Virus record (IMG/VR): IMGVR_UViG_3300020045_008916
Span: 1 to 64,000 of that record
Length of the DNA stretch: 64,000 nt
Direction: 5' to 3' (one strand)
Source of the DNA: a virus
Lineage: Duplodnaviria > Caudoviricetes
Numbering within the stretch: the first letter of the stretch is position 1; the number at the start of each line of letters is the position of its first letter. Made by a program: the position numbers and the translations under genes. Shown in pieces: positions 1 through 64,000 of the stretch. The notes beneath the pieces were generated by a model. That model saw only the letters and a program-made list of their open reading frames with translations. It had not been told where the DNA came from and made no database searches.

Positions 1-50
1 AACCCGAACTTCAGAATATGGAAGAACGTATGTGACAGATACTTGTAGAG

Positions 51-3000
51 ATGCAAGATGTTGCCAGAAAAGTTGCTGATGAGTCTGTAACAAAACCTGA
101 GATGGACAAGCTTATAAAATATGCCCGTACGATGTATGATAGTGGCCATATCAAGACAGCACAAGAATTTCAGGATTACTTGCAGGTTGAAAATTCAACA
201 GTAAGAGAAGCATTTGAAAGGGTGCAGCAAGAGCAGACAGACGCTTACGTTGAAAAACAGAAAAAAGGTACTCAGGCACCAATCAAACAAACAATTAAGG
301 TAACTACTGAGGGAGGTACAGACGGAACGATTACACAGACTACCCGACAGGCTTTAAAGAAACAATTTGCTGATTTTAACAGAGGGATAAAAGAAGGTTT
401 AAAACAAGCTAGAGAGCAGACAAAAGAAAAAGCCCAGCTTGTAAAAGATACCAGAACAAACCTTAAAAAAGTCATCAGAGAATTTCCAAAAAGCTTAGAT
501 GGAAAAACAGTTCCTAAGGGAGTTACCTCAAGATTGCTTGTAGAATTGAACAGGGCAGCCGACAATATTGATAAGCTTGAAGATTTTGCCGATACGTTGG
601 AAAGGACAGCAGACGATTTAAACTATCTAACAAAAGTTGATAATGCAAAGACTCTTGTTGATAAAGTTAAGAAATTGGCCAAATCGAAAGAGATGCCATT
701 TGATTTAAGAAACCTTTTGAAACGTGTAGGGAATATCAACACCAAATTTGTACAGGATATCGAAGCGTTTAGTATTGCCCTAGATGAAATTTTAAAATTC
801 AGGATTTCTCCTACAATGGCAATTAGTGCGAAAGATGGTACTCCTCTGGCAAAGAACCTACAACAAAGCGAACAGGCCAAAGAATTGAACCGTCTATTAA
901 ATGAGCTTAGAAAACAGGAAACAGCATACTTACAGGCCAGAGCTGATAAGTTGAGTGAAAAGCTTAAAGCCAAAGGCATTGACCCGACAACTATTCAAAC
1001 ACTTCACGGTACAAACTATGAGGCTATGGTAGCAGCTTTAGAAGAGGTACTTGCAGGTACTAAGGTTTCCCGAGTTCAGCAAATGAGAGACGCTGGTATC
1101 ACATACCAAGCTATGGTGTACTTGAACGTAGACACTTCGGGAATGACCGAACAAGCTAAAAGTGATATTGCAACTCTTTCAAAGTTAGATTTTGAACTGC
1201 TGCCAGAAGCTAAGTTACCACTTGTGGTTGCTGGTTTTGCAAATTTAGTAAACAATAATAGTTTAGCAGGATTGGGACAGGCCATAACACAAAGTAAGAT
1301 ACAAACTAATTTGGCCAATACAACTTTAATGTCTAACATTAGAGCTAACATCAGACAAGCTGGGGCAAGAATGGCCAAAATACAAAAAGCCTTTGGCTCT
1401 GGTTCTGTTCGCATAGCGGCCTTAACAAAAGATATGATGAATGTTGGTTATTTAAATTCTGTGATGGGTTTGACAGATTTGAAAATAGCAACACAAAAAG
1501 TTGTAGTATACAGAGAAAATCTTGTAAAGGAAGAGAATGAACTTATTAAAAAATTCAAAAAAGATTTAGCTAATCCAGTAAATAATATGCTTTTAGGAAT
1601 TTACAGGGATATTGTGAATACGGAAGAGGGCTGGACTCAGGAACAGATTGATGCAGAACCTGCTTTAAGATTAACAGCTTTTGTAAAATCTTTAGAACTA
1701 TTAAAAGAAAAAGCAAAACTAGATGTAGGCTTTGCTAAGGACTACAAAGAATACATAGCCAACTATGAAACAGCCATAAACAAAATTGCTGTAGTAAAAA
1801 GAACAAGTACTGGTGAATTGGAGGCTGTAACTTTAAAAATGACTCCTCAACAACTATATAATTCACTTCCAGCAGGTCAGAGAGCTTACTCTACAATGGC
1901 CACGAGACGTTATGCGGAAAATGAGGCAGGTTTGATTTATAATTCTGAAGTCATGAACAATATTGATTTAGGAAATAAAATAGTAAACTATTCTCCAAGA
2001 ATGTACACGAAACTTGTCACAGGCAAAGATGTAGATTTTGGAGTTTTAGCTAAATCTATAACAGAGGGAGGACAAACCAGTACTAAGGGGCAAGTGTCAG
2101 GTTCTGGTAAGAGTAGGTTATTATCGGGCTCAGAGCTACCATCAAACTTAGCTTTAGACCCTAGCTTTGTAGAAAGATTTAAAGGGGAAATTACTAAAGC
2201 TGTTTATGACGTAGAAACCCAAAGGCATAGAATGTATGCTTACGAGGCAACTAACGAAACCTCATCCCCCTTTATTAAGGAATTGGAAAATGCTATTCCT
2301 GTTCAAACTTATAAAGAGATAATGTTAAACAAGATTAACAATGACCTACTAACATTAGGTGGTAGTCAAATAAAGTTAGAGGCTTGGAAAAGACTGGCAG
2401 GATACTTATCAAAGACAGGAACAGCTATTGGACTGGGAGCTTTAGGTCAATATTTAAAACAAATACCCCCAGTTGTTGATGTTGCTTTAAGAACACAATC
2501 ACAACCCAAAGCAATGTTGTTAGCTATTAAGTACTTAAACAGTGGGGGTACAGATATCGAGGAGTTGTTAAAAATTGCAAATGTTAAAGGAAGAGATGCT
2601 ATAAAACTTTTAAAAATTCCAAGTACAACAAGGGATAGAAAAATAGACACTAAAGAACTAGCAGGACTTTTAAAACAAATTGGTCTGACAGCTGAAGAAG
2701 TATCTAGTGTTTTAGCAGATTTTTCTTTAAAACCACTACAAATGTCAGACAAGTACGTGGCAGATTTAGGCTGGTTAACTTTTTACATGCACCACCAACT
2801 TGAGCATGGAAATTCTATTAATTTAGACCCTAAAAACCTAGATAGGTTGGCGTATGACTATGCAGATACACAAACTTCCGCAGTAATGAATGAGTCAGAC
2901 AATGCAATGCAAGCACAAGGTAAGCTTATTAATAGTAATTATGTTAAATATACAATGCCATTTATTCGTTTTGCTATTAACTCAAAATTAAATCTAATTA

Positions 3001-4097
3001 CAGATATATCTAAGTTAGGAGACAAAGGAAATACCAAAAGAGCTCAAAGTATCAAAGCCCTATCTGGTAATTTAATAGCTACAGCTACATTTATGGGACT
3101 CTCTGCGGGTATAAGATATTTAGCAGGAGGTGCAGCAATTGGTTTTATGTCTGCGGTAATTTTTGGTACTGCGGATGTAGATGATGAGGAAAAAGAAGAG
3201 CTCTTACAAATGATTAGTAAAAGCCAAAAAAATGAAGCTAGAAAGAAGCAAATAAGAGAAATAGGATATCTATCTACAGAGTTTTTAACAGGAGGTATAG
3301 CGGGTAATTTAACAGAGCCTCTCATTCGTCCTCTTAACAATCAATTTGCAAGGTGGGGAGGATATACAGAAGCTGAAATAAAAGAAGCCAATCAAAAACC
3401 AAATTCAGAAAGAGTTTTTGAAATGATAGGTACAGCGGGTATTACAATAAAGACAGCTGTAGACGCTTATCATAGTTTTGAAAATGTGTTCCAAAGCAAT
3501 GAAGATTTTATTGAGCAACATTATGGAGAGTTTGACCCTATAACTGGAAAACTAGTAGTAAACCCTTATCGTTTAGACCCTCAAAATATAGAGAGTTTTG
3601 CCAGACCACACTTCTCGAAAAAAATACAGATTGCATCTGCTTTGATAGAGGCAACTAGCTTGACAGGCCTTTCTCTTCAAGAAGTAAATACCTTCAAAAG
3701 AAATCTACAGAAGTATGACAGGATGGCTGTTGAAAAGTTAAGGGGAAAAGCTACCACCCAAAATCTAAAGGGTATGGTTGAAACCTATAATGACGTAAAA
3801 GAGATAGAAGTAGCCGATGAGAAGATAGCTCTGACACCAGAACAGGTGTTGAAAACCTTGGAGTACAGAGATGAGTTTATTTCTATCCTCACCAAAAAAT
3901 ATCCGTTCATTGAACAGAAGCTTTCACGAGAAGAGTATGCTAAGTTCTTGAGAACAGAAGCTACCAAAGTGGCAAAGGATAGGATAGGTTATGACATATT
4001 TATAGGAGGAGGAACAAGAACACCTACAGAGGCTATGAAAAAAGCAAGAGCCAAAGATGTTAAAAAACAAGTACAAATTGAATATGAAAATAAATAG
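51..4097 (+). CDS. Large helical virion-associated (ejected/inner-core-like) protein; may be the C-terminal part of a longer gene
   Basis: 1348-aa helical, Lys/Glu/Ala-rich ORF at the end of a structural operon; no catalytic motif recognised; the frame looks coding upstream of a TGA at 33-35. Confidence 0.5.
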   Translation: MQDVARKVADESVTKPEMDKLIKYARTMYDSGHIKTAQEFQDYLQVENSTVREAFERVQQEQTDAYVEKQKKGTQAPIKQTIKVTTEGGTDGTITQTTRQALKKQFADFNRGIKEGLKQAREQTKEKAQLVKDTRTNLKKVIREFPKSLDGKTVPKGVTSRLLVELNRAADNIDKLEDFADTLERTADDLNYLTKVDNAKTLVDKVKKLAKSKEMPFDLRNLLKRVGNINTKFVQDIEAFSIALDEILKFRISPTMAISAKDGTPLAKNLQQSEQAKELNRLLNELRKQETAYLQARADKLSEKLKAKGIDPTTIQTLHGTNYEAMVAALEEVLAGTKVSRVQQMRDAGITYQAMVYLNVDTSGMTEQAKSDIATLSKLDFELLPEAKLPLVVAGFANLVNNNSLAGLGQAITQSKIQTNLANTTLMSNIRANIRQAGARMAKIQKAFGSGSVRIAALTKDMMNVGYLNSVMGLTDLKIATQKVVVYRENLVKEENELIKKFKKDLANPVNNMLLGIYRDIVNTEEGWTQEQIDAEPALRLTAFVKSLELLKEKAKLDVGFAKDYKEYIANYETAINKIAVVKRTSTGELEAVTLKMTPQQLYNSLPAGQRAYSTMATRRYAENEAGLIYNSEVMNNIDLGNKIVNYSPRMYTKLVTGKDVDFGVLAKSITEGGQTSTKGQVSGSGKSRLLSGSELPSNLALDPSFVERFKGEITKAVYDVETQRHRMYAYEATNETSSPFIKELENAIPVQTYKEIMLNKINNDLLTLGGSQIKLEAWKRLAGYLSKTGTAIGLGALGQYLKQIPPVVDVALRTQSQPKAMLLAIKYLNSGGTDIEELLKIANVKGRDAIKLLKIPSTTRDRKIDTKELAGLLKQIGLTAEEVSSVLADFSLKPLQMSDKYVADLGWLTFYMHHQLEHGNSINLDPKNLDRLAYDYADTQTSAVMNESDNAMQAQGKLINSNYVKYTMPFIRFAINSKLNLITDISKLGDKGNTKRAQSIKALSGNLIATATFMGLSAGIRYLAGGAAIGFMSAVIFGTADVDDEEKEELLQMISKSQKNEARKKQIREIGYLSTEFLTGGIAGNLTEPLIRPLNNQFARWGGYTEAEIKEANQKPNSERVFEMIGTAGITIKTAVDAYHSFENVFQSNEDFIEQHYGEFDPITGKLVVNPYRLDPQNIESFARPHFSKKIQIASALIEATSLTGLSLQEVNTFKRNLQKYDRMAVEKLRGKATTQNLKGMVETYNDVKEIEVADEKIALTPEQVLKTLEYRDEFISILTKKYPFIEQKLSREEYAKFLRTEATKVAKDRIGYDIFIGGGTRTPTEAMKKARAKDVKKQVQIEYENK

Positions 4098-4099
4098 TT

Positions 4100-4315
4100 A
4101 TGGCTAAAGCGACCAAAAAGATATACAAGGTTCGTGATAAAACAACAGGCGAGTTTGTTTCTTTAGGCTATAGTAGGAAGTCACATTGGGCAACATTTCC
4201 CCATGTGGCTCTCCACTATTATGGAGGAGATAAAGACAATCTAATCATAGAACAATATGAAACAGTATACAAACAAAGTTTTAATGCGAAAGGAGAAGAA
4301 ATAAGTGGCAATTGA
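4100..4315 (+). CDS. Hypothetical protein
   Basis: ORF coupled to the upstream gene, AT-rich start context. Confidence 0.55.
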   Translation: MAKATKKIYKVRDKTTGEFVSLGYSRKSHWATFPHVALHYYGGDKDNLIIEQYETVYKQSFNAKGEEISGN

Positions 4316-4610
4316 CAAAAGCAAGAGAAACCGCAATGCGGGAACAGGAAAGAATAATTCCTATAAGGATATGACACCAGCACAGATTGCAGCCAAACGA
4401 AAGTACGACAGTGCCTATCAGAAATCTGCGTCTCGGGTAGCTTATAGAGTAGAGTTGAATGCAGCCAATAGAAAGAGTCAAAAAGCTGGGACTACTTCTG
4501 TCAATGATTTTAAAGACAAAAGTCATACCAAAAGCGGGAAACTAGTTGACGAGAAGCAGTCGGCAAACAGAGCAAGAAATCGGGCTAACGGGAAATCATC
4601 TAAGAAATAG
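4305..4610 (+). CDS. Small basic protein resembling degenerate podovirus HNH-like proteins
   Basis: KRKYDSAYQK...RVELNAANRK...DKSH...QSANRARN pattern. Confidence 0.4.
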   Translation: MAIDKSKRNRNAGTGKNNSYKDMTPAQIAAKRKYDSAYQKSASRVAYRVELNAANRKSQKAGTTSVNDFKDKSHTKSGKLVDEKQSANRARNRANGKSSKK

Positions 4611-4616
4611 GCAGTT

Positions 4617-4632
4617 AGGGGAGCAATCCCCT
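4617..4632 (+). terminator. GC-rich GNRA hairpin AGGGGA-GCAA-TCCCCT
   Basis: Perfect 6-bp stem just after the stop of 4305..4610; identical copy at 52880..52895. Confidence 0.55.
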
Positions 4633-4647
4633 CACCTATACCCCCAT

Positions 4648-4678
4648 TAAAATGTTTGAAAAAAATTACGTACTTTTG
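4648..4678 (+). promoter_or_regulatory. Late-class Bacteroidota promoter (-7 TACTTTTG)
   Basis: TAnnTTTG at 4671-4678 with TAAAATGT starting 23 nt upstream; precedes the lysis genes. Confidence 0.6.
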
Positions 4679-4716
4679 TACTTATTCAAACAACTAACAA
4701 ATAGCTTTTACATGTA

Positions 4717-5031
4717 ATGGGAAACACATCAATAACTGTCAAAGTAGCTTTATGGTTTTTGACAGCACTAACCTCCCTAGCTGGTTATGTTGCATTCCAA
4801 CAAAAGCAGCAGATAAAAACATTGGAAGAGACTATTAGCAGGAACGACAGGAACTATAAGGAAGAGCTTGTATACTACAAAGATGATGCCAAGAACTCAA
4901 GAAGAGAAAAAGATAGCATTCAGGCTTTGATATTATCAAGAACCGATAACGGATACCTAGAACTTAAAAAGCTGTTAAGGGTCAACGACTCCAATAATAG
5001 TACAATTACAATTACACCAAAAAAGAAATGA
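4717..5031 (+). CDS. Membrane-anchored coiled-coil protein (holin/lysis-associated candidate)
   Basis: N-terminal TM helix (VALWFLTALTSLAGYVAF) followed by coiled coil; adjacent to a lipoprotein gene. Confidence 0.45.
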   Translation: MGNTSITVKVALWFLTALTSLAGYVAFQQKQQIKTLEETISRNDRNYKEELVYYKDDAKNSRREKDSIQALILSRTDNGYLELKKLLRVNDSNNSTITITPKKK

Positions 5032-5690
5032 AAAAAATAGTAGCATTAAGCTTATTACTTGCTTTTATGGCAACGAACGGATGCAGCCTGTTTAAAAACC
5101 GAAAGGTTGAAAAAACTTTAGAGGAGGTAACAACACAGTCCAAAACGGATGTCACCAAAATTTCGATAGACACTTCTTTAGAGGAGCAAAAAGGGATTTC
5201 AGTTGGTAAGACAAAAAACTACACAGAGGAGATTACCTACAAAAACAACGTAGATATGTCCGCTATCGCTTTGACTGCCAACTTTAAGTTGGATACTTCG
5301 TCCTCTATGCGGGGAGACACGGTTGTGAAACTTGTTGACATAGATGATAGTAGAGTCAGCGTTGCAATTTTTCAGAATAAAAAGACCAACGAGCTTATGG
5401 CCAAAATTACTTCGGCTAAGAGAACAACTCAGGTACCATTCTCGGAAATTACTATAAAACGCAACTACGCAGAAACAAGCGATAGTACGGATACCTCAAA
5501 AAGAGTGCAGACCAACACTTATCAAAAACTGGACAGTGTGGGAAAATCTTCAAGTTCTTCCGTATCAACCACTAAAAATGTAAGTTCCAAACCATCAGCA
5601 ACAGCTATCGTATTGGTATTACTATTAGTAGGAGCCGTGGGATTTCTTATCTATAGATTTTGGGACAAAATTAAACAATTTAAACTTTAA
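5028..5690 (+). CDS. Unimolecular spanin candidate (lipoprotein with C-terminal TM)
   Basis: Signal peptide with lipobox-like ATNG-C, Ser/Thr-rich middle, C-terminal TM helix AIVLVLLLVGAVGFLIY. Confidence 0.55.
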   Translation: MKKIVALSLLLAFMATNGCSLFKNRKVEKTLEEVTTQSKTDVTKISIDTSLEEQKGISVGKTKNYTEEITYKNNVDMSAIALTANFKLDTSSSMRGDTVVKLVDIDDSRVSVAIFQNKKTNELMAKITSAKRTTQVPFSEITIKRNYAETSDSTDTSKRVQTNTYQKLDSVGKSSSSSVSTTKNVSSKPSATAIVLVLLLVGAVGFLIYRFWDKIKQFKL

Positions 5691-5697
5691 CAAAACA

Positions 5698-6039
5698 ATG
5701 AGTTCATTATCATCAAATTTAAGTAAATCGAAAAAACTGACCGTAATCTATTCAATTAGTCAAACGGAAAATTCAGCCTTATATACATCTGTATTAAACG
5801 GAACAACCATTCTTCCTGCATACTCAATCGTAGAGCTTGTACCAACTTCGGGACAAAAAGAAATTAGAATTGTTACCAGTCAAAAAACTTGGACTCAAGC
5901 TGCTGGCGGTTCAGCTGCAAATGCAAACAAAGCCGCTTATCAAGCACCTACTACAGCAGTAGATATCGCAGCTATGAGAACTGATTTTAACGCTCTTTTG
6001 ACAAAACTACAGAATGCTGGCCTAATGGCAACCAGCTAA
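5698..6039 (+). CDS. Head fibre/decoration-like protein
   Basis: C-terminal DIAAMRTDFNALLTKLQNAGLMA motif typical of head-fibre proteins. Confidence 0.5.
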   Translation: MSSLSSNLSKSKKLTVIYSISQTENSALYTSVLNGTTILPAYSIVELVPTSGQKEIRIVTSQKTWTQAAGGSAANANKAAYQAPTTAVDIAAMRTDFNALLTKLQNAGLMATS

Positions 6040-6050
6040 TTGTTAATCTG

Positions 6051-6076
6051 AACACAGTTCTTGATTGGGCTGTGTT
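6051..6076 (+). terminator. Stem-loop terminator candidate
   Basis: AACACAGTTC-ttgattg-GGCTGTGTT in the intergenic gap. Confidence 0.45.
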
Positions 6077-6090
6077 CTTAACTACAGAGA

Positions 6091-6489
6091 ATGATAAAAG
6101 ACAGAAAAATCAAAAAGGCGGTTCATAGAAGTTTATATGAAGACGAGACAGCTGCACTATTAACAAAATGTAAGGTTGACTTTGAATACGAAACTCTTCA
6201 ACTGACCTACAGAATACCAGAGTCTGTCCACAAATACACACCCGATTTTATATTACGCAATGGCATAATACTAGAGTGCAAGGGAGTTCTTGACTTAGAA
6301 ACCAGAAAAAAAATGAAACTTGTAATAGAGCAGAACCCTGCACTGGATATCCGAATGGTTTTCCAGAGACCGCAGAACAAGCTCACAAAGGCAAGCAAGA
6401 CTACTTATGCAAAGTGGTGTGAAAAAAACAGTATCAAATGGGGCACGGTAAAGGACATCTTTGAATGGGCGCAAGAGACACCATGTTAA
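6091..6489 (+). CDS. T7 endonuclease I-like Holliday junction resolvase
   Basis: RSLYE, YTPDF, ECKG and IRMVFQ motifs of the phage endonuclease I family. Confidence 0.85.
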   Translation: MIKDRKIKKAVHRSLYEDETAALLTKCKVDFEYETLQLTYRIPESVHKYTPDFILRNGIILECKGVLDLETRKKMKLVIEQNPALDIRMVFQRPQNKLTKASKTTYAKWCEKNSIKWGTVKDIFEWAQETPC

Positions 6490-6501
6490 AATAACAAACA
6501 G

Positions 6502-6738
6502 ATGATTAAAATAATTTTCAATGATAACACCGATTACATCGTAGCAGAAGAGCAGGTAAAAATTATGTTTTCCGAAGTGATGGCATCAAAATGCAAATGC
6601 GAGTGCAAAGATGCTACAGAACTAAGAGCGGGAGCTTTGATTACGGCCATAGATATCGATAGGGCGTACAATTCAGAAAGATGGAAAGCAGATATCAGGG
6701 CTCTCTATAAAATGTTAAAAGCCAGTTGTGATTGCTAA
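6502..6738 (+). CDS. Hypothetical protein
   Basis: ORF in operon context. Confidence 0.5.
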   Translation: MIKIIFNDNTDYIVAEEQVKIMFSEVMASKCKCECKDATELRAGALITAIDIDRAYNSERWKADIRALYKMLKASCDC

Positions 6739-7040
6739 TGGTAACAGAACAGGATATTATAGATGATTTGGCTCAGAGTCGGATTGTCTACTCTGATAAG
6801 ATGCAGGTATGGATAGAAGGCCTTAATAGAGGAACTTACGAAAGAACCGAAGAGCTTTTTACCTTAAAAGATACAATGTCGGCACTACAGATGGCATATA
6901 CGCTGTTAGGTGCTGCAAATGCAACAACGATTACGCTTTCGCTGTGCTTGTCTAGGCTCCTGCCATTTAGCTCTTCAGCCCTAGACCCTAAGAGTTTATA
7001 TGTAGTAAAAGGGTATGTAGTAGATGGTTATGTATATTAA
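6732..7040 (+). CDS. Hypothetical structural protein (ATG start probably at 6738)
   Basis: ORF immediately upstream of the tail fibre gene. Confidence 0.5.
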   Translation: MLMVTEQDIIDDLAQSRIVYSDKMQVWIEGLNRGTYERTEELFTLKDTMSALQMAYTLLGAANATTITLSLCLSRLLPFSSSALDPKSLYVVKGYVVDGYVY

Positions 7041-7052
7041 AAACAAAAGAAC

Positions 7053-9491
7053 ATGGCTTTAGAATATCCAGACATATTAAAAAGGGCAAACAGTACCAAG
7101 CCAATCGTAGACGGGGATGACGTGAGGGGGGTGAACAGAGAGGTAGAAAATCTTACAGAAATGTATGGCCTTGCTATTGTTGCTGACAAATTACGAGAGA
7201 ACGTAACTCGGGTTTACGTAAAACAGCTGGATGTCAGCTATATATTAAAAGACATCGAACAAGTAGATAATATTACAGGCTGGGAGCTAGTTGCAGATGT
7301 AGACCTCTCAGGTATTGAAGTAGATATCGAAACACTACAGAATACTGTACAGTACAAGGCAGAAAAAGGACAGGCCAACGGATATGCAGGATTAGATAGC
7401 GGAGCTAAGCTGCCAACATCTGTATTTCCTGATGAGCTGCTAGGAAATGTAAGGTTTAGAGGACTTTACGATGGAACTGTGGTAACTTCACAATATCCAT
7501 CTTATAATGGAAATCCACTGCCAGCACCGACCACAGTTAATGCTGGGATATATTTTATAGTAACAGCCCCCTTCACTCGTGAGGGCATAGATTACAAAGC
7601 TAAAGATTGGATTGTATCTTTAGGTACCACTGGCTATGACATTATCGACAACTCGGATAGTGTCTCTACGGTCTTCGGCAGGATGGGCAACGTAATTGCT
7701 AACACAGGCGATTACTCCGTCGGACAGATTACAGGTGCAGCACCTTTGGCTAGTCCGACGTTTACTGGTGTAGTTACTTCGCCTATATTTGTCGGGGCTT
7801 TAACTGGTAACGCTACAACAGCTACCACATTAGCCACTTCAAGAACGATATTTGGTCAAAACTTTAACGGTTCGGCAAACGTTACTGGGGCATTATCTGG
7901 TGCAACTACGATAGATGCAACAGGTAGAATAACAGCTACGCTAACAACCGAACAGTTACGCCTAGCCTATGATGCAACGAACAACGCCAAGTTTACAACC
8001 AGTAATGATGGTAATCTAACAATAGCCCCAACGGGAGGATTAACAACTTTTACGGGGAATGGATTTTTTACAGGGAGTATTTCAGCAGGCAGCAACATAA
8101 CTGCCCTCAATGGAAGAATTGAAGCTAGAAGTACATCAGTATCTCAATTAAGGGCATCGAATACGGCAAGTATTTACACTGATTTTACTACTAACAGTTC
8201 AGGTAACCTTACCATTGCGCCTACGGGGGGTCAGACTAGCGTAACAGGCAACGCCCTATTCAGTGGAAGGGTTGGGATAGGGAGTGTAGTTGCCTCAGAT
8301 GCTAACCTTTTTAATAATGCTCAGCTTAATGCGACTATAACTAGGTCGAGCACCATAAACCCGACAATATCAACTTCCGCAAGTTTAATAGAATTAAATT
8401 ATACAGCACCAACGGTTCCAACAGGTGTAACGATTGCTGGAATAACCTATTATCAAGCAAGCCAACCCGCTTATGTGGGTACAGTAGGAACAAATACAGC
8501 TTTTAATGTAAACAGTAATTTTATTGGGGGAGGAAATAATTACGGTTTCCGTGGCGCGATACCTTCTGGTACTGGAAGGTACAACCTCTACATGGATGGT
8601 ACGGCTCAGAATTATATGGCAGGGGCTTTGAGCATAGGTACAACCGCAACTGGAATACCTCTGTACATGAAATCATTTTCAGCAAACAGTTCATCGATAA
8701 GACTCACAAATTTTGGTTCAACGGCATCTATATTTGAAGTTTATGAATTAGCCTCTACTGCGGGAAGAGTGAATATTAGACAGTCTAATAATGTTGACTA
8801 CTTTGTTATAAATGGAGATGGCACTACCTATCAGACCACAGGGGTTTTTGGATTATTAACTAATACCCCAACCCACACATTAACTTTAGGCTCGGCATCT
8901 ACGGGATTAGCTTCTTACAACACTTCCGACCAAACGACAAACTACGAGAGGGTTAGGCAATATTGGAATGCAAACGAATATCAGATTGCAAGTGAGAAAG
9001 GGGGAGCTGGAACTCAAAGGCCAATTAGGATTACAGGACAATTAGTAGTTGACGGTAATGTGTTTTTGAATAGTAACCAAATTTCTGCGGCTATTATTAA
9101 TGCAGGTATTTTAACACACGCGACTAACGGTTTGGCAAGTTTTAGAGGCGATGATACTAGAAGCGCAGGAACTATAAACAAATTTGATTTCGTGCCAACA
9201 TTCAACCAAACTGGTACAGCGGGCTACACAGCACTTAGAATTTCTCCTTACGAACAATCGGTAGGAAGTGGTGCTAAAAACCTATTGGATGTAGGAACAA
9301 ATAGTGCATCAAATGGCAGTGGTACTCACACAAGTAAATTCAGTGTGTCAAATACTGGATTAGTAAGAGCAATTACCATGAACATTTCATTATTGCCAAC
9401 CTACGCAACAGAGATAGACGCTACAACTGGGGGATTGGTTACGGGTGATTTGTACAAAACAACTACGGGAGAATTGAGGATTAAACTTTAA
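7053..9491 (+). CDS. Tail fibre protein
   Basis: Gly/Thr/Asn-rich fibre repeats (ALTGNATTATTLATSRTIFGQNFNGSAN); N-terminus paralogous to 10787..14317. Confidence 0.8.
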   Translation: MALEYPDILKRANSTKPIVDGDDVRGVNREVENLTEMYGLAIVADKLRENVTRVYVKQLDVSYILKDIEQVDNITGWELVADVDLSGIEVDIETLQNTVQYKAEKGQANGYAGLDSGAKLPTSVFPDELLGNVRFRGLYDGTVVTSQYPSYNGNPLPAPTTVNAGIYFIVTAPFTREGIDYKAKDWIVSLGTTGYDIIDNSDSVSTVFGRMGNVIANTGDYSVGQITGAAPLASPTFTGVVTSPIFVGALTGNATTATTLATSRTIFGQNFNGSANVTGALSGATTIDATGRITATLTTEQLRLAYDATNNAKFTTSNDGNLTIAPTGGLTTFTGNGFFTGSISAGSNITALNGRIEARSTSVSQLRASNTASIYTDFTTNSSGNLTIAPTGGQTSVTGNALFSGRVGIGSVVASDANLFNNAQLNATITRSSTINPTISTSASLIELNYTAPTVPTGVTIAGITYYQASQPAYVGTVGTNTAFNVNSNFIGGGNNYGFRGAIPSGTGRYNLYMDGTAQNYMAGALSIGTTATGIPLYMKSFSANSSSIRLTNFGSTASIFEVYELASTAGRVNIRQSNNVDYFVINGDGTTYQTTGVFGLLTNTPTHTLTLGSASTGLASYNTSDQTTNYERVRQYWNANEYQIASEKGGAGTQRPIRITGQLVVDGNVFLNSNQISAAIINAGILTHATNGLASFRGDDTRSAGTINKFDFVPTFNQTGTAGYTALRISPYEQSVGSGAKNLLDVGTNSASNGSGTHTSKFSVSNTGLVRAITMNISLLPTYATEIDATTGGLVTGDLYKTTTGELRIKL

Positions 9492-9501
9492 AAACACAAG
9501 A

Positions 9502-9924
9502 ATGAAAAAAACAGAGATTACAATCGGGGAAAATTTAACATTGGCGGTAGAACTTGAAGGTCTGATAGAGAACAACGAACTTCTATTTGGGGGGCTTCTT
9601 AGAGAAATTCTCCCAATCAAAACCAAGTATTGGCTTTCACGATTAAATGATAAGGTTCAAAGCTATAAGAGTACTTTCAACAGTCAACGGGAAGAGCTTA
9701 TCAAAGCTTTAGGAGAAGAAAAGGATGGAGCTTTTAATATAGCTCCCCTATCAGACGGTGAAAAGCCAAACCCTAAATATCAAGAGTTTATAACAGAACT
9801 CAACTCGTTGGTTGATGAAAAGATAGAATTGGAACATTCAGAGTTTACAATTGAAATGTTTAGCGACCTTAAGACTGGCTCTAACTACCCCGTATTCTTC
9901 AAATTTCTATCAGACCTAGATTAG
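9502..9924 (+). CDS. Tail fibre-associated/chaperone-like protein
   Basis: Acidic helical 140-aa ORF directly after the fibre gene. Confidence 0.45.
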   Translation: MKKTEITIGENLTLAVELEGLIENNELLFGGLLREILPIKTKYWLSRLNDKVQSYKSTFNSQREELIKALGEEKDGAFNIAPLSDGEKPNPKYQEFITELNSLVDEKIELEHSEFTIEMFSDLKTGSNYPVFFKFLSDLD

Positions 9925-9948
9925 AAACAACAATTAAATTAAAAAATT

Positions 9949-10785
9949 ATGGCAATAACATTAAGACAGGATAAGGGTTCCCCACTTACACATGCCGAGT
10001 TAGATGACAACTTCGTAACCTTAGAGGACGAGGTAGACAGTAAGCTTGATATTGGTGCGATAACCAATAAACCGTTGGTGAGTCCGACGATAACCCCTGC
10101 TTGGACACTTTACAAGGCCGATGGAACTACACCCTATACGCCCCCAACCTCAACAGATAAGAACATACTAGTTGATAATGGTGTAAAAGCCAATCTATCT
10201 GCTACGTACAAATATCCAGTACCGACAGCTGACCAATCGGCACCCACAAGTGTTTCGGGTTCTTTTGGAACAACTCTACCAGCAGCTGATGTTAACTCAC
10301 CTACTTTGGTGATACAGACGATTACAAGCCCTACAACGGTAAGCACTACCTTGGCCAAGCCTAAGACAGGTCTTCCAGTAGTTGATGGCTTCGTGACACT
10401 ACCTACAGGCTCAGAAACGAAAAGTGATAGTGTAAGCATTTCCTTTGCAAGCAGAATGTACCTAATCAACTCTACGAACGGAAACTTATCTGGTACAGAT
10501 ATCTCTAACATTATAGGAGGTTTGGCTTCTGAATACAGCAAGTTACAAAATGGTGTGAATGCTACGTTCAACAACGTTACGAGCGGAGGAAGCGGATATA
10601 CCTACCTTATTTCGGAGGGTACAATCACTCAGGTATTTCAGAACGATGTTCTCCCAGTAATAGGGGCTTTTACCTATCTTGGTAATGTGGATATTACAAA
10701 TCCTGCGGGAGCTACCGTTACGGTAAGAAGAATTAGAACCAACGATACAGGTTCATTTAACAGTGTAAAATTAACAACCCAATAA
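9949..10785 (+). CDS. Tail/baseplate structural protein
   Basis: N-terminal LRQDKGSPLTHAELDDNF motif seen at the start of phage tail proteins; Thr-rich beta content. Confidence 0.6.
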   Translation: MAITLRQDKGSPLTHAELDDNFVTLEDEVDSKLDIGAITNKPLVSPTITPAWTLYKADGTTPYTPPTSTDKNILVDNGVKANLSATYKYPVPTADQSAPTSVSGSFGTTLPAADVNSPTLVIQTITSPTTVSTTLAKPKTGLPVVDGFVTLPTGSETKSDSVSISFASRMYLINSTNGNLSGTDISNIIGGLASEYSKLQNGVNATFNNVTSGGSGYTYLISEGTITQVFQNDVLPVIGAFTYLGNVDITNPAGATVTVRRIRTNDTGSFNSVKLTTQ

Positions 10786-10786
10786 T

Positions 10787-13700
10787 ATGCCATTAGAATA
10801 TCCAGATATTTTGACAAGAGCTAACGACTCTCTGCCAATAGTAGACAGCGAAGATGTCAAGGGAGCTGACAGGGCTGTAGCTACTCTTGCTGAGATGTAT
10901 GCACTTTCTTCCCAAATAGGCAAGCTCACACTTAACGTAACAAAAGTTTACGTAACAACTACGGGAGATACCTACTTGCTCAGAGACTTGGCGCAAATCA
11001 CCAGTTCGGCAGGTTGGGAGCTAATACCTTTCCTAGATGAAGCTCAAGTACAGACTATTGCAGATGCTGCGTTTCAGGCTGGACTGCCTGAAATAGCTGA
11101 TATGATTGCAGCAGCTTTGGCACTCGGTGCCGTACCTAGAAAAGTGCCTTCAACAACTTTGGGAGCACCATCGGAACCTAAACTATATTTTGCCACGCCA
11201 GATACTTATAGCCTATACGCAGGGGAAGATATAGAAACAGTAACTGTGGAAGCCCCTTTGACCATCTTTTTATGGGATGGCACTACATGGGACTATATAG
11301 AAATTCCAATCGAGGTAGACCTTTCTGGGGTGCGCTTAAAATCAGAATTGATTAAGACCAGCGATACTGACTTTTTTGTAAGGGGAAAAAATCTTTTTAA
11401 TAAAGATAGTCAAGATAATCTTATGGGTTATTTTCTTTTAGATGATGGTACTCAGGTTGCAAACGGTTCTTTTTTTATAAGCCACGAAATAGATGTAAAT
11501 CAGAACACACAATACTCATTTTTGAACTTTGATACAGGTGGCGCATACAACGTATACTTGAACGAAGCTCACGAGGTAATAGGTGGTTTTCAAACAAACC
11601 CAACAACCACACCTACAGGTACGAAGTATGTAAAAATGAGCGGTGTTATTTCCAAGCTTGCTACTCAACAGTTTGAATTAGGAGCCACAAATACAGCTTA
11701 TGAAGATTATAAGGAGTCTTTAAATCCTTCTAACTTGACAGTTCCTGTAACCAACACTATTGCAAGAGCAAACACAACTACCGCTGTAACTGGTAATGCT
11801 GTTTTACAAGCACTAGCCTACAAGCTGGACAAAACTGTAGGAAAGAACAAGTTCAACCCCAACGACCCTGAAATTATAGTTGAAAAGTTTATCCAAGATA
11901 CAGGAGAGTACATTACCAACTCAGCTTTTAACATAACAGCCCCAATACCTATTGGTACAGGACAAACACTGCGGGCAAACTACAGTTCGGGAGGGTTTAG
12001 ACATGCTCTTTATAATGAAAAAAATCAGATAATATACATATCAGCCAGTGGGGTAAGCTCTTTAACACACCAGACGGGGGCTGTATATGCTAGGTTTACC
12101 TACAGCGTATCCGAGCCTAACGTACAGATAGAGTTGGGAAGCACAATAACTGGTTATACACCTTACGAAGTCTCGATACCTAATCTTAAACTCATAGTAC
12201 GTAATATTGTAGAGGCTCTTAACAATACGATACCTGTTACAGGCTTTGCCGTTGATAGGTCACTTGGTGACAAGCTGGACAAAACTGTAGGAAAGAACAA
12301 GTTCAACCCCAACGACTCGGGTATAATTGCAAATGCCTATATACAAGACGGGGTGTTATATACAAATGCCAATCCTGACTTTCACTTATCAGTTACAGGG
12401 TATATCCCTATTTCTTCAGGACAGACTTTAAAGGGGAATTTTTCTCTGGGTGGAGATGTTGACGCTGCTCTATTTGATGTCAATGGCAACATTATGCCTA
12501 GTACTTCTGTAAACAGTAATAGCATTACACACCAGACGGGGGCTGTATATGCTAGGTTTACCTACCAGAACACGTTTGTAAATATGCAAATTGAAATAGG
12601 TAGTGTGTCTACAGTATACGAGAAGTATACAAGCAGTACTGTAATAGATAAAAAGTTAGATGTGGTTGTAGGGAAGAACAAGTATAATGTTAACGACCCA
12701 GATGTCATCGAAAATGCCTATATAAATGATATTGGCCAGATTGTTACAGGGTTGCCACCAGATTACAATATCGATGTTTCTGGTTTTATACCTATCGCAA
12801 ACGGTCAGACCCTTAAAGCTAATTATGCAAAAGGAAACACATATCAGGCACTTTATGATAATAATAAAAACTACATATCTGGGAGTGCTACAGATGAAGT
12901 CTCTATAACAGGTACAAGTGCCTCTGCATACGCCCGTTTTTCGACCACGGGTACTAATCCTGTACAGATTGAGACAGGAACCATATCTACAGTGTATGCA
13001 CCTTACACTACATTAGGATTTTTAGAGAGCCTTACACCCTTTGTCCCCGACTATCCGATAGAGAGTGTGCTGCCAAACAAATTGTATTTTGCCAAAAATA
13101 AACCTTTGAGCTTTTACCACGAGAATATAATCTTTAAAGGCATAGATGACCCTACAAAGCCACACTTTAGTCTAGGTACCAACTACACCAGACAGACTGT
13201 TTTCGGATTTACAGAAGCACAGGGAGAAACAACCTTAAACCTAGAGCTTGCCAGAAACCTTAAAAAAGTAGAACAAAAAAGTTATAAATTTGAAGTTGTA
13301 GATGGTGCCAATAATAGTGGCAAAACAGTGGTATGGCTTGCAGTTGGTGATAGTTTTACAGATATTAGAGATTACATTTCAGAACTAAAAAACCAATTGA
13401 CAGCTGATGGAGCCAATGTTACTTTGATAGGTACAACTGGAACTCAAGCCATTAGAGCAGAAGGGCTGAGTGGTGGGACTCTGGCTAACACTTTCTTGAA
13501 TGCGAGTTCTGGTAGTGCTAGACTAGTGACCACCACCGATTTAACACTTAGGCCAGATACGGGATTTCCTGGCGCAGAATACAAAGATACTAATAATAAT
13601 GTATTTTTGGTAAGAGGTACTGGAAATGTAGTGGGAGGAGTTTCTAAGGTTATCGTAACCAGATTTGGAGCGGTAGATAGTGATTTTGCAACTTTTCCCC

Positions 13701-14317
13701 CATCAGGAACACTTACAAAAGTGCAGCCAGAAAGAGAGGGACAGGATGTGATTACCTACTCGGGAGCAATAGCTGGATACTTTAATCCATTCATTAATCC
13801 TAGTACTGGCAATTTGGACATTACAAACTATATCAGTTACTACGGTTTCGCTGCGCCCACACTAGTTAGTTTCCAATTCACTTGGAACGACTTACCTGAC
13901 TGGGCAAATGTGGCACAGATTACGGAATTAGTCGCTAATTTTAAATTGGCAGTAGACCACGTTCATAGTGCATTCCCTTTGGCTAAGATTATTTTGTCGG
14001 TGGAACCATTTGGAGCTTATGGAGGTAATAGTACAAATATCAATCAGAATGGTAAAAAATACTCTGTCCTTATGTTTGTAAAAGCTCTTCTTGCAATGTT
14101 TGAGCAAAATACCACCTATGATGCCTTTGTAAAAATTGCACCTTCATATGCAGGAGTGGATTTGGTAAATGCTTACTCTACAACGAGTGTGGCACCGAAC
14201 GCTAACAGATTTCCAACCATAACCGAACGGTCTGGGGGAGATGGTGTTCACCCTTATGGTATTGGAATGCTACAGATAGCAGATGTAATGTACCCTATTG
14301 CAACAAAGTTAATATAA
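10787..14317 (+). CDS. Tail spike/fibre with repeated beta-sandwich domains and a C-terminal SGNH/GDSL esterase
   Basis: GDS(FT) nucleophile block, GLSGG oxyanion block and DGVHP catalytic block; four GKN(L/K)(F/Y)N-starting repeat units. Confidence 0.8.
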   Translation: MPLEYPDILTRANDSLPIVDSEDVKGADRAVATLAEMYALSSQIGKLTLNVTKVYVTTTGDTYLLRDLAQITSSAGWELIPFLDEAQVQTIADAAFQAGLPEIADMIAAALALGAVPRKVPSTTLGAPSEPKLYFATPDTYSLYAGEDIETVTVEAPLTIFLWDGTTWDYIEIPIEVDLSGVRLKSELIKTSDTDFFVRGKNLFNKDSQDNLMGYFLLDDGTQVANGSFFISHEIDVNQNTQYSFLNFDTGGAYNVYLNEAHEVIGGFQTNPTTTPTGTKYVKMSGVISKLATQQFELGATNTAYEDYKESLNPSNLTVPVTNTIARANTTTAVTGNAVLQALAYKLDKTVGKNKFNPNDPEIIVEKFIQDTGEYITNSAFNITAPIPIGTGQTLRANYSSGGFRHALYNEKNQIIYISASGVSSLTHQTGAVYARFTYSVSEPNVQIELGSTITGYTPYEVSIPNLKLIVRNIVEALNNTIPVTGFAVDRSLGDKLDKTVGKNKFNPNDSGIIANAYIQDGVLYTNANPDFHLSVTGYIPISSGQTLKGNFSLGGDVDAALFDVNGNIMPSTSVNSNSITHQTGAVYARFTYQNTFVNMQIEIGSVSTVYEKYTSSTVIDKKLDVVVGKNKYNVNDPDVIENAYINDIGQIVTGLPPDYNIDVSGFIPIANGQTLKANYAKGNTYQALYDNNKNYISGSATDEVSITGTSASAYARFSTTGTNPVQIETGTISTVYAPYTTLGFLESLTPFVPDYPIESVLPNKLYFAKNKPLSFYHENIIFKGIDDPTKPHFSLGTNYTRQTVFGFTEAQGETTLNLELARNLKKVEQKSYKFEVVDGANNSGKTVVWLAVGDSFTDIRDYISELKNQLTADGANVTLIGTTGTQAIRAEGLSGGTLANTFLNASSGSARLVTTTDLTLRPDTGFPGAEYKDTNNNVFLVRGTGNVVGGVSKVIVTRFGAVDSDFATFPPSGTLTKVQPEREGQDVITYSGAIAGYFNPFINPSTGNLDITNYISYYGFAAPTLVSFQFTWNDLPDWANVAQITELVANFKLAVDHVHSAFPLAKIILSVEPFGAYGGNSTNINQNGKKYSVLMFVKALLAMFEQNTTYDAFVKIAPSYAGVDLVNAYSTTSVAPNANRFPTITERSGGDGVHPYGIGMLQIADVMYPIATKLI
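11820..12565 (+). repeat. Two pairs of perfect direct repeats (47 bp and 39 bp) inside the tail spike repeat units
   Basis: 11820-11866 = 12270-12316 and 12065-12103 = 12527-12565. Confidence 0.85.
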
Positions 14318-14327
14318 AAAAACAATT

Positions 14328-14993
14328 ATGGCATTAGATATTAGTAAAATCATACAATATCCTGCACCAGAAAGCGAATATCACAGGGTTGAATACCCCA
14401 AATCACAAGTAGTCATACATCATACCGCTTCGGGAGGAAACTCTCGGGGCGATATTGATTACCTAAACAAACTTGCTGGTAAGGTTCACGTAGCTTTCTG
14501 GATTGACAGGGATGGCCAGATATGGCAAGCATTCAGCAGCAAATATTACGCTCCGCACTTGGGCACGCCAGCTTCTACATTTAAAAAGTTTGGAGTGAAC
14601 AATACAATTGAAGATATCCATAAACACTCGATAGGCATTGAGCTTGATAGTTGGGGATGGCTAACGCTTAAAGATGGCAAATACTACTCCTATACAGGAG
14701 AGACTGTAAAACCAGAGAACGTTGTCACCTTCCCTAAAGGTTTCAGAGGCTACAAATACTATGAAAGGTATACAGATGCCCAGATAGCAGCCCTAAAAAA
14801 TTTGCTAATCTATCTTTGCAACACCTACAAAATCTCCAAAAAATACAACAGTGATATGTGGGATGTTTCAGCCAATGCCTTGAGAGGTCAGAATGGTATT
14901 TACGCCCACGTAAGTTACCGTGAAAGTGGAAAATGGGATGCGGCACCCGAAGAGCACCTTATACAGATGCTGGAAAATTTAGAAAAATCTTAA
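14328..14993 (+). CDS. N-acetylmuramoyl-L-alanine amidase endolysin (Amidase_2)
   Basis: VIHHTASG, SIGIEL, YAH and DAAP zinc-amidase motifs. Confidence 0.85.
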   Translation: MALDISKIIQYPAPESEYHRVEYPKSQVVIHHTASGGNSRGDIDYLNKLAGKVHVAFWIDRDGQIWQAFSSKYYAPHLGTPASTFKKFGVNNTIEDIHKHSIGIELDSWGWLTLKDGKYYSYTGETVKPENVVTFPKGFRGYKYYERYTDAQIAALKNLLIYLCNTYKISKKYNSDMWDVSANALRGQNGIYAHVSYRESGKWDAAPEEHLIQMLENLEKS

Positions 14994-14994
14994 T

Positions 14995-16590
14995 ATGGGA
15001 AGAAAAACAGATAAAAAACACTATGAACAGGAGAATGTTGATTTTGTGGTGAAATTGGTTGATGAAGGAGTCTCAGCTAGAAAAGCCACAAGAGAAATGT
15101 GCAAGCATTTTGGACTTGAATGTGATGAGGTGGTAGAAAGAGCTTTCAGACAGCGTATTGCTAATCTTAATAAGTCAAAAGCCCCTAACACGCTGGAAAA
15201 TTCAGACGAGTTCAAAAAAGCTAGAGAAAAACAGTTCGATACTACTAAAAAACGCTTCATTATATCGTGGGCACAGGCCGATACGAAAATCCATGAACAG
15301 TTTCTGGAAAATATTGAGGCATACGCTGAAGATATTGATGCAGAAATTTTGATTATTGCGGGAAGGTATAAATCTCCTACAAGTTTGGAGGCAAGCAAGG
15401 CTCAGGAGAAAAAGGATAAGAACAAGAACTTTTGGGATGTAAACGTTACGAAATACTTGACAGCTACTCGTCAGAATTTGCATGAGTATTTGTCAGTACT
15501 AGCAGAGTTGAAGATACAGCCAACTGCATCTACACCTTTGAGCGGGTTGAATGGCATGTCAGGATTGGAAAGCTGTATTATTGGTTCGCCCTCAGTTCAC
15601 CTAAAATCTCTTCCAGTTCTTCCAAACTATCCGAAAAAGCTTTTACTAACAACAGGAGCTGTAACATTACCAAACTATACAGATACTAAGGCGGGTAAAA
15701 AAGGGGAGTTTCATCATCAGCTTGGGTTTGTGATAGTTGAACTTGATGAGGATATATTCCACATGAGACAAGTACAGTGTGATGATAATGGAACTTTCTA
15801 TGATTTGATTTATAAAGTAAAAAACGGAGTGGTTTCAGTATATCACAAACAATGCCCTGCAATAGTATTTGGAGATTTGCACTTAGGAGAAGAAGACTCT
15901 GAAGTAGTAGAAGCTGCCTTTTCTCTTGTAGATAGGATTGGTGCTGAGAAGATTATTTTGCACGATGTATTTTCAGGCTATTCAGTATCACATCATGAAT
16001 TGAACAACCCTTTCATTTTAGCACAAAGAGAGTTAGATAATTCTTGGAAATTGGCAGAAGAGTTGGATTATATGGTACAGTGGTTTTTAGACAGACCTCA
16101 GTACAATTTTGTATCTGTAGCCAGCAACCACAATACGTTTATCGATAGATGGTTAATGTCAAACGATTGGCGTAAAAGCCCTAACAAGAATAAGTACTTG
16201 GAATTAGCCTACACAGTTTCTCAAGGGAAGGCTCCTAAAGGCATTATTCCCTACTTGTTGGACAATAACACCTCTAACGTAATATCGTTGAGCTACGACG
16301 ACTCCTTTAGGGTGAAAAGCTGGGAATTGGGTATTCATGGATGCCACGGTACAAATGGGAGCAGGGGAAGTATTTCTCAGTACAAGAATTTGAATACAAA
16401 AACAATTGTTGCACACTCGCACACACCAGCTAGAGAGTTAGGTTCCGTACAGGTAGGTACTTTTACAAAATTGAAACTTAACTACGTTTCAGGACTTTCA
16501 TCTTGGTTAGCTTCAATGGCTATTGTTTATCCAAATGAAAAGGTTTCTCAAATTCACATTTTAAACGGAAAATTTACAACACTATTTTAA
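14995..16590 (+). CDS. Calcineurin-like metallophosphoesterase with an N-terminal HTH-like region
   Basis: FGDLHLG, HDVFSG, SNHN, HGCHG and AHSHT motifs. Confidence 0.75.
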   Translation: MGRKTDKKHYEQENVDFVVKLVDEGVSARKATREMCKHFGLECDEVVERAFRQRIANLNKSKAPNTLENSDEFKKAREKQFDTTKKRFIISWAQADTKIHEQFLENIEAYAEDIDAEILIIAGRYKSPTSLEASKAQEKKDKNKNFWDVNVTKYLTATRQNLHEYLSVLAELKIQPTASTPLSGLNGMSGLESCIIGSPSVHLKSLPVLPNYPKKLLLTTGAVTLPNYTDTKAGKKGEFHHQLGFVIVELDEDIFHMRQVQCDDNGTFYDLIYKVKNGVVSVYHKQCPAIVFGDLHLGEEDSEVVEAAFSLVDRIGAEKIILHDVFSGYSVSHHELNNPFILAQRELDNSWKLAEELDYMVQWFLDRPQYNFVSVASNHNTFIDRWLMSNDWRKSPNKNKYLELAYTVSQGKAPKGIIPYLLDNNTSNVISLSYDDSFRVKSWELGIHGCHGTNGSRGSISQYKNLNTKTIVAHSHTPARELGSVQVGTFTKLKLNYVSGLSSWLASMAIVYPNEKVSQIHILNGKFTTLF

Positions 16591-16591
16591 T

Positions 16592-16996
16592 ATGATTACA
16601 CAATATGAAGAACAAATAAAAACAACTCCTTTAGATACCACTAGCAACCCCTTACCAGAAGGAGCCAGAGAATTTAGTACAGGCTCTAGGCGTGATGCAG
16701 CAGACGATAAGCCTCTTGTTAATCATTTAGATGCTTATTTAAGATTACGATTTGGCTATGTGTTGCTGGAAGGTGGTAAAAAGTACGGTAAGGGGAATTG
16801 GCGGTTAGGCCAACCTACAGAAACAGCTTTGGAAAGTCTTCACAGACACTTAGCCAAATGGGAGTTAAATTATCAAAATGGTGTAGAACAAGACGAAGAC
16901 CATTTAATAAATATGGTATTCAACATCATGATGATATTAAAAAATGAGGAGCGGGAAGGTATTCCTGTTGACCATTATGCAGGTAAATTAAAATAA
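16592..16996 (+). CDS. dATP/dGTP diphosphohydrolase (DUF5664-like)
   Basis: FSTGSRRD, GGKKYGKGNWRLG, SLHRHL and EDHL motifs. Confidence 0.8.
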   Translation: MITQYEEQIKTTPLDTTSNPLPEGAREFSTGSRRDAADDKPLVNHLDAYLRLRFGYVLLEGGKKYGKGNWRLGQPTETALESLHRHLAKWELNYQNGVEQDEDHLINMVFNIMMILKNEEREGIPVDHYAGKLK

Positions 16997-16998
16997 CC

Positions 16999-17346
16999 AT
17001 GAAAGACAAGGTTAAAGAAATTTTGAAAACTCTTGGAGTGGCAGAAGAAAACCTTGACAAGGGAGTTACCATGATAGTAAAAGCCGTAGAGTCGTTTGCT
17101 GAAAGTGTAGAAGATAGAAAATTAAACTTTAAAAAGGAACTGGCCAGCAACAAAGCAGATTATTCTGTAGAGATGCTGAAAAAATTTTGGGATTATTGGA
17201 CTGAGATTTCTCCTAACGGCAAACGGCTCCGATTTGAGAAAGAAAAAGCTTTTGACATGAAGAAGCGACTAAAAACATGGCAAGCAAGAAGCAAGGCCTA
17301 CACTATAGTAGGAATGTTAAACGCTAAGAAGGAGTATGGAAAATAG
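16999..17346 (+). CDS. Replication initiator/helicase-loader-like protein
   Basis: FWDYWTE...RLRFEKEKAFDMKKRLKTW domain typical of Bacteroidota phage replication proteins; upstream of the helicase. Confidence 0.6.
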   Translation: MKDKVKEILKTLGVAEENLDKGVTMIVKAVESFAESVEDRKLNFKKELASNKADYSVEMLKKFWDYWTEISPNGKRLRFEKEKAFDMKKRLKTWQARSKAYTIVGMLNAKKEYGK

Positions 17347-17349
17347 ACT

Positions 17350-18471
17350 ATGGTTAAAAATTATCACAGAGCCTTTGAAGACCCAGAGGCTCTTTTAAAC
17401 AGCAGGAATACGGCATTTAAAAAAGGAACGCCTACAGGATTTCATCTGTTAGACCAGATAGCTTCCTTTGTACCTTGCCACACTACGGTTATCTATGCAC
17501 CACCACATGTGGGTAAGTCGGTAATCACACTTGATATTCTTGTAGGTATAGCTGAACGGGAGGGTAAGAAAATAGCAATCTACTCTCCCGAATTTAGAAG
17601 GAAAGAAGAGCTTTTCCAATCTTTAATACAGACTAGGCTGTCAACCGCAATGTATGGTGAGAAAGCTGATACGATTACTGACGAGGAGTTTCTAGAAGCC
17701 GCTAAATTTGTAGATGAGCACTTTGTTGTATTGTCAAAACCTAAACGGTTGAAAGATGACACTCAGGAAAAGATGACTCTCAGGAAAATCTATGGTCTTG
17801 TTAAGGAAGCTCAGGACGATTATGGCTGGAAATTTGATTTCTTGCTGATTGACCCTGCAAACTTTATTGACAAATCACAAAAAGAGTCCACCATGCAATT
17901 ACAGGACTATGTATTAGACCTTAACGATATGATGGCAGAATTTTCTGAGGCTTTGAACCTACATACGATTGTAACAGCCCACACAAGGGATATGGAACTT
18001 ATTAGAGATACCGATACTGGTATTACTTACTATCCGTATCCTCACCCTAGCCAGATTATGAATGGTCAGTCGTGGTTTAGAGCTTCTTATCAGATTATAG
18101 CGTATTGGAGAGCTCCTGCGGGTGTTATCGACAAAGAAACAGCAATGCCCTATCCAGAGAATGCTACTGAAATTCTTGTACAAAAAAGCAAGCCGTTTGG
18201 ATGTGGAAAGCTGGGCAAGATTAGAATATTCTTTGACCCTTTAAGGCACAGGATGTATGAAGAGATTGATGGTCAGAAATATTACGTCAACGACTACTAC
18301 AAGAAACATCCAGCCAAGGTTGAAGTAAAAGCTAACAGTCAAAAACAGACCACTAACAAAAAGTTAGTGCCTCAGAATGATAGTGGAAGCGCATTAAGGC
18401 CTAGCACTGCATTCGATACGCCAGCTAAACAAGAAGTAAATATTGAAGAAGAAATGTCAAATTGGATATAA
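17350..18471 (+). CDS. dnaB: DnaB-like replicative helicase
   Basis: Walker A YAPPHVGKS, Walker B LLIDP, QKSKP arginine-finger region. Confidence 0.75.
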   Translation: MVKNYHRAFEDPEALLNSRNTAFKKGTPTGFHLLDQIASFVPCHTTVIYAPPHVGKSVITLDILVGIAEREGKKIAIYSPEFRRKEELFQSLIQTRLSTAMYGEKADTITDEEFLEAAKFVDEHFVVLSKPKRLKDDTQEKMTLRKIYGLVKEAQDDYGWKFDFLLIDPANFIDKSQKESTMQLQDYVLDLNDMMAEFSEALNLHTIVTAHTRDMELIRDTDTGITYYPYPHPSQIMNGQSWFRASYQIIAYWRAPAGVIDKETAMPYPENATEILVQKSKPFGCGKLGKIRIFFDPLRHRMYEEIDGQKYYVNDYYKKHPAKVEVKANSQKQTTNKKLVPQNDSGSALRPSTAFDTPAKQEVNIEEEMSNWI

Positions 18472-19563
18472 ATGGGAAAGATTAAACGAATAAAATGGAA
18501 AGATGGTGATTTCAGTGAATGGGAAAATCAGAGAAAGGAGATGGAAGGTGTTGGCCTTGACTATGATTATGTTAGGATAGGTGCCTCTGATATTTCGGTA
18601 GTAACTGGAACAAATCGCTGGAAAGAAAAGCGTAGATTGTTTATGCACCTTACTGGTGAGTATTCCAACTTTCAACTCTCTGAAACAACTGTCTCAGGCC
18701 ATCTTCTTGAAGAAGTGATAGTTAAGAGGTGGGAAAGTTATGATAAAGATGACCAGCAAGCGGGATTAACAAACACGCTAAGAGGTATAAAAGTCAGGAA
18801 CCTAGAGAAAGCAAGATTTTTCCTGCTCAACTCAGACTACCCAGACTTCTTTATCTCGCTAGACTACATACCAGATGGAGAACAGTACTCACCGTTTACG
18901 GGAGAGCTTTATCACGAGCTTACACCACACGAATTAAAGCACACAAACTACAACTACTTCTGCCAATGGGAGAACGGTATCACTAAGGCCTATTATGACC
19001 AGATACAGACCCAAATGCTTTTGACCAATACAGATTTAGCTGTGTTCCACGTACTTGTTGATGGGGTTAAATACCACGTTAAGGAGTTTGCAAGAGACCA
19101 GAAAAGGATAGATGAGATTGTAGCTGAAGTGAAAGCGTTTTGCAAGCTTGTGAGGGACGGTAAGGATGCCTATCGTGGAATGCTGACAGCACCTACAGAG
19201 GAAATGAGAGAAGCTTTCAAGAATATCTATGAGAATATGCTTCCACCTTTTGAAGGGATGAAAGATGGGGTAGCTCTTGCAGATGAACTGTGGCTACCAT
19301 CAGAGGCAATTGATAAAGATGTAAACTTTAAAATCGCCAGCAAGAAAGAAGACCAGATGATGCACGACTACTATAGTATGCTGCGGTTAGAGGAGCAAGT
19401 GTGTACTAACAAACAAATGTTACAGGCCACCTTGAAAACAGCGTCAAGCAAATGGGAGGGTATTAAATCAGACCGATACAAATTAATAAGTAGAGGCATC
19501 AACTCAGTGAAAGGTAAATATTTTTCAATTAAACCGATTAAAGAAAAAGCACCAAAGAAATAA
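18472..19563 (+). CDS. YqaJ/lambda-exonuclease-family recombination nuclease
   Basis: RIGASD, GHLLE, SLD, ELK and QIQTQM motifs. Confidence 0.75.
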   Translation: MGKIKRIKWKDGDFSEWENQRKEMEGVGLDYDYVRIGASDISVVTGTNRWKEKRRLFMHLTGEYSNFQLSETTVSGHLLEEVIVKRWESYDKDDQQAGLTNTLRGIKVRNLEKARFFLLNSDYPDFFISLDYIPDGEQYSPFTGELYHELTPHELKHTNYNYFCQWENGITKAYYDQIQTQMLLTNTDLAVFHVLVDGVKYHVKEFARDQKRIDEIVAEVKAFCKLVRDGKDAYRGMLTAPTEEMREAFKNIYENMLPPFEGMKDGVALADELWLPSEAIDKDVNFKIASKKEDQMMHDYYSMLRLEEQVCTNKQMLQATLKTASSKWEGIKSDRYKLISRGINSVKGKYFSIKPIKEKAPKK

Positions 19564-19564
19564 T

Positions 19565-19825
19565 ATGAAAAAACAAACAGCACCAAAAGCACCAGCAAAG
19601 CCAAAATTAGTACCAGTAAAGAGAATTAAAGAAGTATCGGACAGTTTGGCAATGTCTGGTCTAGCCAAAACAAAACTAGCTAGTGACCTATCAAAAAGAA
19701 AAACCCCAGCATCAGAAAAATTAGCTAAAGAGTTCAAGTCAGGAGCTAAGAGTGATTTAGATAGAGCAGTAAGATACGATAATATTCAAAAACAGGCTGT
19801 TAACAAAGCAAAGAAAAAGAAATAG
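19565..19825 (+). CDS. Small basic hypothetical protein
   Basis: Lys-rich ORF in operon. Confidence 0.5.
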   Translation: MKKQTAPKAPAKPKLVPVKRIKEVSDSLAMSGLAKTKLASDLSKRKTPASEKLAKEFKSGAKSDLDRAVRYDNIQKQAVNKAKKKK

Positions 19826-19826
19826 T

Positions 19827-20555
19827 ATGGAAGAATTAACATTAGATGAACGCTTAGTAGCTGTTCAAAACGCATTAAAAGTAACAAAAGACAAGTATAA
19901 CGTTTTCGGAAAATACAGTTTCCGCAACCAAGAGGCTATTCTTGAAGCGGTAAAGCCTTTACTATTAGAACATAGCTTGAGATTGTCCCTGTCAGATAGA
20001 ATTGAACTGATTGGCGATAGGTATTACATCGTAGCCTCTGCCACATTGAAATACAAAGAGGAAGAGTTGATTGTAGAGGCGAGAGCTCGTGAAGACTTGA
20101 CGCAGGCAGGTATGGCCGCTAGTCAGGTAACTGGAAGTACATCATCATACGCACGTAAATACTGTTTAGGCGGTCTCTTCTTACTGGATGATAATAAAGA
20201 CCCAGATGAGGATGATAAAGTGAACAAACCAAAGACATTAGCACCTACACAGCCTAAAGCTCCTGTAAGAACTCCTGCTCAGCCAGTAGCTAAAACACCT
20301 GTTAAGGTAGAAGCAGCCAAGACAGAAGCGGCAAAAGAGGAAGTAAAAGCAGAGACTCCGAAAGATGATAGTGCAGACAGAGCTAAAGCATTGACAGCCT
20401 TTCAAGCATTAGATGAAGCTAAGGTTTTAGCACATTTGATTGGCACTGAGAAAATCCTTAAATACGTGAAGCTTGAGGACTATGTGAACAAAGAGCCGTT
20501 AGATGACATAAGGGCTGTATATGCTAAAGTATTAAAAACCTGTAAGAAAAATTAA
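19827..20555 (+). CDS. erf: ERF-family ssDNA annealing protein
   Basis: YNVFGKYSFRNQEAILEAVKPLL and QVTGSTSSYARKY motifs. Confidence 0.9.
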   Translation: MEELTLDERLVAVQNALKVTKDKYNVFGKYSFRNQEAILEAVKPLLLEHSLRLSLSDRIELIGDRYYIVASATLKYKEEELIVEARAREDLTQAGMAASQVTGSTSSYARKYCLGGLFLLDDNKDPDEDDKVNKPKTLAPTQPKAPVRTPAQPVAKTPVKVEAAKTEAAKEEVKAETPKDDSADRAKALTAFQALDEAKVLAHLIGTEKILKYVKLEDYVNKEPLDDIRAVYAKVLKTCKKN

Positions 20556-20580
20556 CTAGTAACGATAAAAAAAGAATAGG

Positions 20581-20856
20581 ATGGAAATATCTGGTAAAAT
20601 CATAGAGATAGGAAGTGTTCAGCAAGTAAGCGAGACATTCAGAAAAAGAGAGTTAGTGATTGAATATGCTGAGAACGAAAGTTATCCTGAGTATATCAAA
20701 TTTGAGTTGCTACAAGATAAGGTAGCCTTGCTTGATGGATTAAGAGTGGGTGAAAAGGTAGATGTTTCCTACAATTTAAAGGGAAAAGCTTTTACCAACA
20801 GGGAAGGAGTTACAGGCTATTTTACTAGTCTAGTGGTTTGGAGAATTTCTAAGTGA
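20581..20856 (+). CDS. DUF3127-family OB-fold ssDNA-binding protein
   Basis: FRKRELVIEY...YPEYIKFELLQDK...LKGK...YFTSLVVWRI. Confidence 0.85.
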   Translation: MEISGKIIEIGSVQQVSETFRKRELVIEYAENESYPEYIKFELLQDKVALLDGLRVGEKVDVSYNLKGKAFTNREGVTGYFTSLVVWRISK

Positions 20857-21131
20857 AAACCCAATTCATAATCTATAAAATCTACTGGCCTAGCAAAGCA
20901 TATTACTTTGGAAAGACCAGAGGTTTTGGGAAGCGAAGGAACAGGCATTTGAGAGAGATGCGAGAAGGTACGCACCATAACATCAACTTGGTAAAGATGT
21001 TTGAAAAATACGGGGTACCCAAGATTAAAATCTGTGCATACGCTCACTCGGATGAGGAGCTTCATGTGATGGAGAAACAATTTCTTGCAGCCTATAAGGG
21101 AAACAGGAGATGTTTAAATCTTAACTTTTAA
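20853..21131 (+). CDS. Stand-alone GIY-YIG endonuclease domain (GTG start)
   Basis: IIYKI...YYFGKT...R...RH...E...NL pattern. Confidence 0.7.
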   Translation: MKTQFIIYKIYWPSKAYYFGKTRGFGKRRNRHLREMREGTHHNINLVKMFEKYGVPKIKICAYAHSDEELHVMEKQFLAAYKGNRRCLNLNF

Positions 21132-21133
21132 AT

Positions 21134-21166
21134 AAAGGGAGGGGCTTAGTTGCTGCCTCCCTTTTT
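21134..21166. terminator. Bidirectional intrinsic terminator between convergent operons
   Basis: AAAGGGAGG...CCTCCCTTT stem with A/T runs on both sides. Confidence 0.75.
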
Positions 21167-21173
21167 GCTTTTA

Positions 21174-21374
21174 CTATTTAATTGTTTTTACAAATGGTAG
21201 ACCACCACCTGAATAAGTAGAAGGCAATACTCCGTTCCATTTATCAATAGCTGCTTGTTGTAAGATTTCTGGTGTGATGCCTTTAGATTTGATAATATTC
21301 TCTTCAGCTTGTAACTCTGAAGCTATGTCCGTCCTTTGTTGTAAAAGAACTGAAAGCTCTAAAAGAGAATGCTT
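21174..21374 (-). pseudogene. C-terminal remnant of an SPFH/prohibitin (band 7) gene
   Basis: Open frame ...SKGITPEILQQAAIDKWNGVLPSTYSGGGLPFVKTIK* with an in-frame TAA at 21375-21377 and no start codon. Confidence 0.6.
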
Positions 21375-21397
21375 TTATTAAAGTTCCTCTCAACCAT

Positions 21398-21694
21398 TTA
21401 ACTATTTCCATAATATTGCCTCCTTAGTTTGTCTTTTAATTCGTAAATGATAGTTGCTTCTGGAAATTCTGCAAGCAGTTTCTCTCTTCCCACATTATCG
21501 TACAGGTGATGTATCCTAGGTTGAACCATCAGTATATTTTCTGGTAAAAGCCTAAAGCTTGGATAGGCTCCCTTGCCAAGGATGTGAGCAAAATTATTGA
21601 CATTGAAGGGTATCCACTGTCCTGTAATTTCACAGCACTCGTTCCTCTGTTCGTAGATTTCTTTGAAGAGCTTTAACTCGCCAGTAGCTGTCAT
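21398..21694 (-). CDS. NinG/HNH-like nuclease
   Basis: CEITG...FAHILGKGAYP...ENI...HHLYD. Confidence 0.6.
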   Translation of the reverse strand: MTATGELKLFKEIYEQRNECCEITGQWIPFNVNNFAHILGKGAYPSFRLLPENILMVQPRIHHLYDNVGREKLLAEFPEATIIYELKDKLRRQYYGNS

Positions 21695-22653
21695 GATAAG
21701 TTTTTAAAATACCACTGTCTAACGTAAGGGGCTAATTTTCCCGTAATCTTTTTCCACTCAAGTTTGCTGCTTACCACAACATCCTCTTCTTCTTTCAAGA
21801 TGTCTTTCATGACCCACTGGATAAACTCTCCCGTATTTTTAGGTGAAAGCTCTATCCCGTTCGATGATAGTACTTCTAGGCCTTGTTTAAGCCTGTTCTC
21901 AGTTGCCGCATATTCGATGAACTGTTGAATGTTTTCTAGCTCTTCCGTATCAACTGAAGCTATCTTTGTAACCTTTGAGCTGGAATGCTTTTCACCTTTA
22001 GATTTGAATTTCAAGTTAGGGTCAGAGTCGCAGGTAAAAACAATACCTTCACCAATGCCAGACACTCCAAACGCTTTTGCAAACGGACACTCATCTTCTA
22101 CGGCAATTGTGAGCTCTATCAATTTGTTCTGGATAGCTTCTGGACTGTTAAAATCGATATCTACCTTCCAAGTAGGGAAATTATCTATATGGTAAATGCC
22201 CTGTTCTCTGTCATTAGAGTTAAAATAATCTATCCAAACCCCATCAATCATAGCACCGAAAATAACAAAGACTTTAGGAAGCTCATTAAGTGCAACACCT
22301 TTTTGGATGTTACCGCCACACCATTCTCCAAATATTGCAATATATTCGTTGAATTGCATACCGCTGAATAACCAACCCAATTCTTTACCTGACATTGCTG
22401 TGGCAAAACCTGCATTGTCGGAGCCGACAGAAAGTACTCTCTCTCTCGATTGAAATTCAATCCTGTCCTTATACTTCACAACCGCTGCATTAGTGCCGTG
22501 CAGCTTGACCCTACCAGTAAAACTAAGTGTTGGGTAGGGTGATGTGTTTCTGTAGATTGGACTACCATCAGCATCTTTGCCTTGATAATCATGTTTTGTT
22601 CTGACAGCTCTTACTATATTTCTGAACTGTTCAATTGAAGGATATTTTACCAT
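21691..22653 (-). CDS. RNA ligase, Rnl2 family
   Basis: KLHGTNA (motif I), QSR, FGEWCG, FVIF, GEGIV and FKSKGEKH motifs. Confidence 0.85.
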   Translation of the reverse strand: MVKYPSIEQFRNIVRAVRTKHDYQGKDADGSPIYRNTSPYPTLSFTGRVKLHGTNAAVVKYKDRIEFQSRERVLSVGSDNAGFATAMSGKELGWLFSGMQFNEYIAIFGEWCGGNIQKGVALNELPKVFVIFGAMIDGVWIDYFNSNDREQGIYHIDNFPTWKVDIDFNSPEAIQNKLIELTIAVEDECPFAKAFGVSGIGEGIVFTCDSDPNLKFKSKGEKHSSSKVTKIASVDTEELENIQQFIEYAATENRLKQGLEVLSSNGIELSPKNTGEFIQWVMKDILKEEEDVVVSSKLEWKKITGKLAPYVRQWYFKNLS

Positions 22654-22832
22654 TATGATAATTCTTTAATTTTTTCGTGAATAACTGCTCTCTGAAATAG
22701 GATGCTGCAAACACAATACAGGCAGGTATAGGTCAAGCAATGTGTGAAGGTATAGAACCAAATCCAGAGCGCGATAATTATGATAGTGAGAATGTTATTT
22801 AGGACTTTATAGGCTGTTAGCGTAGTCCTCAT
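22653..22832 (-). CDS. Small membrane protein (not in ORF track)
   Basis: MRTTLTAYKVLNNILTIIIIALWIWFY... 59 aa, stop overlaps the ligase start. Confidence 0.5.
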   Translation of the reverse strand: MRTTLTAYKVLNNILTIIIIALWIWFYTFTHCLTYTCLYCVCSILFQRAVIHEKIKELS

Positions 22833-23274
22833 AATATTTTAGGTTTTCTAAATAGTTTTCTGTTGTAAGTGTTGGAAGTTGGAAGGTTGGTGGTGGTAGT
22901 TCTGAAAAACCACAGCATTTTGCTGCACAGTTATAGCCTCCGAAATAACCTTTACGAAGATAATCCATAGCCACTTCAAAGCTGTCTATAAAATATTTTT
23001 CTTGCTCCTCAGAGAAGGTAAGGTTGAAAACATCCCCGCCCACAAGAAGCTCGGCTGCTGTCTTGATACCTAATTTATCTTCTACCGTCCAAGCTTTTCC
23101 CCTAATCTCGCAGATAGTGTTAGTTGCAGCACATCCGAAGCAGATATTATCTCTAGTATCTCCATAAGTGTCCATATCAATCTCAACGTGCTTAGCTTTT
23201 AAGCCATTAACCATAGCCATAACAATATCCTTACCTGACATGGCTTTTACTATTTCACTGAATTTCTTTTCCAT
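22807..23274 (-). CDS. Hypothetical protein
   Basis: Coupled ORF in the early cluster. Confidence 0.6.
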   Translation of the reverse strand: MEKKFSEIVKAMSGKDIVMAMVNGLKAKHVEIDMDTYGDTRDNICFGCAATNTICEIRGKAWTVEDKLGIKTAAELLVGGDVFNLTFSEEQEKYFIDSFEVAMDYLRKGYFGGYNCAAKCCGFSELPPPTFQLPTLTTENYLENLKYYEDYANSL

Positions 23275-23650
23275 TTCTTTCGATTTTTAAATTGTAAAAC
23301 AATGTGTCCTCAGTGAAATGTACGCTCTCTTGCATATCCTCAATCACTGTTGGTATTCCCTTGCTATTGTACTTGGCTTTCCCACCTTTAAGGGTTTCTT
23401 TGCTTGCTTCAGGGTCGATAGCCTCTTCGTCTTGTAGGTTTGTAATCTTTGTAACGTTAAACTCACCTTCTGGCAAGATGATAGTATCACCTATGTTAAC
23501 CTCAGTGTTTGAGAATAGGTTGATTGTGTTGGGAGTTGAAAGGAATTGGTGGTAGCTTGGGTATTCTTTATAGTTGTTAAGGTCGTGTTTCATTATAGGG
23601 GTTTTAGTTTTTAAAATTCTATGTCTTTCTGACATCAATACTTTCTTCAT
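23255..23650 (-). CDS. Hypothetical protein
   Basis: Coupled ORF in the early cluster. Confidence 0.6.
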   Translation of the reverse strand: MKKVLMSERHRILKTKTPIMKHDLNNYKEYPSYHQFLSTPNTINLFSNTEVNIGDTIILPEGEFNVTKITNLQDEEAIDPEASKETLKGGKAKYNSKGIPTVIEDMQESVHFTEDTLFYNLKIERNGKEIQ

Positions 23651-23662
23651 GGTTAAAAGCTT

Positions 23663-24274
23663 TTACTTAACAAAATTAATAAGAAAGTCTAGCAATAGTT
23701 GTTTGTAATTTACAGCAGCACCTAAAACAGCAGCAGCAGCATCAGCAGCATAAGCAGCATAAGCAGCATAAGCAGCATAAGCAGCATAAGCAGCAGCAGC
23801 AGCAGCAGCATCAGCAGCATAAGCAGCATAAGCAGCATAAGCAGCAGCAGCAGCAGCAGCATCAGCAGCATAAGCAGCATAAGCAGCACCAAAAGCAGCA
23901 GCAGCATCAGCAGCATAAGCAGCATCAGCAGCAGCCCTTCTTTTTATCCTCAAAAACTCTAAGTCGACAGTACCATTCAAATAATCTTGTGTCGCTTGTA
24001 TAGCCTCTCTTGGGGCTTTACTTGGATACTTTTTCTCGTAGATAGGTAATACAATCAATGCAACACCAATGGCAAGTAATCTAAACTCTTTATCTTGTAA
24101 TTGGCAATTGTTTCTTACAAACCAAAACTTATCCTTTAAGGAAATATCTAGATTTAAAATCTGTTGGATTGACATCTCTTGTGCCTCGCCAATGATAGTT
24201 TCAGATTTGCCAGCAGTTTCTTTATAGCAGCCACTACCCGCTAAAATTTCTTTTCTTGAAAATAATGTTTTCAT
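23663..24274 (-). CDS. Helical protein with an Ala/Tyr/Asp low-complexity tail (AAYAAYAADAAA)
   Basis: Imm5-like N-terminal helices (LPIYEKKYP...PREAIQA) followed by tandem repeats. Confidence 0.65.
   Translation of the reverse strand: MKTLFSRKEILAGSGCYKETAGKSETIIGEAQEMSIQQILNLDISLKDKFWFVRNNCQLQDKEFRLLAIGVALIVLPIYEKKYPSKAPREAIQATQDYLNGTVDLEFLRIKRRAAADAAYAADAAAAFGAAYAAYAADAAAAAAAYAAYAAYAADAAAAAAAYAAYAAYAAYAAYAADAAAAVLGAAVNYKQLLLDFLINFVK
23722..23938 (-). repeat. GCT/GCTTAT/GCTGAT microsatellite-like coding repeat
   Basis: Forward-strand gcagcataa/gcagca/gcatca units. Confidence 0.9.
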
Positions 24275-24278
24275 AATT

Positions 24279-24530
24279 TTACTTATAATAAGTTAATAAT
24301 TGTCCGATAGGTTCACAAATATAATAGTAGGTCTTGACAAAACTCCTGTACTTGGGATGGTATCTATAAATAGCCGACTTTCTCCGTCTCTTAGGAGTTT
24401 CAACTTTCAATATACGCTCCCCCATTTTATGAGCTTTCTCAGCTACCTCGTGTAAATGTGTGAAGTACTGGTACTTGTTGCCGTAATAGCGTACCGTATA
24501 GGGCAAATCGAAAAGTTCTATGCTGTTCAT
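24279..24530 (-). CDS. Hypothetical protein
   Basis: Coupled ORF. Confidence 0.5.
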   Translation of the reverse strand: MNSIELFDLPYTVRYYGNKYQYFTHLHEVAEKAHKMGERILKVETPKRRRKSAIYRYHPKYRSFVKTYYYICEPIGQLLTYYK

Positions 24531-24745
24531 TATGATAGTACGCTAGGATTGATATCTTTGATTGGTATCCCACCCTTGACAGTCTCTATGTCAATATTCC
24601 CGTTACGATAGATGGCTGTGATAAAGAACCACCTGCCCAAGTAAGGAGCCTCAAGTTCTGTCCGAAACTCGGGAGATATCTCTACCTTTATCCCAGAGAG
24701 CATCTTACTCAGGAGGTGTTTTAGTTCTTTGGTCTTCATATCCAC
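24530..24745 (-). CDS. Hypothetical protein
   Basis: Coupled ORF. Confidence 0.5.
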   Translation of the reverse strand: MDMKTKELKHLLSKMLSGIKVEISPEFRTELEAPYLGRWFFITAIYRNGNIDIETVKGGIPIKDINPSVLS

Positions 24746-24933
24746 TGTTCTTCTTTGGAATGTTTAATTACGTTATTTATAAACCGACTATTTTTGTGAG
24801 GATTTAAAGAAGTTGGATAGTGCTTCGCTAAAATCATTGTTTGATTATTTCTCATCAAGGCGAGTTTCCCTCGTATGCTAATTATCCTCTGAATATCCCC
24901 TTTTGCAGGTTTACTGTAATCTGGTTTATACAT
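24736..24933 (-). CDS. Hypothetical protein
   Basis: Coupled ORF. Confidence 0.5.
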   Translation of the reverse strand: MYKPDYSKPAKGDIQRIISIRGKLALMRNNQTMILAKHYPTSLNPHKNSRFINNVIKHSKEEQWI

Positions 24934-24935
24934 AG

Positions 24936-25712
24936 TTATAGGTTGGCAATAATTTGAAAAAGATTGTCGGTCGCTAGATTAAGCAGATGTTCTTTTATCT
25001 GTTCGTACTCTGCCTCAATTTTTCCAAGATTGAAACCATAATCTGCCACTAGAATTGCATAACAAGCAGCAGCATCTTTATGCGTATAGTCCTTGTCAAG
25101 GATAAGTTTCAAAAGTCTTGACTTTTCACGCAAATCTGCGGCTTCTACTGGTAAGTATAAGTCTAAAAACAGTTCTGGCTCTATATTGAAAAGATTGCCA
25201 CCCGAAGTAAGGTCTATCAGACCGTTTGTATTGAACAGCACATTAATAATCTCAAAATCAGGTTGTTCGACTTCCAACAACTCTAGGCTTTCCAAATTTC
25301 CATAGGCAATGTGTTTTGCATAGGCATTCATTTGGGAATAAGTGCCAACTTTCTGGCCTGTTACGGGAACTCTGAGAGCTACCTTGTTCTGGACATCGTA
25401 GATGCTGTATTGATTTCTGATTATGCCAAAATAAAGGGCATCTTCTTTGGCCTGTATGTTCTGGCTGATATCCAGTGTGGCAGTTTTGCCATTCACCCAC
25501 ACACTGAAGTAGGTGTTATCTTTGATATGGTTTTTATATTCTGCAATATAATTTTCCAAACTTGGCAAAAAATTTGTGATATCCGACTGATGTGAATATG
25601 GTGATAGTGCTACCATAAATCCAGTTGTAGGGGTCTGTCCCTCTAGGTTAAAAGACAAACCTCCGTTTGCTAAGGCAAGTACTGCCATTCTGATAATGTT
25701 TTGCTTGTTCAT
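24936..25712 (-). CDS. Conserved phage protein
   Basis: TGFMVA...W...TLDIS...EDALYFG...QYSIYD motif pattern seen in phage proteins; function unknown. Confidence 0.6.
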   Translation of the reverse strand: MNKQNIIRMAVLALANGGLSFNLEGQTPTTGFMVALSPYSHQSDITNFLPSLENYIAEYKNHIKDNTYFSVWVNGKTATLDISQNIQAKEDALYFGIIRNQYSIYDVQNKVALRVPVTGQKVGTYSQMNAYAKHIAYGNLESLELLEVEQPDFEIINVLFNTNGLIDLTSGGNLFNIEPELFLDLYLPVEAADLREKSRLLKLILDKDYTHKDAAACYAILVADYGFNLGKIEAEYEQIKEHLLNLATDNLFQIIANL

Positions 25713-25723
25713 GTTGCTTTAGA

Positions 25724-26704
25724 TTAAAAATTAGGATTGATAAGTGATTGGCATTCTTGTTCGCTGACTTCTCTAAGAACCAAGAGTTTAGGAGTTCTTA
25801 CCTTTCCATCACAATCCGCTGACACAATAATATCAGCAGCATCTACCTCACACTCTAAAATCACCATATCTGACCAATTACGACCAAAATCTATAGCCCA
25901 CTTCAAATGAGAGACATGAATGCCTTGAGAACAACTATTTTTAGAATTGTTATCTGTTTTCTTTTCTTGCTTAAGCTCTCCAATAACATACTTAAAACTC
26001 CTGTCATAGTCTGAACAGTAATTTTCACCCACCTTGTGAACAGCTTTGTAAAGAATTGCCTTATCACCCACCATTTTAACTGGATAATTTTTTCGATAGA
26101 CATCAAAATTGTTTTCAATGGTAGGTATTTCAATTAAAATAGAAGTGTCGTTCAATGATAGTTTTAAATTCTTAACATTATCAGAAAAAACACGAAGAGA
26201 GTTATAACCGAAACAAACCACAGTATTTGCGCCCTTCAGCAAATTGACCTGTGAGCTTCCCCACATTTCTTTGACCTGTGAGCTTCCCCGCATTTCTTTG
26301 ACCTGTGAGCTTTCCCGCATTACATTGACCTGTGAGCTTCCCCGCATTACATTGACCTGTGAGCTTTCCCGCATTTCTTTGACCTGTGAGCTTCCCCGCA
26401 TTACATTGACCTGTGAGCTTCCCCGCATTACATTGACCTGTGAGCTTTCCCGCATTTCTTTGACCTGTGAGCTTCCCCACATTTCTTTGACCTGTGAGCT
26501 TTCCCACATTTCTTTGACCTGTGAGCTTTCCCGCATTACATTGACCTGTGAGCTTCCCCGCATTTGCAAGATGATAGTTGTACCTAGTACGCAGTCAATT
26601 TTTGCATTGACTAAAATATATACGCCACCCTCTAGTATTATTGGTGACGTGTTATTTTCAATTCTGAAAGGATTTAATAAAGTACCTTTGTTTATTCTTT
26701 CCAT
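25724..26704 (-). CDS. Beta-helix repeat protein with a C-terminal DUF7666-like domain
   Basis: 12 x 9-aa (R/W)(G/E)SSQV(NV/KE)M repeats, then LYKAVH...FKYVIG...CSQGIH...GKVRT. Confidence 0.7.
   Translation of the reverse strand: MERINKGTLLNPFRIENNTSPIILEGGVYILVNAKIDCVLGTTIILQMRGSSQVNVMRESSQVKEMWESSQVKEMWGSSQVKEMRESSQVNVMRGSSQVNVMRGSSQVKEMRESSQVNVMRGSSQVNVMRESSQVKEMRGSSQVKEMWGSSQVNLLKGANTVVCFGYNSLRVFSDNVKNLKLSLNDTSILIEIPTIENNFDVYRKNYPVKMVGDKAILYKAVHKVGENYCSDYDRSFKYVIGELKQEKKTDNNSKNSCSQGIHVSHLKWAIDFGRNWSDMVILECEVDAADIIVSADCDGKVRTPKLLVLREVSEQECQSLINPNF
26237..26560 (-). repeat. Coding tandem repeat, 12 x 27 bp
   Basis: Invariant ttgacctgtgagct core with binary variable positions. Confidence 0.95.
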
Positions 26705-26749
26705 TGTTATTTTAGATATTTTTAAGTTTTAACCTGTTAATCTTATCTA

Positions 26750-27031
26750 CTATCTGTTCTCTTGAGAAAACATGCCACATTCACCTAAAAACCAGTCTAT
26801 AATATCATATCTGGGGTCATAGGTCGTATCTTTAACAACTCTTCCGTCTACACTATTAATCCACAAATCTACATGCAAGCCATAAGGTAGGTGGTTATCC
26901 TTATTCTTCCAATAGAATGCAAAAGCATCCCACAAATCTTCTGTTCTAAAAATTGTTTCTGTACCCTGTGCGGAAGATAATAATACTTGATACTCTGCCG
27001 TATCTCCTTCCAAAAATTCCAGTTGTTCCAT
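26750..27031 (-). CDS. Hypothetical protein
   Basis: Acidic ORF in the early cluster. Confidence 0.55.
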   Translation of the reverse strand: MEQLEFLEGDTAEYQVLLSSAQGTETIFRTEDLWDAFAFYWKNKDNHLPYGLHVDLWINSVDGRVVKDTTYDPRYDIIDWFLGECGMFSQENR

Positions 27032-27036
27032 GATTT

Positions 27037-27192
27037 TTAAATTTCGTCTATAAATATATCGTTGATGTGTTTTAACATACCAACACCGTTTTTAATTTTT
27101 TGTTTTACTTTTCTCTTAGCCTCTGTTTTGTTTTTGGCTTTTATCGTCATTACAATCGAGTAAAAATCGACATCTACTGTGTAACTTTTCAT
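27037..27192 (-). CDS. Small hypothetical protein (not in ORF track)
   Basis: MKSYTVDVDFYSIVMTIKAKNKTEAKRK... 51 aa, start overlaps the upstream stop. Confidence 0.55.
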   Translation of the reverse strand: MKSYTVDVDFYSIVMTIKAKNKTEAKRKVKQKIKNGVGMLKHINDIFIDEI

Positions 27193-27458
27193 GGCTCAAG
27201 CTCTATTACCCGTACAATGTCCTTGCCAAACCCTAACTCCTTAGCAGTTGCCTCGTCCGCAGTAAATTTATCGTGACCATACTCCTCTTTAAATTTAAAT
27301 AAGACTCCATTTACAGTAGTATGTTTTGAACCTGTTCTTACATCACAGCCTGAAAGGACTCTCTTACAAGCCTTACTAACTGCACAATTTCCGTTGCTAA
27401 TGTAGGAAGTATCTTTAAAGTCGCTTGCAATAAGCACTAATACTTTTGGATTTTTCAT
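27189..27458 (-). CDS. Hypothetical protein, paralogous to 28243..28536
   Basis: Shared DF..T.Y..NGNCA(V/I)SKA.KR...YG...F..D...A...G(F/Y)G...(V/I)R.I.L pattern. Confidence 0.6.
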   Translation of the reverse strand: MKNPKVLVLIASDFKDTSYISNGNCAVSKACKRVLSGCDVRTGSKHTTVNGVLFKFKEEYGHDKFTADEATAKELGFGKDIVRVIELEP

Positions 27459-27856
27459 GATAAGAATAATGAAGTTATATCGGTTTTGTTAATTGGATTT
27501 TTGAATATTGTTTGGAAACGTGATTGATGATAGTCGTTAACCTCGTAAAGGTACACACGAAACCCCAATTTTTCAACAGCTTCTTTGACCTCTTCATTGG
27601 TAAAAGCTATTTTAAAACGCTCTATGGTGTTAAAAGCAAACTTATAAGGGTCACAAGCGGCTGCTCCCAAAGAAGCTACTAATTCCCAATCTGCATGTAG
27701 GGGTGGGAACATATTACAATTCGAATGTCTGCCCCTAATAGTCGCTTGCATAGAATGCTGAAATATTCTACTGTAGCCGTCATCTCCACGAGAATGCCAA
27801 AGGCCTTTACAATCAGAAGGGTGTTCAATCCTGAAAACTTGAATTACACGTTTCAT
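27455..27856 (-). CDS. Hypothetical protein
   Basis: Coupled ORF. Confidence 0.55.
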   Translation of the reverse strand: MKRVIQVFRIEHPSDCKGLWHSRGDDGYSRIFQHSMQATIRGRHSNCNMFPPLHADWELVASLGAAACDPYKFAFNTIERFKIAFTNEEVKEAVEKLGFRVYLYEVNDYHQSRFQTIFKNPINKTDITSLFLS

Positions 27857-27868
27857 AAGCTTTTACTA

Positions 27869-28243
27869 TTAAGGTGCTGTTAACTCTTCGAAAGTGAATA
27901 AACCAAGTTCAGTAATACCTCTACTAATCTTAAACTTACCCTTGATAGCTATCCCATCATGGATTGTTTGAAGTGCTTGCCACTGGTCAATCGTTAGTTT
28001 TCCAACTGCTTCAGGTCTGAGAATACCTGCGTTTTCTCGTAAAATATAGTCAGCAGATTTGTCTCTCAAATACGGGCTAGTGTTTATTTCCTTGGCATTT
28101 AAAAGGTTTTTACCAAGGACACACTGTCTACCATCTTTGGTGTCATATCTACAAGAACCACCCTCATATCCACATGTTGAAGGGTCTTTATAGTAAGGTC
28201 TGATTTGCTCTAAAGCAAACTCTTTTGCTGTTTGATTTTCCAT
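27869..28243 (-). CDS. Hypothetical protein
   Basis: C.Y...DGRQCVLG motif, LQTIHD. Confidence 0.55.
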   Translation of the reverse strand: MENQTAKEFALEQIRPYYKDPSTCGYEGGSCRYDTKDGRQCVLGKNLLNAKEINTSPYLRDKSADYILRENAGILRPEAVGKLTIDQWQALQTIHDGIAIKGKFKISRGITELGLFTFEELTAP

Positions 28244-28536
28244 TACGCTCTTTTTGTTAAGATGATAGTTCTGATTACATTTTCTCCGTAGCCCGAGTGA
28301 TAAGCCTTGTCTTTATCATCTCCAAACTCTGTCTCTCCGTAGTAGTCAAAAGCATAGTACACCCTCTCTGTCTGTGCAAGGTCAGGGTATAGGAATACAC
28401 TGTCCGTACCTGTATTCGGAAATTGTTGTCCCTCTTGTCTTTTGAGAGCTTTTGATATCGCACAGTTACCATTGTCTGTGTATCTTGTGTTTACAAAGTC
28501 AATGCCTTTTAATTCTAATGTGATTGTGTTTTTCAT
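28243..28536 (-). CDS. Hypothetical protein, paralogous to 27189..27458
   Basis: Likely start MKNTITL at 28536; shared NGNCAISKA motif. Confidence 0.6.
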   Translation of the reverse strand: MKNTITLELKGIDFVNTRYTDNGNCAISKALKRQEGQQFPNTGTDSVFLYPDLAQTERVYYAFDYYGETEFGDDKDKAYHSGYGENVIRTIILTKRA

Positions 28537-28538
28537 AT

Positions 28539-28874
28539 CTAAATGTATAAATAAATTTCTTGTTCCTCTTTGTTTTGTACCCAAGCAAAAGCACGTCCGC
28601 TAACCTCAATCCCAAATCCACCGATTGTCCATTTCTCATCCGCATCAATACATACTTTCAAGTTACAGACAAAGTATCCCGCCCAACTACCAGATGAGGT
28701 GTAAGCAAGTCCCAAACAATTTAAAAGGTTATTCCAAGCACTTCGCCCTGTAAACTTAGGCAAGGCGCACCGTTTGGGCAGTCTTGCAACGTGGGTGTTA
28801 TTTTTGAAATAAGTTACGATAGCTTTTTCTAGGTAGTTGAAATCGCTTTCTGAAAATGTTGTTAGTGCGTTCAT
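28539..28874 (-). CDS. Hypothetical protein
   Basis: Likely start MNALTT at 28874. Confidence 0.55.
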   Translation of the reverse strand: MNALTTFSESDFNYLEKAIVTYFKNNTHVARLPKRCALPKFTGRSAWNNLLNCLGLAYTSSGSWAGYFVCNLKVCIDADEKWTIGGFGIEVSGRAFAWVQNKEEQEIYLYI

Positions 28875-28875
28875 A

Positions 28876-29355
28876 TTAAATTCTCCCCGATGATAGTACA
28901 TTAATGGTAAAAGCTCTTTGGTTTTCTACAAACTCCCCTGTCTTTTGATGAGAAGCCGCCTGTGCTATAACCTCAATCAAAATCAACTCTCTTTCTAAGT
29001 GCCAGTCCTCAGGCAGTTCCGCACACTGTGCAAACGCTACACGTGCCTCGCTCATGTACTCAAAATCTTCGTTTAATTCTAAGTGCTTAGCATCGTGCCA
29101 AGCTCTGAATAGTATGTTTATATAGGGGTCTCCGAAAATTGTATTATCGCAATGGTCTCCCGATATAGGCATGTATCCGTGTTTTTTGGTGGCTTTTTTG
29201 AACTCTTCAAAGGACATTTCTTCTCCACACTCTACAGTGAATTTTAAATTATTTGTTCTGTTGACAATCCAGTCGTTCAACCTTTGACTGAATGGTGTAC
29301 TAGCTTTTAACCTTAATAGCTGTTCGATTGAGTACCCGTTTTTGTTGTTTTCCAT
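28876..29355 (-). CDS. Conserved phage protein with an N..FRAWHD..H motif (putative metal-binding)
   Basis: NILFRAWHDAKHL...F...E.RVA; gene directly downstream of the twister ribozyme. Confidence 0.65.
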   Translation of the reverse strand: MENNKNGYSIEQLLRLKASTPFSQRLNDWIVNRTNNLKFTVECGEEMSFEEFKKATKKHGYMPISGDHCDNTIFGDPYINILFRAWHDAKHLELNEDFEYMSEARVAFAQCAELPEDWHLERELILIEVIAQAASHQKTGEFVENQRAFTINVLSSGRI

Positions 29356-29365
29356 TTCGTGATTT

Positions 29366-29444
29366 GTTTTAGTACTCTGTGTTTTACAGGCTTGTAACCG
29401 TCTTTGGCCACATTGCTAGGTGCTTTTCAGGTTAAGCACCAAAC
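29366..29444 (-). ncRNA. Twister ribozyme, type P1
   Basis: Minus strand: UAG-CAA-UGUG-GC-CAAAG-ACGG-UUACAAGC-CUGU-AAAA-CACA-GAGUA-CUA; P2, P4, T1 (UAC/GUA) and T2 (GC/GC) all pair; P1 is extended by GUUU/AAAC around an inserted 7-bp hairpin. Confidence 0.85.
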
Positions 29445-29452
29445 CGTCTACT

Positions 29453-29596
29453 CTAGTAGCTTGATAGGTTGAAAATAGTTCCGTTGATATGTGCCACAAC
29501 CAACATAGAGATGATAGTTGCCAAGAACAGGATGCCGCCAACGATAGCGCACTTCTCGTTTATAGGCTTTGACCTAAAATAGTGGATAGCTTTCAT
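29453..29596 (-). CDS. Small membrane protein (not in ORF track)
   Basis: MKAIHYFRSKPINEKCAIVGGILFLATIISMLVVAH... 47 aa, one TM. Confidence 0.55.
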   Translation of the reverse strand: MKAIHYFRSKPINEKCAIVGGILFLATIISMLVVAHINGTIFNLSSY

Positions 29597-29597
29597 T

Positions 29598-29945
29598 TTA
29601 ATCTTTGGTTAGGTCTACTTCAACAAGTTCTTTTATTTCCAACGTAATATGGTTAGCATATAGTTTTCTTTGACCACGCTCCCACAAATCTAAAGCGGTA
29701 GCTCTCGGCTGCTCGTTATGTTCATCCACCAAACACGATGTTTGAATGTTACCGTCTTCAACCTCACAGTTAGCAAAGTCCAAATTAAATCCAACGTGTT
29801 GAAAGTATTTGCCTATTGCATCTTTCCAGTTTTCAGCCTCTACAATTTCATCTAGCGTATAGGCGTTAACACTTTCTAATTGTTCGCCCTCTAAATAGAT
29901 GTCTTCATAAACATCGTGCATGGAAGTTATATAAAATCTTTTCAT
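29598..29945 (-). CDS. Hypothetical protein
   Basis: Likely start MKRFYITS at 29945. Confidence 0.6.
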   Translation of the reverse strand: MKRFYITSMHDVYEDIYLEGEQLESVNAYTLDEIVEAENWKDAIGKYFQHVGFNLDFANCEVEDGNIQTSCLVDEHNEQPRATALDLWERGQRKLYANHITLEIKELVEVDLTKD

Positions 29946-29949
29946 GTTG

Positions 29950-30318
29950 TTAGTTTTTATGTTTAGCAAATATTTCAATTATCTTAACATCTCTTCCACT
30001 CTTAGCGTAGTGGTTACGTCCATCATTAAATTGTACTACATTTTTATTGTAAAATCTCACACGGCTTCTGTTGACTAACAAATCCTTAACCAGTGGGTTT
30101 TCAAAAATGGAAACTTGTACAGCTTCTTTTCTTTTAGCCCTTAATTTTTTCTTAGTACGAATTTCATCTATGTTAATAGTTAGCCTTAATTTTGCTATTT
30201 CTGATTTAATTTCACGGCTTAATTTAAACCGCATATCTAGTTTTGGCAGTCGCCCACATAAGACAAACGCTGTCGATGTTACGGCTTTTATTGCAATTAG
30301 CTTTGCTTTCTTATTCAT
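29950..30318 (-). CDS. Basic hypothetical protein
   Basis: Lys/Arg-rich ORF. Confidence 0.55.
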   Translation of the reverse strand: MNKKAKLIAIKAVTSTAFVLCGRLPKLDMRFKLSREIKSEIAKLRLTINIDEIRTKKKLRAKRKEAVQVSIFENPLVKDLLVNRSRVRFYNKNVVQFNDGRNHYAKSGRDVKIIEIFAKHKN

Positions 30319-30319
30319 G

Positions 30320-30436
30320 TTACAAAAGTTTAGGGTTTTTAATTGAGGGGATAAAATCGTTTTCCATCCATTCGACGAACAACAACCAGCGTTTAGCTTG
30401 GCGTGTTTTATATCTTCTTAGCGTGTTGGTTTTCAT
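30320..30436 (-). CDS. Small hypothetical peptide (not in ORF track)
   Basis: MKTNTLRRYKTRQAKRWLLFVEWMENDFIPSIKNPKLL, fills the gap exactly. Confidence 0.45.
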   Translation of the reverse strand: MKTNTLRRYKTRQAKRWLLFVEWMENDFIPSIKNPKLL

Positions 30437-30438
30437 AT

Positions 30439-30825
30439 TTATAGGAATTTATGTTTAACTCTCTTTTTTGCTTCGCTGTAAAACTCCCCATCTTCATCTT
30501 CCAAGTCCATCAATACTATTTGCAATCCCTCCCGAGTGCCTCCATTATCAGCCCATTCTAATTGGTTAGGAGAATAGTCTTTGAAATACTCGTCTTCAAC
30601 ATCACCAACACCTACAGTTAAAAAGCTTAACAACGCTATAGAACTTTCTAAGCTATCCCACGAATGAAAAATAGAGGGTTTATAATCAGCCCCTTTAAAA
30701 AGCAACTTACCATCTACGTACATTTTATAAGCTACTTTATCACCACAATAGTAAGTGGTTAGGCTAATACCTAAATCTTTGATTTTAGTAGAGGCTAGTT
30801 TTTGCGTAAAATAGTTAGTTTTCAT
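30439..30825 (-). CDS. Hypothetical protein
   Basis: Coupled ORF. Confidence 0.6.
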   Translation of the reverse strand: MKTNYFTQKLASTKIKDLGISLTTYYCGDKVAYKMYVDGKLLFKGADYKPSIFHSWDSLESSIALLSFLTVGVGDVEDEYFKDYSPNQLEWADNGGTREGLQIVLMDLEDEDGEFYSEAKKRVKHKFL

Positions 30826-31037
30826 AGCTTTATGGTTTCTAAATCTCCTCTTAAAATCCTACCTAGATAGGCGGTTTTGCCCTCATCAACTAAAAATAAT
30901 AATCTACCTATCTGCTTTAAGTCTTTTTTGAAACGTCCGTTTAACAAGCCTTCAAATACGCTTGGTGCAAGAATGCTTTTATGAGTTTCTACTAAAGCAA
31001 GTAATTGCTCGTTTGTTGTTAAGATATACTGTTTCAT
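30822..31037 (-). CDS. Hypothetical protein whose start codon lies in hammerhead stem III
   Basis: ATG at 31037-31035 within GAAACAATG. Confidence 0.6.
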   Translation of the reverse strand: MKQYILTTNEQLLALVETHKSILAPSVFEGLLNGRFKKDLKQIGRLLFLVDEGKTAYLGRILRGDLETIKL

Positions 31038-31086
31038 TGTTTCGTTATTTTTAACTCATCAGGCTAGACACACATCTAGCGACAAT
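31036..31086 (-). ncRNA. Hammerhead ribozyme, type III
   Basis: AUUG-UC|GCUAGA-UGUGUG-UCUAGC-CUGAUGA-GUUA-AAAA-UAAC-GAAA-CAAU; complete core and three paired stems; predicted cut between 31081 and 31080. Confidence 0.92.
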
Positions 31087-31540
31087 TTATTTACCCAAAC
31101 TCGTTGCCTAGTCTTTGGGGGCTCGCAATACCTGTACACTTTTATCGGTGTTATGGCTCAAATAGTCCTGTTTATGTGACTAATGCGGATTTGTTTTTGT
31201 TTCGGGTTGGAGTATCTCTTAATTCCCTACATTACGTTTTAAAGTTGCTATGTAATATTTAACCTAATCGCTTTGCGACATTTCACAACGTCCTACTAAC
31301 TTTCGGGATAAAACCCATATTCAATTGGTAACAACTAATTTGTTTGACTTGACATTTAATAAGCCATTGAGTTTATTCTCAATCCACCATTTAGAGGACG
31401 TGGAAAACCTGCATCTTTTAAGTCCCTGCAAGACTTTTTAGAAAATGTAACAGTCGTCTATATAGACCTCTCTTTTGTATAGACTTATCCTTATTTCATG
31501 ATTTAGCCACTGTTACATTCTTGTTGGTTACTTTCAACAC
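31087..31540 (-). ncRNA. Candidate ~455-nt structured non-coding RNA
   Basis: No ORF longer than about 11 codons on the minus strand; own promoter at 31543-31574; hairpins include AAUGUAACAGU/ACUGUUACAUU, AUUGAG/CUCAAU and GACGUU-GUGA-AAUGUC. Confidence 0.5.
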
Positions 31541-31542
31541 TT

Positions 31543-31574
31543 CAAAGGTAAGTATAAGATTTGGTATTTGCAAG
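31543..31574 (-). promoter_or_regulatory. Early-class Bacteroidota promoter
   Basis: CTTG-20 nt-TACCTTTG. Confidence 0.75.
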
Positions 31575-31749
31575 GGTTATTTTAAAATACTTGTATCATT
31601 GCTTTATTTGTGTGCTAGCTTGTAATTTGATAAGTGCTAACCTACTTTAAAGTTTTAGGTTCAAAGCCTCTTAATCATACTGCAAGCGTAACTTACTAAT
31701 TGGCGTGTATTGAACACTAATATATTTTAAACTCTATACAAAGAACTAT

Positions 31750-31814
31750 CTTTTGCTTAACTCATCAGAATAGGCTCAAAAGCTACCTATTGACGGCTGT
31801 TAGACCGTTTCGTT
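31750..31814 (-). ncRNA. Hammerhead ribozyme, type II, with pseudoknot
   Basis: AAC-GAAA-CGG-ucuaacag-CCG-UC|AAUAGG-uagCUUUUGag-CCUAUU-CUGAUGA-GUU-aag-CAAAAG; loop I CUUUUG pairs 6/6 with the 3' tail CAAAAG; predicted cut between 31792 and 31791. Confidence 0.92.
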
Positions 31815-31817
31815 TTT

Positions 31818-32027
31818 TTACTTGTTTGCTTTGTGCATTTCTCTTTCGTGTGTTAAAACATCAGCACACCACCTTACTTTATTCATTAAGGCAGTAGAGT
31901 TACCAAAACCATATTCAAAACTATTACAACCCAAATATATGTCACCTATTACATTTTTTAATTCTGCTGATAATTTAGCGGCTTTTGCAAACTTTGCATC
32001 TAATTGTTTTACTGTAAGTGTTTTCAT
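31818..32027 (-). CDS. Small early protein
   Basis: Own promoter; stop codon lies 3 nt before the type II hammerhead. Confidence 0.65.
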   Translation of the reverse strand: MKTLTVKQLDAKFAKAAKLSAELKNVIGDIYLGCNSFEYGFGNSTALMNKVRWCADVLTHEREMHKANK

Positions 32028-32081
32028 AATGCTAATATTTTTAGTTTTAAGGTGATTTCCTGCTTGTCACTTCCGACATAA

Positions 32082-32113
32082 CAAAGGTGTGAATAATATT
32101 TGATATACACAAT
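32082..32113 (-). promoter_or_regulatory. Early-class promoter
   Basis: ATTG-20 nt-CACCTTTG. Confidence 0.6.
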
Positions 32114-32866
32114 AGCAAGACAAAAATAAATACAATAAAGTTTAATATAATTTGTAAAGTGCTGATAATGAGAGAGATTAATTTTATATAAGATTTAAGA
32201 TAAAGCGGGATAGCTATAAGGTAGTAGGATATTTTGAGCTAAAAGTTGTTAGCTAACCATATCACAGGATTTAAAGGATAAGAGCTAATTAGCTACTACC
32301 TATAGGTGAATAACAAAGAGTGACACAATGACACGTATAAGATGACACGATATGATAGTTTGTCATGCTATAATAAATTGACAGCTAACAGAATATACCG
32401 AGCGGTATAATTAGTGGATGCTAAAATTGTTAGCAAAGGATGGATGTTATCAGCTAACCTACTAATTTAAGAGATAAGTAATATATACTATAAGATAGAT
32501 AACAAGACATAGGAGATATAAGGGTAAACAGGGGAGAGAGCAAGAGAGCGTGTAACGTGTTGCGGGATATCGTGCGGATTAGGTTGTTATTGTGCCTCAG
32601 ATAAGCTGAAAGGGTGATTATAGACTAGATGGATAAGTGAGGGAATATTAAAAGCACAATAGTATTATACCCTCATCTCACAAACATCTATCTAAATCTC
32701 TTTCAAAATACCCTCAAATCAATACTTAGTGTATCAAAGTGCCTCTAATTAGCCTCAAATATCCCAATTAACAAAGTGCCTTTAAAGCATCGTGAATAAA
32801 CTATTCCTCTAGGGCAGAGACTTGAATATCAATCACCCCCTTAGTGTATTTAGAACCGATTGGACG

Positions 32867-32900
32867 TAAAAAAGCCCTTAACAATTGCTTGCAAGGGCTT
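32867..32900 (-). terminator. Intrinsic terminator of the small-membrane-protein operon
   Basis: AAGCCCTT...AAGGGCTT followed by a T run on the minus strand. Confidence 0.7.
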
Positions 32901-32923
32901 CAACCATTAATAGCTGTCAATAT

Positions 32924-33031
32924 TCAGCTCATCTGCTTTATCCAATATGCCATCAGCACACACAAGATAAAGAAAGCTAACATAGCTAAATCAAATTGCT
33001 TTGGGTTTCTCGGGTTGCTAGCGTAGTTCAT
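32924..33031 (-). CDS. 35-aa membrane peptide (not in ORF track)
   Basis: MNYASNPRNPKQFDLAMLAFFILCVLMAYWIKQMS; ATGA overlap with the upstream gene. Confidence 0.5.
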   Translation of the reverse strand: MNYASNPRNPKQFDLAMLAFFILCVLMAYWIKQMS

Positions 33032-33183
33032 TTCAATAGGGTTATGTAAGCGATTGAATAAACAGCTAACAAAGCGACAGCTAAGCAGATTAGCACGGGT
33101 TTTAAACGTGACAAAGTGGCAGACAAGCCTCTGTACTTGTAGGTTGTGGCTAGAACTTCAAGGGTAAGTTTTAAATCTTTCAT
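33028..33183 (-). CDS. 51-aa membrane peptide (not in ORF track)
   Basis: MKDLKLTLEV...VLICLAVALLAVYSIAYITLLK. Confidence 0.55.
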   Translation of the reverse strand: MKDLKLTLEVLATTYKYRGLSATLSRLKPVLICLAVALLAVYSIAYITLLK

Positions 33184-33210
33184 TGTGATTATGTTTAAGG
33201 TTAAAGGGGT

Positions 33211-33342
33211 TTAGTAGCCCCCAAGAAATGTGATTTGAATATCTCCATTAGGTAGTTCGATAGCTTGGAATGTTACCCCGCTTTCGATGATGCCACTAAG
33301 CATCTCGCAAAATGTCTCGTTAGTTACTGTTAGTTGTTTCAT
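33211..33342 (-). CDS. 43-aa peptide (not in ORF track)
   Basis: MKQLTVTNETFCEMLSGIIESGVTFQAIELPNGDIQITFLGGY. Confidence 0.55.
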   Translation of the reverse strand: MKQLTVTNETFCEMLSGIIESGVTFQAIELPNGDIQITFLGGY

Positions 33343-33344
33343 AA

Positions 33345-33515
33345 CTATTTGCTGTTAGGTGAGAAGATAAAGAACACACTTGCAACGATAACGGCTAACA
33401 GCCCTGCAACGTAGTAGTTTGCAGGATTAACCGAGCTAACAGCAAATAAAGAGATGAGGCAAGCGAAAGCTAATGCTAAGAATGCGATTGAGATGATTTG
33501 GTGAGTAGTTTTCAT
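33345..33515 (-). CDS. Two-TM small membrane protein
   Basis: Likely start MKTTHQII at 33515, downstream of the promoter at 33563-33594. Confidence 0.6.
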   Translation of the reverse strand: MKTTHQIISIAFLALAFACLISLFAVSSVNPANYYVAGLLAVIVASVFFIFSPNSK

Positions 33516-33562
33516 AATGCTAATATTTTTAGTAAAAGCCGTAGCGTCATTGCTTGGCACTT

Positions 33563-33594
33563 CAAAGGTGCAAAATAGTATTGACATATGCAAG
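33563..33594 (-). promoter_or_regulatory. Early-class promoter
   Basis: CTTG-20 nt-CACCTTTG, followed by AAGTG as at 31543. Confidence 0.65.
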
Positions 33595-34107
33595 TGGCTA
33601 GTTGATATAGTGCAGATATTTCACGCTGTTAGTGTCACAATTACGTTACAAAAGAAATCAGCTAGCAATTTGCCCCATCACAGAGTGAAGCGGAGATATA
33701 GCCCAAAGGTATGAGCAACAAGCGATTTAGATAGCGAAGTGGTACAAGGGTACGTTTGCCACATCCGAAACGTTTGAGGGTAGCACCTTGAGATGAAAGA
33801 ATTGTTTTGGGATTGAAAGAGGGGGGAGGGGTGAAGGAGATTAAAAACCCGAGAGAGGGGGGTGATGAAGATGGGATGGGATAGACCCATGAAATCATAG
33901 ATATAATCCTGAAATCATATTCACGTTATTTCCCCCTAAAATTTTTAAATTTTCTGGCCTAAATTTTTCGAACTCCTTAGACGTACCCTTAAAAATCCTT
34001 TTAAAGATACCCAGCTGAGTAAGCCATCCAGAATAGAAAGATAATTGAAAATGTGATACTACCCTACACGAATTTTGGATAAAGAAGCTCTCACCATAGA
34101 AGTGGAA

Positions 34108-34150
34108 ATTGTTTATAACGCAAAAATCCCCGACTGTTAGGCCGAGGACT
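34108..34150 (-). terminator. Intrinsic terminator ending the middle-gene operon
   Basis: GTCCTCGGC-ctaaca-GTCGGGGAT followed by TTTT. Confidence 0.65.
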
Positions 34151-34153
34151 CTT

Positions 34154-34381
34154 TTAAATTGTTATTTCTTTTATAGTTTTTAACTTGTCTGGTTTCTGAC
34201 TTAAAATCCAATACTCTGCTAAGGCTGCTGTTTCAAAGACTAATACCTCAGACCAGCTGTCAAACATATCGGAATACTCCTGATACTGTCTCCACCAAAA
34301 TCCCATTACCTTCCTATAAACATGATATTCAACATTTTTTGTAGATACTGGTGGTGTTACCTGTACAATTTTAAATTTCAT
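34154..34381 (-). CDS. Hypothetical protein
   Basis: ORF in operon. Confidence 0.55.
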   Translation of the reverse strand: MKFKIVQVTPPVSTKNVEYHVYRKVMGFWWRQYQEYSDMFDSWSEVLVFETAALAEYWILSQKPDKLKTIKEITI

Positions 34382-34383
34382 AA

Positions 34384-34545
34384 TTACTTTACTAATACTG
34401 CGTAATATCCACTAAACGTAGGTAGATTGCCTCCACCCTCACGTGTTACCTCTAAGCCTAACTCCCTTAATTTTTCAACTATTTGGTAGAGCTCATGTCT
34501 TTTGTTTTCGGCCACTAGGATTTTGACCTCTATTTGATTTTCCAT
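34384..34545 (-). CDS. Small hypothetical protein (not in ORF track)
   Basis: MENQIEVKILVAENKRHELY... 53 aa fills the gap. Confidence 0.5.
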   Translation of the reverse strand: MENQIEVKILVAENKRHELYQIVEKLRELGLEVTREGGGNLPTFSGYYAVLVK

Positions 34546-34557
34546 TTTTTGGTGTAA

Positions 34558-35040
34558 TTAATAATTTGAGTGTAAATAGTCTAAGAAATAATCTGCTGCG
34601 GTATTCTCGTAGTTACTCTCTTTGGTTAATTCTTTTAATCTCTTTTGAAAGTCAAAACAAATATCATCACAACCTAAGGTTTCAGGCACATCCCAAACAA
34701 TAGCTACAAAACGAGAGCCTATTCTATTATGCTGGTACAGTCCGTGAAGCTTATTTCCATCAAACCTGATAATATCTCCTGATTGAATAACCATCTCACA
34801 GAACTCATGGTTAAAAGATAAACCTCCGTCTGCAACCAGTACGAGCATTACAGTATCCTTGCCTTTAACAGTACCATCGGTATGTAAGGGTACGTAGCCA
34901 TCAGATAAAACCAAATCTTCTCCTATTCGCATAATATTGATACTTTCAAGATTAGATAATTTTACGTTCCTGTAATACTCTTTCAGCTTTTTTGGGATAA
35001 CTATATCACGAAATCGCCATTGGTAAACTTTCTTACTCAT
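34558..35040 (-). CDS. 2OG-Fe(II) oxygenase superfamily protein
   Basis: VPLHTDG (HxD) and GDIIRFDGNKLHG (distal His) motifs. Confidence 0.65.
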   Translation of the reverse strand: MSKKVYQWRFRDIVIPKKLKEYYRNVKLSNLESINIMRIGEDLVLSDGYVPLHTDGTVKGKDTVMLVLVADGGLSFNHEFCEMVIQSGDIIRFDGNKLHGLYQHNRIGSRFVAIVWDVPETLGCDDICFDFQKRLKELTKESNYENTAADYFLDYLHSNY

Positions 35041-35041
35041 T

Positions 35042-35239
35042 CTACTTAGAGTTTAGCTCAATTCTGTTTGCCAAAATGTCACTATATTCCGACATAACAA
35101 CTTCTTGGTTAAAGAGGAGTTCTCTGTTTTGCGGTGATAAGTTTTTAAAAGCAGGAGTCTCTAAAAATTCAGTCAGCTTAGACAGTTTTGTATCCAGCTC
35201 TTTTTGCTCCTCTTGCAATCTTTCTAAAAATGTACTCAT
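35042..35239 (-). CDS. Conserved small phage protein (crAss001_48-like)
   Basis: FLERLQEEQKELDTKLSKL..F......F..L...RELL..Q...M..Y..IL..RI. Confidence 0.65.
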   Translation of the reverse strand: MSTFLERLQEEQKELDTKLSKLTEFLETPAFKNLSPQNRELLFNQEVVMSEYSDILANRIELNSK

Positions 35240-35625
35240 ATTTTATTGGTTAAGAGCCTATAAGAAAGCTCAAAGGTTAAAAAATAAACTGTTATAAAAA
35301 TTAGGAAGTTAGCTGCTAACATCAGCCCAATCGATAAACCAACTATCGGGAAAGCAGTAAAAGGTAGTAGGCACGTACAGAAAATCATCAAGGCCTTGAA
35401 CAAGTGCCAGCCATCCATGAACATCACAAAGACTGTACTGCTGCCCCAAAACTTCTCTCCCTGAGATTTGTCCCCATTTTTCCACTTATTTACCCAAGCG
35501 GTATCTTTTCGCCAGAACATCTGGTTCCAAGTCTTTATACGGCTCCCTAAAAAGAAAGGCTCAATCATTGTATCCATGCCAGCGGATAAAAGAGCTATTA
35601 CCATAATTAATAGGATAGCTGTCAT
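35236..35625 (-). CDS. Membrane protein
   Basis: Three hydrophobic segments; DGWHLFK motif. Confidence 0.6.
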   Translation of the reverse strand: MTAILLIMVIALLSAGMDTMIEPFFLGSRIKTWNQMFWRKDTAWVNKWKNGDKSQGEKFWGSSTVFVMFMDGWHLFKALMIFCTCLLPFTAFPIVGLSIGLMLAANFLIFITVYFLTFELSYRLLTNKI

Positions 35626-35819
35626 AGTGCGGTCATTCCTTTAATAAACACTTTCAAATCCTCAAGACTGTAAATCTGTGCAATAAACATTCTTCCAAAA
35701 TCGTGGTACTCAAATCTGATTGTTCCTTCTACGTCTACAGTAATCTCATCTGTAATATTGTAGTAGCCATTTTCGTAAGTTGGGAGACCTAACTCCTCAA
35801 GCATTCCTTCTGTTATCAT
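35622..35819 (-). CDS. Hypothetical protein
   Basis: Coupled ORF. Confidence 0.5.
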   Translation of the reverse strand: MITEGMLEELGLPTYENGYYNITDEITVDVEGTIRFEYHDFGRMFIAQIYSLEDLKVFIKGMTAL

Positions 35820-36274
35820 AATTGTATGGGTTGGTAATACTCGTAATTCATCGGTAAAATCCCACTACTCTCTAGCATAGCTTCACAAGCTGACCAGTTA
35901 ACATAGTGTCTCTGAGTTTTAGGGTCAAATAATAAGGGACATCCCAAAGCAGCATCATCGATGTAAAGCTGAGCAAAGCACTTAGGACTAGTTGTCCAGT
36001 TGCACTGTGTAGGGTTACATTGAACTCCGTACAATGGAATACCATTTTCTTTGAACCAGTTTTCTGCCTCTGTTAAGAAAGCTCCTATCCTGTCTTCAAT
36101 CAAATCATCCCCTGTAGCCTTGTGGGTATCCCTATCGGAGCGCATTGTATAAAGAATTAGCTGATGACCTGCATCAACCAATCTTCTGAGAACTCTTGCT
36201 GCTCCAATATCCTCTCCTATATGGGGAAAGTTGTGTGTGGTACACGTACCATCAAAGTCGACAGCTATTACCAT
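35816..36274 (-). CDS. HAD-superfamily phosphatase (BT0820-like / PNK phosphatase-like)
   Basis: IAVDFDGTC, LILYTMR and LYIDD motifs. Confidence 0.8.
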   Translation of the reverse strand: MVIAVDFDGTCTTHNFPHIGEDIGAARVLRRLVDAGHQLILYTMRSDRDTHKATGDDLIEDRIGAFLTEAENWFKENGIPLYGVQCNPTQCNWTTSPKCFAQLYIDDAALGCPLLFDPKTQRHYVNWSACEAMLESSGILPMNYEYYQPIQL

Positions 36275-36597
36275 TAGAATAAAGAATTAGTTCTTTCTAC
36301 AATAATGTCCAGTTGGATTTCCAAATCTTTAGCTAAATCAATACTGCCTTCTAGCCGTTCTACAAAACTCTTTTCAGAGAAAGGTCTTTCTGGTGCAAGA
36401 GGCATAGGTGATGGATTTTTGTTTGGATTGTCATGTGTTTTTATTCTGTTTATAAAATAGGTCACATTATTAACGCGAGCCTCGATACGTTCTAATACTC
36501 GATTAAGTTTTTCGGATAGCTCATCTAACTCAGGACGCTGATTTGCTGTTTTTACGCAAGGTGCTCCACTATACACTACGTTGCAAGTATCGCTCAT
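36274..36597 (-). CDS. Hypothetical coiled-coil protein
   Basis: Coupled ORF. Confidence 0.5.
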   Translation of the reverse strand: MSDTCNVVYSGAPCVKTANQRPELDELSEKLNRVLERIEARVNNVTYFINRIKTHDNPNKNPSPMPLAPERPFSEKSFVERLEGSIDLAKDLEIQLDIIVERTNSLF

Positions 36598-36598
36598 C

Positions 36599-37105
36599 CT
36601 ATTTGTTTTTAGATTTCTTAGCAGCTACTTTATTGGTAGAGGCCGCAGGAGTTTGTACTGGTTCTTCTTTTTCGACTACTACAGGCTCAGCGTCAGCTGC
36701 TGGCGAGCTTATCTCTTCTGTTGTGGCCGTTACACCACTCTCTGCAATTTCTTCGCTTGTATCGCCTGCCTCAGGGTCAAATTCTTGTGGATGTAAATCT
36801 TCATCGCCTGCAAGGTTGTCATCTTCTGCTGCATCGAAAGTAATTACTTCGCCAACTTCTACACCCTCTTCAACCAATTCTGGATTTGAGTCCAAAGTTT
36901 CTTGAGTCACAATGTGCTCTACAGGGCTTTCACCTAAAATATCATTTAATACAGACTGTTGAGGCTCTTCAACCTGTCCTAGGTCGCATTGATGTTTTGC
37001 AACGTCCCAAGAGAACATCACTTCTCCACAATTATCACATTTTGTCATATCTTTGTTTTTATAATTCGTCAAATTCTTTTTGTAGTTTTTCAATATAAGC
37101 TTCAT
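36599..37105 (-). CDS. Highly acidic protein with an N-terminal CxxC...HxC knuckle (start probably MTKCDNC)
   Basis: Glu/Asp-rich low-complexity body with a basic C-terminal tail. Confidence 0.55.
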   Translation of the reverse strand: MKLILKNYKKNLTNYKNKDMTKCDNCGEVMFSWDVAKHQCDLGQVEEPQQSVLNDILGESPVEHIVTQETLDSNPELVEEGVEVGEVITFDAAEDDNLAGDEDLHPQEFDPEAGDTSEEIAESGVTATTEEISSPAADAEPVVVEKEEPVQTPAASTNKVAAKKSKNK

Positions 37106-37322
37106 CTATGGCACACAGGTCTTGGATGAACTTTTCTATTAAAGGCTTAATTTCCTTTCTCACATCTTTTAAAGAGATTGTCGTGGTTTTTAACACTTCA
37201 CCAGAGCTTTCAAGATGGATGAATTTAGTAGCATGAATAGCTCGCAAACCAAATTTCGTCTGCCTTATCCGCTGTAGCAGATTACTTCCTTTTTCAAGGC
37301 GTTCTAATTCTTGCTCTGTCAT
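37059..37322 (-). CDS. Hypothetical protein
   Basis: Coupled ORF. Confidence 0.5.
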   Translation of the reverse strand: MTEQELERLEKGSNLLQRIRQTKFGLRAIHATKFIHLESSGEVLKTTTISLKDVRKEIKPLIEKFIQDLCAIDEAYIEKLQKEFDEL

Positions 37323-37789
37323 TACTTGCTCAATCTACTGTGAAATCTCCACTTAGCTAATTTTGTTACAGGAATATCAATTCCCATTCCAGCTCCGTTT
37401 CCAATGTTTGTCACAACATCTACAGGCATTAGTCTTGCCATCTTGTCAGGAAGAGGATTTATGATAACAGCTCTTACTCTTTTATTATTAATGCGTTTTT
37501 TGATAATATCGCCTTTCAAAAGAAGCCTTCCATCTTTATCGGTAGTATTCCATTCTATCTGAGACTCTGCGGTCTGCACATAAGGGTCAACACCTGCGGA
37601 GTAGTAGGGTATTGAAGGGTTTTCTGCCGTACTCGGACGATGATGATAAACAACTACACCATTTCCCCGCAGTTTCTTTCCCAATTTGGCGTTAACCTCT
37701 ATAGCCGCCTGTTGTTCGTATTCCAATATTTTTGCTTTGCCTTCAAAAAGACTAACAATCGTCAGCCAGATAAGTTTTAAAAATTTCAT
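37322..37789 (-). CDS. Hypothetical protein
   Basis: Coupled ORF. Confidence 0.55.
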   Translation of the reverse strand: MKFLKLIWLTIVSLFEGKAKILEYEQQAAIEVNAKLGKKLRGNGVVVYHHRPSTAENPSIPYYSAGVDPYVQTAESQIEWNTTDKDGRLLLKGDIIKKRINNKRVRAVIINPLPDKMARLMPVDVVTNIGNGAGMGIDIPVTKLAKWRFHSRLSK

Positions 37790-37998
37790 ATAAGTTTTGT
37801 GTTTGTTAATTTTTCGTAAATCTCTTCCATCGACTCTTTGACCTGAATATATCTTCCTGTTTTTAAATAGATAATGGTTGATTGAAAGCTTCTTTCATTT
37901 CCACACGCTTCCATGTAATCTATGTTATCTTTAAATAGGGTTACCTTAGATGCTTCTTCATCAAATTCTCGAACTGCTGTAAAAACCGCCCCTAACAT
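37786..37998 (-). CDS. Hypothetical protein
   Basis: Coupled ORF. Confidence 0.5.
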   Translation of the reverse strand: MLGAVFTAVREFDEEASKVTLFKDNIDYMEACGNERSFQSTIIYLKTGRYIQVKESMEEIYEKLTNTKLI

Positions 37999-38243
37999 TC
38001 TTCAAACAAATTATCAGGTTCCACATTGTTTAACCAAACCTCTGCATCTAATGCCGCATTTACAGTGTTAAGGTCATAACCACCTTCTTCATAATCCGCA
38101 GATGTTGATACGCCTCGCAAGACTGCTACTTTAGCGTCAGCCATATCCCAGACATTGCGTCCCCAGAAGTCTTTCTCTGGTGTAGTCTGTCTTTCTTCCA
38201 AGATGCCTTGGACTTGATAATCGATTTCTTCCTGTGTTCTCAT
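37992..38243 (-). CDS. Hypothetical protein
   Basis: Likely start MRTQEE downstream of the promoter at 38265-38296. Confidence 0.55.
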   Translation of the reverse strand: MRTQEEIDYQVQGILEERQTTPEKDFWGRNVWDMADAKVAVLRGVSTSADYEEGGYDLNTVNAALDAEVWLNNVEPDNLFEEC

Positions 38244-38264
38244 TTTCTGTTGTTTAATGTAAGG

Positions 38265-38296
38265 CAAATATATACAAACATTTTGACTCTCACAAA
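38265..38296 (-). promoter_or_regulatory. Middle-class promoter
   Basis: AAATAAATTTG-20 nt-TATATTTG. Confidence 0.75.
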
Positions 38297-38335
38297 TTTA
38301 TTTTAAACTTTTTGTTTGGAGCATAGATAGTCATA

Positions 38336-38689
38336 TTACCATTTTACTGTTGCTAGGCCTAGGCCTACGTTAGTTATTGAATAGCCTAAAGATGTAAATT
38401 CCAAAAGAAAAATATCAAGCCCTTTGTATGGTACATTGATAACCACATCTCTAAAGCCAGACTGACAAGCCTTCTCAATTAGAGTAAAAGCTTTTTCTAC
38501 TTGAACATCAATACTCGCTTGAAAATTTTCAGCAATTTCCCTTGCCGCAGTTGCGGGTAATCTTTTTGGTTTATCACACATACAGTAGTTTAAAAAATGT
38601 CCACATAATATACACGTATTCGTAGCTAGAAATTTTTCTAAATAAACAACTGCTTCGCTATTCATCTTGTCTGGGTTTTTCTGGTACAA
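38336..38689 (-). CDS. Hypothetical protein with a CxxC...CxC motif
   Basis: CILCGHFLNYCMC. Confidence 0.5.
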   Translation of the reverse strand: MYQKNPDKMNSEAVVYLEKFLATNTCILCGHFLNYCMCDKPKRLPATAAREIAENFQASIDVQVEKAFTLIEKACQSGFRDVVINVPYKGLDIFLLEFTSLGYSITNVGLGLATVKW

Positions 38690-38951
38690 CTAAAACATGT
38701 GTAGAGCAAGCAAAAGGCCAGTCTTCATTGAAATATTTAGTTTCTCCATTGTCAAATAGCACCATAAGATTTTCAGTCTTAACACCACCTTTTAAGAGTT
38801 CTAAGCCTTCTTGACTATTTACATCAATCCACTCAGACTTAAATTGTTTAGCGTAGGCATGAGCTACGATTTCTAAAAGCTGCTCCATACTGGTAGTGTC
38901 AAACTGCCGCATGAAAGATACTTCGTTGTAGATTTCGAATACAGATTTCAT
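38658..38951 (-). CDS. Hypothetical protein
   Basis: Coupled ORF. Confidence 0.5.
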   Translation of the reverse strand: MKSVFEIYNEVSFMRQFDTTSMEQLLEIVAHAYAKQFKSEWIDVNSQEGLELLKGGVKTENLMVLFDNGETKYFNEDWPFACSTHVLVVPEKPRQDE

Positions 38952-39117
38952 AACGAAGCCCTCCTATCTACAACTCTCCCAGAACCGTTTCTGATAATGT
39001 CCACAAGACTTTTGTATGACACTGATATCCTATTCTTGCGATATTTATCTAAAGCTTCTGCATCCATTCTACGCTCTTTAAGCTGTTGTTTGGATATTGG
39101 ATTTGTTTGGTGTCTTT

Positions 39118-39450
39118 TCATATAACTTTCAACTTAGCTACATTTCTTGGTGTAGCATAAAAATGTAAATTTGGTGCCGTATTGGGATTATCAAGATATG
39201 CTAAGCTATCCTTTAAATACTCTTTTTCAGGCAAGAGTACAAACCCAAACCTATGCTGAGGTGTACAGAATATACATAAACATTTTTGACCCTTACCTAT
39301 AAAAGAAACTTTACTTACAACTTCAACCGTAGAGCCATTTAAAATCTCATTGCCAAACTTATCTTTAAGTCCTATTGGCTTTCCTATTTCAACCATTTTC
39401 GATAAAATAACCCCCGTACCGAATTGCACGAGGGGCAACAGATTAAACAA
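39118..39450 (-). CDS. YopX-like hypothetical protein
   Basis: IGLKDKFGNEILNGSTV motif. Confidence 0.5.
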   Translation of the reverse strand: MFNLLPLVQFGTGVILSKMVEIGKPIGLKDKFGNEILNGSTVEVVSKVSFIGKGQKCLCIFCTPQHRFGFVLLPEKEYLKDSLAYLDNPNTAPNLHFYATPRNVAKLKVI

Positions 39451-39492
39451 CTAATTAGAAAATTAGCTAAGAATGGCTATTTGCCAAGTATT

Positions 39493-39900
39493 TTAAATCC
39501 ATAGTGGTAGTGCATCTTTTTGAAGAGGTCTCCAATGTGAGTGCATTTTAACGGTTAACTGGGGGTCATAAGAACCCTTACCTATAAAAACACCCTTATA
39601 AAGATAAGGCTCTCCTTTGCCATTCACATTACATCTACTTAGACACTCTACCCTCACAAGGCCTTCTGGTAAGTCGTCAATAGAATGGATAGCTGTCCAG
39701 CCATTATTCTCTTCTAAGTCAGTTAAAACTTCTGGTCTCCACATCGTGAAAAGTGGTGCATTCCGTTCGATACTCCCTGTAAACACACTATTAGATGCAT
39801 CACCAGACCAAATCCAGCCATTCTCATTAATATATTTCTTTAAAGTCTCGTACAAATCCCCGTAGGCTTCTACTATTAATTCCTGTTTAGTTTTCATCAT
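39493..39900 (-). CDS. Hypothetical protein
   Basis: LEENNGWT..HS..DLP...SHWRP pattern. Confidence 0.55.
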   Translation of the reverse strand: MMKTKQELIVEAYGDLYETLKKYINENGWIWSGDASNSVFTGSIERNAPLFTMWRPEVLTDLEENNGWTAIHSIDDLPEGLVRVECLSRCNVNGKGEPYLYKGVFIGKGSYDPQLTVKMHSHWRPLQKDALPLWI

Positions 39901-40069
39901 CCAATGTGGGAAAAGGTATTTCTACCTGTGGGTTCTCTTGTCTATACTTCTCACCTAGCTGGTTCCAAAGAGCATCTGCTTCTTCAAGATATTTCTCAGT
40001 TAAGAGTTCATTTTCTAATTCTATGAGCCTTTCCATATTAAAGACATGGCCTTGGTTTATCTCACTCAT
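39887..40069 (-). CDS. Hypothetical protein
   Basis: Coupled ORF. Confidence 0.45.
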   Translation of the reverse strand: MSEINQGHVFNMERLIELENELLTEKYLEEADALWNQLGEKYRQENPQVEIPFPTLDDEN

Positions 40070-40337
40070 GCTCTGTTCTATCTAAAAGTTCCATTGCCGC
40101 AATACTGAGAGTTGCTTGCTGAAGAACTCGTTTTCTAAGTTCTACTCTTGCAGATTTTTGTGTGAAATCAATCTCAAGTATCTTATCTACTCTCTTTTGA
40201 AATACATAGCCCCAAGTTTCTTTGTTGAATGTTTCGTCAGCCGATAACGTAGCCCCACCCCAGATATACTCCTGAACATCTCGTGCAGCTATGATTGCAT
40301 TGAACACAATCTGTTCTTCTGGTGAAAGCTCTTCCAT
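40062..40337 (-). CDS. Hypothetical helical protein
   Basis: Coupled ORF. Confidence 0.5.
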   Translation of the reverse strand: MEELSPEEQIVFNAIIAARDVQEYIWGGATLSADETFNKETWGYVFQKRVDKILEIDFTQKSARVELRKRVLQQATLSIAAMELLDRTEHE

Positions 40338-40663
40338 TAGTTTACCAACTCATCAGCCCAAGAAACATGGACAACTGTCGTTTTGTCAGATGCAGCTCCA
40401 AGAGTAGTTTTTAAGGAGTTCTGAGGTAATTGTAACTCTTCTACCACAGCCTTGAGCACTTCATTGGGAACTGGATATTTACTCTCAAACTTTCCCTGAG
40501 TCGCTTCGGCCTGAGCAGCTTTTACTATTTTCATCATAGTCTGATTTCTAAGACCATTCTCATCAGCAATTGCTTGCAATACACCTTTCAATGTTTGTCT
40601 GTTAGCTGGTACGTTAGCTTCTGCTGGTTTCTCAGCCGCTACAAATGTTTCGTTATTTTCCAT
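40337..40663 (-). CDS. Hypothetical protein
   Basis: Coupled ORF. Confidence 0.5.
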   Translation of the reverse strand: MENNETFVAAEKPAEANVPANRQTLKGVLQAIADENGLRNQTMMKIVKAAQAEATQGKFESKYPVPNEVLKAVVEELQLPQNSLKTTLGAASDKTTVVHVSWADELVN

Positions 40664-40928
40664 ATTTTTGTAATTCTTGTTTTTCTTCTAGTTCGTGTAC
40701 AACTCTCATGCTGTCAAGGATATCTATCTCCCGTTCGATTTGAAACAGCCGACCTTTCTTAAAGCCCCACTGTTCTCCCTCTACCCTTCCCCTAAGATAC
40801 TCGCACCTTAGAGTATTCTCGTAACTGATGCTGCTCCACACTCCGATACTGACTACAGCACAGATTGCCAGCATTATTATAATAAGCTTCTTTGCCATTA
40901 TTTCCAGATTATTTTTAAGTTCACACAA
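40653..40928 (-). CDS. Membrane-anchored hypothetical protein
   Basis: TM helix LIIIMLAICAVVSIGVW. Confidence 0.5.
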   Translation of the reverse strand: MCELKNNLEIMAKKLIIIMLAICAVVSIGVWSSISYENTLRCEYLRGRVEGEQWGFKKGRLFQIEREIDILDSMRVVHELEEKQELQKYGK

Positions 40929-41140
40929 TCACCTACATCGGGAAGTTCTTCTATCCACAGGCCACAGTTCTCTAGGAATTTGATAACAAAATCCTTTCGG
41001 GAGATATGTATCTTACGGTAGTACATAAACTTGCCTCTTCTTGCTTCAAGTTCACACTCGTCAAGGATGTTGTTTACTATACCAACCCCACCATTTCTGT
41101 GGGTCGCTATCAGGTTGAGATATTCTTTGATGTTTTTCAT
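40898..41140 (-). CDS. Hypothetical protein
   Basis: Likely start MKNIKEY just after the promoter at 41146-41177. Confidence 0.5.
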   Translation of the reverse strand: MKNIKEYLNLIATHRNGGVGIVNNILDECELEARRGKFMYYRKIHISRKDFVIKFLENCGLWIEELPDVGDCVNLKIIWK

Positions 41141-41145
41141 TGGTG

Positions 41146-41177
41146 TAAAAGTAGTCAATAGTTTTGATGTGTGCAAA
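41146..41177 (-). promoter_or_regulatory. Middle-class promoter
   Basis: AAATAAATTTG-20 nt-TACTTTTA. Confidence 0.6.
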
Positions 41178-41240
41178 TTTATTTTGATATTTTTGCTAAA
41201 TTTGAAAAATTTGGCTAGAGAGCGGGCAAAACCTGAGGTT

Positions 41241-41741
41241 TTATTTATACTTGGTCGGGTCGATGTTTATTGTGAACTTTCCAATTTTTGTTGCATAGGC
41301 CACGCAATTTGCTGTCCCACCTTCGGTTCCATCCCAAACAGATAAAACCATGTTGCAATTATCGCACATCCACACATTACGTGCTTGCATACACCATTTT
41401 GTAAAAGGTTCTTCTGAAACATAAACAACTTTATCCGCTTTACTTGTAATTTCTTTCCATAATTTTTTGGAAGAAGCTACCCACTTTGAACTGTGGTCTT
41501 TGCAAGGTATTGCGCATATCAGTTTTATGTATGGATATTTTTCTTTTAGCTTCAAAACAGAAAGTGCTGCCCAAGTATCTATGCCTAAAGCCATGCCAGA
41601 AATAAACACATTTGCCTTATTTTCTAGTATGAGCTTTTCAATTCTTTCGTGCAAAGCCCAGAGAAGCTCTTTGTTGTCTTTAGCCTCGTAGCCGTTCAGA
41701 GACGCTGGCCTATGGCCTGTAAATGCTACTATATAGTTCAT
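41241..41741 (-). CDS. YspA/SLOG-family (DUF1273-like) protein
   Basis: VAFTGHRP, FISGMALGIDTW, ARNVWM and WDGTEGGTANCV motifs. Confidence 0.85.
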   Translation of the reverse strand: MNYIVAFTGHRPASLNGYEAKDNKELLWALHERIEKLILENKANVFISGMALGIDTWAALSVLKLKEKYPYIKLICAIPCKDHSSKWVASSKKLWKEITSKADKVVYVSEEPFTKWCMQARNVWMCDNCNMVLSVWDGTEGGTANCVAYATKIGKFTINIDPTKYK

Positions 41742-41754
41742 ACTTTCTTTTTAG

Positions 41755-41827
41755 CGCATTCTCTCGGAGTCGAACCGAGGTACATCAGAGTCTGTCAGTC
41801 TGTGCTCTACCGCTGAGCTAAGAATGC
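41755..41827 (-). tRNA. Atypical tRNA with a non-canonical anticodon loop and no encoded CCA
   Basis: Acceptor GCATTCT/AGAATGC, D-arm GCTC-AGCGGTA-GAGC, T-arm CTCGG-TTCGACT-CCGAG; anticodon arm CAGA-CTGACAGAC-TCTG. Confidence 0.8.
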
Positions 41828-41833
41828 TTCTGT

Positions 41834-42088
41834 TTAATATTTTTCTAAGACAATTACAGCTCTTTGCCAGCCTTCGTCCTCGCTGAGAACCACGGACTTT
41901 ACAATATAGCCTCCTTTAACTTGCTGAAGGATATAAGCAGCAACGTCATCTTGTATTCCCCATTTTCCGTGAAAAGCTTTTACTATTACGGAAGTAGGCC
42001 TAGCTGGTTTCATTGTACTCTCAACACCAGCGGCAATTGATACGGTCAGGAATATTCCCAACACAAAACTTAATAGTATCTTTCTCAT
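41834..42088 (-). CDS. Small secreted/membrane protein
   Basis: N-terminal signal-like helix; promoter at 42093-42124. Confidence 0.55.
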   Translation of the reverse strand: MRKILLSFVLGIFLTVSIAAGVESTMKPARPTSVIVKAFHGKWGIQDDVAAYILQQVKGGYIVKSVVLSEDEGWQRAVIVLEKY

Positions 42089-42092
42089 GATG

Positions 42093-42124
42093 CAATATTA
42101 CGTTAAATTATTTAATCCTACAAA
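42093..42124 (-). promoter_or_regulatory. Middle-class promoter
   Basis: AAATAAATTTG-20 nt-TAATATTG. Confidence 0.65.
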
Positions 42125-42130
42125 TTTATT

Positions 42131-43102
42131 TTAAAATTCTTCGTCTGTACTAAAAATCCTGTCAATCAAATCTCCAAGCCAATTACTATCCATTTTAAAA
42201 TCTGGATGTCTTTCAACATGCTCTCTTAAAACTTTAATCAAAGTTTCAAAGTAAGCAACATCAACGCCAATCAACTGTTCCTCAAGCACATCGGGATTTG
42301 TTAAATCAAGCTCAGAAGTCTGAAATAACATTTTAAGATAATCGCCAGCACTTACAGTCCATTTTCTGTTGATAAATTTCTTTGTGCGAATTACAGAAGT
42401 TAGAGGATATTTAGAACCTTGATACTTCAGCTGTTTTGTTAAGATTGAGACAAGGGCAGATGAGTTTACAACTAGACCATCATTAAAAGTAAAATAATTT
42501 GTAGCATGGATAAAGTCGAATGTACTGTGGATTTTCTCAGGAGTTCCCGTAAATCTTAGTACAATCTGAATATTATCGTGCAAGCTGATTGCATTTGGAG
42601 AGATGTAAGAAGGTTGATAAGGTTTTGGTTCTTGTGCTGGTTCTCCTTCTTTAGGAAGTGGCTGCTCAATCTTTTTACCTCCCGACTCATAAAAGAAAAT
42701 TTTAATCTGCTCTGGCTGCAAGGTTCTCAATGCAACTGTTTTCTTTGCATCGTGAGTATCAAAACTGAAAATTCCATCCTCATCTTCAGCCTCTTTAGGT
42801 TTACCTCCTGTAAGCTCTCCTCGCCAATACCCTGATATTAATCCTTGTTTTAATCTTCCATCAAATATCTCTATTCCTGAAATGCCTTTAGTGTAATAAG
42901 TAGCTAAATCTTTTGCTACTTGCTGACTCTGAATATAAACATCATAATCGTTTACCTCTTCATTTAAAAATAGAGACGTAATACTGCCACCACTTAAAAG
43001 CAAAGACTCTTTTACTTTTTCTCTGAGAGGTTTGTCTTCGATACTTTCTAGCCACGCTAAAAGTTTTTTCTTAATTACCTTTTCAATTGTTTTTATTTGC
43101 AT
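42131..43102 (-). CDS. Pol-beta superfamily nucleotidyltransferase
   Basis: LSGGSITS...NDYDVY (hGG...DxD) and FDFIHA motifs. Confidence 0.65.
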   Translation of the reverse strand: MQIKTIEKVIKKKLLAWLESIEDKPLREKVKESLLLSGGSITSLFLNEEVNDYDVYIQSQQVAKDLATYYTKGISGIEIFDGRLKQGLISGYWRGELTGGKPKEAEDEDGIFSFDTHDAKKTVALRTLQPEQIKIFFYESGGKKIEQPLPKEGEPAQEPKPYQPSYISPNAISLHDNIQIVLRFTGTPEKIHSTFDFIHATNYFTFNDGLVVNSSALVSILTKQLKYQGSKYPLTSVIRTKKFINRKWTVSAGDYLKMLFQTSELDLTNPDVLEEQLIGVDVAYFETLIKVLREHVERHPDFKMDSNWLGDLIDRIFSTDEEF

Positions 43103-44136
43103 TTTTTTTGATTTTTAATAATAAATTCTACGACCTGAAATACATCCCAGTCGGTGTCTGCTAAATCCCAGCCTGAAGGATACTGTTTTACGTGTTCAGG
43201 TTTTACCCAATACAAGGTAGTTCCCCAAGTGCCCACTAACTCCTGACGTATATGGTTAAAAGCTTTAGGACTTGGCTGCTCAATATACGGTCTAGCTTCA
43301 GTAGTAGAGGCCATAGCATCATAGTCATTATCAGGTACTAGATAAACCTCTCTCCCAATAAGTACCGACCAGTCAGCCCTAGCCACAGTTTCTGCACCTC
43401 CCTGCCAGCATATGACAACTACCTTTGCAGGGTCGAACATCTTTTGCAGAAAATCTACACACTTCTCACCCTCAACTACCAGTACCTTTGCTACAGGGTT
43501 CTCTCTCAATCGCTCAAGGCCATAAATTGGCTTACTTTCACCAAAACCTATAAACCTAGGAACGATATCTCCAACTTTGTGAAATTTTCCAGCACCTTTA
43601 CCCTCATACTCATATTCCCACCCCTCTTTTACACACGTTGCCCAGTTGAATGGGAGTATCTGCTTTTTACCGTGTTTATCGTAATACCTTAACACATATC
43701 CAACCACATCACGAAACTCGTTAAAATAGGGGTACGTATCAGCTGGTTTGCCAAATTTAGAATGTATAAACTTGATTGGGTCTATAGGTTCTTTTCTTCG
43801 GATATAAATCCACTCTGCTAAGGGTACAAGCACTCTTACGGGCTTCTTTTCAATTCCTGCAAGAGTGACACCTTCCTTCAATGCCTCTACGGTCTCTTTA
43901 AAGCTTTTACCTAAATTAGTAAGAAAACCGATAACATCTCCACCAGAACCGCAGCTGTAGCACTTATAGCTTTGCTTTCTTTCGTCAACTTTAAAAGACC
44001 CTATATTCTCATCGGGGTGAAAGCAGCATAAGCCTGTATAGTAGTTCCCAACTTTTTGTAAAGTCGTAACCTGACCGATAACATCAACTATGTTCACCTT
44101 ATCTTTTAGCTCTTCAATTTCTTCTTCAGGTATCAT
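43093..44136 (-). CDS. dnaG: DNA primase (CHC2 zinc finger plus TOPRIM)
   Basis: CCFHPD...SFKV...YKCYSCGSGGDVI, VVEGEKCVD and PDND motifs. Confidence 0.85.
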   Translation of the reverse strand: MIPEEEIEELKDKVNIVDVIGQVTTLQKVGNYYTGLCCFHPDENIGSFKVDERKQSYKCYSCGSGGDVIGFLTNLGKSFKETVEALKEGVTLAGIEKKPVRVLVPLAEWIYIRRKEPIDPIKFIHSKFGKPADTYPYFNEFRDVVGYVLRYYDKHGKKQILPFNWATCVKEGWEYEYEGKGAGKFHKVGDIVPRFIGFGESKPIYGLERLRENPVAKVLVVEGEKCVDFLQKMFDPAKVVVICWQGGAETVARADWSVLIGREVYLVPDNDYDAMASTTEARPYIEQPSPKAFNHIRQELVGTWGTTLYWVKPEHVKQYPSGWDLADTDWDVFQVVEFIIKNQKKCK

Positions 44137-44420
44137 TATAGTGAGGTTACTAGTTCTGCATACTTTAAAATAGCTCTGTCCCTGTCTCTACCTACGCTCC
44201 ATGCTGTAATCCCAAAGTTCTCTGTACTAGGATAGCTTTCACGTTCTGGCATCATTATCCCAAATACTTCTCCCTCTTGCAAAATTTTTACAAGAAACAG
44301 TTCATGCCCTACGATACTACCTTCATCATCTACCTGTTCATACAGGGCTACTTTTTCGCTCCTCACCACTTGATTGAAGGTGAAGCCTACTCTTTTTATC
44401 GTTATCTCTAGTTCTTGCAT
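44136..44420 (-). CDS. Conserved hypothetical protein
   Basis: E.YP..E.FG..AWS motif. Confidence 0.55.
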   Translation of the reverse strand: MQELEITIKRVGFTFNQVVRSEKVALYEQVDDEGSIVGHELFLVKILQEGEVFGIMMPERESYPSTENFGITAWSVGRDRDRAILKYAELVTSL

Positions 44421-44877
44421 TGTTCTGTTTTTTAAATTCCTTGTACTTTATTAAAGCTACTTTGTAGGTTATGTGGATAGCGTCAAAAACATTACCTAAA
44501 AGATAAGCATATGGTTCTTCAGAAGAAGCTGTTTTATCAATTTCCATTCCTCTAGGAAAAAGAATATCTTTAACAACGTGAAAGGCTTCGTGTACTCCTG
44601 TATTGTTTGTATATCTGTTAATGTCAAATATTACAAGGTTCCAGCTTTTACCATTTTTTAACTTAACATTCGTAACTTGGGCGCACACATTTTTACTATA
44701 AGGTAGATGATGTTTTATTTCTTTTTCCGTTGCCCCGTTGCTTTTAAGTGTTTCAGTTATTTCCTGTTTCAGATTATTTGTAAAGACTATCTGCCAATTG
44801 TGGTGATAAATACTATTGTCATAATCAGCTACATGGGTAAACAGTTTTTCTTTTATCTTAGTTTTTGAAGCGGTCAT
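44338..44877 (-). CDS. Zincin-like metallopeptidase candidate
   Basis: GVHEAFH (HExxH) plus downstream EEPYAYL. Confidence 0.55.
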   Translation of the reverse strand: MTASKTKIKEKLFTHVADYDNSIYHHNWQIVFTNNLKQEITETLKSNGATEKEIKHHLPYSKNVCAQVTNVKLKNGKSWNLVIFDINRYTNNTGVHEAFHVVKDILFPRGMEIDKTASSEEPYAYLLGNVFDAIHITYKVALIKYKEFKKQNNARTRDNDKKSRLHLQSSGEERKSSPV

Positions 44878-45205
44878 ATTTACTTTTATCTAATGTCATG
44901 TGTCTGTCTGTGCTGCTATTGAGCCAAGCTGTTTTTACTGTTCCGTTAGCTAGTATGGCCATTATCAAATCGAATTTGCTACAGTGCGGTATTCTTACAA
45001 GAACTTTGCTGGTTGTCAGATTATCTTGAGTTTCCACTTCAATGATATTCCACTTGCTAACAACTATTGAGCTGGGAAGTTTAATTCTCCCATAACGGTC
45101 AATCGTAGCTTCAGAAACTGCATGAGAGCTATACGTTAGTTCAAAGAGCTTGTTGATGGGCAAATCCAAACTTTTTGGAAAGCCTAATTGTTTATGATAA
45201 AGCAT
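44858..45205 (-). CDS. RelE/DUF4258-like ribonuclease-fold protein candidate
   Basis: YSSHA...VKTAWLN...D.H.TL pattern. Confidence 0.4.
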   Translation of the reverse strand: MLYHKQLGFPKSLDLPINKLFELTYSSHAVSEATIDRYGRIKLPSSIVVSKWNIIEVETQDNLTTSKVLVRIPHCSKFDLIMAILANGTVKTAWLNSSTDRHMTLDKSKYDRFKN

Positions 45206-45321
45206 TGTCAGCTAACATATTAATTAATAGTAAAAGCCATTCGCATCCCGTAACAGCACAATATCTGGACTGCATCAAGTATAGCTGCACTCCTGTGCCT
45301 AGGTTGAGTATTTTCATGTTA

Positions 45322-45351
45322 CAAAGGTAATTGATTTTTCGGGATTACAAA
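45322..45351 (-). promoter_or_regulatory. Middle-class promoter
   Basis: AAATAAATTTTG-18 nt-TACCTTTG. Confidence 0.65.
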
Positions 45352-45363
45352 ATTTATTTAAAA

Positions 45364-48300
45364 TTAGTGGCAACCAGCCCAAGTTTTGTTACAAATCCAT
45401 TCATGGCCGAGGGCTACATTAAGGTTCATCAGATTTCCTGTTTTCTGAATAGCATTAGCTATGGCTCTTGAAATATCGTTTGGCATAGTTATATACCACT
45501 TTTTACCGTGGGATACTGCACTAAGCTGTTCACCCTTCCATTCCTTAGCAAAAGCATTTGCCTCATCTTCTGTTTCAAAAACCTTGAACTCCATAAGCGT
45601 GGGATTAACAGCTAGTTGGTTCTCATCGTGGTACTCAATCATGCTACAACAATCTGGCCTACCTACAAAAGGGTCGGTACAATATCCTTTTTCTTCAAGC
45701 TCTTGCATCAAAAACATGGTTGTATATTTTGCACAGATAACCCCAGCACTCTGGAACAAGGCGTTAAGAATACTGTGCTGGCTCCTAATGTTTATTTTTC
45801 TACCATCGATACTCCTAATGTATTTTTTACCAGTGCTTAACCACTCCTTTTCCATAGCATCCTTAGCTTCTTTCAAAGCAGGTGCCGCTTCCCAAAAACC
45901 ATTATACAGTTCTTCGCCTCTTTCTCTCCCCACCACAAACATCTTCATTATTTTAGCTATTTGAGCACCATACGTTATGGAGTATTTGAAACTTTTAGCA
46001 TCTGACCTGCTGATACTCAGCACTTTAGCATTTACGGAGTGGATGTCATCGGGCTTTTCTGCAATCATAGCTTTTGAATATGCTATTCCATCTGTACCTC
46101 TGTAGCAATAGTGGCCTTCTATTCTAGCCTCCAAGCTACTGAAGTCAAAACCACATTGAAGAAAACCTACTCCTGCTCCAAACAAACTTCGCATTTCTAC
46201 CCCATACGTTGATGTTGGTCTAGCCACATTAGCAACACCTATGTGCTTGTACCTGTGTGTGTTGTGAGTTACAATACCGTTTGAAACATAGCTGTGTGCA
46301 TTTTCAATAGTAAGGTCATAAGTAGACTCTCTTCCTTTATAAATTAGAGATTTTATTTTTGTAGGTTTATAGTCTGGCTTGAAAGTATATTCTAAATATT
46401 GGTCATTCTCAATGTTCCATCTAATACCTCTACGTATTTGGCTGACAGTTTCTCTACAAACGCCATATTTTTCGGCTACTCTTCTATCGTCTCCCTTGTT
46501 ATATCCTTTTTTAAAATACTCCCTAATCTCTTCTATATCTTTTTGCTTTAGTTTTGTATCGGAACCCTGTCTCCTTCGCTTACCAATGCCCCCATGTAAT
46601 TTTATATCAAATTTATTTTCTTTGGAAGTGCCATATTTCAAATTGCTTAGGAAATTATTAAAAGTATTACCATCTAAATGTCTACACTCTAAATCTGACA
46701 AGCCTTGAAAAGTTTCAAGAACAGCTCTTCCGATAGATTTTCTTACTTTTGTTCTTCCATCTCCAACATAGAAATCAAAGGTTACAGGCCTTCCAGAGTG
46801 TTTCTCAGCAACCATCGGACTTAAGTACCTACCACGCTTTGTCCTAATTCTTCCCCAAGAGGATACTTCATACTTATCAAAACTGGGATATTCCTTCCAA
46901 ATTTCTTCCCCTTCATAAGAAAACACCAAATCGTTATCCTGTAATTCTTGGCACGTGACCCAACCCCTCTCAGTTAAAAATGGATGATTACCCGTGCATC
47001 TTAGCGTAGCTAAATTTTCTAGAGTCACTTCCCAAACATCTTTTATACCATTCTCAATTTTATCAATCGCTTTTTCGTATTTTCCAGTGTGTGTTAAAAC
47101 TCTATCTACATTTTCAATCACATCAACAATCCTTTTCAAACCATTGTTTGTAATTATTAACGTATCCTCAGTGACACAGGAAGCACCAATTTCTATTGCT
47201 GGTGTTGGTACTCGGCCATCCTCCTCGCGATAGTTTTTCAGAAATCCCGTATTTGGCACCTCGGTATCCATATCCATCTCCTCAATATCTCCACCTGCTA
47301 TGGTAGACTTTCTGTGGCGATATGTCAGGTAATCTGCAAAGTCTTTAGCAAAGGCAACTTTCTCTCCCAAGGCTATCAGATTAGGACAAAGCTCTTTCTC
47401 CACTCCAACCCGTACGGCAGGAGATGTTGGCACACGAACAGGTTTTCTATCTCCCAATCGCTTTTTGATTTTCATATACACCGTATCTTCATCAGCCTTT
47501 AGAAATTCCAATCGTTGTGCCTTGTATTTTCCTCCCATTGTGTCAGCGTACCACCTATCTAGGGCTTTAATCCTTTTGTCCAGTGGAATGGTCTGTTTCT
47601 TGCTATCCTTCGTTAAATCCCTCTCCTTCCAATCGCTCGGGTTCCAGCCCAGTTCTATTAAATACATTTTTACAGTATCCAAGTCATCAATCTCCGCTGG
47701 TACTTCTGTTTTCAAAGGTTCGGTCAGTGGAAGCGTATAGGTCGTTCCCTCGTATAAAAAGCTTTCACCATTTAAAGTAGCTCCCAAGTTTTCTGCAAAC
47801 CTAAGCATACTCTGGGTATAACTCCCATCTTTTTTGACCTGCTGTACAGGGGGAGTATAGAAACTCTTCTCTGTTTGGGTCAACTTCCTTTTGGGTAGTA
47901 TCGGATTTACCTTGTTCGCAAGTTCGGTAAGCTTATTGTCCAAGTCAATCAGAAGTCTCAATGCAAGCGGCTTATCAAAGAAGAAACCCAAAGTCTCCCG
48001 CCTGATTGCGATATCCGCTAGTTTATGTTCCTGCTTAATGGCCATTCGCCAGCCATCATATCCTGCCAGTTCCTGTGTAAGAGCTTTATATGTAGAAGCT
48101 GTGGATGAGCAATCCTGGATACAGTAGTCTGTCATTAAATCATTGAACTCCCAAAACTCTGCACCTTTAGGGTCACTCTTGTCAATATACCCTGCCTCAA
48201 TGCACTTTTCCCTATAATCTGTCTTGAAATTTCCTGTACGTAAACCCCAAGCCATCAGTCCATGCCCTCCCAATCTATCTGGATTTGACATTCTAGAAAG

Positions 48301-48639
48301 GATAAGCGTATCGAGAAATCGCATTTCCCTTCCAAAACACGTGTCTGATTGTTCCAAATATCCAATAGTATATTCAAGAACTCCAAACAATCTTAGAGCA
48401 GGTAAATCGAATTTTATACCATTGTGAGCTAGAATATAATCATAGGGCTCCAATGCGGCCTTCATCCAGTCTTTTGTGATATCTTCTTTTTCTGCTGAGA
48501 CATATTCACCAGTAGCATAGTCTCGAACTACCACACACCATAATCTTGCTGTATCTTTTAACTTGTAAGGAAAACTCCTATGGTCAATCATTTCTTCAAG
48601 AAGGTTGTTGGACTCTATATCTATGATACCTATTTTCAT
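45364..48639 (-). CDS. polA: Family A DNA polymerase (T7-like, 3'-5' exonuclease) interrupted by an intein
   Basis: IDIE, HNGIKFD and YCIQD exonuclease motifs; DFSSLEARI, KSFKYSITYG and YHDE polymerase motifs. Confidence 0.92.
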   Translation of the reverse strand: MKIGIIDIESNNLLEEMIDHRSFPYKLKDTARLWCVVVRDYATGEYVSAEKEDITKDWMKAALEPYDYILAHNGIKFDLPALRLFGVLEYTIGYLEQSDTCFGREMRFLDTLILSRMSNPDRLGGHGLMAWGLRTGNFKTDYREKCIEAGYIDKSDPKGAEFWEFNDLMTDYCIQDCSSTASTYKALTQELAGYDGWRMAIKQEHKLADIAIRRETLGFFFDKPLALRLLIDLDNKLTELANKVNPILPKRKLTQTEKSFYTPPVQQVKKDGSYTQSMLRFAENLGATLNGESFLYEGTTYTLPLTEPLKTEVPAEIDDLDTVKMYLIELGWNPSDWKERDLTKDSKKQTIPLDKRIKALDRWYADTMGGKYKAQRLEFLKADEDTVYMKIKKRLGDRKPVRVPTSPAVRVGVEKELCPNLIALGEKVAFAKDFADYLTYRHRKSTIAGGDIEEMDMDTEVPNTGFLKNYREEDGRVPTPAIEIGASCVTEDTLIITNNGLKRIVDVIENVDRVLTHTGKYEKAIDKIENGIKDVWEVTLENLATLRCTGNHPFLTERGWVTCQELQDNDLVFSYEGEEIWKEYPSFDKYEVSSWGRIRTKRGRYLSPMVAEKHSGRPVTFDFYVGDGRTKVRKSIGRAVLETFQGLSDLECRHLDGNTFNNFLSNLKYGTSKENKFDIKLHGGIGKRRRQGSDTKLKQKDIEEIREYFKKGYNKGDDRRVAEKYGVCRETVSQIRRGIRWNIENDQYLEYTFKPDYKPTKIKSLIYKGRESTYDLTIENAHSYVSNGIVTHNTHRYKHIGVANVARPTSTYGVEMRSLFGAGVGFLQCGFDFSSLEARIEGHYCYRGTDGIAYSKAMIAEKPDDIHSVNAKVLSISRSDAKSFKYSITYGAQIAKIMKMFVVGRERGEELYNGFWEAAPALKEAKDAMEKEWLSTGKKYIRSIDGRKINIRSQHSILNALFQSAGVICAKYTTMFLMQELEEKGYCTDPFVGRPDCCSMIEYHDENQLAVNPTLMEFKVFETEDEANAFAKEWKGEQLSAVSHGKKWYITMPNDISRAIANAIQKTGNLMNLNVALGHEWICNKTWAGCH
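46261..47178 (-). mobile_element. 306-aa intein with a NUMOD4/HNH homing endonuclease
   Basis: Starts CVTEDT (residue 488), ends YVSNGIVTHN before Thr+1; internal WKEYP..KYEVSSWGRI and CRHLDGNTFNNFLSNLKY. Confidence 0.9.
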
Positions 48640-48852
48640 CTATTTGTCTTTGGTTAGCTGAAGATGTAGTGCGCCACCTACTAGTCTTGTTTTTACAATG
48701 CTATGCTTAGAAAGTTTAAAGCCAACTTCGAACATATCTTTTAATAAGTCATCAGCTATTACCAATGTTAGTTCTTCTTGTTCTTGATTTTGTTTGTACT
48801 GTGCATTCAAAGCTACTATTTTTTCATATAGCTCTATATCGTTATCTGTCAT
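48640..48852 (-). CDS. Hypothetical protein
   Basis: Coupled ORF. Confidence 0.5.
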   Translation of the reverse strand: MTDNDIELYEKIVALNAQYKQNQEQEELTLVIADDLLKDMFEVGFKLSKHSIVKTRLVGGALHLQLTKDK

Positions 48853-49350
48853 CTAAAATCCTCCTCTTTTAATTAATTTTTCAATCTGACTTTCTGATAG
48901 GTATTTAAAGCCTGTACGTGCAGCGTTTACGGTGTTCAAAACTTTGAAGGTGCCATTCTCTAGGAGAGCCTTAGAAAACTCTTCTGTGGCGATAGCCTTA
49001 CCCTCTATGTCGTAATCCTCGTGTTCGAAGTAATAGGCTAGCTTATAATTCCCGTTTAATTCAGGTTGAAGCTCAAAACCTTTTGCCCTTAATTCGGATA
49101 ATGTGAAATATTCTTTCCCGCCCGAACTCTTAATATATAGTGAAAGCTGCTGCTCATCTAGCGGAAATTTACCATCCCAGACTTTAACATACTCGCCAAT
49201 AGCATTTACATTTAATGAGTCTGTTGTTAAATACTTACTTGTTGCATAATTATCTCGGTCTGCTATAAATTGAAGGTAAATTTCATCACCATCTGTAACT
49301 TGTTCAAAACCTTTTGCTAGTAATTCTTGTTTACTAAATGTGTTCTTCAT
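48853..49350 (-). CDS. Hypothetical protein with an internal two-fold repeat
   Basis: FSKQELLAKGFEQ / FTLSELRAKGFEL. Confidence 0.55.
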   Translation of the reverse strand: MKNTFSKQELLAKGFEQVTDGDEIYLQFIADRDNYATSKYLTTDSLNVNAIGEYVKVWDGKFPLDEQQLSLYIKSSGGKEYFTLSELRAKGFELQPELNGNYKLAYYFEHEDYDIEGKAIATEEFSKALLENGTFKVLNTVNAARTGFKYLSESQIEKLIKRGGF

Positions 49351-49542
49351 ATTATGTGTTCTAGTTCTTATGCTTGTTGGTAAGGGAATTTTGCTTTTAA
49401 AGGGTCAGCTGTATTAGAAGTTGCTCTCACCAAATAGGGAGTTTTAGTCAACTCGTTAAACTTTACTGCTACGTGGCCACGTTTGATGGCTCTACTAAGT
49501 GATTTGAACTTTTTCATATTGTTTATTAAATTTTAACTTCGA

Positions 49543-49574
49543 CAAACATACGGACATTTTGCTTACCCCACAAA
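49543..49574 (-). promoter_or_regulatory. Middle-class promoter of the replication operon
   Basis: GATAAATTTG-20 nt-TATGTTTG; near mirror of the promoter at 51661-51708. Confidence 0.8.
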
Positions 49575-49628
49575 TTTATCTGAAAATAGTTTTTAAAAAA
49601 TAAATTTTAGAATACGAAATCTTTTATA

Positions 49629-49636
49629 TACTTTTG
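49629..49636 (+). promoter_or_regulatory. Divergent -7 element
   Basis: TACTTTTG 23 nt before the ATG at 49660. Confidence 0.5.
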
Positions 49637-49659
49637 TCGAAACAAATATCAAAGCGTAT

Positions 49660-50088
49660 ATGACGATACAAAGAAAAGACAGAGATTTAGCCGTAACAGT
49701 AGAAGATTTAATGCTAAGCCAACGTTTAAAGATTGCTACCCTTTATTATGAACACGCACCTGACCTTTTAAAAGACTTATTTCTAACGCTCGGTGAAGCA
49801 GCACAACAGGCCACCAAAAGCATCATCATTTCCGAATACAACAAGTACGGTTCCCCTAAGAAGGCCAAAAAAACTTCGGAGGATGGTATCGAGCCTGTAA
49901 GTGTTGACGGGCTTCCACAGTATGAAATGGTACCTTATCTAAGAGCTATCAAAGATTTTAGGAAGTACAACACTTGGTGGAAGATTAAGGAAGGATTGGA
50001 ACGTGACATTTATTTGGCCGACCCGTTGTTTAAATTAGACGCATCTGGTAGAAAGGCTTTGATTGAAAAACTAAGGGGTAGCAATTAA
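49660..50088 (+). CDS. Hypothetical protein
   Basis: ORF with own promoter and a downstream hairpin GGGGTAGC/GCTGCTCC. Confidence 0.6.
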   Translation: MTIQRKDRDLAVTVEDLMLSQRLKIATLYYEHAPDLLKDLFLTLGEAAQQATKSIIISEYNKYGSPKKAKKTSEDGIEPVSVDGLPQYEMVPYLRAIKDFRKYNTWWKIKEGLERDIYLADPLFKLDASGRKALIEKLRGSN

Positions 50089-50204
50089 GCTGCTCCTTTA
50101 AAACTTGAATTTTGAAAGAGACCCTTGGCCAGATATTGTGATTTCTCAAACTCTGGAAATGCAGAATGCTTGGGACAAAGTTTTTAGAGATTGGATTATA
50201 AATT

Positions 50205-50423
50205 GTGAAAATGAAAATAACAAAAATACTTGAGAAAAACGACAGGAAATTTGTTGAAGACCTTAAAAGGGTTTCCGAGTGTCTTGTTATTCCTAATGCT
50301 TCTAATGCTTATCTTCCCGTAACAAAAACCAGACTTGCAAAAGAAGCTGAAAGTGAAAAAATTGTTTACTACTTGACTAAGAAAATTTATAAAGTTGGTC
50401 GGGAGGTTATGGTAATAGTTTAA
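50205..50423 (+). CDS. Hypothetical protein
   Basis: Basic ORF convergent with 50407..50967. Confidence 0.45.
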   Translation: MKMKITKILEKNDRKFVEDLKRVSECLVIPNASNAYLPVTKTRLAKEAESEKIVYYLTKKIYKVGREVMVIV

Positions 50424-50967
50424 AAATTTCATCTAATTTCTCTTGCAAAAAATCCTGAACATGGTACGGAAAAGTAATAAGTTTAATACCTTTCTTTTTA
50501 GCATATCTTATTTTTAGTTTATCTCTATATTTTTGGTCGGCCAATTTTGCAAAAGTATTGTTAAATCTACAAAGCTTATAATGTTGTATGCCATGAAACT
50601 CTATCAAAAGATTGTGGGTTTCTACAAAGAAATCATAACGCAAATACAAGCCAGACATCGGATTTTTACAATCCGAGAATGTTTTCTCCATCACAAAGTC
50701 AATATTTTTAGATTTTAAATATTTTTCTATGATACGTTCTCCTGTAGAACAACCTTTTAAGCCTCTACCTTTAGATGTTGTTTTATCTTTGGGCTGTTTC
50801 CGAACTTTAGTTGCAACTGGATTTTCTAATTCTCGAAGTCTTTTTTGCTCAGCTCTTATTTTTCTTAACTTTTTTAAATTCTCGACATTATCAAGACCGT
50901 ATTTACTTTTAAAACCCATTATATTTTTACTTTGTTGATTAGATACACGTAGCCTTATACCCCTCAA
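50407..50967 (-). CDS. PD-(D/E)xK (Vsr/DUF559-like) endonuclease, probable free-standing homing endonuclease
   Basis: STGERII, LRYDFF, LLIEFHGIQHY and QKYRDKLK motifs; start possibly MGFKSK. Confidence 0.7.
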   Translation of the reverse strand: MRGIRLRVSNQQSKNIMGFKSKYGLDNVENLKKLRKIRAEQKRLRELENPVATKVRKQPKDKTTSKGRGLKGCSTGERIIEKYLKSKNIDFVMEKTFSDCKNPMSGLYLRYDFFVETHNLLIEFHGIQHYKLCRFNNTFAKLADQKYRDKLKIRYAKKKGIKLITFPYHVQDFLQEKLDEIFKLLP

Positions 50968-51391
50968 ATCCTCTTAGCTCAGCACTGAGTGTATTGATTA
51001 GGTTTTATACTGTTAATATTCCCCATAGTAGGGCTCTCTTTCAGTACATTCATTTGCAATAAGTCTACCCATTACCCCTCCCCCAAGCTTAGCTAATTAC
51101 TGTTAGCTAACATCCATGTATCTTACGTTTCTCTTGGTTCTTTTAAAATGGCGGTTTAGAACTTTCGTTTAGCTTACGCTAATTTTGAGGTCATCTAGTT
51201 GCTGGCTTTACCTTATAGCATTGCTAGTTGATATTTGTTCTTCCTAACTTAAATACAGGTTGTTTTTGATTAAGGCTCGTGATTTCCTTTAGCTGTACTA
51301 CCTATACAACAGCTAATAATATGTGAAAGCCTATACTCCGTAACAGTAAAAGCTTTTTAATAGTTTAAAAATGGAAAAATTCCAGACATGC

Positions 51392-51610
51392 AAAAAACAC
51401 CCCCAGATAGTCTGAAGGTGCTCTTGTATAACACACAACCAAGGTCTTTATAAGAACGAACCAGTTTAGAGCCCTTACGGCTTAGAAGTTTGCCCCGTTG
51501 TGTTGGAATGAAAAACAAAGATAGGAAAAATAATCGACCTATTTTTACATAGGTTAATTTGTTACAAGATTGGGAGTCGAACCCAAACAGTACCACATTT
51601 ACTAACTTGA
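51392..51610 (-). ncRNA. Candidate ~220-nt small RNA beginning with a tRNA-like T-arm
   Basis: Late promoter 51615-51645; TTGGG-TTCGACT-CCCAA at 51570-51586; 12-bp terminator hairpin 51397-51422 plus T run. Confidence 0.45.
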
Positions 51611-51614
51611 AGAA

Positions 51615-51645
51615 CAAAGGTAAGTAAAATAATTGAAAGTTTTTA
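51615..51645 (-). promoter_or_regulatory. Late-class promoter
   Basis: CCCCTGTTAAAAACT-15 nt-TACCTTTG, near-identical to 59756-59793. Confidence 0.7.
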
Positions 51646-51676
51646 ACAGGGGTGCATAAAACTATTTTCAGATAAA

Positions 51677-51708
51677 TTTGTGAGTATAAAAAATTAGCAT
51701 TATGTTTG
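51677..51708 (+). promoter_or_regulatory. Middle-class promoter
   Basis: GATAAATTTG-20 nt-TATGTTTG. Confidence 0.8.
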
Positions 51709-51730
51709 CATCAGATTAATAAACAACGAT

Positions 51731-51928
51731 ATGAAAAATACAACAACAATTGAAAAAATTGAAGCAGGAGAAGAAGGATACAAAGCTTTTCTTTTCACAG
51801 ACACTTACGAAACTACTTTAGGATTTTTAAGGCATCCAGATAATGAAGTAACTATTCACACAACTGGCATCATAAAGCTTGATGAAGCAGCACAACAAAC
51901 TTTGTCTGACCTTTTAGCAAACAAATAG
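51731..51928 (+). CDS. Hypothetical protein
   Basis: First ORF after the promoter. Confidence 0.55.
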   Translation: MKNTTTIEKIEAGEEGYKAFLFTDTYETTLGFLRHPDNEVTIHTTGIIKLDEAAQQTLSDLLANK

Positions 51929-51929
51929 G

Positions 51930-52172
51930 ATGAAAACAATAAGTGCTTGGCTAAAGAAGCTTCCCGACCCGCACAGAACGCAAGCTCTTGCTAATTTGAA
52001 ATCACGAGATAAGAATAAAGTAATTGCAAAAACCAAAGTAGAAAAACTCAGTAATGCTGTTCAATCTGCTTTTATTTGGAACACTACGCCTGAAGGCCAT
52101 GTTTATTGGGAAAACTTAATAATTAACATAGAATTACAAGAATATGAACGGAAAAATAGCAAGAGGTCTTAG
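51930..52172 (+). CDS. Hypothetical protein
   Basis: AFIWNTTPEGHVYW motif. Confidence 0.55.
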   Translation: MKTISAWLKKLPDPHRTQALANLKSRDKNKVIAKTKVEKLSNAVQSAFIWNTTPEGHVYWENLIINIELQEYERKNSKRS

Positions 52173-52317
52173 AAAAATGGCCAAGCAAGCAGTAGCAGAA
52201 AAACGCAGTGACTCTAAAAGAGATGCTGTTCTCATCCAACAGGAAACAAGACAATTGTATCAAGGCCTGAAGAGAGGCTATGTAATCGAACGTAAAACTT
52301 TTAACAATTTAAAATAA
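52144..52317 (+). CDS. Small basic protein (not in ORF track)
   Basis: MNGKIARGLRKMAKQ... 57 aa. Confidence 0.5.
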   Translation: MNGKIARGLRKMAKQAVAEKRSDSKRDAVLIQQETRQLYQGLKRGYVIERKTFNNLK

Positions 52318-52318
52318 A

Positions 52319-52591
52319 ATGGCAGACAAAGTATTTGTAGATGGTATCTTCTTGAAAGAGAGAACCTTCCCCAACGGTGGTACCGTAACCTCGGCAGGAT
52401 TTGCAATCGACAAGTTCGTAGCTTTCCTGAAGGCCAATGATAACGGCAAGGGTATGGTGAACATCGATATAAAAAAATCACTTAACGGTGAAAAGATTTA
52501 TGCAGAACTAAATACATACGTTCCACAACAAGAACAGCAAGCGGCTGCTCCTGAAACACCAGCTGAAGAAGAAGGCGAGCTCCCATTTTAA
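52319..52591 (+). CDS. Putative ssDNA-binding protein with an acidic ...EEEGELPF tail
   Basis: Beta-rich body and SSB-type acidic/aromatic C-terminus. Confidence 0.6.
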   Translation: MADKVFVDGIFLKERTFPNGGTVTSAGFAIDKFVAFLKANDNGKGMVNIDIKKSLNGEKIYAELNTYVPQQEQQAAAPETPAEEEGELPF

Positions 52592-52625
52592 TCAAAACAT
52601 TAAACAGCAATTAGAAAAAACAAAG

Positions 52626-52874
52626 ATGAAAAAAATTACCAACTATCTAGTGTTCCTCATCAAAGGTTCATTGGCCGCACGAAGTGCTAAAGCTTCAAAC
52701 CTATTTACAAAAGCTTACAAAAACATCAGCAAAGTCAATGAGGCTATTATCGATGAAAATAACGATATTCAAAAAGCCATTGACAAAGCAAAACAAAAAG
52801 CAGCCGACAACAACCAAGTGCTGAAAGGTAATATGCGCTTGTTGAACAAGCTGGATGAGTTTCTTGTAGGGTAG
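52626..52874 (+). CDS. Coiled-coil hypothetical protein
   Basis: ORF in operon. Confidence 0.55.
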   Translation: MKKITNYLVFLIKGSLAARSAKASNLFTKAYKNISKVNEAIIDENNDIQKAIDKAKQKAADNNQVLKGNMRLLNKLDEFLVG

Positions 52875-52879
52875 ATAAA

Positions 52880-52895
52880 AGGGGAGCAATCCCCT
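52880..52895 (+). terminator. GNRA hairpin identical to 4617..4632
   Basis: AGGGGA-GCAA-TCCCCT then ATTTT. Confidence 0.55.
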
Positions 52896-52903
52896 ATTTT
52901 ATT

Positions 52904-53698
52904 ATGGAAAAGAGAACCGACAAGATTAAAAAAGTTAGCTATGGAGGTTTTTATGCTGATATCAGGAATTGGAACCCCAAGGGCAGAAGTACTCTTGAGA
53001 AGACCCGAATAATCCACGACCAGAAAAACTGCATCATCCACCAATTGACCCGAATTAGAAAACTCAAGTACGTCATCGAATGTTTGGAAAAAGAACGGGA
53101 TGCTAGGGTAAGTATCGAGAAGGTCAGAGAAGTGCGCTCACAGTACAGACGTAAGCTCGAAAATCAGAAGAATAAGGTAGCTGTCAGGGATAACCACTTA
53201 GAAAAGTATGAAGCAGAAATAAAAATTCTTACCGAGAACCTAAAAGTGTATGCAAAAGAAAACGATAAACTTCTCCGAACAGAAGCTAAGAACAAGGATA
53301 TTATCTCCGAACTCAAAGCTACTAAAAGAAAAGTTGTTGTCAAGGAAATCCCAAAGGCTCTTACAGCTTCAGAAAAGCGAGTGGAAAGACTAGCTGGGCA
53401 ACCTCTGTCTGAAAGGGGAGTCAATACTATGGAAGCTACGATAAAAATGGGTAAGTTCTCAGCTGACAATAACATCAGTGTAACAAATTTATCTATTCTC
53501 ATGCAGATTGACCAGTTTAAGAGTGTAAAATTCAGCGAGCTTATCTTGGGGACTAGGGTCAACCTTAAATTTCTTGTGGACAATGAGTACATAAACCACC
53601 AGCTAACAAAGCAGGTCAAGAATTATTTCCTTACAGCTAAGGGAGATAAAATAGTAAAAGCCCTAAAAGACTATATAAGTTACAACAAAGTGATATGA
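52904..53698 (+). CDS. Coiled-coil protein with a C-terminal winged-helix-like domain
   Basis: NLSILMQI...FSEL...LKFLVDNEYI...YFLTAKG MarR-type wing pattern. Confidence 0.5.
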   Translation: MEKRTDKIKKVSYGGFYADIRNWNPKGRSTLEKTRIIHDQKNCIIHQLTRIRKLKYVIECLEKERDARVSIEKVREVRSQYRRKLENQKNKVAVRDNHLEKYEAEIKILTENLKVYAKENDKLLRTEAKNKDIISELKATKRKVVVKEIPKALTASEKRVERLAGQPLSERGVNTMEATIKMGKFSADNNISVTNLSILMQIDQFKSVKFSELILGTRVNLKFLVDNEYINHQLTKQVKNYFLTAKGDKIVKALKDYISYNKVI

Positions 53699-54363
53699 TA
53701 CCAAGAATAAAAGACACAGACGAATATTATGAGCAGGGGTATTATATCTGTACAGCCGATGCCTATCACAATGATACGAGAAAACTCAAAGACGAGAACG
53801 GCAAAGAGATAAAACTACAAATGCTCAACGAGTTGAACCTAAACCACAGAATATCCCACGGAAATATGGCCACCATAGTCAAGACCGTAGGGAAGACCAA
53901 CTTCAAGGTAGGCGACACTATCATAGTGCATCATTTTGCACTAACAGGTTCAGATAGAAAAAAGAAAATCCATTACGAGGAAAACGGTGTAGAGTACTAT
54001 AAGATTTCTATGCGGGAAACTTTCTTCAAATTAGGCAAGGATGGAAAACTTACTCCAAGAGAGGGAGTTCTACTCTGTAAGGGAGTGAAGTATAAGCCTG
54101 AGCAATCTAAGATTTTAGATGACAGGCGGGATTTGGTGCAGGTGGTGGACAAGTGGATGGGATGCAAAGAGTTCAAGCCAAATGACTACCTGTTGTTGGC
54201 AAAGGGAGCGGACTACCAGTTTGAAAATCCGATTACAGGAGAAAGTCATATAAAAGTGGATGTCTACTTTAAAGATGTCTGGGCGATTGTTGACTCGCCA
54301 GATTGGATGCTTACCGAAATCAGAGAACACATTAAAGATTATAATACAAAAGTAACTATATAA
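53695..54363 (+). CDS. GroES-like (tandem) protein
   Basis: ATIVKTVG...FKVGDTIIVHHF GroES-like barrel pattern. Confidence 0.5.
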   Translation: MIPRIKDTDEYYEQGYYICTADAYHNDTRKLKDENGKEIKLQMLNELNLNHRISHGNMATIVKTVGKTNFKVGDTIIVHHFALTGSDRKKKIHYEENGVEYYKISMRETFFKLGKDGKLTPREGVLLCKGVKYKPEQSKILDDRRDLVQVVDKWMGCKEFKPNDYLLLAKGADYQFENPITGESHIKVDVYFKDVWAIVDSPDWMLTEIREHIKDYNTKVTI

Positions 54364-54365
54364 CT

Positions 54366-54671
54366 ATGAGCAAAATAGGCTTTAGACCAAGATTAGATAT
54401 GGTATTGGCAAGACCACTAACAACTATATCAGAAGAAGAGTATGTGATTGGAGATGTAAGAAATCCCATCATTGTAGAAAAGGGAGATGTAATTCCTGTA
54501 GATGATTGGGCTGTTATTGTAGAGGGAAACAAAAGTATTCCAGACCTTAAAGCTGACGACCAAGTATTTTTTAAAGGAAAAGTAGAACAAGTATCTTTCA
54601 ACGGAGACGTTTACTACCTCATAAGAAATGACAGCTGCCTAGGGGTAGCTGATGAGATAGACACCCCATAG
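54366..54671 (+). CDS. groES: Co-chaperonin GroES homologue
   Basis: FRPRLDMVLARP...LKADDQVFF...V..NG..YYLIR...LGV. Confidence 0.7.
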   Translation: MSKIGFRPRLDMVLARPLTTISEEEYVIGDVRNPIIVEKGDVIPVDDWAVIVEGNKSIPDLKADDQVFFKGKVEQVSFNGDVYYLIRNDSCLGVADEIDTP

Positions 54672-54705
54672 AAATTTCATCAAATAAAATTCTTAGATTT
54701 GTCAC

Positions 54706-55200
54706 TTGAGCTTAACCGCTTGGTGGCTTTTTGCGTTTAAACAAAAATATATGGAAAAAGAAAAATTTAAGATTAATCTGTTTTGGGAAACACTGACCAA
54801 AATTGAGCTGAAAGAGTATGTGGAAGAAATGCATGAATATCTCTTAGCTTCGGATACAAGTGCAATCAAACAAATGATTATCTCCCTCAACAAACTATGC
54901 CTTACACTGCGAGATGACATTGAGAGTATTTCTGATGGAAATCCCAACCCCTTCGATTTACAAATACTTTCTTCAGACAAAGACGATAAGACCTTCGATA
55001 AACTGATGAAGATTGTGGAAAAGGTAAAATACTTCAAAGAAATCAACGAGATGGCTGAAACCTATAAACCAGAAATTCTTAAAAAAGAACAGGATGATGC
55101 AGCTAAGAGAGCAAAGGAAAATGGAACTGCTCTTGAAATAAAAGGAGGTAATGTATTCGAAACACTACAACTAGAAGCTATTAAGAAAGGAAGAACATGA
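54706..55200 (+). CDS. Possible terminase small subunit (start probably MEKEKF at 54751)
   Basis: Helical ORF overlapping the terL start. Confidence 0.4.
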   Translation: MSLTAWWLFAFKQKYMEKEKFKINLFWETLTKIELKEYVEEMHEYLLASDTSAIKQMIISLNKLCLTLRDDIESISDGNPNPFDLQILSSDKDDKTFDKLMKIVEKVKYFKEINEMAETYKPEILKKEQDDAAKRAKENGTALEIKGGNVFETLQLEAIKKGRT

Positions 55201-57254
55201 GAAGTGAAATGAAAGAGGGCAAGCTTTTTATAGAGGGGCTTGAATACATCTTTCCTGAAAAACCTTCACTTAAAAAGATTAGAAACTTTAAAACTCCAAA
55301 GAAACAGCAAAAATGGTCAAGGGTTACAGAGTATGAAGACTACGACTGGTCGGAAGGCTGGGAAGAGCGAATAGTTCTGGAAGAGAATGCCAAGCAATTA
55401 GAGTACCTAAGAGCCGAGCTTGACCGTCTTGCAAACGGGGAGTGGTTGTTTATTAACGGAGAGCTGACCTACTTTAACAACTACACGTATTTCTTTTTAC
55501 AATGGTTCATATTGGAAGATACTGGCGAGTATCCAGAGTTTAGGGATACCTCGCTCCACTATTACCGCTTTGTAGAAATATGCGATAAGGCTAAGCTCTG
55601 TACAGGACACACACTTTTAAAGGCCAGACGTTTGGGAGCTACATCAATGATTATTGCAAGGCTCTTACTTAAAATGTTATTGTCCCGAAACAAGTCTTTT
55701 GGTATTACATCCAAAACAGGAGATGATGCTAAAGTAGCTTTTGGTTTCTTAGTAAATGCTTTTCAAGCCCTGCCAGTATTCTTAAAACCCCAGACCGAAG
55801 GTAACGATGACCCGAAGAAAGTGCTTGCAATGAAAAAGCAATCTTCTCGTATCAAGAAAGACCAGAAAGTCGCAGGAGCGAGAGAGGGATTGAACAACAA
55901 GGCCGATTGGAGAGCAACAGGAATGAACACCTATGACTCTGGTGCCTTTGAAGATATTCTAGTCGATGAAACGGGAAAATACAGTAAGGACATTCCAGTA
56001 TCAAAATATTTAGGTGTCGTAACAAAATGTGTTAAAAAAGGTACACTTGTAACAGGAAAATTAGCCCTACCGACAACGGTAAATCCACCAGCTTTGGGAG
56101 GTAGTGAATATAAGAAAATTTGGGAAGGTTCAAATCAGGAAGATAGAAGTAGGTTGGGAGAAACAACTACTGGGCTGTACAGGATTTTTATTCCAAGCTA
56201 CTGTGGAGCTGCTGGTTATATTGGAGAGTTTGGAGAAAGTGTTTGGGATACCCCAACACCAGAACAAACAGAATTTCTGAAAACAACAGGATGTCCAGAC
56301 CCTTATATAGGGGCTAAGGAATATCTGCAAAGTGTTAGGGATGCCAAAATGGCCAAAGACCCAGCAGATGCGGAAGAGGAGATAAGGATGAACCCTTTTA
56401 CCCCTCAAGAGGTTTTCGATAGTGCCAACGATAGATGTCTGTTTGACTTGCAAGCTTTAATCGAAAGAGAGAAACAACTGAAAGAAGAACTTTTAAAGTT
56501 AGGCTTAGACCCAGATAAGGGGGAGTTAGGTAGAAGAGGATGGTTTGATAAGCACCCTAATGGTAGGGTAATGTTCCGAGACGACCCAGAAGGTTTGTGG
56601 TACGTTCTTCAGTTTTTAGAGCCCAACGAGTCCAACAGGTTTGAAATCAAGGGAGGAAAGCAAACGCCAACCAATGAAGAGCTAGGAGCAGCTGGGCTCG
56701 ACCCTATTGCTTCAGGAGATGCTACTGTAGATAAAGGCTCTGATGCTTGCTGCATGATACGTTCACGCTACAGCTCAATGAACCCAGATAGAACAGGTAT
56801 TCCTATGGCAATGTTTTTGGGAAGAATGAAAAGTCCTACCAAACTCAATGAACAGGTTTTTAATGGCCTTACCTACTATGGTATAAAAGTGTTGGCAGAG
56901 AGAGCTCCAATTTCTTGGTTAACCTATGCCGAGGACAATAAGCTCGAGAACTACTGTTATGGAACAAAAAGAAGTGATGGAACCGAAGTAAAAGGGATTT
57001 CTGCCTCAGGAGGTAAAGCGGTTCAAGATGAACATGCCGAAGCTCAGGTATTGGCCTCTCTTCATGACCACGATAAGATTGGTTTTATGAGATTGGTAAG
57101 GGACAGAAAAGCTTTCAGCATAACAGATAGAACAGACTATGATGCTGGAATGGCCGATGGTTATGCAAACATTGCTATGAAAATACCATTCAAAAAGCCT
57201 AAAAAAGAAGTAAGGGTTATTAAATACGTCAAAAGAGGAAGGGTTCTCACCTAG
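55197..57254 (+). CDS. terL: Terminase large subunit
   Basis: LKARRLGAT Walker A, ILVDETGK Walker B, GLDP and DAC nuclease motifs. Confidence 0.9.
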   Translation: MRSEMKEGKLFIEGLEYIFPEKPSLKKIRNFKTPKKQQKWSRVTEYEDYDWSEGWEERIVLEENAKQLEYLRAELDRLANGEWLFINGELTYFNNYTYFFLQWFILEDTGEYPEFRDTSLHYYRFVEICDKAKLCTGHTLLKARRLGATSMIIARLLLKMLLSRNKSFGITSKTGDDAKVAFGFLVNAFQALPVFLKPQTEGNDDPKKVLAMKKQSSRIKKDQKVAGAREGLNNKADWRATGMNTYDSGAFEDILVDETGKYSKDIPVSKYLGVVTKCVKKGTLVTGKLALPTTVNPPALGGSEYKKIWEGSNQEDRSRLGETTTGLYRIFIPSYCGAAGYIGEFGESVWDTPTPEQTEFLKTTGCPDPYIGAKEYLQSVRDAKMAKDPADAEEEIRMNPFTPQEVFDSANDRCLFDLQALIEREKQLKEELLKLGLDPDKGELGRRGWFDKHPNGRVMFRDDPEGLWYVLQFLEPNESNRFEIKGGKQTPTNEELGAAGLDPIASGDATVDKGSDACCMIRSRYSSMNPDRTGIPMAMFLGRMKSPTKLNEQVFNGLTYYGIKVLAERAPISWLTYAEDNKLENYCYGTKRSDGTEVKGISASGGKAVQDEHAEAQVLASLHDHDKIGFMRLVRDRKAFSITDRTDYDAGMADGYANIAMKIPFKKPKKEVRVIKYVKRGRVLT

Positions 57255-57256
57255 TG

Positions 57257-57287
57257 TAAAAACTATCAAATAAAATGATTAACTTTG
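57257..57287 (+). promoter_or_regulatory. Late-class promoter
   Basis: TAAAAACT-15 nt-TAACTTTG. Confidence 0.7.
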
Positions 57288-57314
57288 TAAACTAATAAAA
57301 ACAAATAACAGCTA

Positions 57315-59753
57315 ATGAGTACAACATACAGTATTGCGGGTGTCTTTCCTAACGGATTGGCACCCAAGTCTGTTAAGGACACGCACAAGTATGGGGAACA
57401 AGTTGCAAGTGCAATATTAGCTTCGACTCAGGAATACCGAGAATATGTAAGAGCAAAAGCTTTCGAGTGTAGAAAGTTTGTAGATGCCCGACAATCAATC
57501 AAGGAATACTTGGACGAGCTGGATATTGATGGCCAAAAGATGTATGCAAATATATCCTACAAGCCCAGACCTATTATACAGAAATTCTTAAAAGTAGTAG
57601 TTGACGGTTATATTCTAAGAAGAGAGTATCCGAACGTTACAGCTACTTCTAAGCATATCAAGGATAGGAAGGATAAGCGAATAGCAGATGCCGAGTTTAG
57701 AATGAACTACGGAAACGATATTGGCCAACTATCCCAAGAGTCTGGATTGCAATTGGAAGACCCCAAAGACTTCACACCCAAGTCTGTAGAAGAGCTTGAA
57801 ATCTACAAAACATTAAGCGATAAGGAGAGAGAAGAACTTTTGATGCAGGAGATGGTTTCTTTCGCCTTAAAAGACAACAACATCAAGGAAAAGAAAAGAA
57901 CTTTCCTAACAGAAACATTTGTAACATCCCTTTGCGGTTATTATAATCACATCGACGAGAACGGAAGGTTAGATATAACTGCCATTCAGGCAGAAGATGC
58001 CATTATGTCAGACTCTCACAAGAGTGTTATGACAGATGTTCATTACGCAGGACATTTTTTGCGAATGAAAGTTTCTGAATTAAGAAGTATTTTTGCAATC
58101 TCAGGAGCTAAGGAAAAAGAACTTTTCTCAGCTGCAAAGAACTGTCTGGGCAAATACGGAAATCCGTTGATGACTATGCGCTGGCAAGAAGATTACAGGA
58201 TGTCAGATGCCAGACCTTATGACAATGTGACAGTAGAGCTTTACCACGTATGGTGGAAAACCTCTCAGATTATAGGTTTGGCCGATGGTGTTGATGCCTC
58301 TGGTAAGAAAATTAGAAAAGCCAGCTACGATTATGATAGTGACGCTTGGAGACAGGAAAATGAAAGTCTACTACTAACCAGAAAGTTTCCACAGACCGCA
58401 TACGAAGGCTATTTTTTAGCTGCAAACAACATGTGTCTTGAATGGGGAGAGCAAAAGAATGTTCTAAAGAAAGGCAAGGATAAACAAACACTGTTATGTC
58501 CTTACATCTATGCCATGCCGTATAATAACGGAAACATGAAAACTCCATCTTCTGTTCACATCATTTTAGATAGCGTTCGAAACATGGACGTTGCTATTCT
58601 GAAGATTAAGCAGATAATTGTAAACATGGCTCCTGATGATATGATGATTGATTTAGACTCCTTACTGAACATTGATTTGGGAGATGGAGAACTTAATCCT
58701 TTGGATATTATTACCATATACAAACAGACAGGTAATCTATTTTGGCGAAGCAGACAAGAAGATGGAGATAAAGAATTTGCACCACCAGTAAGGGCAGGAC
58801 AGGCAGGTGTAGGTAGTAATTTACAGCACCTAATTACTTGGTACAATACAGAGCTCCAAAATATTAAGGAGTATTTAGGTATTAATGATTTTAGGGATGG
58901 TAGTGCTTCTCAGGCTAGAACAGGCTTTAGGTTTCAACAAGCCCAACTAGAGGCTTCAAACACAGCCACATTCTTTCTGTACGACTCTTACGTGAGTGCT
59001 ACAGAGGAGTTGATTAAACAGGTTGCTATACGTATCTGGGATGCCCTGCTTTACGGAGATGCCAACGAAGGTTATCTACAGTACATAGGAAAAGAAAACG
59101 TCGATTGGCTCAAGAGCAGAAAAGAAATAACTGACTCAAGCTATGACATAGAGTTTTCTATGGGGATGACAGATGCAGACAAGGCTAATCTTGAAGCTAA
59201 GATACAAGGTGCCATCGAAAAAGGACAGTTGGAACTACCTGACGCTCTTATGCTCGAAGATATTGAAGACCCTAAAAAAGCGTACAAGCTCTTGACGTAT
59301 GTCTACAATGTTAGGAGAAGAGAAAGAATGGAGGAAGCTCAGGCAAACCAAAAATCAGCAGCAGACTACTCTGCTCAGGCAGGTGTAGCAGTAGAAGAGG
59401 CCAAGCAACAGACAGCTAAGATTATGGCTGATTTGGAAATGGCCAAAGAACGTGAGAGAGGTAAGAACGCCCAGCTACAGTTATATCAAAAGACAGCTCT
59501 TGATTTATTAGTAGAAGCCTTTAAATCTGGAAAGGAAATCCCAGAAACATTGACACCTCTGATTGCATCGGCCTTAGAGCCTCTACAGATTAAAAATGAA
59601 ATGGATGCCAATGCCGCAGAACAAGAAATGCAGCAGATGGAACAAGCTCAAAATCAGCAAGCTATGCTCCAAGAGTTACAGTCCGCAGTAGAGAGTGGGG
59701 AGATAACAGCAGAGGAAGCACAAGAGATGGCAAGTGAAAATGGACTGGTATAA
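57315..59753 (+). CDS. Portal protein
   Basis: 812 aa, directly after terL, Gln/Glu-rich crown C-terminus. Confidence 0.8.
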   Translation: MSTTYSIAGVFPNGLAPKSVKDTHKYGEQVASAILASTQEYREYVRAKAFECRKFVDARQSIKEYLDELDIDGQKMYANISYKPRPIIQKFLKVVVDGYILRREYPNVTATSKHIKDRKDKRIADAEFRMNYGNDIGQLSQESGLQLEDPKDFTPKSVEELEIYKTLSDKEREELLMQEMVSFALKDNNIKEKKRTFLTETFVTSLCGYYNHIDENGRLDITAIQAEDAIMSDSHKSVMTDVHYAGHFLRMKVSELRSIFAISGAKEKELFSAAKNCLGKYGNPLMTMRWQEDYRMSDARPYDNVTVELYHVWWKTSQIIGLADGVDASGKKIRKASYDYDSDAWRQENESLLLTRKFPQTAYEGYFLAANNMCLEWGEQKNVLKKGKDKQTLLCPYIYAMPYNNGNMKTPSSVHIILDSVRNMDVAILKIKQIIVNMAPDDMMIDLDSLLNIDLGDGELNPLDIITIYKQTGNLFWRSRQEDGDKEFAPPVRAGQAGVGSNLQHLITWYNTELQNIKEYLGINDFRDGSASQARTGFRFQQAQLEASNTATFFLYDSYVSATEELIKQVAIRIWDALLYGDANEGYLQYIGKENVDWLKSRKEITDSSYDIEFSMGMTDADKANLEAKIQGAIEKGQLELPDALMLEDIEDPKKAYKLLTYVYNVRRRERMEEAQANQKSAADYSAQAGVAVEEAKQQTAKIMADLEMAKERERGKNAQLQLYQKTALDLLVEAFKSGKEIPETLTPLIASALEPLQIKNEMDANAAEQEMQQMEQAQNQQAMLQELQSAVESGEITAEEAQEMASENGLV

Positions 59754-59762
59754 CACCCCTGT

Positions 59763-59793
59763 TAAAAACTTTAAAAAATTTTACATACCTTTG
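59763..59793 (+). promoter_or_regulatory. Late-class promoter
   Basis: TAAAAACT-15 nt-TACCTTTG. Confidence 0.75.
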
Positions 59794-59819
59794 TAATCAA
59801 CAAAAAGGAAATAATAATT

Positions 59820-60905
59820 ATGAGTAAATTTCTTGAAAGTGTTTTGGATAAACAAACCACTCCTCAAGCTGTAACTCCCGAACCAGTACCAGCAGTTCCC
59901 GTAACGCCAGTAGCAGAGACTCCAAGTCCAGACCCGCTGATTATCGAAACTCCTGCTGTTGTTCCTGAGCCAGCACCAATAGTGCCCATTGTTGAAACAC
60001 CAACAATCGTGCCAGAAAAGAAAAAAGTTCAGGTAGATGTTAAAGAGTACTTGACTGGAAATAAAGAAACAGTCTTAAAGCTTTTACAGGAAACGGATTA
60101 TTCAGCAGTTAGACCAGAAGAGGCGATTAGGATTAAGCTCTTAAAAGAAAATCCAGAATGGGATGCAGAAGATGTAGCAGCAGAGTTGGAAACGAAATAT
60201 GGTGTAGGCCTCAAGGTCAAAGAAATTGACACCACAACGATGACCGACGACGAAATTACAGAAGCTGAAGCACACAATAAGCATTTGGCCTCTTTAAAAA
60301 GAAGCTTGAAAAAAGATGGAAATGTAGCCAAGACAGAATTAACTGAAGAGCTTCAAAGCTTAGAGCTACCCCTTTTTGAACATGAGATTGATGTAGAAGC
60401 CCCTGTAGTTCTTGATAAGAGTGCAGCCATAGCAGATTATCTTAAAGAAGGTCAGGATGCGCTAAAGAAAACAGTAGAAGAAGTTTGGGTGCCAGCATTA
60501 AGTGATGCTTTCAAAGGAGTTGAGAAAGTAACTGAAAAAGTTGTTTTCAAAGACGATGAAGGTACGGAACAAACATTAGATGTAGATATCACCCTCACCC
60601 CAGAAGACAAGGAAAAGATTGTTAGTACACTTGCGTACTATACTGCAACAGAAGAAGACAACAAGTATATGGATGCAGAAGGCAACGTAGATTATGTTAA
60701 ATTCTTAACAGACAAATCCCCAGCTGTTCTTCGGGAAAAGATTAATGCGGAAATTGCAAGACAATCAGCGGAGAAGGCCGTACAGGACTATATTAGGACT
60801 AAAGTTGTAAACTACAGTTCAGGCGTAAGAAACAATGCCACTCACGAACAAACAGAAGGAGACCCTGCTCGTGGTATCTGGAAATCTAGTAAAAACAGAG
60901 CATAA
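59820..60905 (+). CDS. Capsid scaffolding protein
   Basis: Acidic, Pro-rich N-terminus; lies between portal and MCP. Confidence 0.65.
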   Translation: MSKFLESVLDKQTTPQAVTPEPVPAVPVTPVAETPSPDPLIIETPAVVPEPAPIVPIVETPTIVPEKKKVQVDVKEYLTGNKETVLKLLQETDYSAVRPEEAIRIKLLKENPEWDAEDVAAELETKYGVGLKVKEIDTTTMTDDEITEAEAHNKHLASLKRSLKKDGNVAKTELTEELQSLELPLFEHEIDVEAPVVLDKSAAIADYLKEGQDALKKTVEEVWVPALSDAFKGVEKVTEKVVFKDDEGTEQTLDVDITLTPEDKEKIVSTLAYYTATEEDNKYMDAEGNVDYVKFLTDKSPAVLREKINAEIARQSAEKAVQDYIRTKVVNYSSGVRNNATHEQTEGDPARGIWKSSKNRA

Positions 60906-60940
60906 TAAAAACAAATATTAGAAAACTAAATAAATAACAA

Positions 60941-62281
60941 ATGCCACAAGTATTTCCAAATGGCTTTTCAACGCCAATGATTACATTACCAATCTTATCT
61001 AACTTGGGATTGATTAACAGCACTAATTACGATGGGTACGTCAAAGATTTTCCTGATTTGGTTAAGGACTCGTACATCATGGCCGCAGAGGCAGCAGGTA
61101 AGTTGAAGTATACCCCTCAAATGAAATTCAGACAATGGATTGATGCAAACAAACCAATGTCGGCTTTCAAGGTGACAGCAAACGTTTCAGGTTCGGCAGG
61201 TGCTACTGTAACTGTAACATTAACAGCAGCTTCTCATGAAGGTACAGGTAACACATTATCTCCTGTAGCAGTAGGCTTATTGTTCGAGAATGATGCGGAT
61301 GGTAAAGAGTATGAAGTAGTTGCAGTTAACAAAAACGTAGCAGGTGCTCACACAGCAGATTTATCTCCAACATCACTAAGCGTTTCTGCTACAATTGTTG
61401 CAACAACCGCCTACTTTAAGTGGTTAGGCCGCCCATCAGTTCAAGAAGCATCATTTCAACAAGACGGTACTTACGAAACTTGGGAACCAAGAGAGCGTAC
61501 GTTATCTATTATCCGTACCAACAAAAAATATTCTGATTTAGCTAAATTTGAAAAATTAGAATACAAAGGCGAGTCTTACTACGGTATCGACAAAACCAAC
61601 TTGGACAAACAACACATTCAGGCTACTGAGATGCAATTGATGTTCGGTAGAAAACGTGATAACATGAAAGCTGTTGGTAACGCCAACACAGAGGCAGAGG
61701 GCATGATACCTCAAATCTTACGTTGGGGTACTGACTTAACTGGTCAAACAACCTTAACCGACACTTTCTTTGAAGATTTAGCACGTTCTAACGATGGTGA
61801 CGGTTTCACTGACACCTATGACATCTTGGCAGAGACTGACTTCTCAATCGCTTGGCAGAATTACTTACGTAACGCAGGTTCAAACTTGACAGTTAACGTA
61901 GATATTGACAACGGAGAAATCAGAGGTATCTTTGACTTCTCAGATGCTGTGAAAATGTATGGTATCACATACAGCGTTAAGAAATATGCTTACTTTAACT
62001 CAGCCCGCACACACGGTAATACTGCTGGTGTAGGTTTCTGGTCTGGTGCTGCAATCTTCATACCAACTGGTACATTCTACCACTCAGAAGAAGGAGAGTC
62101 AATGCCATTCTACAGAGTACGTTATATGTCAGATGATGAAGGTGGAGTAATCAACCGTTTCACAACTGACGGTGGTTTAGTAGGTAAAAACACTACAATG
62201 AACGTAGAGTTGGCTTTAACCTCTTATAAAGGTTTAGAGATGTACCACTTACCATCATTTAAATTTGCTAAAATCGGCTAA
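60941..62281 (+). CDS. Major capsid protein
   Basis: 446 aa after the scaffold gene; ELMFG-like (QLMFG) and GMIPQI motifs; biased codon usage. Confidence 0.8.
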   Translation: MPQVFPNGFSTPMITLPILSNLGLINSTNYDGYVKDFPDLVKDSYIMAAEAAGKLKYTPQMKFRQWIDANKPMSAFKVTANVSGSAGATVTVTLTAASHEGTGNTLSPVAVGLLFENDADGKEYEVVAVNKNVAGAHTADLSPTSLSVSATIVATTAYFKWLGRPSVQEASFQQDGTYETWEPRERTLSIIRTNKKYSDLAKFEKLEYKGESYYGIDKTNLDKQHIQATEMQLMFGRKRDNMKAVGNANTEAEGMIPQILRWGTDLTGQTTLTDTFFEDLARSNDGDGFTDTYDILAETDFSIAWQNYLRNAGSNLTVNVDIDNGEIRGIFDFSDAVKMYGITYSVKKYAYFNSARTHGNTAGVGFWSGAAIFIPTGTFYHSEEGESMPFYRVRYMSDDEGGVINRFTTDGGLVGKNTTMNVELALTSYKGLEMYHLPSFKFAKIG

Positions 62282-62296
62282 TAACTGATTTTTAAT

Positions 62297-62328
62297 AGGG
62301 GAGAGCCTAAGAAACTTTCCCCTTTCTT
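62297..62328 (+). terminator. Intrinsic terminator after the MCP gene
   Basis: AGGGGAGAG...CTTTCCCCT then TTCTT. Confidence 0.65.
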
Positions 62329-62352
62329 ATTTTAGAACACAAAAACAACACT

Positions 62353-63186
62353 ATGCCACCAAAAGGAACTGAAAAACCCCACCCACTATCCAAAGAAGCA
62401 AGAGCTGTAAGAGCTCGTGAGAACTTTAAGATTGACCCTAAAAAATCGTACACGTTCAAAATGACGAACGGTTCTGAAGGTCTCTCAATTATTCCAAGAA
62501 CTCAGAGGGTATGGTGCGAGACAGAAGGAAAAATTAGAGATATTAGATATTGTAAGACTGAGGACTCACCGTTCGTAGATGAACAGACCGAGGGTGCAAG
62601 AGAAGAAAGACTACCCCTTTCTTTTTTCAAGGGAGAACTTACAATAGAAGGTACAGATGCTTCGGCAATCAAATACCTTATGGCCTCTGACCAGATTGCA
62701 GGTAGAAAAAGAATTTTACCTCAAAACGAGTCAGTAAGAGGTCGTTATTACCTTATAGATACAGAAGCAGATATTGAAGCGGCTCTTGAAGATGAAGAGG
62801 CAACAAACGAAGCTAAAGAAATTATCAAAGCAGCTAAGGAAGAAGATTTGGAAGCTTTTATCAGAAGCCAATTCCATCCGAGCAGCGAAAAGATTGCAGA
62901 TGCAAAATCTTTAAGATTGTATGCCTACTCGCAAGCAAAAGGCCACTCTGCCAAGTTTATCAAAGATTTTAACAACCCCCTTCACCAATTGAAGGCTAAA
63001 GTTCAAAAAATGTTTGAAGCAGGACTTTTAGATGATACGAGTGGTGTTGTATCCTACAAAGATACAAAAGGACAAATCCTAGTATATTCTGAGGGTAGAG
63101 CTGATGAGGCTTTAGCAAAATGGATTTTAGAGGGAAGTAAAGAAGCTTTGACCTTTAAAGAAGTTTTAGAAGAAAAGACCAAATAA
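62353..63186 (+). CDS. Structural/head-associated protein
   Basis: Follows MCP; IRYC...SPFVDEQ pattern. Confidence 0.6.
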   Translation: MPPKGTEKPHPLSKEARAVRARENFKIDPKKSYTFKMTNGSEGLSIIPRTQRVWCETEGKIRDIRYCKTEDSPFVDEQTEGAREERLPLSFFKGELTIEGTDASAIKYLMASDQIAGRKRILPQNESVRGRYYLIDTEADIEAALEDEEATNEAKEIIKAAKEEDLEAFIRSQFHPSSEKIADAKSLRLYAYSQAKGHSAKFIKDFNNPLHQLKAKVQKMFEAGLLDDTSGVVSYKDTKGQILVYSEGRADEALAKWILEGSKEALTFKEVLEEKTK

Positions 63187-63204
63187 AATTGGGAGTTAAA
63201 CTGA

Positions 63205-63238
63205 GCCACCTTTCTGTCACGGAATAGGTGGTTTTTTA
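63205..63238 (+). terminator. Intrinsic terminator
   Basis: GCCACCT...AGGTGGT followed by TTTTT. Confidence 0.65.
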
Positions 63239-63276
63239 GTTTTATACCCTTATCAAATAGTATGCCAGAAATTTAG

Positions 63277-63284
63277 TACTTTTG
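63277..63284 (+). promoter_or_regulatory. Late-class -7 element
   Basis: TACTTTTG with CCCT-TAT-CAAATAGT upstream at the same spacing. Confidence 0.55.
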
Positions 63285-63308
63285 TAATGTTAATTTAAAA
63301 ACCCAAAG

Positions 63309-63959
63309 ATGATAAATATTTATGAAAATTACAAATACGTAAATGACCTCATCTCTAAAAACAATGGAAGCTACATGTCTCCCGAGGAGTATTCTCGCTA
63401 TGCGGAAATAGCTTCAGATGGAGAGTTCTCAACCTTAGCGGGAGAAAAGAACCAGAATACTGCTGCTTATGGAAGAAGCCGAACCTTGGATAAACGTCTG
63501 AGAGTTTTTAGAAAAAGAGAGCCACTTAGTTTTGTAAACAGTATAGCACAAATTCCAACAGACTGTAGAATGGTAAGAGCCATTTCGACGGTAGATGGTA
63601 AGGTGGTGCGACCTCTTGATGAAGATAGAGAAGCACCTGTACTTAAAGACCCACTAGCTAAACCAGATATCAACGATATTTACTATGTTGAGGATGAAAT
63701 AGAGTATAGACTGTTGGGAACCATTAGGAATTTGGACTGTTTTATAGAGTACCTTAAACAGCCAGCCAAGCCAGTGTTTGGTTATACAACCATAAACAAC
63801 GGAAGAACCATAGTATATGACCCAACCACCTCTACGGATTTTGAATGGGAAGAAAGAATGGAAGAAGCAATCACGAGCAGAATACTAGCTCAGATAGGCC
63901 TATCTATGAACAACGGCACTGTGATACAGGTAGCCAATAACTCTATGGCAAAAGAATAA
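63309..63959 (+). CDS. Head-tail connector/ring protein
   Basis: Y..V..L..K....YMSPEEY pattern of crAss-like ring proteins. Confidence 0.6.
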   Translation: MINIYENYKYVNDLISKNNGSYMSPEEYSRYAEIASDGEFSTLAGEKNQNTAAYGRSRTLDKRLRVFRKREPLSFVNSIAQIPTDCRMVRAISTVDGKVVRPLDEDREAPVLKDPLAKPDINDIYYVEDEIEYRLLGTIRNLDCFIEYLKQPAKPVFGYTTINNGRTIVYDPTTSTDFEWEERMEEAITSRILAQIGLSMNNGTVIQVANNSMAKE

Positions 63960-63963
63960 GACG

Positions 63964-64000
63964 ATGACAACAGAAGAAATTATATACGCTCTTTGGAGAA
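63964..64000 (+). CDS. Next structural gene, truncated by the window edge
   Basis: ATG ACA ACA GAA GAA, open to the end. Confidence 0.5.
   Translation, partial: MTTEEIIYALWR

Follow-up and report, generated by a model that had tools for sequence, protein, structure and literature searches.

Three candidate self-cleaving ribozymes of different architecture at gene boundaries of an operon in an uncultured phage

Phage operons punctuated by self-cleaving ribozymes have been known since 2011. [quoted passage not shown] 2011, PMC3088659). The locus described here shares with these clusters the presence of several ribozymes on the strand of one operon and at gene boundaries, as well as a mixture of hammerhead topologies that includes a type II hammerhead with a pseudoknot between loop I and the 3' tail. 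As in those clusters, the coding strand of the operon holds at least two self-cleaving ribozymes, which flank genes or short gene blocks, and the same layout is seen in relatives. Unlike them, however, one of the three ribozymes is a twister, the bounded interval of 711 nt is gene-free and carries a putative internal promoter, and none of the three reaches the curated Rfam score. The initial annotation of this DNA had presented the arrangement of three topologies as novel, which cannot be maintained, since the clusters, the idea of processing and the idea of circles are all contained in the 2011 study.

Mixing of hammerheads and twisters near the same phage genes has also been described (PMC6765202, PMC4604425), and ribozyme-associated phage gene neighborhoods led to the discovery of the twister-sister, pistol and hatchet ribozymes (Weinberg et al. 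2015, via PMC6765202, PMC4604425). As far as these two accounts describe them, the neighborhoods resemble the present locus in that ribozymes of different classes are found close together and close to the same phage genes. In the present case the shared gene is phrog_7806-like; across phages it has a twister or type I hammerheads upstream, and type II or III hammerheads or a pistol ribozyme nearby. A further comparison can be made with retrozymes and viroid-like RNAs, in which tandem hammerheads excise a unit that is later circularized (PMC5680766, PMC7761336). Common to both is an RNA of hundreds of nucleotides between two hammerhead cuts, here predicted ones, with 5'-OH and 2',3'-cyclic phosphate ends. 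In these retrozymes and viroid-like RNAs, however, one hammerhead is present in repeated copies, so that the excised ends rebuild one ribozyme, whereas the two hammerheads of this locus differ in type and sequence, and the locus has neither a repeat structure nor any sign of circles.

The ribozyme trio lies on the minus strand of an uncultured phage, represented by a 74-kb virus record with a 96%-complete genome; the window referred to below is the whole stretch of 64,000 nt that was analyzed. The host of this phage is probably a Bacteroidota bacterium. Start codons are without Shine-Dalgarno sequences, leaders are A-rich, and promoters are of the TAnnTTTG type. Reading of the sequence agreed with the initial annotation on the position and strand of a type II hammerhead, a type III hammerhead and a P1 twister, on all three cut sites (Table 1), and on the lengths of the two resulting pieces (711 and 1666 nt). 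The check with Rfam covariance models that it had proposed was run, and all three named classes matched with significant E-values and with scores below the gathering cut-offs; none of the motifs was reported by a scan in gathering mode, and with such scores routine annotation would miss the trio. An independent descriptor script applied to the whole 74-kb genome returned exactly these two hammerheads, and our own twister model, run over the window with filters off, returned a single twister, the one listed in Table 1. A whole-genome search with Hammerhead_1 gave nothing, and no further ribozyme class was found by Rfam at E-values up to 10 over the locus or up to 1 over the window, the whole-window search covering all 4227 families. 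Positions 29000-32300 gave no blastn match against 50,697 phage records.

Table 1. Coordinates of features at and around the ribozyme-bearing locus (positions in the window).
Feature	Position	Strand	Details
Terminator-like hairpin	32866..32900	-	AAGCCCUU, 12-nt loop, AAGGGCUU, U run; read from sequence
69-aa ORF	31818..32027	-	stop codon 3 nt ahead of hammerhead II start
Type II hammerhead ribozyme (candidate)	31750..31815	-	predicted cut C31792 / A31791
Hammerhead II, 5' part		-	stem II 3' strand AAC 31814-31812; GAAA 31811-31808; stem III hairpin 31808-31793
Hammerhead II, 3' part		-	stem I hairpin 31791-31769; core CUGAUGA 31768-31762; stem II 5' strand GUU 31761-31759
Hammerhead II, pseudoknot		-	loop I CUUUUG 31782-31777 pairs with 3' tail CAAAAG 31755-31750
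Interval between hammerhead cuts (711 nt)	31081..31791	-	closed in six frames
Bacteroidota-type promoter-like element	31543..31573	-	-33 TTG 31573-31571; -7 TACCTTTG 31550-31543; then AAGUGUUGAAAG
Type III hammerhead ribozyme (candidate)	31034..31088	-	predicted cut C31081 / G31080
Hammerhead III, helices		-	stem I GCUAGA/UCUAGC, loop UGUGUG; stem II GUUA/UAAC, loop AAAA; stem III AUUGU/ACAAU
Hammerhead III, core		-	CUGAUGA 31062-31056; GAAA 31043-31040; GUC ending 31081
Six tightly packed small ORFs	29453..31037	-	71, 128, 38, 122, 115, 47 aa; from ORF list
Minimal type-P1 twister ribozyme (candidate)	29366..29421	-	predicted cut C29415 / A29414
Twister, helices		-	P1 UAG/CUA; P2 UGUG/CACA; P4 ACGG/CUGU; T1 UAC/GUA; T2 GC/GC
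159-aa gene, phrog_7806-like	28876..29355	-	directly behind twister; PHROG match E 2.4e-13
Rnl2-like RNA ligase	21691..22653	-	far end of ribozyme-bearing minus-strand gene block

The type II hammerhead has an intact invariant core and GUC triplet; of its three helices, stem II is open and the other two are closed. The descriptor script gave 7, 3 and 5 pairs for stems I, II and III, stem II consisting of 3 bp only (G-C, U-A, U-A). The match to Hammerhead_II (RF02276) at 31815-31750(-) scored 25.6 bits (E 0.0011) against a gathering score of 37, under a model that ignores the pseudoknot. This pseudoknot, as read from the sequence, comprises 6 bp and begins 3 nt past stem II; the chance of a 6-bp Watson-Crick match here is estimated at ~0.02. 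Other type II hammerheads that combine a stem II of 3 bp with a large loop I have the same arrangement, and a pseudoknot between loop I and the 3' tail was reported to be needed for fast cleavage, even with a stem II of 1 bp (Perreault et al. 2011, PMC3088659). An exact-pattern scan for this hammerhead variant with its tail returned none.

The type III hammerhead has a stem I of 6 bp, a stem II of 4 bp and a stem III of 5 bp, of which the first two are closed by loops and the third is open; stem III reaches into the start codon at 31037, whose A and U it includes. Hammerhead_3 (RF00008) matched at 31088-31034(-) with 36.5 bits and an E-value of 4.4e-6 (gathering score 48.5); a 3.3-kb search did not pick up this match. 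L197 and L198, two unrelated viral contigs, have the same loop I, UGUG(U/C)G, and the same stem-loop II, GUUAAAAAUAAC, and their stems I and III differ from those of the window yet still pair. Judging from these three sequences, the type III hammerhead falls into a subclass whose loops are conserved and whose stems covary.

The twister is of minimal form. Its P1 has 3 contiguous pairs, with a possible GUUU/AAAC extension across an inserted hairpin (29440-29420), and the optional P3 is down to a few bases. The conserved loop nucleotides are all present (AA past the cut, GCC, AAGC and GAG), as are the pseudoknots T1 and T2; the cut is preceded by C, where the consensus has U. Twister-P1 (RF03160) scored 34.2 bits at 29419-29369(-), with an E-value of 6.4e-5 in the 3.3-kb search and of 0.0012 when the whole window was searched against 4227 families, the gathering score being 67.2; by our own model, R1, the score was 64.1 bits. 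In an alignment of four twisters (window, L002, L009 and L030), 92.9% of cells were paired and 11 of 22 pairs had changes on both sides, located in P1, P2, P4 and T1 (3/3 in T1). None of 500 shuffles was as good, and slid controls were 21-42% paired. Conservation or covariation of the motifs in relatives, on which the initial annotation had let its interpretation depend, was in this way found for two of them, the twister and the type III hammerhead.

That no intrinsic terminator separates the motifs, as initially annotated, is supported by a pattern scan of the minus strand from 34000 to 27000, in which no terminator-like site was found. The hairpin at the head of Table 1, whose 12-nt loop is too long for that scan, closes the upstream minus-strand unit, so that the start of the ribozyme-bearing unit has to lie within the 840 nt of intergenic DNA at 32028-32866. 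Between hammerhead III and the twister, the six small ORFs make up the coding portion of the predicted 1666-nt piece, and none of them belongs to a family with known function. The 71-aa product found only itself among 1.84 billion representatives, and IMG/VR, searched with the 128-aa, 685-aa and 159-aa products one at a time, gave no close relative. Hammerheads II and III are without syntenic counterparts because the genes surrounding them have no detected relatives. For the 159-aa gene 19 homologues were found. Its product has a confident predicted fold (pLDDT 93), and the model had no Foldseek match in the PDB and a best VIA-align Z of 3.8; an identification as zincin-like or as YbeY was rejected, the structural matches being weak and not evidence. 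The Rnl2-like RNA ligase was recognized by Pfam RNA_ligase (E 1e-10) and PHROG 548 'RNA ligase' (E 1.3e-60), with a T4_Rnl2_C match that is sub-threshold (20.1 bits vs a cut-off of 27). This gene is listed as genomic context only.

The absence of ORFs from the 711-nt interval was confirmed, all three stop codons occurring in every one of the six frames. The interval is made up of the 3' portion of hammerhead II, an AT-rich spacer of ~200 nt, the promoter-like element and a leader of ~460 nt. The same -7 box and AAGTGT start are found in relatives L011 (position 470) and L002 (9687), and several other phage contigs have TAnnTTTG boxes ahead of an AAGTGT start. A pattern scan of IMG/VR for the promoter with AAGTGT gave 50 matches, which is about the estimated chance number; some of them lie behind TAnnTTTG boxes, and no relatives of the leader were among them. 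On the strength of this element, much of the RNA of the interval probably starts inside it, in which case hammerheads II and III may act largely on different transcripts. The interval had no Rfam match at E-values up to 10 besides noise, and blastn of 29356-32900 against the loci of relatives gave weak matches in the promoter region and nothing else, with no conservation of the leader past its first ~25 nt. Nor did the leader match ROOL or GOLLD, which are published large phage RNAs, or any Rfam family. A boxA-like GTTCTTTG at 31739-31746 was considered and rejected; its frequency in the window is not above chance, and it had no clear strand or non-coding enrichment across 111 loci of relatives.

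The order of promoter, long untranslated leader, processing element and first gene is common to the window, L002, L009 and L011. In relatives the promoter-proximal leader, of ~240-265 nt, also ends at a processing element, which is a twister in L002, L009 and L184 and a tRNA in L011, and the leader of L002 and L009 is conserved with some compensatory pairs. The gene-free 711 nt are most likely a regulatory spacer, composed of the trailing half of a hammerhead, an internal promoter and a long 5' leader, and not one functional RNA. The single clean RNA unit of the initial annotation does not fit the internal Bacteroidota-type promoter, nor the lack of significant structure and of any homologue.

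Ribozymes recur near the 159-aa gene in other phages. A twister lies directly upstream of its homologue in L002, L003 and L009, and in L184 one ORF is inserted between the two. L053 and L011 (= L055) have two type I hammerheads that flank a small ORF upstream of the homologue. Within ~2 kb of it there are one type III and three type II hammerheads in L028 (= L098), two type II hammerheads in L032, one in L037, one type I hammerhead in L018, a twister in L030, and in L015 a pistol ribozyme above the Rfam cut-off. The repeated refilling of the slot upstream of this gene by unrelated ribozyme classes argues for selection on the cut, and at this gene it seems, from such comparisons, that the cut matters rather than the fold.

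Cutting of a polycistronic transcript is the most economical role for the trio, and we consider it probable that the ribozymes at the gene boundaries of this operon divide the transcript into separate messages. Each motif would fold and cut itself during RNA synthesis. The placement of all three at gene boundaries holds when distances to stops and starts are measured. The cut of hammerhead II, 26 nt past the stop codon of the 69-aa ORF, would release the message of this first small gene; that of hammerhead III, 43 nt upstream of the ATG at 31037, would remove the long untranslated leader and also expose an AUG that is half buried in stem III. The twister cut, 38 nt past the stop of the 47-aa ORF and 59 nt ahead of the ATG at 29355, with which the 159-aa gene begins, would split the six-gene block from the genes that follow. 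The separate messages that result would have short, defined leaders with a 5'-hydroxyl, and could differ in how stable they are and how well they are translated. We infer that the three motifs cleave in vivo and that this affects expression; the benefit of cutting may lie in stability, in translation, or in both.

That any of the three motifs resembles a ribozyme by chance, or is a decayed copy without activity, is highly improbable. The three scores are all below the Rfam gathering cut-offs, the twister has its C ahead of the cut, reduced P3 and short P1, stem II of hammerhead II is short, and minimum-free-energy folds do not give the ribozyme folds, which is expected for pseudoknotted cores. 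The E-values of 1e-3 to 4e-6 were, however, obtained against all 4227 families, the invariant core bases are complete in every motif, covarying relatives exist for the twister and hammerhead III, and the three are found together on the same strand within 2.5 kb, each at a gene boundary. The ribozymes may alternatively cleave without specific benefit to the phage, as harmless boundary elements of mobile accessory gene cassettes that are swapped between phages. In L002, L004, L005 and L009 the 159-aa homologue comes after the long intergenic region, separated from it by no more than one small ORF, so that the ~3.5-kb block with the two hammerheads looks like a lineage-specific insertion; genes near the hammerheads are without detected relatives, and the class and number of ribozymes vary between phages. 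This explanation is nevertheless unlikely, given that compensatory changes keep the structures and that unrelated classes repeatedly fill the slot directly upstream of the 159-aa gene family.

It is also very unlikely that the role of the ribozymes is to release a functional non-coding RNA, either the 711-nt piece or the 462 nt between the internal promoter and hammerhead III, which is stabilized or circularized by a host ligase of the RtcB type. Such an RNA would be consistent with an interval closed in all frames of a gene-dense genome, with the relatives' leaders that end at a twister or tRNA, and with the conserved leader of L002 and L009; ribozyme products also bear the end chemistry that RtcB joins (PMC8782182). 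The folding energies of the 711-nt and 462-nt RNAs are, however, no better than those of shuffled sequences (z -0.64 and -1.07), and the interval has no homologue beyond the promoter. Neither RtcB nor an end-healing kinase domain of the AAA_33/Pnkp type was found in searches of the whole 96%-complete phage genome; an RtcB may be supplied by the host, and the only ligase found in the phage is the Rnl2-like one. Ligases of that kind need 5'-phosphate and 3'-OH ends. At the 5' end of the 711-nt piece lie the core and stem I of hammerhead II, and all that hammerhead III contributes to the 3' end is the 5' strand of its stem III; with the partner strands on other fragments and two different hammerheads involved, these ends cannot rebuild a ligation-competent hammerhead. 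Circular or spliced products of ribozyme clusters were sought previously, and none were seen (Perreault et al. 2011, PMC3088659). The circularization of fragments put forward in the initial annotation is therefore without specific support, and of its proposal that the early transcript is cut into pieces, processing stands as the likely role, whereas the functional 711-nt RNA and the circles found no support.

Since 2011 it has been an open question what the many self-cleaving ribozymes of phage operons are for. The preferred reading, division of the transcript into separate messages, leaves knowledge of the mechanism unchanged, and the locus provides a clean case in which three ribozyme architectures occur together. 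It is quite unlikely that the ~460-nt gene-free RNA, which begins at the internal promoter and ends with the hammerhead III cut, functions as a phage RNA with a ribozyme-made 3' end; if it did, the phages of this group would share a conserved strategy of freeing a leader RNA from the first gene, carried out by a hammerhead here, by a twister in L002, L009 and L184, and by a tRNA in L011. As all three motifs fall below the curated Rfam scores, arrays of this kind are under-counted by standard annotation. The slot upstream of the phrog_7806-like gene, being filled by varied ribozymes, would make this gene a convenient reporter of the effect of a cut on expression.

The presence of three self-cleaving ribozyme motifs in this phage DNA is confirmed. 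Reading the minus strand directly between 32000 and 29200 for ribozyme motifs and cut sites identified a type II hammerhead, a type III hammerhead and a minimal type-P1 twister, each with the cut proposed in the initial annotation, and all three were recognised by Rfam covariance models in permissive mode (see table). The twister also reached an E-value of 0.0012 when the whole window was searched against all 4227 Rfam families. The curated Rfam thresholds, on the other hand, miss all three motifs: none (0/3) was reported by a standard gathering-mode scan, each lying below its own family's gathering score, and the type III hammerhead was dropped by the search filters in a 3.3-kb Rfam search. 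The source record (74,165 bp, estimated to be 96% complete, with the window as its first 64 kb) holds exactly these two hammerheads according to our own descriptor script, and a purpose-built twister model with filters off returned only this twister in the window.

The type II hammerhead begins 3 nt past the stop codon of a 69-aa ORF and possesses an exact core with a GUC triplet, a stem I of 6–7 bp, a stem III of 5 bp and a stem II of only 3 bp. Its loop I, CUUUUG, is fully complementary to CAAAAG located 3 nt past stem II, a pairing equivalent to the tertiary pseudoknot that type II hammerheads need in order to cleave fast, even when stem II is only 1 bp (Perreault et al., 2011, PMC3088659). 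In a set of 40 type II hammerheads from IMG/VR that share the window's stem II, wherever loop I has at least 7 nt it pairs with the tail 0–3 nt past stem II, as in the window. The type III hammerhead has stems I, II and III of 6, 4 and 5 bp, and the ATG at 31037 contributes its A and U to the 3′ strand of stem III, so that the cut, leaving a 43-nt leader, should free the start codon. Its loop I and stem-loop II recur in two unrelated viral contigs (L197 and L198), where stems I and III differ and are still complementary; the comparison suggests a conserved loop–loop tertiary contact in this subclass. The twister retains P2, P4, T1, T2 and the conserved loop bases, without a real P3; its P1 comprises 3 contiguous pairs, with GUUU/AAAC across an inserted hairpin as a possible extension, and the base before the cut is C rather than the consensus U. 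Across four distinct twisters, 92.9% of alignment cells were paired, 11 of 22 pairs had changed on both sides and the T1 pseudoknot covaried at all pairs (3/3), whilst none of 500 shuffles did as well and slid controls were only 21–42% paired. Conservation or covariation in relatives, the absence of which the initial annotation would have counted against its proposal, was thus found for the twister and the type III hammerhead; the type II hammerhead is supported by its own sequence and by class-level comparison.

The ribozymes belong to a long block on the minus strand, whose genes are mostly small and without known function. A pattern scan of the minus strand between 34000 and 27000 returned no terminator-like sites, in agreement with the earlier statement that no obvious terminator separates the ribozymes. 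Start codons are preceded by A-rich leaders without Shine-Dalgarno sequences, and the promoter-like boxes conform to TAnnTTTG; together these features suggest a Bacteroidota host. The 159-aa phrog_7806-like gene (28876-29355, minus strand) lies behind the twister, and the best prokaryotic match of its family, with an identity of only 30%, is from Chryseobacterium. An 840-nt AT-rich intergenic region (32028-32866) with no ORF of at least 30 aa follows the terminator-like hairpin and carries 7 copies of TTAGCT or its complement vs. 1.2 expected from how often this word occurs in the window; an origin is one possible role, a regulatory region with repeated binding sites another. Elsewhere on the minus strand, a 1091-aa family A DNA polymerase (45364-48639) is split by an intein (Intein_splicing, E 1e-13) with an additional match to the NUMOD4 motif. 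The sole tRNA gene (41754-41827, Rfam 48.7 bits) is called Val by ARAGORN, with anticodon GAC at position 32, and its anticodon loop is irregular. The Salmonella sRNA family isrG has a sub-threshold match at 23677-23943 (minus strand; 44.9 bits vs. a gathering score of 100), which falls inside a 203-aa ORF (23663-24274) and is probably shared phage coding sequence rather than an sRNA.

Features of the ribozyme locus and of compared loci from other phages and viral contigs (ribozyme scores are from Rfam covariance models in permissive mode)
Feature	Location	Strand	Details
Type II hammerhead	31815-31750	-	cut 31792|31791; 25.6 bits, E 0.0011
Type III hammerhead	31088-31034	-	cut 31081|31080; 36.5 bits, E 4.4e-6
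Twister	29421-29366	-	cut 29415|29414; match 29419-29369, 34.2 bits, E 6.4e-5
Terminator-like hairpin	32900-32866	-	closes unit preceding ribozyme-bearing block
Promoter-like element	-33 TTG 31573-31571; -7 TACCTTTG 31550-31543, then AAGUGUUGAAAGUAACCAACAAG	-	within 711-nt interval
Rnl2-like RNA ligase	21691-22653	-	PHROG 548, E 1e-60; end of ribozyme-bearing block
Type III hammerhead subclass like the window's	L197:190-250		shared loop I UGUG(U/C)G and stem-loop II GUUAAAAAUAAC
Same subclass	L198:3270-3340	-	as L197
Conserved gene-free leader, ~240 nt	L002:9687-9925; L009:1000-1239; L184:216-455		promoter-like element to twister before 159-aa homologue
Twister	L002, L003, L009		immediately upstream of 159-aa homologue
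Twister	L184		as previous row, one ORF inserted before homologue
Pair of type I hammerheads	L053, L011 (= L055)		upstream, flanking one small ORF
One type III and three type II hammerheads	L028 (= L098)		elsewhere in fetched locus; cuts 2645, 4423, 4812, 5159; type II copies 350–390 nt apart
Two type II hammerheads	L032 (= L110)		elsewhere in fetched locus
One type II hammerhead	L037		elsewhere in fetched locus
One type I hammerhead	L018		elsewhere in fetched locus
Twister	L030		elsewhere in fetched locus
Pistol	L015:1809-1886		elsewhere in fetched locus; above Rfam cut-off

The 711-nt interval between the two hammerhead cuts (31791-31081) is indeed ORF-free, being closed in all six frames, each of which holds all three stop codons, so recoding would rescue no ORF. 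Its description as one defined RNA did not hold up, given an internal promoter-like element and folding no better than that of shuffled sequence (z −0.64). The element and identical first transcribed bases are seen again in L011 and L002, and the same first bases also lie behind the TAnnTTTG boxes of other phage contigs. The 462 nt from this promoter to the type III hammerhead cut are likewise no better folded than shuffles (z −1.07). The interval is therefore best read as a composite: the trailing half of the type II hammerhead is followed by a spacer, then by an internal promoter and finally by a long 5′ leader, which the type III hammerhead would remove. That such a leader is a functional RNA in its own right has a low probability; the leaders of other loci offer a parallel. 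The leader of L002 and L009 is conserved and runs from a promoter of the window's kind to the twister, with 56 pairs predicted, 10 of them with compensatory changes (RNAalifold), from only two distinct sequences. The L011 locus (430-832) has the promoter type and the AAGUGU start of the window; a non-coding stretch of ~265 nt, a tRNA (730-805) and then the first gene follow, the tRNA taking the slot held by a ribozyme in the window and L002. Shortly after the internal promoter, an inverted repeat of 11 bp, AAUGUAACAGU / ACUGUUACAUU (31444-31519, minus strand), surrounds a perfect 10-bp palindrome, TCTATATAGA (31466-31457), and could be an operator or RNA hairpin. A word resembling the boxA of rRNA operons, GUUCUUUG (31739-31746, minus strand), lies 4 nt past the type II hammerhead tail, and similar words occur in the L002, L009 and L011 leaders; this word shows no enrichment, either within the window or over the relatives' loci.

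Circularisation of a ribozyme-released piece, also put forward in the initial annotation, is very unlikely. Searches of the phage genome gave no RtcB and no AAA_33 kinase domain. The family of the Rnl2-like ligase joins 5′-phosphate to 3′-OH, and ribozyme ends would therefore be unusable to it without healing; no polynucleotide kinase-phosphatase to accompany it was detected in the genome. Unlike retrozyme and viroid units, whose ends rebuild a ribozyme, the 711-nt piece has ends from two different hammerheads, which cannot do so. Circular or spliced products had been suggested before for such hammerhead clusters, but none were detected (Perreault et al., 2011, PMC3088659).

No close relative of the ribozyme locus was found in the collections searched, and homologues of the 159-aa gene were fetched together with their surroundings. 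Ribozymes are recurrently associated with the phrog_7806-like gene, and the repeated filling of its upstream slot by unrelated ribozyme classes, as seen from sequence comparison, argues that selection acts on the cut itself. The AlphaFold model of the 159-aa protein is confident (pLDDT 93.4, pTM 0.88) and has no convincing match among solved structures (Foldseek E > 0.5; VIA-align best Z 3.8). The protein's invariant residues H87-D88-x-x-H91 and E103 are reminiscent of a zincin-like metal site, which is only a lead.

Prophage genes, singly or in short blocks, are reported to be often flanked by more than one hammerhead; cleavage in vitro is reported for three of these arrays and cleavage in vivo for one, with the processing of long phage transcripts as their likely role (Perreault et al., 2011, PMC3088659). 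Type II hammerheads near phage-like genes also cleave in vivo, as observed by cyPhyRNA-seq (PMC8782182), and bacterial self-cleaving ribozymes often lie near each other and near certain phage genes, for a purpose that reviews describe as still unknown (PMC6765202, PMC4604425). Overall, the ribozymes and cut sites of the initial annotation stand, its interpretation in terms of processing and circles is supported only in part, and the three-ribozyme layout is of a kind already described for phages, not a new one. The value of the locus is modest: it adds a further phage example of the known ribozyme-array kind, with the phrog_7806-like gene as a by-product.

What the first reader, a model, noticed from the sequence alone, without database searches (positions are those of the whole stretch)
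29366..29444. Twister ribozyme with a C at the cleavage site and a three-way-junction P1
All conserved twister elements are present (L4 UUACAAGC, GAGUA, mini-P3 C-AAA-G). The cleavage triplet is CAA instead of the usual UAA. P1 is only 3 bp unless completed by GUUU/AAAC across an inserted GGUGCUU/AAGCACC hairpin. Its 3' strand ends 10 nt before the ATG of 28876..29355, so cleavage would create a 59-nt leader.
Basis: partly seen in the sequence, partly recalled or inferred. Interest (0 to 1): 0.7.

Follow-up and report, generated by a model that had tools for sequence, protein, structure and literature searches.

The report
Phage twister ribozyme with upstream hairpin
A real but ordinary self-cutting twister RNA sits between two small early genes of an uncultured phage, probably of Flavobacteria-like bacteria. 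The odd "inserted hairpin" is the known optional P0 stem, and the C at the cut site is a tolerated minor variant.

Summary
Minus strand 29444..29366 carries every conserved twister element, with the cut predicted between C29415 and A29414.

- **Family match.** Rfam twister-P1 matches below its curated cut-off (34.2 vs 67.2 bits; E 0.0012 for the whole window) because the optional P3 stem is missing. A covariance model built from 26 other P3-less twisters, without the window, scores it 60.9 bits (E about 4e-15).
- **Structure.** P1, P2, P4 and pseudoknot T1 covary across the family; T2 pairs but never varies. Three related contigs carry diverged twisters at or near the same gene, with six compensatory pair changes.
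- **Ribozyme swap.** The closest relative fetched has a hammerhead at that spot instead.
- **Three-way junction.** This reading is not supported. The hairpin is the published optional P0 stem-loop. It is present in essentially all 28 comparison twisters, and usually abuts the upstream stop codon.
- **GUUU/AAAC helix.** It is neither conserved nor energetically favoured.
- **C at N-1.** It is rare here (none of more than 35 others) but published as tolerated.
- **Caveat.** This copy has the weakest helices of the set and a competing fold 6.9 kcal/mol better in the nested model, so activity is unproven.

Most likely role: cutting the early transcript between cistrons. This scan has already reported phage intergenic twisters in many other genomes.

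The parts
29453..29596 (-). Upstream cistron: 47-aa ORF with a hydrophobic C-terminal half; stop TAG at 29455-29453, 12 nt before P0
   Evidence: ORF list and translation. Small ORFs with a hydrophobic C-terminus ending in Y sit in the same position in relatives L032-L034.
29441..29444 (-). GUUU, the 5' flank of P0.
   Evidence: Energies and pair probabilities: junction helix probability 0.005, P0 extension 0.70-0.96.
29419..29440 (-). P0/L0 hairpin: 7-bp stem GGUGCUU/AAGCACC with an 8-nt loop, no linker to P1
   Evidence: Folding (pair probability at least 0.97). The same element is seen in essentially all 28 comparison twisters. Background is 2-5%. P0 is described in PMC11662667, section 33.
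29370..29418 (-). Twister core, type P1, without P3 or P5. P1 UAG/CUA (3 bp). Scissile bond C29415|A29414. P2 UGUG/CACA. C-AAA-G in place of P3. P4 ACGG/CUGU. L4 UUACAAGC. Linker AAAA. GAG with the presumed general-base G29377. T1 pairs U29396-A29373, A29395-U29374, C29394-G29375. T2 pairs G29408-C29390, C29407-G29391
   Evidence: Rfam alignment; own model 60.9 bits; covariation.
29356..29369 (-). A-rich 14-nt spacer between P1 and the start codon, with no Shine-Dalgarno sequence; together with the ribozyme body it would form the 59-nt 5'-OH leader
   Evidence: Sequence. AAUCACGAA-like spacers precede the orthologous ATG in L035 and L030.
28876..29355 (-). Downstream cistron: 159-aa protein of unknown function (phrog_7806 / phrog_33646)
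   Evidence: PHROGs; 18 homologues; confident model with no clear fold match.
31034..31088 (-). Context: type III hammerhead on the same strand, 1.6 kb upstream
   Evidence: Rfam RF00008, 36.5 bits (cut-off 48.5), local E 5.1e-6.

Best explanation
This is a genuine type-P1 twister self-cleaving ribozyme of the compact phage kind: no P3 or P5, a short P1, and the optional P0 hairpin directly upstream. It lies in the 97-nt gap between two co-directional early genes of a roughly 74-kb tailed phage whose terminase relatives all infect Flavobacteriaceae.

Once transcribed within a polycistronic RNA, it folds into the double-pseudoknot core and cuts between C29415 and A29414.
- The upstream RNA (the 47-aa ORF) then ends in the P0 hairpin plus UAGC with a 2',3'-cyclic phosphate.
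- The downstream RNA (the 159-aa ORF) begins with a 5'-OH, the folded 45-nt ribozyme body and a 14-nt A-rich spacer before the AUG.

Shown here: sequence and structure membership, covariation, twisters at or near the same gene in relatives, and the position between cistrons. Inferred, not shown: that this copy cleaves, that P0 shields the new 3' end, that the 5'-OH structured leader changes stability or translation, and that the two genes are co-transcribed.
For: Membership:
- Rfam twister-P1 match spans the full model, E 0.0012 window-wide.
- An independent model built without the window gives 60.9 bits and is the only hit in the window even with filters off.
- 25 of the 26 columns that are invariant in 26 other P3-less twisters are identical; the exception is N-1. 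19 of those 26 columns were fixed by the search pattern; of the 7 free ones the window matches 6.

Structure:
- In 24 sequences, 94.2% of cells are paired and 12 of 19 pairs change on both sides. Slid controls reach only 22-40% paired.
- The pseudoknot T1 pairs covary, and the window's UA/UA fits.

Orthology:
- Diverged twisters lie directly upstream of the orthologous gene in L036 and L030/L031, and one small gene further upstream in L047 (34.6-38.9 bits).
- Against these, the window shows six compensatory pair changes and no disruption in P2, P4, T1 or T2.

Function is selected rather than fold:
- The closest relative fetched (L048, 62.6% protein identity) has a hammerhead at that spot: RAGATH-1 hammerhead, 35 bits, E 0.004, cut off by the contig end.
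- A type III hammerhead lies 1.6 kb upstream on the same strand of the window.

Cassette layout:
- In 18 of 20 evaluable loci an upstream sense ORF stops -3 to +15 nt (median 1.5) from P0.
- A start codon usually follows within about 13-54 nt.

Literature:
- P0 is a known optional element and all bases at -1 are tolerated (PMC11662667).
- P1 is dispensable (PMC6154101).
- Processing of polycistronic transcripts near phage genes has been proposed (PMC6765202).
Against: - No cleavage or RNA-end data exist for this sequence.
- This copy is the thermodynamic outlier of its family. The nested twister fold is 6.9 kcal/mol (5.0 for the core alone) above a competing fold, built on the hairpin UGUGGCC/GGUUACA (-7.2 kcal/mol). 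In 20 of 21 distinct relatives the gap is 2.0 or less, and the remaining one is at 4.2. Pseudoknots and Mg-dependent tertiary contacts are not in that model.
- T1 is an AU-rich UAC/GUA and P4 contains a G-U pair.
- GUU 29444-29442 can pair with AGC 29417-29415, which would bury the scissile C.
- Twisters with P0 cleaved less in vitro on average (0.40 vs 0.85; PMC11662667).
- The Rfam curated cut-off is not reached.
- Several relatives (L029, L032-L035, L046, L049) have no ribozyme at this junction, so it is dispensable for the phage type.
Confidence: 0.7

Rival explanations
1. Decayed or very slow relic. The sequence descends from a twister but no longer cleaves usefully, because its weak AU-rich helices lose to a competing fold.
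For: - The gap to the competing fold is 6.9 kcal/mol, the largest of 22 distinct family members.
- The competing hairpin of -7.2 kcal/mol is complete once L4 has been transcribed, before the P4 3' strand; P4 alone is worth only -0.7 kcal/mol.
- P1 is only 3 bp.
- The ribozyme is absent at this junction in several relatives.
Against: - Every catalytic or invariant position except the tolerated N-1 is intact, and all helix positions pair.
- Six pairs differ from the related twisters by compensatory changes with none broken, which points to continued selection on the fold.
- The energy model omits T1, T2 and tertiary contacts.
Confidence: 0.17
2. P1 is a 7-bp helix (GUUU+UAG / CUA+AAAC) interrupted on its 5' strand by an inserted hairpin, forming a perfect three-way junction that is part of the active fold.
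For: - The four pairs are flush with the junction. Only about 3% of mismatched flank pairs give 4 or more flush pairs.
- Related twisters have a continuous P1 of 6-7 bp, the same total length.
Against: - 14 of 19 distinct family members have no flush pair, and duplex energies of true flanks equal those of shuffled partners (-0.98 vs -0.76 kcal/mol).
- The junction form scores -13.2 kcal/mol against -15.2 without the helix and -17.2 for the rival GUU/AGC pairing; its pair probability is 0.005.
- The downstream flank of these ribozymes is generally A-rich, so U-rich upstream runs pair by chance.
- The canonical P0-then-P1 description already accounts for the hairpin (PMC11662667).
Confidence: 0.2
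3. Chance resemblance. There is no ribozyme, only an intergenic hairpin followed by unrelated sequence.
For: The Rfam score is about half the curated cut-off.
Against: - E about 4e-15 with an independent model.
- Pseudoknot complementarity that the models do not score.
- P0, sense orientation in an intergenic gap, and homologous ribozymes at or near the same gene in relatives.
Confidence: 0.01

Closest known systems
Type-P1 twister self-cleaving ribozyme (Rfam RF03160; Roth et al. 2014 as cited in PMC5408937 and PMC11662667), in the subset with a P0/L0 hairpin and no P3 or P5
   Same: - L1 and L4 conserved nucleotides
- P2 and P4
- Double pseudoknot T1/T2
- N^A cleavage site with A at +1
- Termini in P1
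- Hairpin immediately upstream
- Location near phage genes, between cistrons
   Different: - Below the Rfam cut-off, because that model expects a 6-bp P3
- Linker after P4 is AAAA (4 nt) rather than the consensus 5 nt
- P1 is only 3 bp
- C rather than U at -1
- AU-rich T1 (UAC/GUA)
- Unusually weak helices with a competing fold
- Host range inferred as Bacteroidota (Flavobacteriaceae-type phage) rather than the Clostridia-type context suggested by the GGAGG-type ribosome-binding sites next to most compared viral copies
Mini-twister / env22-type constructs (Kosutic et al. 2015, as cited in PMC6154101 and PMC11662667)
   Same: They show that a twister with a truncated or absent P1 and a minimal P3 still cleaves, which is the architecture seen here.
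   Different: Those are engineered or crystallisation constructs with GC-rich helices. This is a natural AU-rich copy carrying a P0.
RAGATH-1 hammerhead (Rfam RF03152) and type III hammerhead (RF00008) in phages
   Same: - Same chemistry: 5'-OH and 2',3'-cyclic phosphate ends
- Same genomic role
- A hammerhead occupies the orthologous junction in relative L048 and another lies 1.6 kb upstream in the window
- The RAGATH-1 model also includes a hairpin 5' of the ribozyme
   Different: Unrelated fold and active site.
Functional analogues (from general knowledge, not tested here): RNase III processing hairpins between phage T7 early genes, and the synthetic RiboJ insulator
   Same: Intercistronic cutting that leaves a hairpin at the upstream 3' end and a defined, structured 5' end on the downstream message.
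   Different: T7 relies on a host enzyme, and RiboJ is engineered. Here the RNA cuts itself.

Membership tests
Twister ribozyme class | Highly conserved nucleotides of L1 and L4 (AA after the cut, GCC, U..CAAGC, A-rich linker, GAG) | tested here: met
   All are present. The sequence is identical at 25 of 26 columns invariant in 26 other P3-less twisters, the exception being N-1; 19 of those columns were fixed by the search pattern.
Twister ribozyme class | Helices P2 and P4 flanking the conserved loops | tested here: met
   P2 is UGUG/CACA and P4 is ACGG/CUGU (one G-U pair). Both helices covary in the family and among related twisters.
Twister ribozyme class | Two pseudoknots: T1 (L4 with the 3' side of L1) and T2 (GC after P2 with GC of L4) | tested here: met
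   T1 is UAC/GUA and T2 is GC/GC. T1 pairs are 100% paired with changes on both sides in 2 of 3 pairs. This is complementarity only; no 3D test was made.
Twister ribozyme class | Scissile N^A step with a conserved adenine 3' of the cut; N-1 usually U | tested here: met
   The step is C29415^A29414. The A is conserved. C at -1 is a minor variant reported as tolerated (PMC11662667, section 32; PMC5408937). All of the more than 35 other phage-type copies examined here have U.
Twister ribozyme class | Site-specific self-cleavage giving 5'-OH and 2',3'-cyclic phosphate | not testable with these tools
   No RNA run could be listed for this sequence.
Rfam RF03160 twister-P1 | Score at or above the curated gathering cut-off (67.2 bits) | tested here: not met
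   The score is 34.2 bits. The shortfall comes from deletion of the model's P3 stem and a short P1, both optional or dispensable in the class. This is a curation threshold rather than a property of the RNA.
P3-less phage/metagenome twisters (own model R1, built without the window) | Match to a covariance model of 26 such sequences | tested here: met
   60.9 bits, E about 4e-15, full length.
P0/L0 auxiliary stem-loop of twisters | Stable hairpin immediately 5' of the P1 5' strand, with or without a linker | tested here: met
   7-bp stem, 0-nt linker, pair probability at least 0.97. The same element is seen in essentially all comparison loci, against a 2-5% background.
   14 of 19 relatives have no flush pair; true flanks do no better than mismatched flanks; the helix costs +2 kcal/mol and has probability 0.005.

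The most novel reading that the evidence does not exclude
The twister may be conditional rather than constitutive. GUU 29444-29442 extends P0 by pairing with AGC 29417-29415, and the G-C pair exists only because N-1 is C. A second hairpin (UGUGGCC/GGUUACA) traps P2 and L4, holding the RNA in an uncleavable fold.

A ribosome terminating at UAG 29455-29453, 12 nt upstream of P0, or low temperature or Mg2+, would shift the balance to the active fold. Cutting and release of the downstream message would then be coupled to translation of the upstream ORF. The near-universal abutment of P0 to the upstream stop codon in other phage twisters (median gap 1.5 nt) would then mark a general translation-ribozyme coupling, not only a 3'-end cap.
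Probability: 0.08. Interest if true: 0.6.

Novelty: new member of a known kind. Interest (0 to 1): 0.3.

Why it matters
It adds one more natural twister to a class and a genomic arrangement that are already described: self-cleaving ribozymes between phage genes. This scan has reported that arrangement many times. Its modest added value lies in four points.
- It places a canonical twister in a phage lineage whose terminase relatives all infect Flavobacteriaceae.
- It gives a clean case of twister and hammerhead occupying the same gene junction in sister phages, which argues that cleavage itself is what is selected.
- Across 20 loci, the P0 hairpin abuts the upstream stop codon. This suggests a biological reason (capping the 3' end, or coupling to translation) for an element that lowers cleavage in vitro.
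- The Rfam model misses P3-less and AU-rich phage twisters.

Tried and rejected
- **Near-identical phage DNA.** Megablast of 27000-32000 against GenBank phages gave no match.
- **Relatives via the 159-aa protein.** A back-translated search in viral contigs found none confirmed. The protein database then gave 18 homologues, whose contigs were fetched. P0002, the best hit, is not on record as a gene.
- **Rfam on the related loci.** It found no twister. This was a false negative, since my own model later found three.
- **Sequencing runs.** No RNA holder was listed, and none of any kind.
- **Metagenome scan for TA-type T1 twisters.** Five further copies, none orthologous, all with U at -1.
- **Cultured distant relatives.** Cellulophaga phages phi18:3 and phi19:3 and Flavobacterium phage elemoA gave no twister-P1 match at E <= 1.
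- **Hammerhead_3 in five other twister-bearing viral records.** One weak hit only.
- **Bacteroidota-type promoter pattern.** 7 found against 3.0 expected, reached in 3 of 100 shuffles; weak.
- **Sigma-70 and terminator scan of 27500-32500.** At chance level, with no terminator after the upstream ORF.
- **Fold of the 159-aa protein.** The model is confident (pLDDT 93.4), but there was no match at E <= 0.001 in Foldseek/PDB and the best VIA-align Z was 3.8.
- **Papers.** Roth et al. 2014 is not held in the library, and the supplements of PMC11662667 are not held, so the counts of C at -1 come from its main text only.

Full report
**The sequence.** On the minus strand, 29444..29366 reads as follows:
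- GUUU
- a 7-bp hairpin, GGUGCUU / 8-nt loop / AAGCACC
- UAG, then C|AA
- UGUG, GCC, AAA-G
- ACGG, UUACAAGC, CUGU
- AAAA, CACA, GAG-UA, CUA, AAAC

Ten more bases follow, then the ATG of the 159-aa ORF 28876..29355. Every coordinate and count in the finding is correct, including the 59-nt leader (29414..29356).

**Is it more than chance?**
- Rfam's gathering search reports only a tRNA. With E-value thresholds, twister-P1 (RF03160) aligns end to end at 29419..29369: 34.2 bits, E 4.3e-6 locally and 0.0012 for the whole window against all families.
- The score is half the curated cut-off because the model's 6-bp P3 is deleted here (C-AAA-G instead) and P1 is short.
- For an independent test I scanned IMG/VR with a pattern holding only the conserved nucleotides at this spacing. 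Of 27 loci, 23 are real twisters with 4/4 P2, 3-4/4 P4 and 2/2 T1 pairs; the other four, all the same sequence, are false.
- A metagenome scan added five more.
- A covariance model built from these 26 distinct sequences, without the window, scores the window 60.9 bits, E about 4e-15. It finds nothing else in the window even with filters off.

**Structure.**
- On the 24-sequence alignment, 94.2% of cells pair, 12 of 19 pairs change on both sides, and sliding the partners drops pairing to 22-40%.
- T1, which the models do not score, covaries (CC/GG, CA/UG, UC/GA, UA/UA and others). The window's UA/UA plus C29394-G29375 fits, and T2 (GC/GC) is intact.

**Related phages.** The window belongs to a roughly 74-kb, about 96% complete viral record. 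It is a tailed phage whose terminase matches, at 27-28% identity, only phages of Flavobacterium, Cellulophaga, Tenacibaculum and Maribacter, plus one unclassified Caudoviricetes record. Genes lack Shine-Dalgarno sequences, so a Bacteroidota host is inferred. Homologues of the downstream protein led to related contigs.
- Rfam saw no ribozyme there.
- My model found diverged twisters directly upstream of the orthologous gene in L036 and L030/L031, and one small gene further upstream in L047 (34.6-38.9 bits).
- These have a small P3 hairpin, U at -1, a 6-7-bp P1, their own P0 (ACAUC/GAUGU against AUAUC/GAUAU, itself compensatory) and an all-AU T1.
- Aligned with the window, 97.6% of cells pair and six pairs differ by compensatory changes. 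The only unpaired cells are the two outer P1 positions of the window.
- The closest relative fetched, L048 (62.6% identity), carries a hammerhead at this junction: RAGATH-1 hammerhead model, 35 bits, E 0.004, cut off by the contig end, with a complete CUGAUGA/GAAA/GUC core.
- Other relatives (L029, L032-L035, L046, L049) have a short gap or no recognisable ribozyme.

So a self-cleaver at this junction is gained, lost and swapped between classes. This is the pattern that originally linked twister to hammerhead (PMC6765202).

[quoted passage not shown] It was present in about 10% of roughly 1900 tested candidates and was associated with lower cleavage in vitro (0.40 vs 0.85; PMC11662667, section 33).
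- In my sample, which was chosen without reference to flanks, essentially every copy has one 0-3 nt from P1. Hairpins of that strength occur at 2-5% of random positions.
- In 18 of 20 evaluable loci an upstream sense ORF ends -3 to +15 nt (median 1.5) from the first P0 base; in the window the gap is 12 nt.

**The proposed GUUU/AAAC helix is not supported.**
- It is not a family feature: 14 of 19 distinct members have no flush pair, and flank-to-flank duplex energies equal those of mismatched flanks.
- For the window, the junction form scores -13.2 kcal/mol against -15.2 without it. GUU prefers AGC 29417-29415 (-17.2), and the helix has pair probability 0.005.
- The one point in its favour is that 3+4 bp equals the 6-7-bp P1 of the related twisters.
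- P1 is dispensable for catalysis in any case (PMC6154101).

**C at -1.** All of the more than 35 other copies examined have U. The literature nevertheless calls this uridine less conserved or non-conserved (PMC5408937). It also reports all four bases at -1 in natural twisters, all tolerated, with only A and G slightly lower (PMC11662667, section 32). This is a minor variant, not a new feature.

**A real caveat.** This copy is the weakest of its family.
- In 20 of 21 distinct relatives the nested twister fold is the minimum-free-energy fold or within 2.0 kcal/mol of it.
- Here it lies 6.9 kcal/mol (core alone 5.0) above a fold built on UGUGGCC/GGUUACA (-7.2) and an extended P0.
- The model ignores pseudoknots and Mg2+-dependent contacts, so this does not show inactivity, but cleavage may be slow or conditional.

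**Likely role.** The element separates two co-directional cistrons, with no terminator-like site between them. A type III hammerhead lies 1.6 kb upstream on the same strand.
- Cleavage would leave the upstream message ending in P0 with a cyclic phosphate.
- The downstream message would start with a 5'-OH and a compact fold.
- That these ends alter stability or translation is inference. It is in line with proposals for bacterial and phage twisters and hammerheads (PMC6765202).

**Verdict.** This is a genuine twister, and a new member of a known kind. Earlier notes of this scan describe intergenic phage twisters in at least 58 other genomes, and three ribozymes on this same transcript. The three-way-junction idea should be dropped in favour of P0.

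Noticed in passing
L048:1-71 (+), compared with window 29419..29369 (-), L036:1234-1294, L047:450-510 and L030:2420-2480: Ribozyme class swap at one gene junction. The closest relative fetched has a RAGATH-1-type hammerhead just upstream of the orthologous gene. The window, L036 and L030 have twisters there (L047 one small gene further upstream), and other relatives have nothing.
   Followed up: partly
L036:1234-1294, L047:450-510, L030:2420-2480, L055:1777-1833: The third T1 pair, C of CAAGC with the last G of GAG, is invariant in my 26-sequence set. It covaries to A-U (L4 UUUAAAGC with GAUAA) or U-A (UUCUAAGC with GAAGA) in AU-rich phage twisters. L030 also changes the next conserved A (UUUACAGC). 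Whether these copies cleave is unknown.
   Followed up: partly
20 twister loci among L003-L041, plus the window: The P0 hairpin starts -3 to +15 nt (median 1.5) after the stop codon of the upstream sense ORF in 18 of 20 loci. The 5' cleavage product would therefore be a cistron capped by a hairpin almost at its stop codon.
   Followed up: yes
window 31034-31088 (-): Type III hammerhead: Rfam RF00008, 36.5 bits, below the cut-off of 48.5, local E 5e-6. Its stem III 3' strand runs into the ATG of ORF 30822..31037.
   Followed up: partly
The Rfam Hammerhead_II model gives no hit at E <= 10 anywhere in the phage.
   Followed up: partly
L030:1100-2500, L036:1-1300; L032-L034: about 900-2300: In related phages the orthologous gene is preceded by 1.3-1.4 kb without any called gene, and in L030 and L036 the twister sits at the 3' end of that stretch. 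In the window, a comparable ORF-poor stretch (about 31090-31790) is separated from the twister by five small ORFs.
   Followed up: no
window 28876-29355 (-): The 159-aa protein next to the ribozyme folds confidently (pLDDT 93.4) but has no clear structural relative (best Z 3.8). Invariant D88, H91, E103, E121, E128 and near-invariant H87 (an HDxxH motif) hint at a metal site. Weak, unreliable similarities include YbeY and minigluzincins.
   Followed up: partly
window 45364-48639 (-): The family A DNA polymerase ORF (1091 aa) is interrupted at about residues 480-790 by a segment that matches HNH endonuclease families and intein-bearing proteins. It is probably an intein or homing-endonuclease insertion.
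   Followed up: no
window 23677-23943 (-): Full-length but sub-threshold match to the Rfam isrG sRNA model (44.9 bits, cut-off 100, E 1.6e-8), lying inside ORF 23663..24274. It is probably similarity to a phage-derived coding sequence.
   Followed up: no

What the first reader, a model, noticed from the sequence alone, without database searches (positions are those of the whole stretch)
31036..31086. Type III hammerhead whose stem III sequesters a start codon
The 3' strand of stem III (CAAU) contains the A and U of the AUG of 30822..31037. Before cleavage the AUG is paired; after cleavage the upstream AUUGUC strand can leave. Established: Bacteroidota initiation largely lacks Shine-Dalgarno pairing and favours unstructured starts with A at -3, which is present here. 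Inference: cleavage gates translation of the downstream operon. The UGUGUG loop I resembles satellite-RNA hammerhead loops.
Basis: partly seen in the sequence, partly recalled or inferred. Interest (0 to 1): 0.75.

Follow-up and report, generated by a model that had tools for sequence, protein, structure and literature searches.

The report
Phage hammerhead ribozyme overlapping a start codon
A genuine self-cleaving hammerhead RNA sits in the leader of an early operon of a Flavobacteriia-type phage and its closing helix contains two letters of the first gene's start codon, but about 60 related phage hammerheads keep the start codon 15-50 bases away, so the overlap looks like a one-off of genome compaction rather than a conserved translation switch.

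Summary
On the minus strand, 31086..31036 is a complete type III hammerhead. It has stem III AUUGU/ACAAU, a GUC cleavage site (cut 31081|31080), a 6-bp stem I with loop UGUGUG, the core CUGAUGA, a 4-bp stem II with loop AAAA, and GAA. The A and U of the AUG of ORF 30822..31037 form the two outermost pairs of stem III.

The element belongs to a large phage subclass. In 57 distinct IMG/VR members all three stems covary, and a model built without the window scores it at 69 bits. The host type is also as claimed: terminase relatives come only from Flavobacteriia phages, SD motifs are depleted, and A is enriched at -3.

The gating inference is weak.
- Of 63 relatives with a callable downstream ORF, only the window has the AUG inside the ribozyme; the others lie 15-51 nt downstream.
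- Phages related through the neighbouring gene lack the ribozyme.
- Stem III is worth only 2-3 kcal/mol.
- Folding models leave the AUG about 85% unpaired before and after cleavage.

The most likely role is 5'-leader processing and insulation of an early operon. That operon also carries a type II hammerhead and a twister. The typical relative is a stop–hairpin–hammerhead–~22-nt-leader–AUG module.

The parts
31036..31086 (-). Type III hammerhead ribozyme. Self-cleavage is predicted between C31081 and G31080.
   Evidence: Sequence read. Rfam RF00008 gives 36.5 bits. The leave-out covariance model R2 gives 69.1 bits. The fold is supported by covariation in 57 relatives.
31035..31037 (-). AUG of ORF 30822..31037. 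A31037 and U31036 pair with U31085 and A31086, the outermost pairs of stem III.
   Evidence: It is the only possible start of the frame, as the sequence shows directly.
30822..31037 (-). 71-aa ORFan, the first gene of the leftward operon. Its stop overlaps the ATG of the next gene (ATGA at 30825).
   Evidence: Listed. No homologue in two protein searches. Codon score 0.249 per codon, typical of this phage's genes.
31094..31119 (-). Imperfect hairpin (CCCAA..UUGGG) lying 7 nt upstream of stem III. It is a weaker, displaced counterpart of the hairpin that abuts stem III in most relatives.
   Evidence: Fold.
31087..31536 (-). ORF-free leader that cleavage would detach. It is about 455 nt if transcription starts at the promoter-like site.
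   Evidence: No ORF under table 11, TAG=Q or table 4. No excess predicted structure, z -0.7 over 31081-31790.
31538..31574 (-). Promoter-like repeat of Bacteroidota type (TTG, 20 nt, TACCTTTG). It is one of 3-4 copies in the 31.5-33.6 kb region.
   Evidence: Repeat family D1, alignment, TANNTTTG scan. Promoter function is inferred, not shown.
31750..31815 (-). Candidate type II hammerhead, cut 31792|31791, lying 3 nt after the stop of ORF 31818..32027. It has a 6-bp pseudoknot between loop I (CUUUUG) and the 3' tail (CAAAAG).
   Evidence: Repeat D4. Rfam RF02276 gives 25.6 bits, E 0.002 in a local search, below the cut-off of 37. The pseudoknot type is described in PMC3088659.
29369..29419 (-). 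Candidate twister-P1 ribozyme, cut 29415|29414, ending 13 nt before the ATG of ORF 28876..29355.
   Evidence: Rfam RF03160 gives 34.2 bits, E 1.5e-4, below the cut-off of 67.2. The T2 pseudoknot covaries: UAC/GUA here against the consensus CCC/GGG (sequence).
29420..29440 (-). 7-bp hairpin GGUGCUU/AAGCACC ending 0 nt before the twister. This is the same hairpin-then-ribozyme layout seen in the hammerhead family.
   Evidence: Sequence.

Best explanation
This is an authentic type III hammerhead of a subclass that is widespread in phages, and it is very probably active. The subclass resembles the tobacco ringspot satellite ribozyme: 6-bp stem I with loop UGUGYG and 4-bp stem II with loop AAAA.

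It lies in the 5' leader of the first gene of an early leftward operon of a roughly 74-kb phage whose host is of the Flavobacteriia type.

Proposed mechanism:
- Once the ACAAU strand has been transcribed, the ribozyme folds and cuts between 31081 and 31080.
- The upstream RNA leaves, carrying the 6-nt AUUGUC tail with a 2',3'-cyclic phosphate. That RNA is either a ~455-nt ORF-free leader from the promoter-like site at 31574-31538, or read-through from further upstream.
- It can leave because stem III has only five mostly A-U pairs.
- The operon mRNA then begins with a 5'-OH and the stem I hairpin, 43 nt before the AUG.
- The A-rich 3' half of the ribozyme (loop II AAAA, GAAACA) then serves as an SD-less leader with A at -3.

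The main role is RNA processing and insulation. The cut gives the operon one defined, protected 5' end whichever promoter is used, and it separates the operon from the upstream RNA.

The overlap with the start codon is a local consequence of compaction. At most it makes translation follow cleavage.

Shown here: the motif, its family, the covariation, the uniqueness of the overlap and the host-type signals. Inferred: cleavage in vivo, the promoter, the stabilising or insulating effect, and any effect on translation.
For: - Motif and scores.
- Family: 81 IMG/VR loci match the loop and core pattern. In 57 distinct members, 95.4% of pair cells are standard pairs and 13 of 16 pairs show compensatory change. 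No shuffle reached these values, and slid registers gave 31-46% paired.
- Typical layout in relatives: the upstream gene's stop lies a median of 26.5 nt before stem III. A stable hairpin ends exactly 0 nt before stem III in 52 of 71 members, against 3% of random positions. The AUG lies 15-51 nt after stem III, median 22-23. In the family, therefore, the ribozyme sits beside the translation start, not over it.
- A cultured Flavobacterium phage (Elemovirus, NC_055852.1) has a type III hammerhead in the 5' UTR of the first gene of a leftward operon, at a divergent intergenic region. Its AUG lies 14 nt after the match. This hammerhead scores 39.3 bits with model R1, which was not trained on it.
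- Two more ribozyme candidates lie on the same transcript strand within 2.5 kb, each just before or after a gene. This fits a processed polycistronic early RNA.
- Published parallels: haloviruses HF1 and HF2 have a hammerhead 13 nt before the start codon of the first gene of an early polycistronic transcript, and multiple hammerheads cleave polycistronic RNAs (PMC3088659). Processing of polycistronic RNAs is the role proposed in the review PMC6765202. The engineered RiboJ insulator uses the same satellite-type ribozyme in a 5' UTR (PMC6206723).
Against: - No RNA data exist for this phage, so cleavage, the transcript start and any effect on mRNA stability are untested.
- The Rfam score is below the curated cut-off.
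- The window departs from the family's usual layout. No upstream gene lies within about 730 nt, its hairpin is 7 nt away and weak, and the AUG is inside stem III. The family-based reading may therefore not transfer fully.
- At 10-20 C, folding models predict that cleavage lowers the cost of opening the -15..+12 region by 1.5-2.5 kcal/mol. Some effect on translation is therefore plausible.
- Whether a 5'-OH end with a 5' hairpin stabilises mRNA in Bacteroidota is assumed from other bacteria.
Confidence: 0.6

Rival explanations
1. Cleavage-gated translation. Before cleavage the AUG is held in stem III of the folded ribozyme. Only cleaved mRNA exposes the start, so the ribozyme licenses translation of the 71-aa gene and, by coupling, the operon.
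For: - A31037 and U31036 are paired in the native fold.
- The host type lacks SD, and its initiation is tuned by structure and by A at -3 (PMC6847099).
- The 3' half of the ribozyme supplies A at -3, -4, -5 and -11 to -15.
- Stem II here is the weakest in the family (GUUA/UAAC, predicted 0 kcal/mol), so a ribosome could open it.
- The predicted opening energy of the start region falls by 1.5-2.5 kcal/mol after cleavage at 10-20 C.
- An engineered hammerhead that sequesters the RBS works in exactly this way in E. coli (PMC3664830).
Against: - The overlap occurs in 1 of 63 family members. The 20 other SD-less members keep the AUG 16-51 nt away.
- No other real ORF starts in this register in IMG/VR.
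- Only the two terminal pairs of a 5-bp helix are involved. The duplex is worth -2 to -3 kcal/mol at 37 C, and the G is unpaired.
- The AUG is predicted 0.84-0.89 unpaired before cleavage and 0.79-0.88 after.
- No sensor domain is present, so any gate would be constitutive: a short delay, not regulation.
- The engineered precedent needs a long extended helix.
Confidence: 0.15
2. The hammerhead mainly makes the 3' end of an upstream non-coding RNA. Two forms are possible: the ~455-nt promoter-driven ORF-free RNA, or the 711-nt RNA between the type II and type III cuts. The latter would carry a 5'-OH and a 2',3'-cyclic phosphate and could be ligated into a circle. On this reading, its position next to the AUG is secondary.
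For: - 31087-31817 has no ORF under three genetic codes.
- A promoter-like site lies at 31574-31538.
- Ribozyme candidates sit at both ends.
- A hairpin lies 7 nt before the 3' end that cleavage would create.
Against: - The 710-nt stretch folds no better than shuffles, z -0.7.
- No Rfam family matches it.
- No similar DNA was found in the phage collection.
- In relatives, the RNA upstream of the ribozyme is an ordinary gene.
- The type II candidate is below Rfam's cut-off.
Confidence: 0.15
3. Reverse coupling: ribosome binding competes with ribozyme folding. The AUG strand is the last part of the ribozyme to be transcribed and lies in the ribosome's footprint. A 30S subunit that binds first would prevent stem II and stem III from forming, and so prevent cleavage. 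Well-translated transcripts would then stay joined to the leader.
For: The 30S footprint would cover stem II and stem III (geometry). Both helices are weak.
Against: This is pure inference. Natural hammerheads with tertiary contacts cleave at about 1 per minute or faster (PMC3088659). No relative shows the overlap.
Confidence: 0.05
4. A chance motif or an inactive relic.
For: The Rfam score is below the gathering cut-off. Phages related through the neighbouring gene lack it.
Against: - Every core position, the G10.1-C11.1 pair, the A15.1-U16.1 pair, the GUC site and all three helices are intact.
- E is 9e-8 per genome, and the leave-out model gives 69 bits.
- The loops are identical to those of a conserved phage subclass.
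Confidence: 0.03

Closest known systems
Type III hammerhead ribozymes (Rfam RF00008), in particular the tobacco ringspot virus satellite RNA ribozyme
   Same: Same core, GUC site, open stem III, 6-bp stem I with a loop starting UGUG, and 4-bp stem II with a 4-nt purine loop.
   Different: It is encoded in a DNA phage within an mRNA leader, not in a rolling-circle RNA replicon. Loop II is AAAA rather than GUGA. The Rfam score is below the curated cut-off.
Hammerhead of haloviruses HF1 and HF2, and the multiple hammerheads in prophage polycistronic RNAs (Perreault et al. 2011, PMC3088659)
   Same: A phage hammerhead just upstream of the start codon of the first gene of an early polycistronic transcript. 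Several ribozymes lie on one transcript.
   Different: In HF1 and HF2 the start codon is 13 nt downstream. Here it is inside stem III. The host is bacterial and SD-less.
Type III hammerhead of cultured Flavobacterium phages (Elemovirus, e.g. NC_055852.1 19083-19139)
   Same: Flavobacteriia host; 5' UTR of the first small gene of a leftward operon beside a divergent intergenic region; loop I begins UGUGU.
   Different: The AUG lies 14 nt after the ribozyme. The core has A at position 7. Loop II is 5 nt. The downstream proteins are unrelated.
Engineered hammerhead expression platforms that sequester the ribosome binding site (PMC3664830)
   Same: A translation-start element is paired within a ribozyme helix, and cleavage releases it.
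   Different: The engineered version hides a whole SD in a long extension of stem I, and the dead mutant is silent. Here only 2 nt of the AUG sit at the frayed end of a 5-bp stem III, and no effect has been tested.
RiboJ ribozyme insulator (PMC6206723)
   Same: A satellite-type hammerhead in a bacterial 5' UTR removes a variable upstream leader and leaves a 5'-OH mRNA whose 5' end is the ribozyme body.
   Different: RiboJ is synthetic and carries an added 3' hairpin to expose the RBS. In the natural phage modules the hairpin lies on the 5' side, abutting stem III.

Membership tests
Hammerhead ribozyme, type III | Conserved core: C3 U4 G5 A6 N7 G8 A9, G12 A13 A14, the A15.1-U16.1 pair and the G10.1-C11.1 pair | tested here: met
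   CUGAUGA at 31062-31056; GAA at 31043-31041; A31040-U31082; G31055-C31044 (Rfam alignment).
Hammerhead ribozyme, type III | Cleavage triplet N-U-H, with H not G | tested here: met
   GUC at 31083-31081.
Hammerhead ribozyme, type III | Three helices around the core, with stems I and II capped by loops and stem III open | tested here: met
   Stem I is 6 bp, stem II 4 bp and stem III 5 bp. The same pairs covary in 57 relatives, with 13 of 16 pairs showing compensatory change.
Hammerhead ribozyme, type III | Score at or above Rfam's gathering cut-off for RF00008 (48.5 bits) | tested here: not met
   36.5 bits. The model built from phage relatives without the window gives 69.1 bits.
Hammerhead ribozyme, type III | Loop I-loop II tertiary contact elements | tested here: inconclusive
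   Loops UGUGUG and AAAA are shared with 81 IMG/VR loci and resemble the satellite ribozyme loops. The contact itself cannot be tested with these tools.
Hammerhead ribozyme, type III | Site-specific self-cleavage | not testable with these tools
   No RNA run could be listed. This needs an in vitro transcription assay.
Ribozyme-gated translation start (works like the engineered RBS-sequestering hammerheads) | The start element is paired in the uncleaved fold and freed by cleavage | tested here: met
   A31037 and U31036 pair with U31085 and A31086, which lie on the fragment that leaves.
Ribozyme-gated translation start (works like the engineered RBS-sequestering hammerheads) | Sequestration strong enough to block the ribosome | tested here: not met
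   The stem III duplex is worth -2 to -3 kcal/mol at 37 C. The AUG is predicted 0.84-0.89 unpaired before cleavage. The opening-energy gain is 0.1-0.6 kcal/mol at 37 C and 1.5-2.5 at 10-20 C. The model ignores tertiary structure.
Ribozyme-gated translation start (works like the engineered RBS-sequestering hammerheads) | The arrangement is conserved among relatives | tested here: not met
   It occurs in 1 of 63 family members. Three other loci in this register open no ORF.
Ribozyme-gated translation start (works like the engineered RBS-sequestering hammerheads) | Translation depends on catalytic activity | not testable with these tools
   This needs reporter fusions and toeprinting.

The most novel reading that the evidence does not exclude
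In an SD-less (Bacteroidota-type) host, the 3' half of a hammerhead doubles as the translation initiation region. A15.1 supplies the A at -3, and loop II supplies the A-rich -11 to -15 tract. The start codon closes stem III, so only self-cleaved mRNA is translated. Alternatively, ribosome loading and self-cleavage compete. Either way it would be a natural counterpart of the engineered hammerhead expression platforms, and the first assigned translational role for a phage hammerhead.
Probability: 0.15. Interest if true: 0.7.

Novelty: new member of a known kind. Interest (0 to 1): 0.35.

Why it matters
The biological role of the thousands of hammerhead and twister ribozymes in bacteria and phages is still unsettled (PMC6765202).

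This window offers a compact case. Three ribozyme candidates lie on one early transcript strand of a Flavobacteriia-type phage, and one of them touches a start codon.

The comparison made here also gives a testable general picture for this phage subclass. Most members form a module: stop codon, a stable hairpin abutting stem III, the hammerhead, a leader of about 22 nt, then the AUG. This points to segmenting polycistronic RNA into a hairpin-protected upstream piece and a downstream mRNA that starts with a 5'-OH.

Cultured Elemovirus phages of Flavobacterium sp. BAL314 carry a comparable hammerhead and could serve as the experimental system.

If the start-codon overlap turned out to matter, it would link ribozyme cleavage to SD-independent initiation.

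Tried and rejected
1. Anti-SD idea. The C-rich flank 5' of stem III in relatives looked like an anti-SD that could pair with the downstream GGAG. Folding showed it is the 3' half of a hairpin lying wholly upstream. It is also present where no SD exists. Rejected.

2. Relatives of the 71-aa ORF. No IMG/VR locus was found. No homologue was found among 5.8 billion clustered proteins or 1.84 billion representatives. The start therefore cannot be checked by homology.

3. Relatives through the next gene (128 aa). IMG/VR gave none. The protein search gave 8 homologues at 45-61% identity. Their contigs, with a 3-kb flank where the contig allowed (L090-L094), hold no hammerhead by regex or by the covariance model with filters off. 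The small ORF upstream in those contigs is unrelated to the 71-aa ORF.

4. DNA similarity of 29500-32500 to 50,697 phage records: no match.

5. Public sequencing runs holding 29000-32000: none was listed, and no RNA holder was listed. No reads were laid.

6. Alternative genetic codes (TAG=Q, table 4) do not open the 31040-31830 gap.

7. A specific pairing between the 460-nt leader and the start region was sought. The best duplex was -12.9 kcal/mol, no better than a shuffled leader at -15.0 +/- 2.5.

8. The plain minimum-free-energy fold of the 66-nt element does not give stem III. It extends stem I instead, with z -1.55. Nearest-neighbour folding alone neither finds nor refutes the ribozyme.

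9. PHROG scans of the genes upstream and downstream of 70 family members found mostly families of unknown function. Two upstream genes are anti-restriction proteins. No common cargo emerged.

10. Rfam searches of large stretches missed the hammerhead because of speed filters. Only short-range searches listed it.

Full report
**What is there**

The window is the first 64 kb of a 74,165-base IMG/VR virus record estimated to be 96% complete. On the minus strand, 31086..31036 reads AUUGUC / GCUAGA-UGUGUG-UCUAGC / CUGAUGA / GUUA-AAAA-UAAC / GAA / ACAAU, followed by G. This is a textbook type III hammerhead.
- Every core position is present.
- The cleavage site is GUC, with the cut between 31081 and 31080.
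- Stem I has 6 bp, stem II 4 bp and stem III 5 bp, and stem III is open.

ORF 30822..31037 (71 aa) starts with A31037-U31036-G31035. Its A and U are therefore the two outermost pairs of stem III, its G is unpaired, and the invariant A15.1 is the A at -3.

Rfam's Hammerhead_3 model scores the element at 36.5 bits. This is below the curated 48.5, with E = 3e-6 for a 601-base search and 9e-8 per genome. Searches of larger stretches lost it to speed filters.

**Is it real?**

A scan of IMG/VR fixed only loop I (UGUGYG), the core, loop II (AAAA) and CGAAAC. It returned 81 loci.

In 57 distinct members, the three stems were left free by the pattern. Their behaviour was as follows:
- 95.4% of cells are standard pairs.
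- 13 of 16 pairs show compensatory changes.
- No shuffle out of 500 reached the observed covariation.
- Registers slid by 1-3 columns gave only 31-46% paired.

A covariance model built from 54 members, without the window and its two closest relatives, scores the window element at 69.1 bits (E about 1e-18, filters off) and finds nothing else comparable in the window. The loops and core match by construction, so the stems are the independent part of this test.

The layout is that of the tobacco ringspot satellite ribozyme: 6-bp stem I, loop UGUGCUU, 4-bp stem II (PMC9519601).

**Host and start codon**

The large terminase has relatives only in phages of Cellulophaga, Flavobacterium, Tenacibaculum and Maribacter, at 27-28% identity.

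SD-like 4-mers precede 5 of 72 genes, against 19% at random coding positions. A is enriched at -3 (0.64), -6 and -11/-12. This matches the Kozak-like pattern reported for F. johnsoniae (PMC6847099).

The 71-aa ORF has no homologue anywhere. Three things argue that it is nonetheless a real gene:
- Its codon usage is typical of this phage's genes.
- Its stop overlaps the next gene's ATG.
- An in-frame TGA within CUGAUGA leaves ATG 31037 as the only possible start.

**Is the overlap a design or an accident?**

In the family the ribozyme sits beside the start site, not over it.
- Among 63 members with a callable downstream ORF, the AUG lies 15-48 nt after stem III in the 42 with an SD.
- In the 20 other SD-less members it lies 16-51 nt after stem III.
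- Only the window has it inside the stem, at -2.
- A dedicated scan for an ATG 0-4 nt after CGAAAC found three more loci, none opening an ORF longer than 31 codons. One of them is a 377-nt viroid-like record.
- Contigs that encode homologues of the neighbouring 128-aa gene (45-61% identity) have no hammerhead within the flanks fetched (up to 3 kb), and they carry an unrelated small ORF upstream.

The ribozyme-plus-ORFan unit is therefore lineage-specific.

Energetically the sequestration is slight.
- The stem III duplex is worth -2 to -3 kcal/mol at 37 C.
- The AUG is predicted 0.84-0.89 unpaired before cleavage and 0.79-0.88 after.
- The cost of opening -15..+12 falls by 0.1-0.6 kcal/mol at 37 C and by 1.5-2.5 kcal/mol at 10-20 C.
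- No leader segment pairs specifically with the start region.

These models ignore the ribozyme's tertiary fold, so they give a lower bound on the sequestration. Even so, no sensor domain is present. Natural hammerheads of this kind cleave on the minute scale or faster (PMC3088659), so any gate would be a brief constitutive delay.

**Context and most likely function**

Upstream of the ribozyme lie about 730 nt with no ORF under three genetic codes and no excess predicted structure (z -0.7). Within this stretch is one copy of a repeated Bacteroidota-type promoter-like motif, TTG-N20-TACCTTTG, at 31574-31538.

Further upstream, 3 nt after the stop of a 69-aa ORF, is a type II hammerhead candidate with an exact core and a 6-bp pseudoknot between loop I and the 3' tail. 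It scores 25.6 bits against a cut-off of 37. This pseudoknot type is described in PMC3088659.

About 1.6 kb downstream is a twister-P1 candidate at 34.2 bits against a cut-off of 67.2. Its T2 pseudoknot covaries, and it lies 13 nt before the next ATG.

The early leftward transcript is therefore probably cut in three places. I read the type III element as a 5'-leader processing or insulating ribozyme. It detaches the leader or read-through RNA. It also gives the operon mRNA a uniform 5'-OH end capped by the stem I hairpin (-7.4 kcal/mol), 43 nt before the AUG.

Parallels:
- The HF1 and HF2 halovirus hammerhead lies 13 nt before the first gene of an early operon.
- The cultured Elemovirus phages carry a type III hammerhead in the 5' UTR of the first gene of a leftward operon, with the AUG 14 nt after it. 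It is at least 99% identical in 68 records.
- The synthetic RiboJ insulator is built on the same satellite ribozyme.

**A broader pattern seen on the way**

In 52 of 71 distinct family members, a stable and mostly GC-rich hairpin ends exactly at the base before stem III. Its median energy is -15.7 kcal/mol and its loop is often UUCG- or GNRA-like. At random positions this happens in 3% of cases.

The upstream gene's stop lies a median of 26.5 nt before stem III. No U-tract follows the hairpin, so it is not a canonical terminator.

After cleavage, the upstream RNA would end in the hairpin plus 5-6 nt and a cyclic phosphate. The window's twister has the same abutting hairpin. The window's hammerhead has only a weak hairpin 7 nt away.

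I found no description of this module in the papers read, but the literature check was limited.

**Verdict**

The proposed start-codon gate is possible but unsupported by conservation or energetics. I put it at about 0.15. Processing or insulation is at about 0.6, and 3'-end formation of an upstream non-coding RNA at about 0.15.

Earlier notes from this scan on the same genome list the same three ribozymes, the promoter and the ORF-free RNA. I had reached each of these independently before reading the notes. My fold of the 710-nt stretch does not support the note that it is unusually structured.

Noticed in passing
IMG/VR loci L002-L082 (e.g. L021:838-940, L009:4330-4430): In 52 of 71 distinct members of this hammerhead subclass, a stable hairpin ends exactly 0 nt before stem III, against 3% of random positions. 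The upstream gene's stop lies a median of 26.5 nt before stem III, and the AUG 15-29 nt after it in most. This recurrent stop-hairpin-hammerhead-leader-AUG module was not described in the papers I read.
   Followed up: partly
window 31750-31815 (-): Type II hammerhead candidate with an exact core, 3 nt after the stop of ORF 31818..32027. It has a 6-bp pseudoknot between loop I and the 3' tail (CUUUUG/CAAAAG). Rfam RF02276 gives 25.6 bits, below the cut-off. Together with the type III cut it brackets a 711-nt ORF-free RNA.
   Followed up: partly
window 29369-29440 (-): Twister-P1 candidate (34.2 bits, below the cut-off) with C instead of U before the cut and a covarying T2 pseudoknot (UAC/GUA). 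It is directly preceded by a 7-bp hairpin and ends 13 nt before the ATG of ORF 28876..29355.
   Followed up: partly
window 31538-31574, 32077-32113, 33558-33594 (-): Repeated 37-nt motif of the form TTG-N20-(T/C)ACCTTTG. It looks like a Bacteroidota-type promoter in three copies upstream of small minus-strand ORFs. A fourth, weaker copy (33154-33190) lies over an ORF start and is probably spurious.
   Followed up: partly
NC_055852.1 19083-19139 (locus L089:784-840, - strand): Cultured Flavobacterium phage vB_FspP_elemoA_7-9A and 67 sister records carry an unannotated type III hammerhead 14 nt upstream of gp62, in a 145-nt divergent intergenic region. Its core is CUGAAGA and its loop I is UGUGUUA. 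This is a possible experimental system.
   Followed up: partly
L082:1773-1826 and L082:3263-3316 (-): One IMG/VR contig carries two hammerheads of this subclass 1.5 kb apart on the same strand, each before a small ORF.
   Followed up: no
L084 (IMGVR_UViG_2615840519_000001, 377 nt): A 377-nt viroid- or satellite-like record filed in IMG/VR has a hammerhead with loop I UGUGUAU and loop II AAAA. This shows that the same loop class spans RNA replicons and DNA phages.
   Followed up: no
window 23677-23943 (-): Sub-threshold Rfam match to isrG (44.9 bits against a cut-off of 100, E 1.6e-8) inside ORF 23663..24274. It probably reflects protein-coding similarity rather than an sRNA.
   Followed up: no
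window 45364-48639 (-): The 1091-aa DNA polymerase ORF has an HNH-endonuclease match at residues ~576-788, between its polymerase segments. This suggests an inserted homing-endonuclease or intein-like element.
   Followed up: no
window 31056-31062 and 31073-31075 (-): The ribozyme itself contains two out-of-frame AUGs upstream of the start, in the core (AUG AGU UAA) and in stem I/loop I (AUG UGU GUC UAG). Both are followed by immediate stops. This is notable because AUGs near starts are reported as depleted in Bacteroidota (PMC6847099).
   Followed up: no
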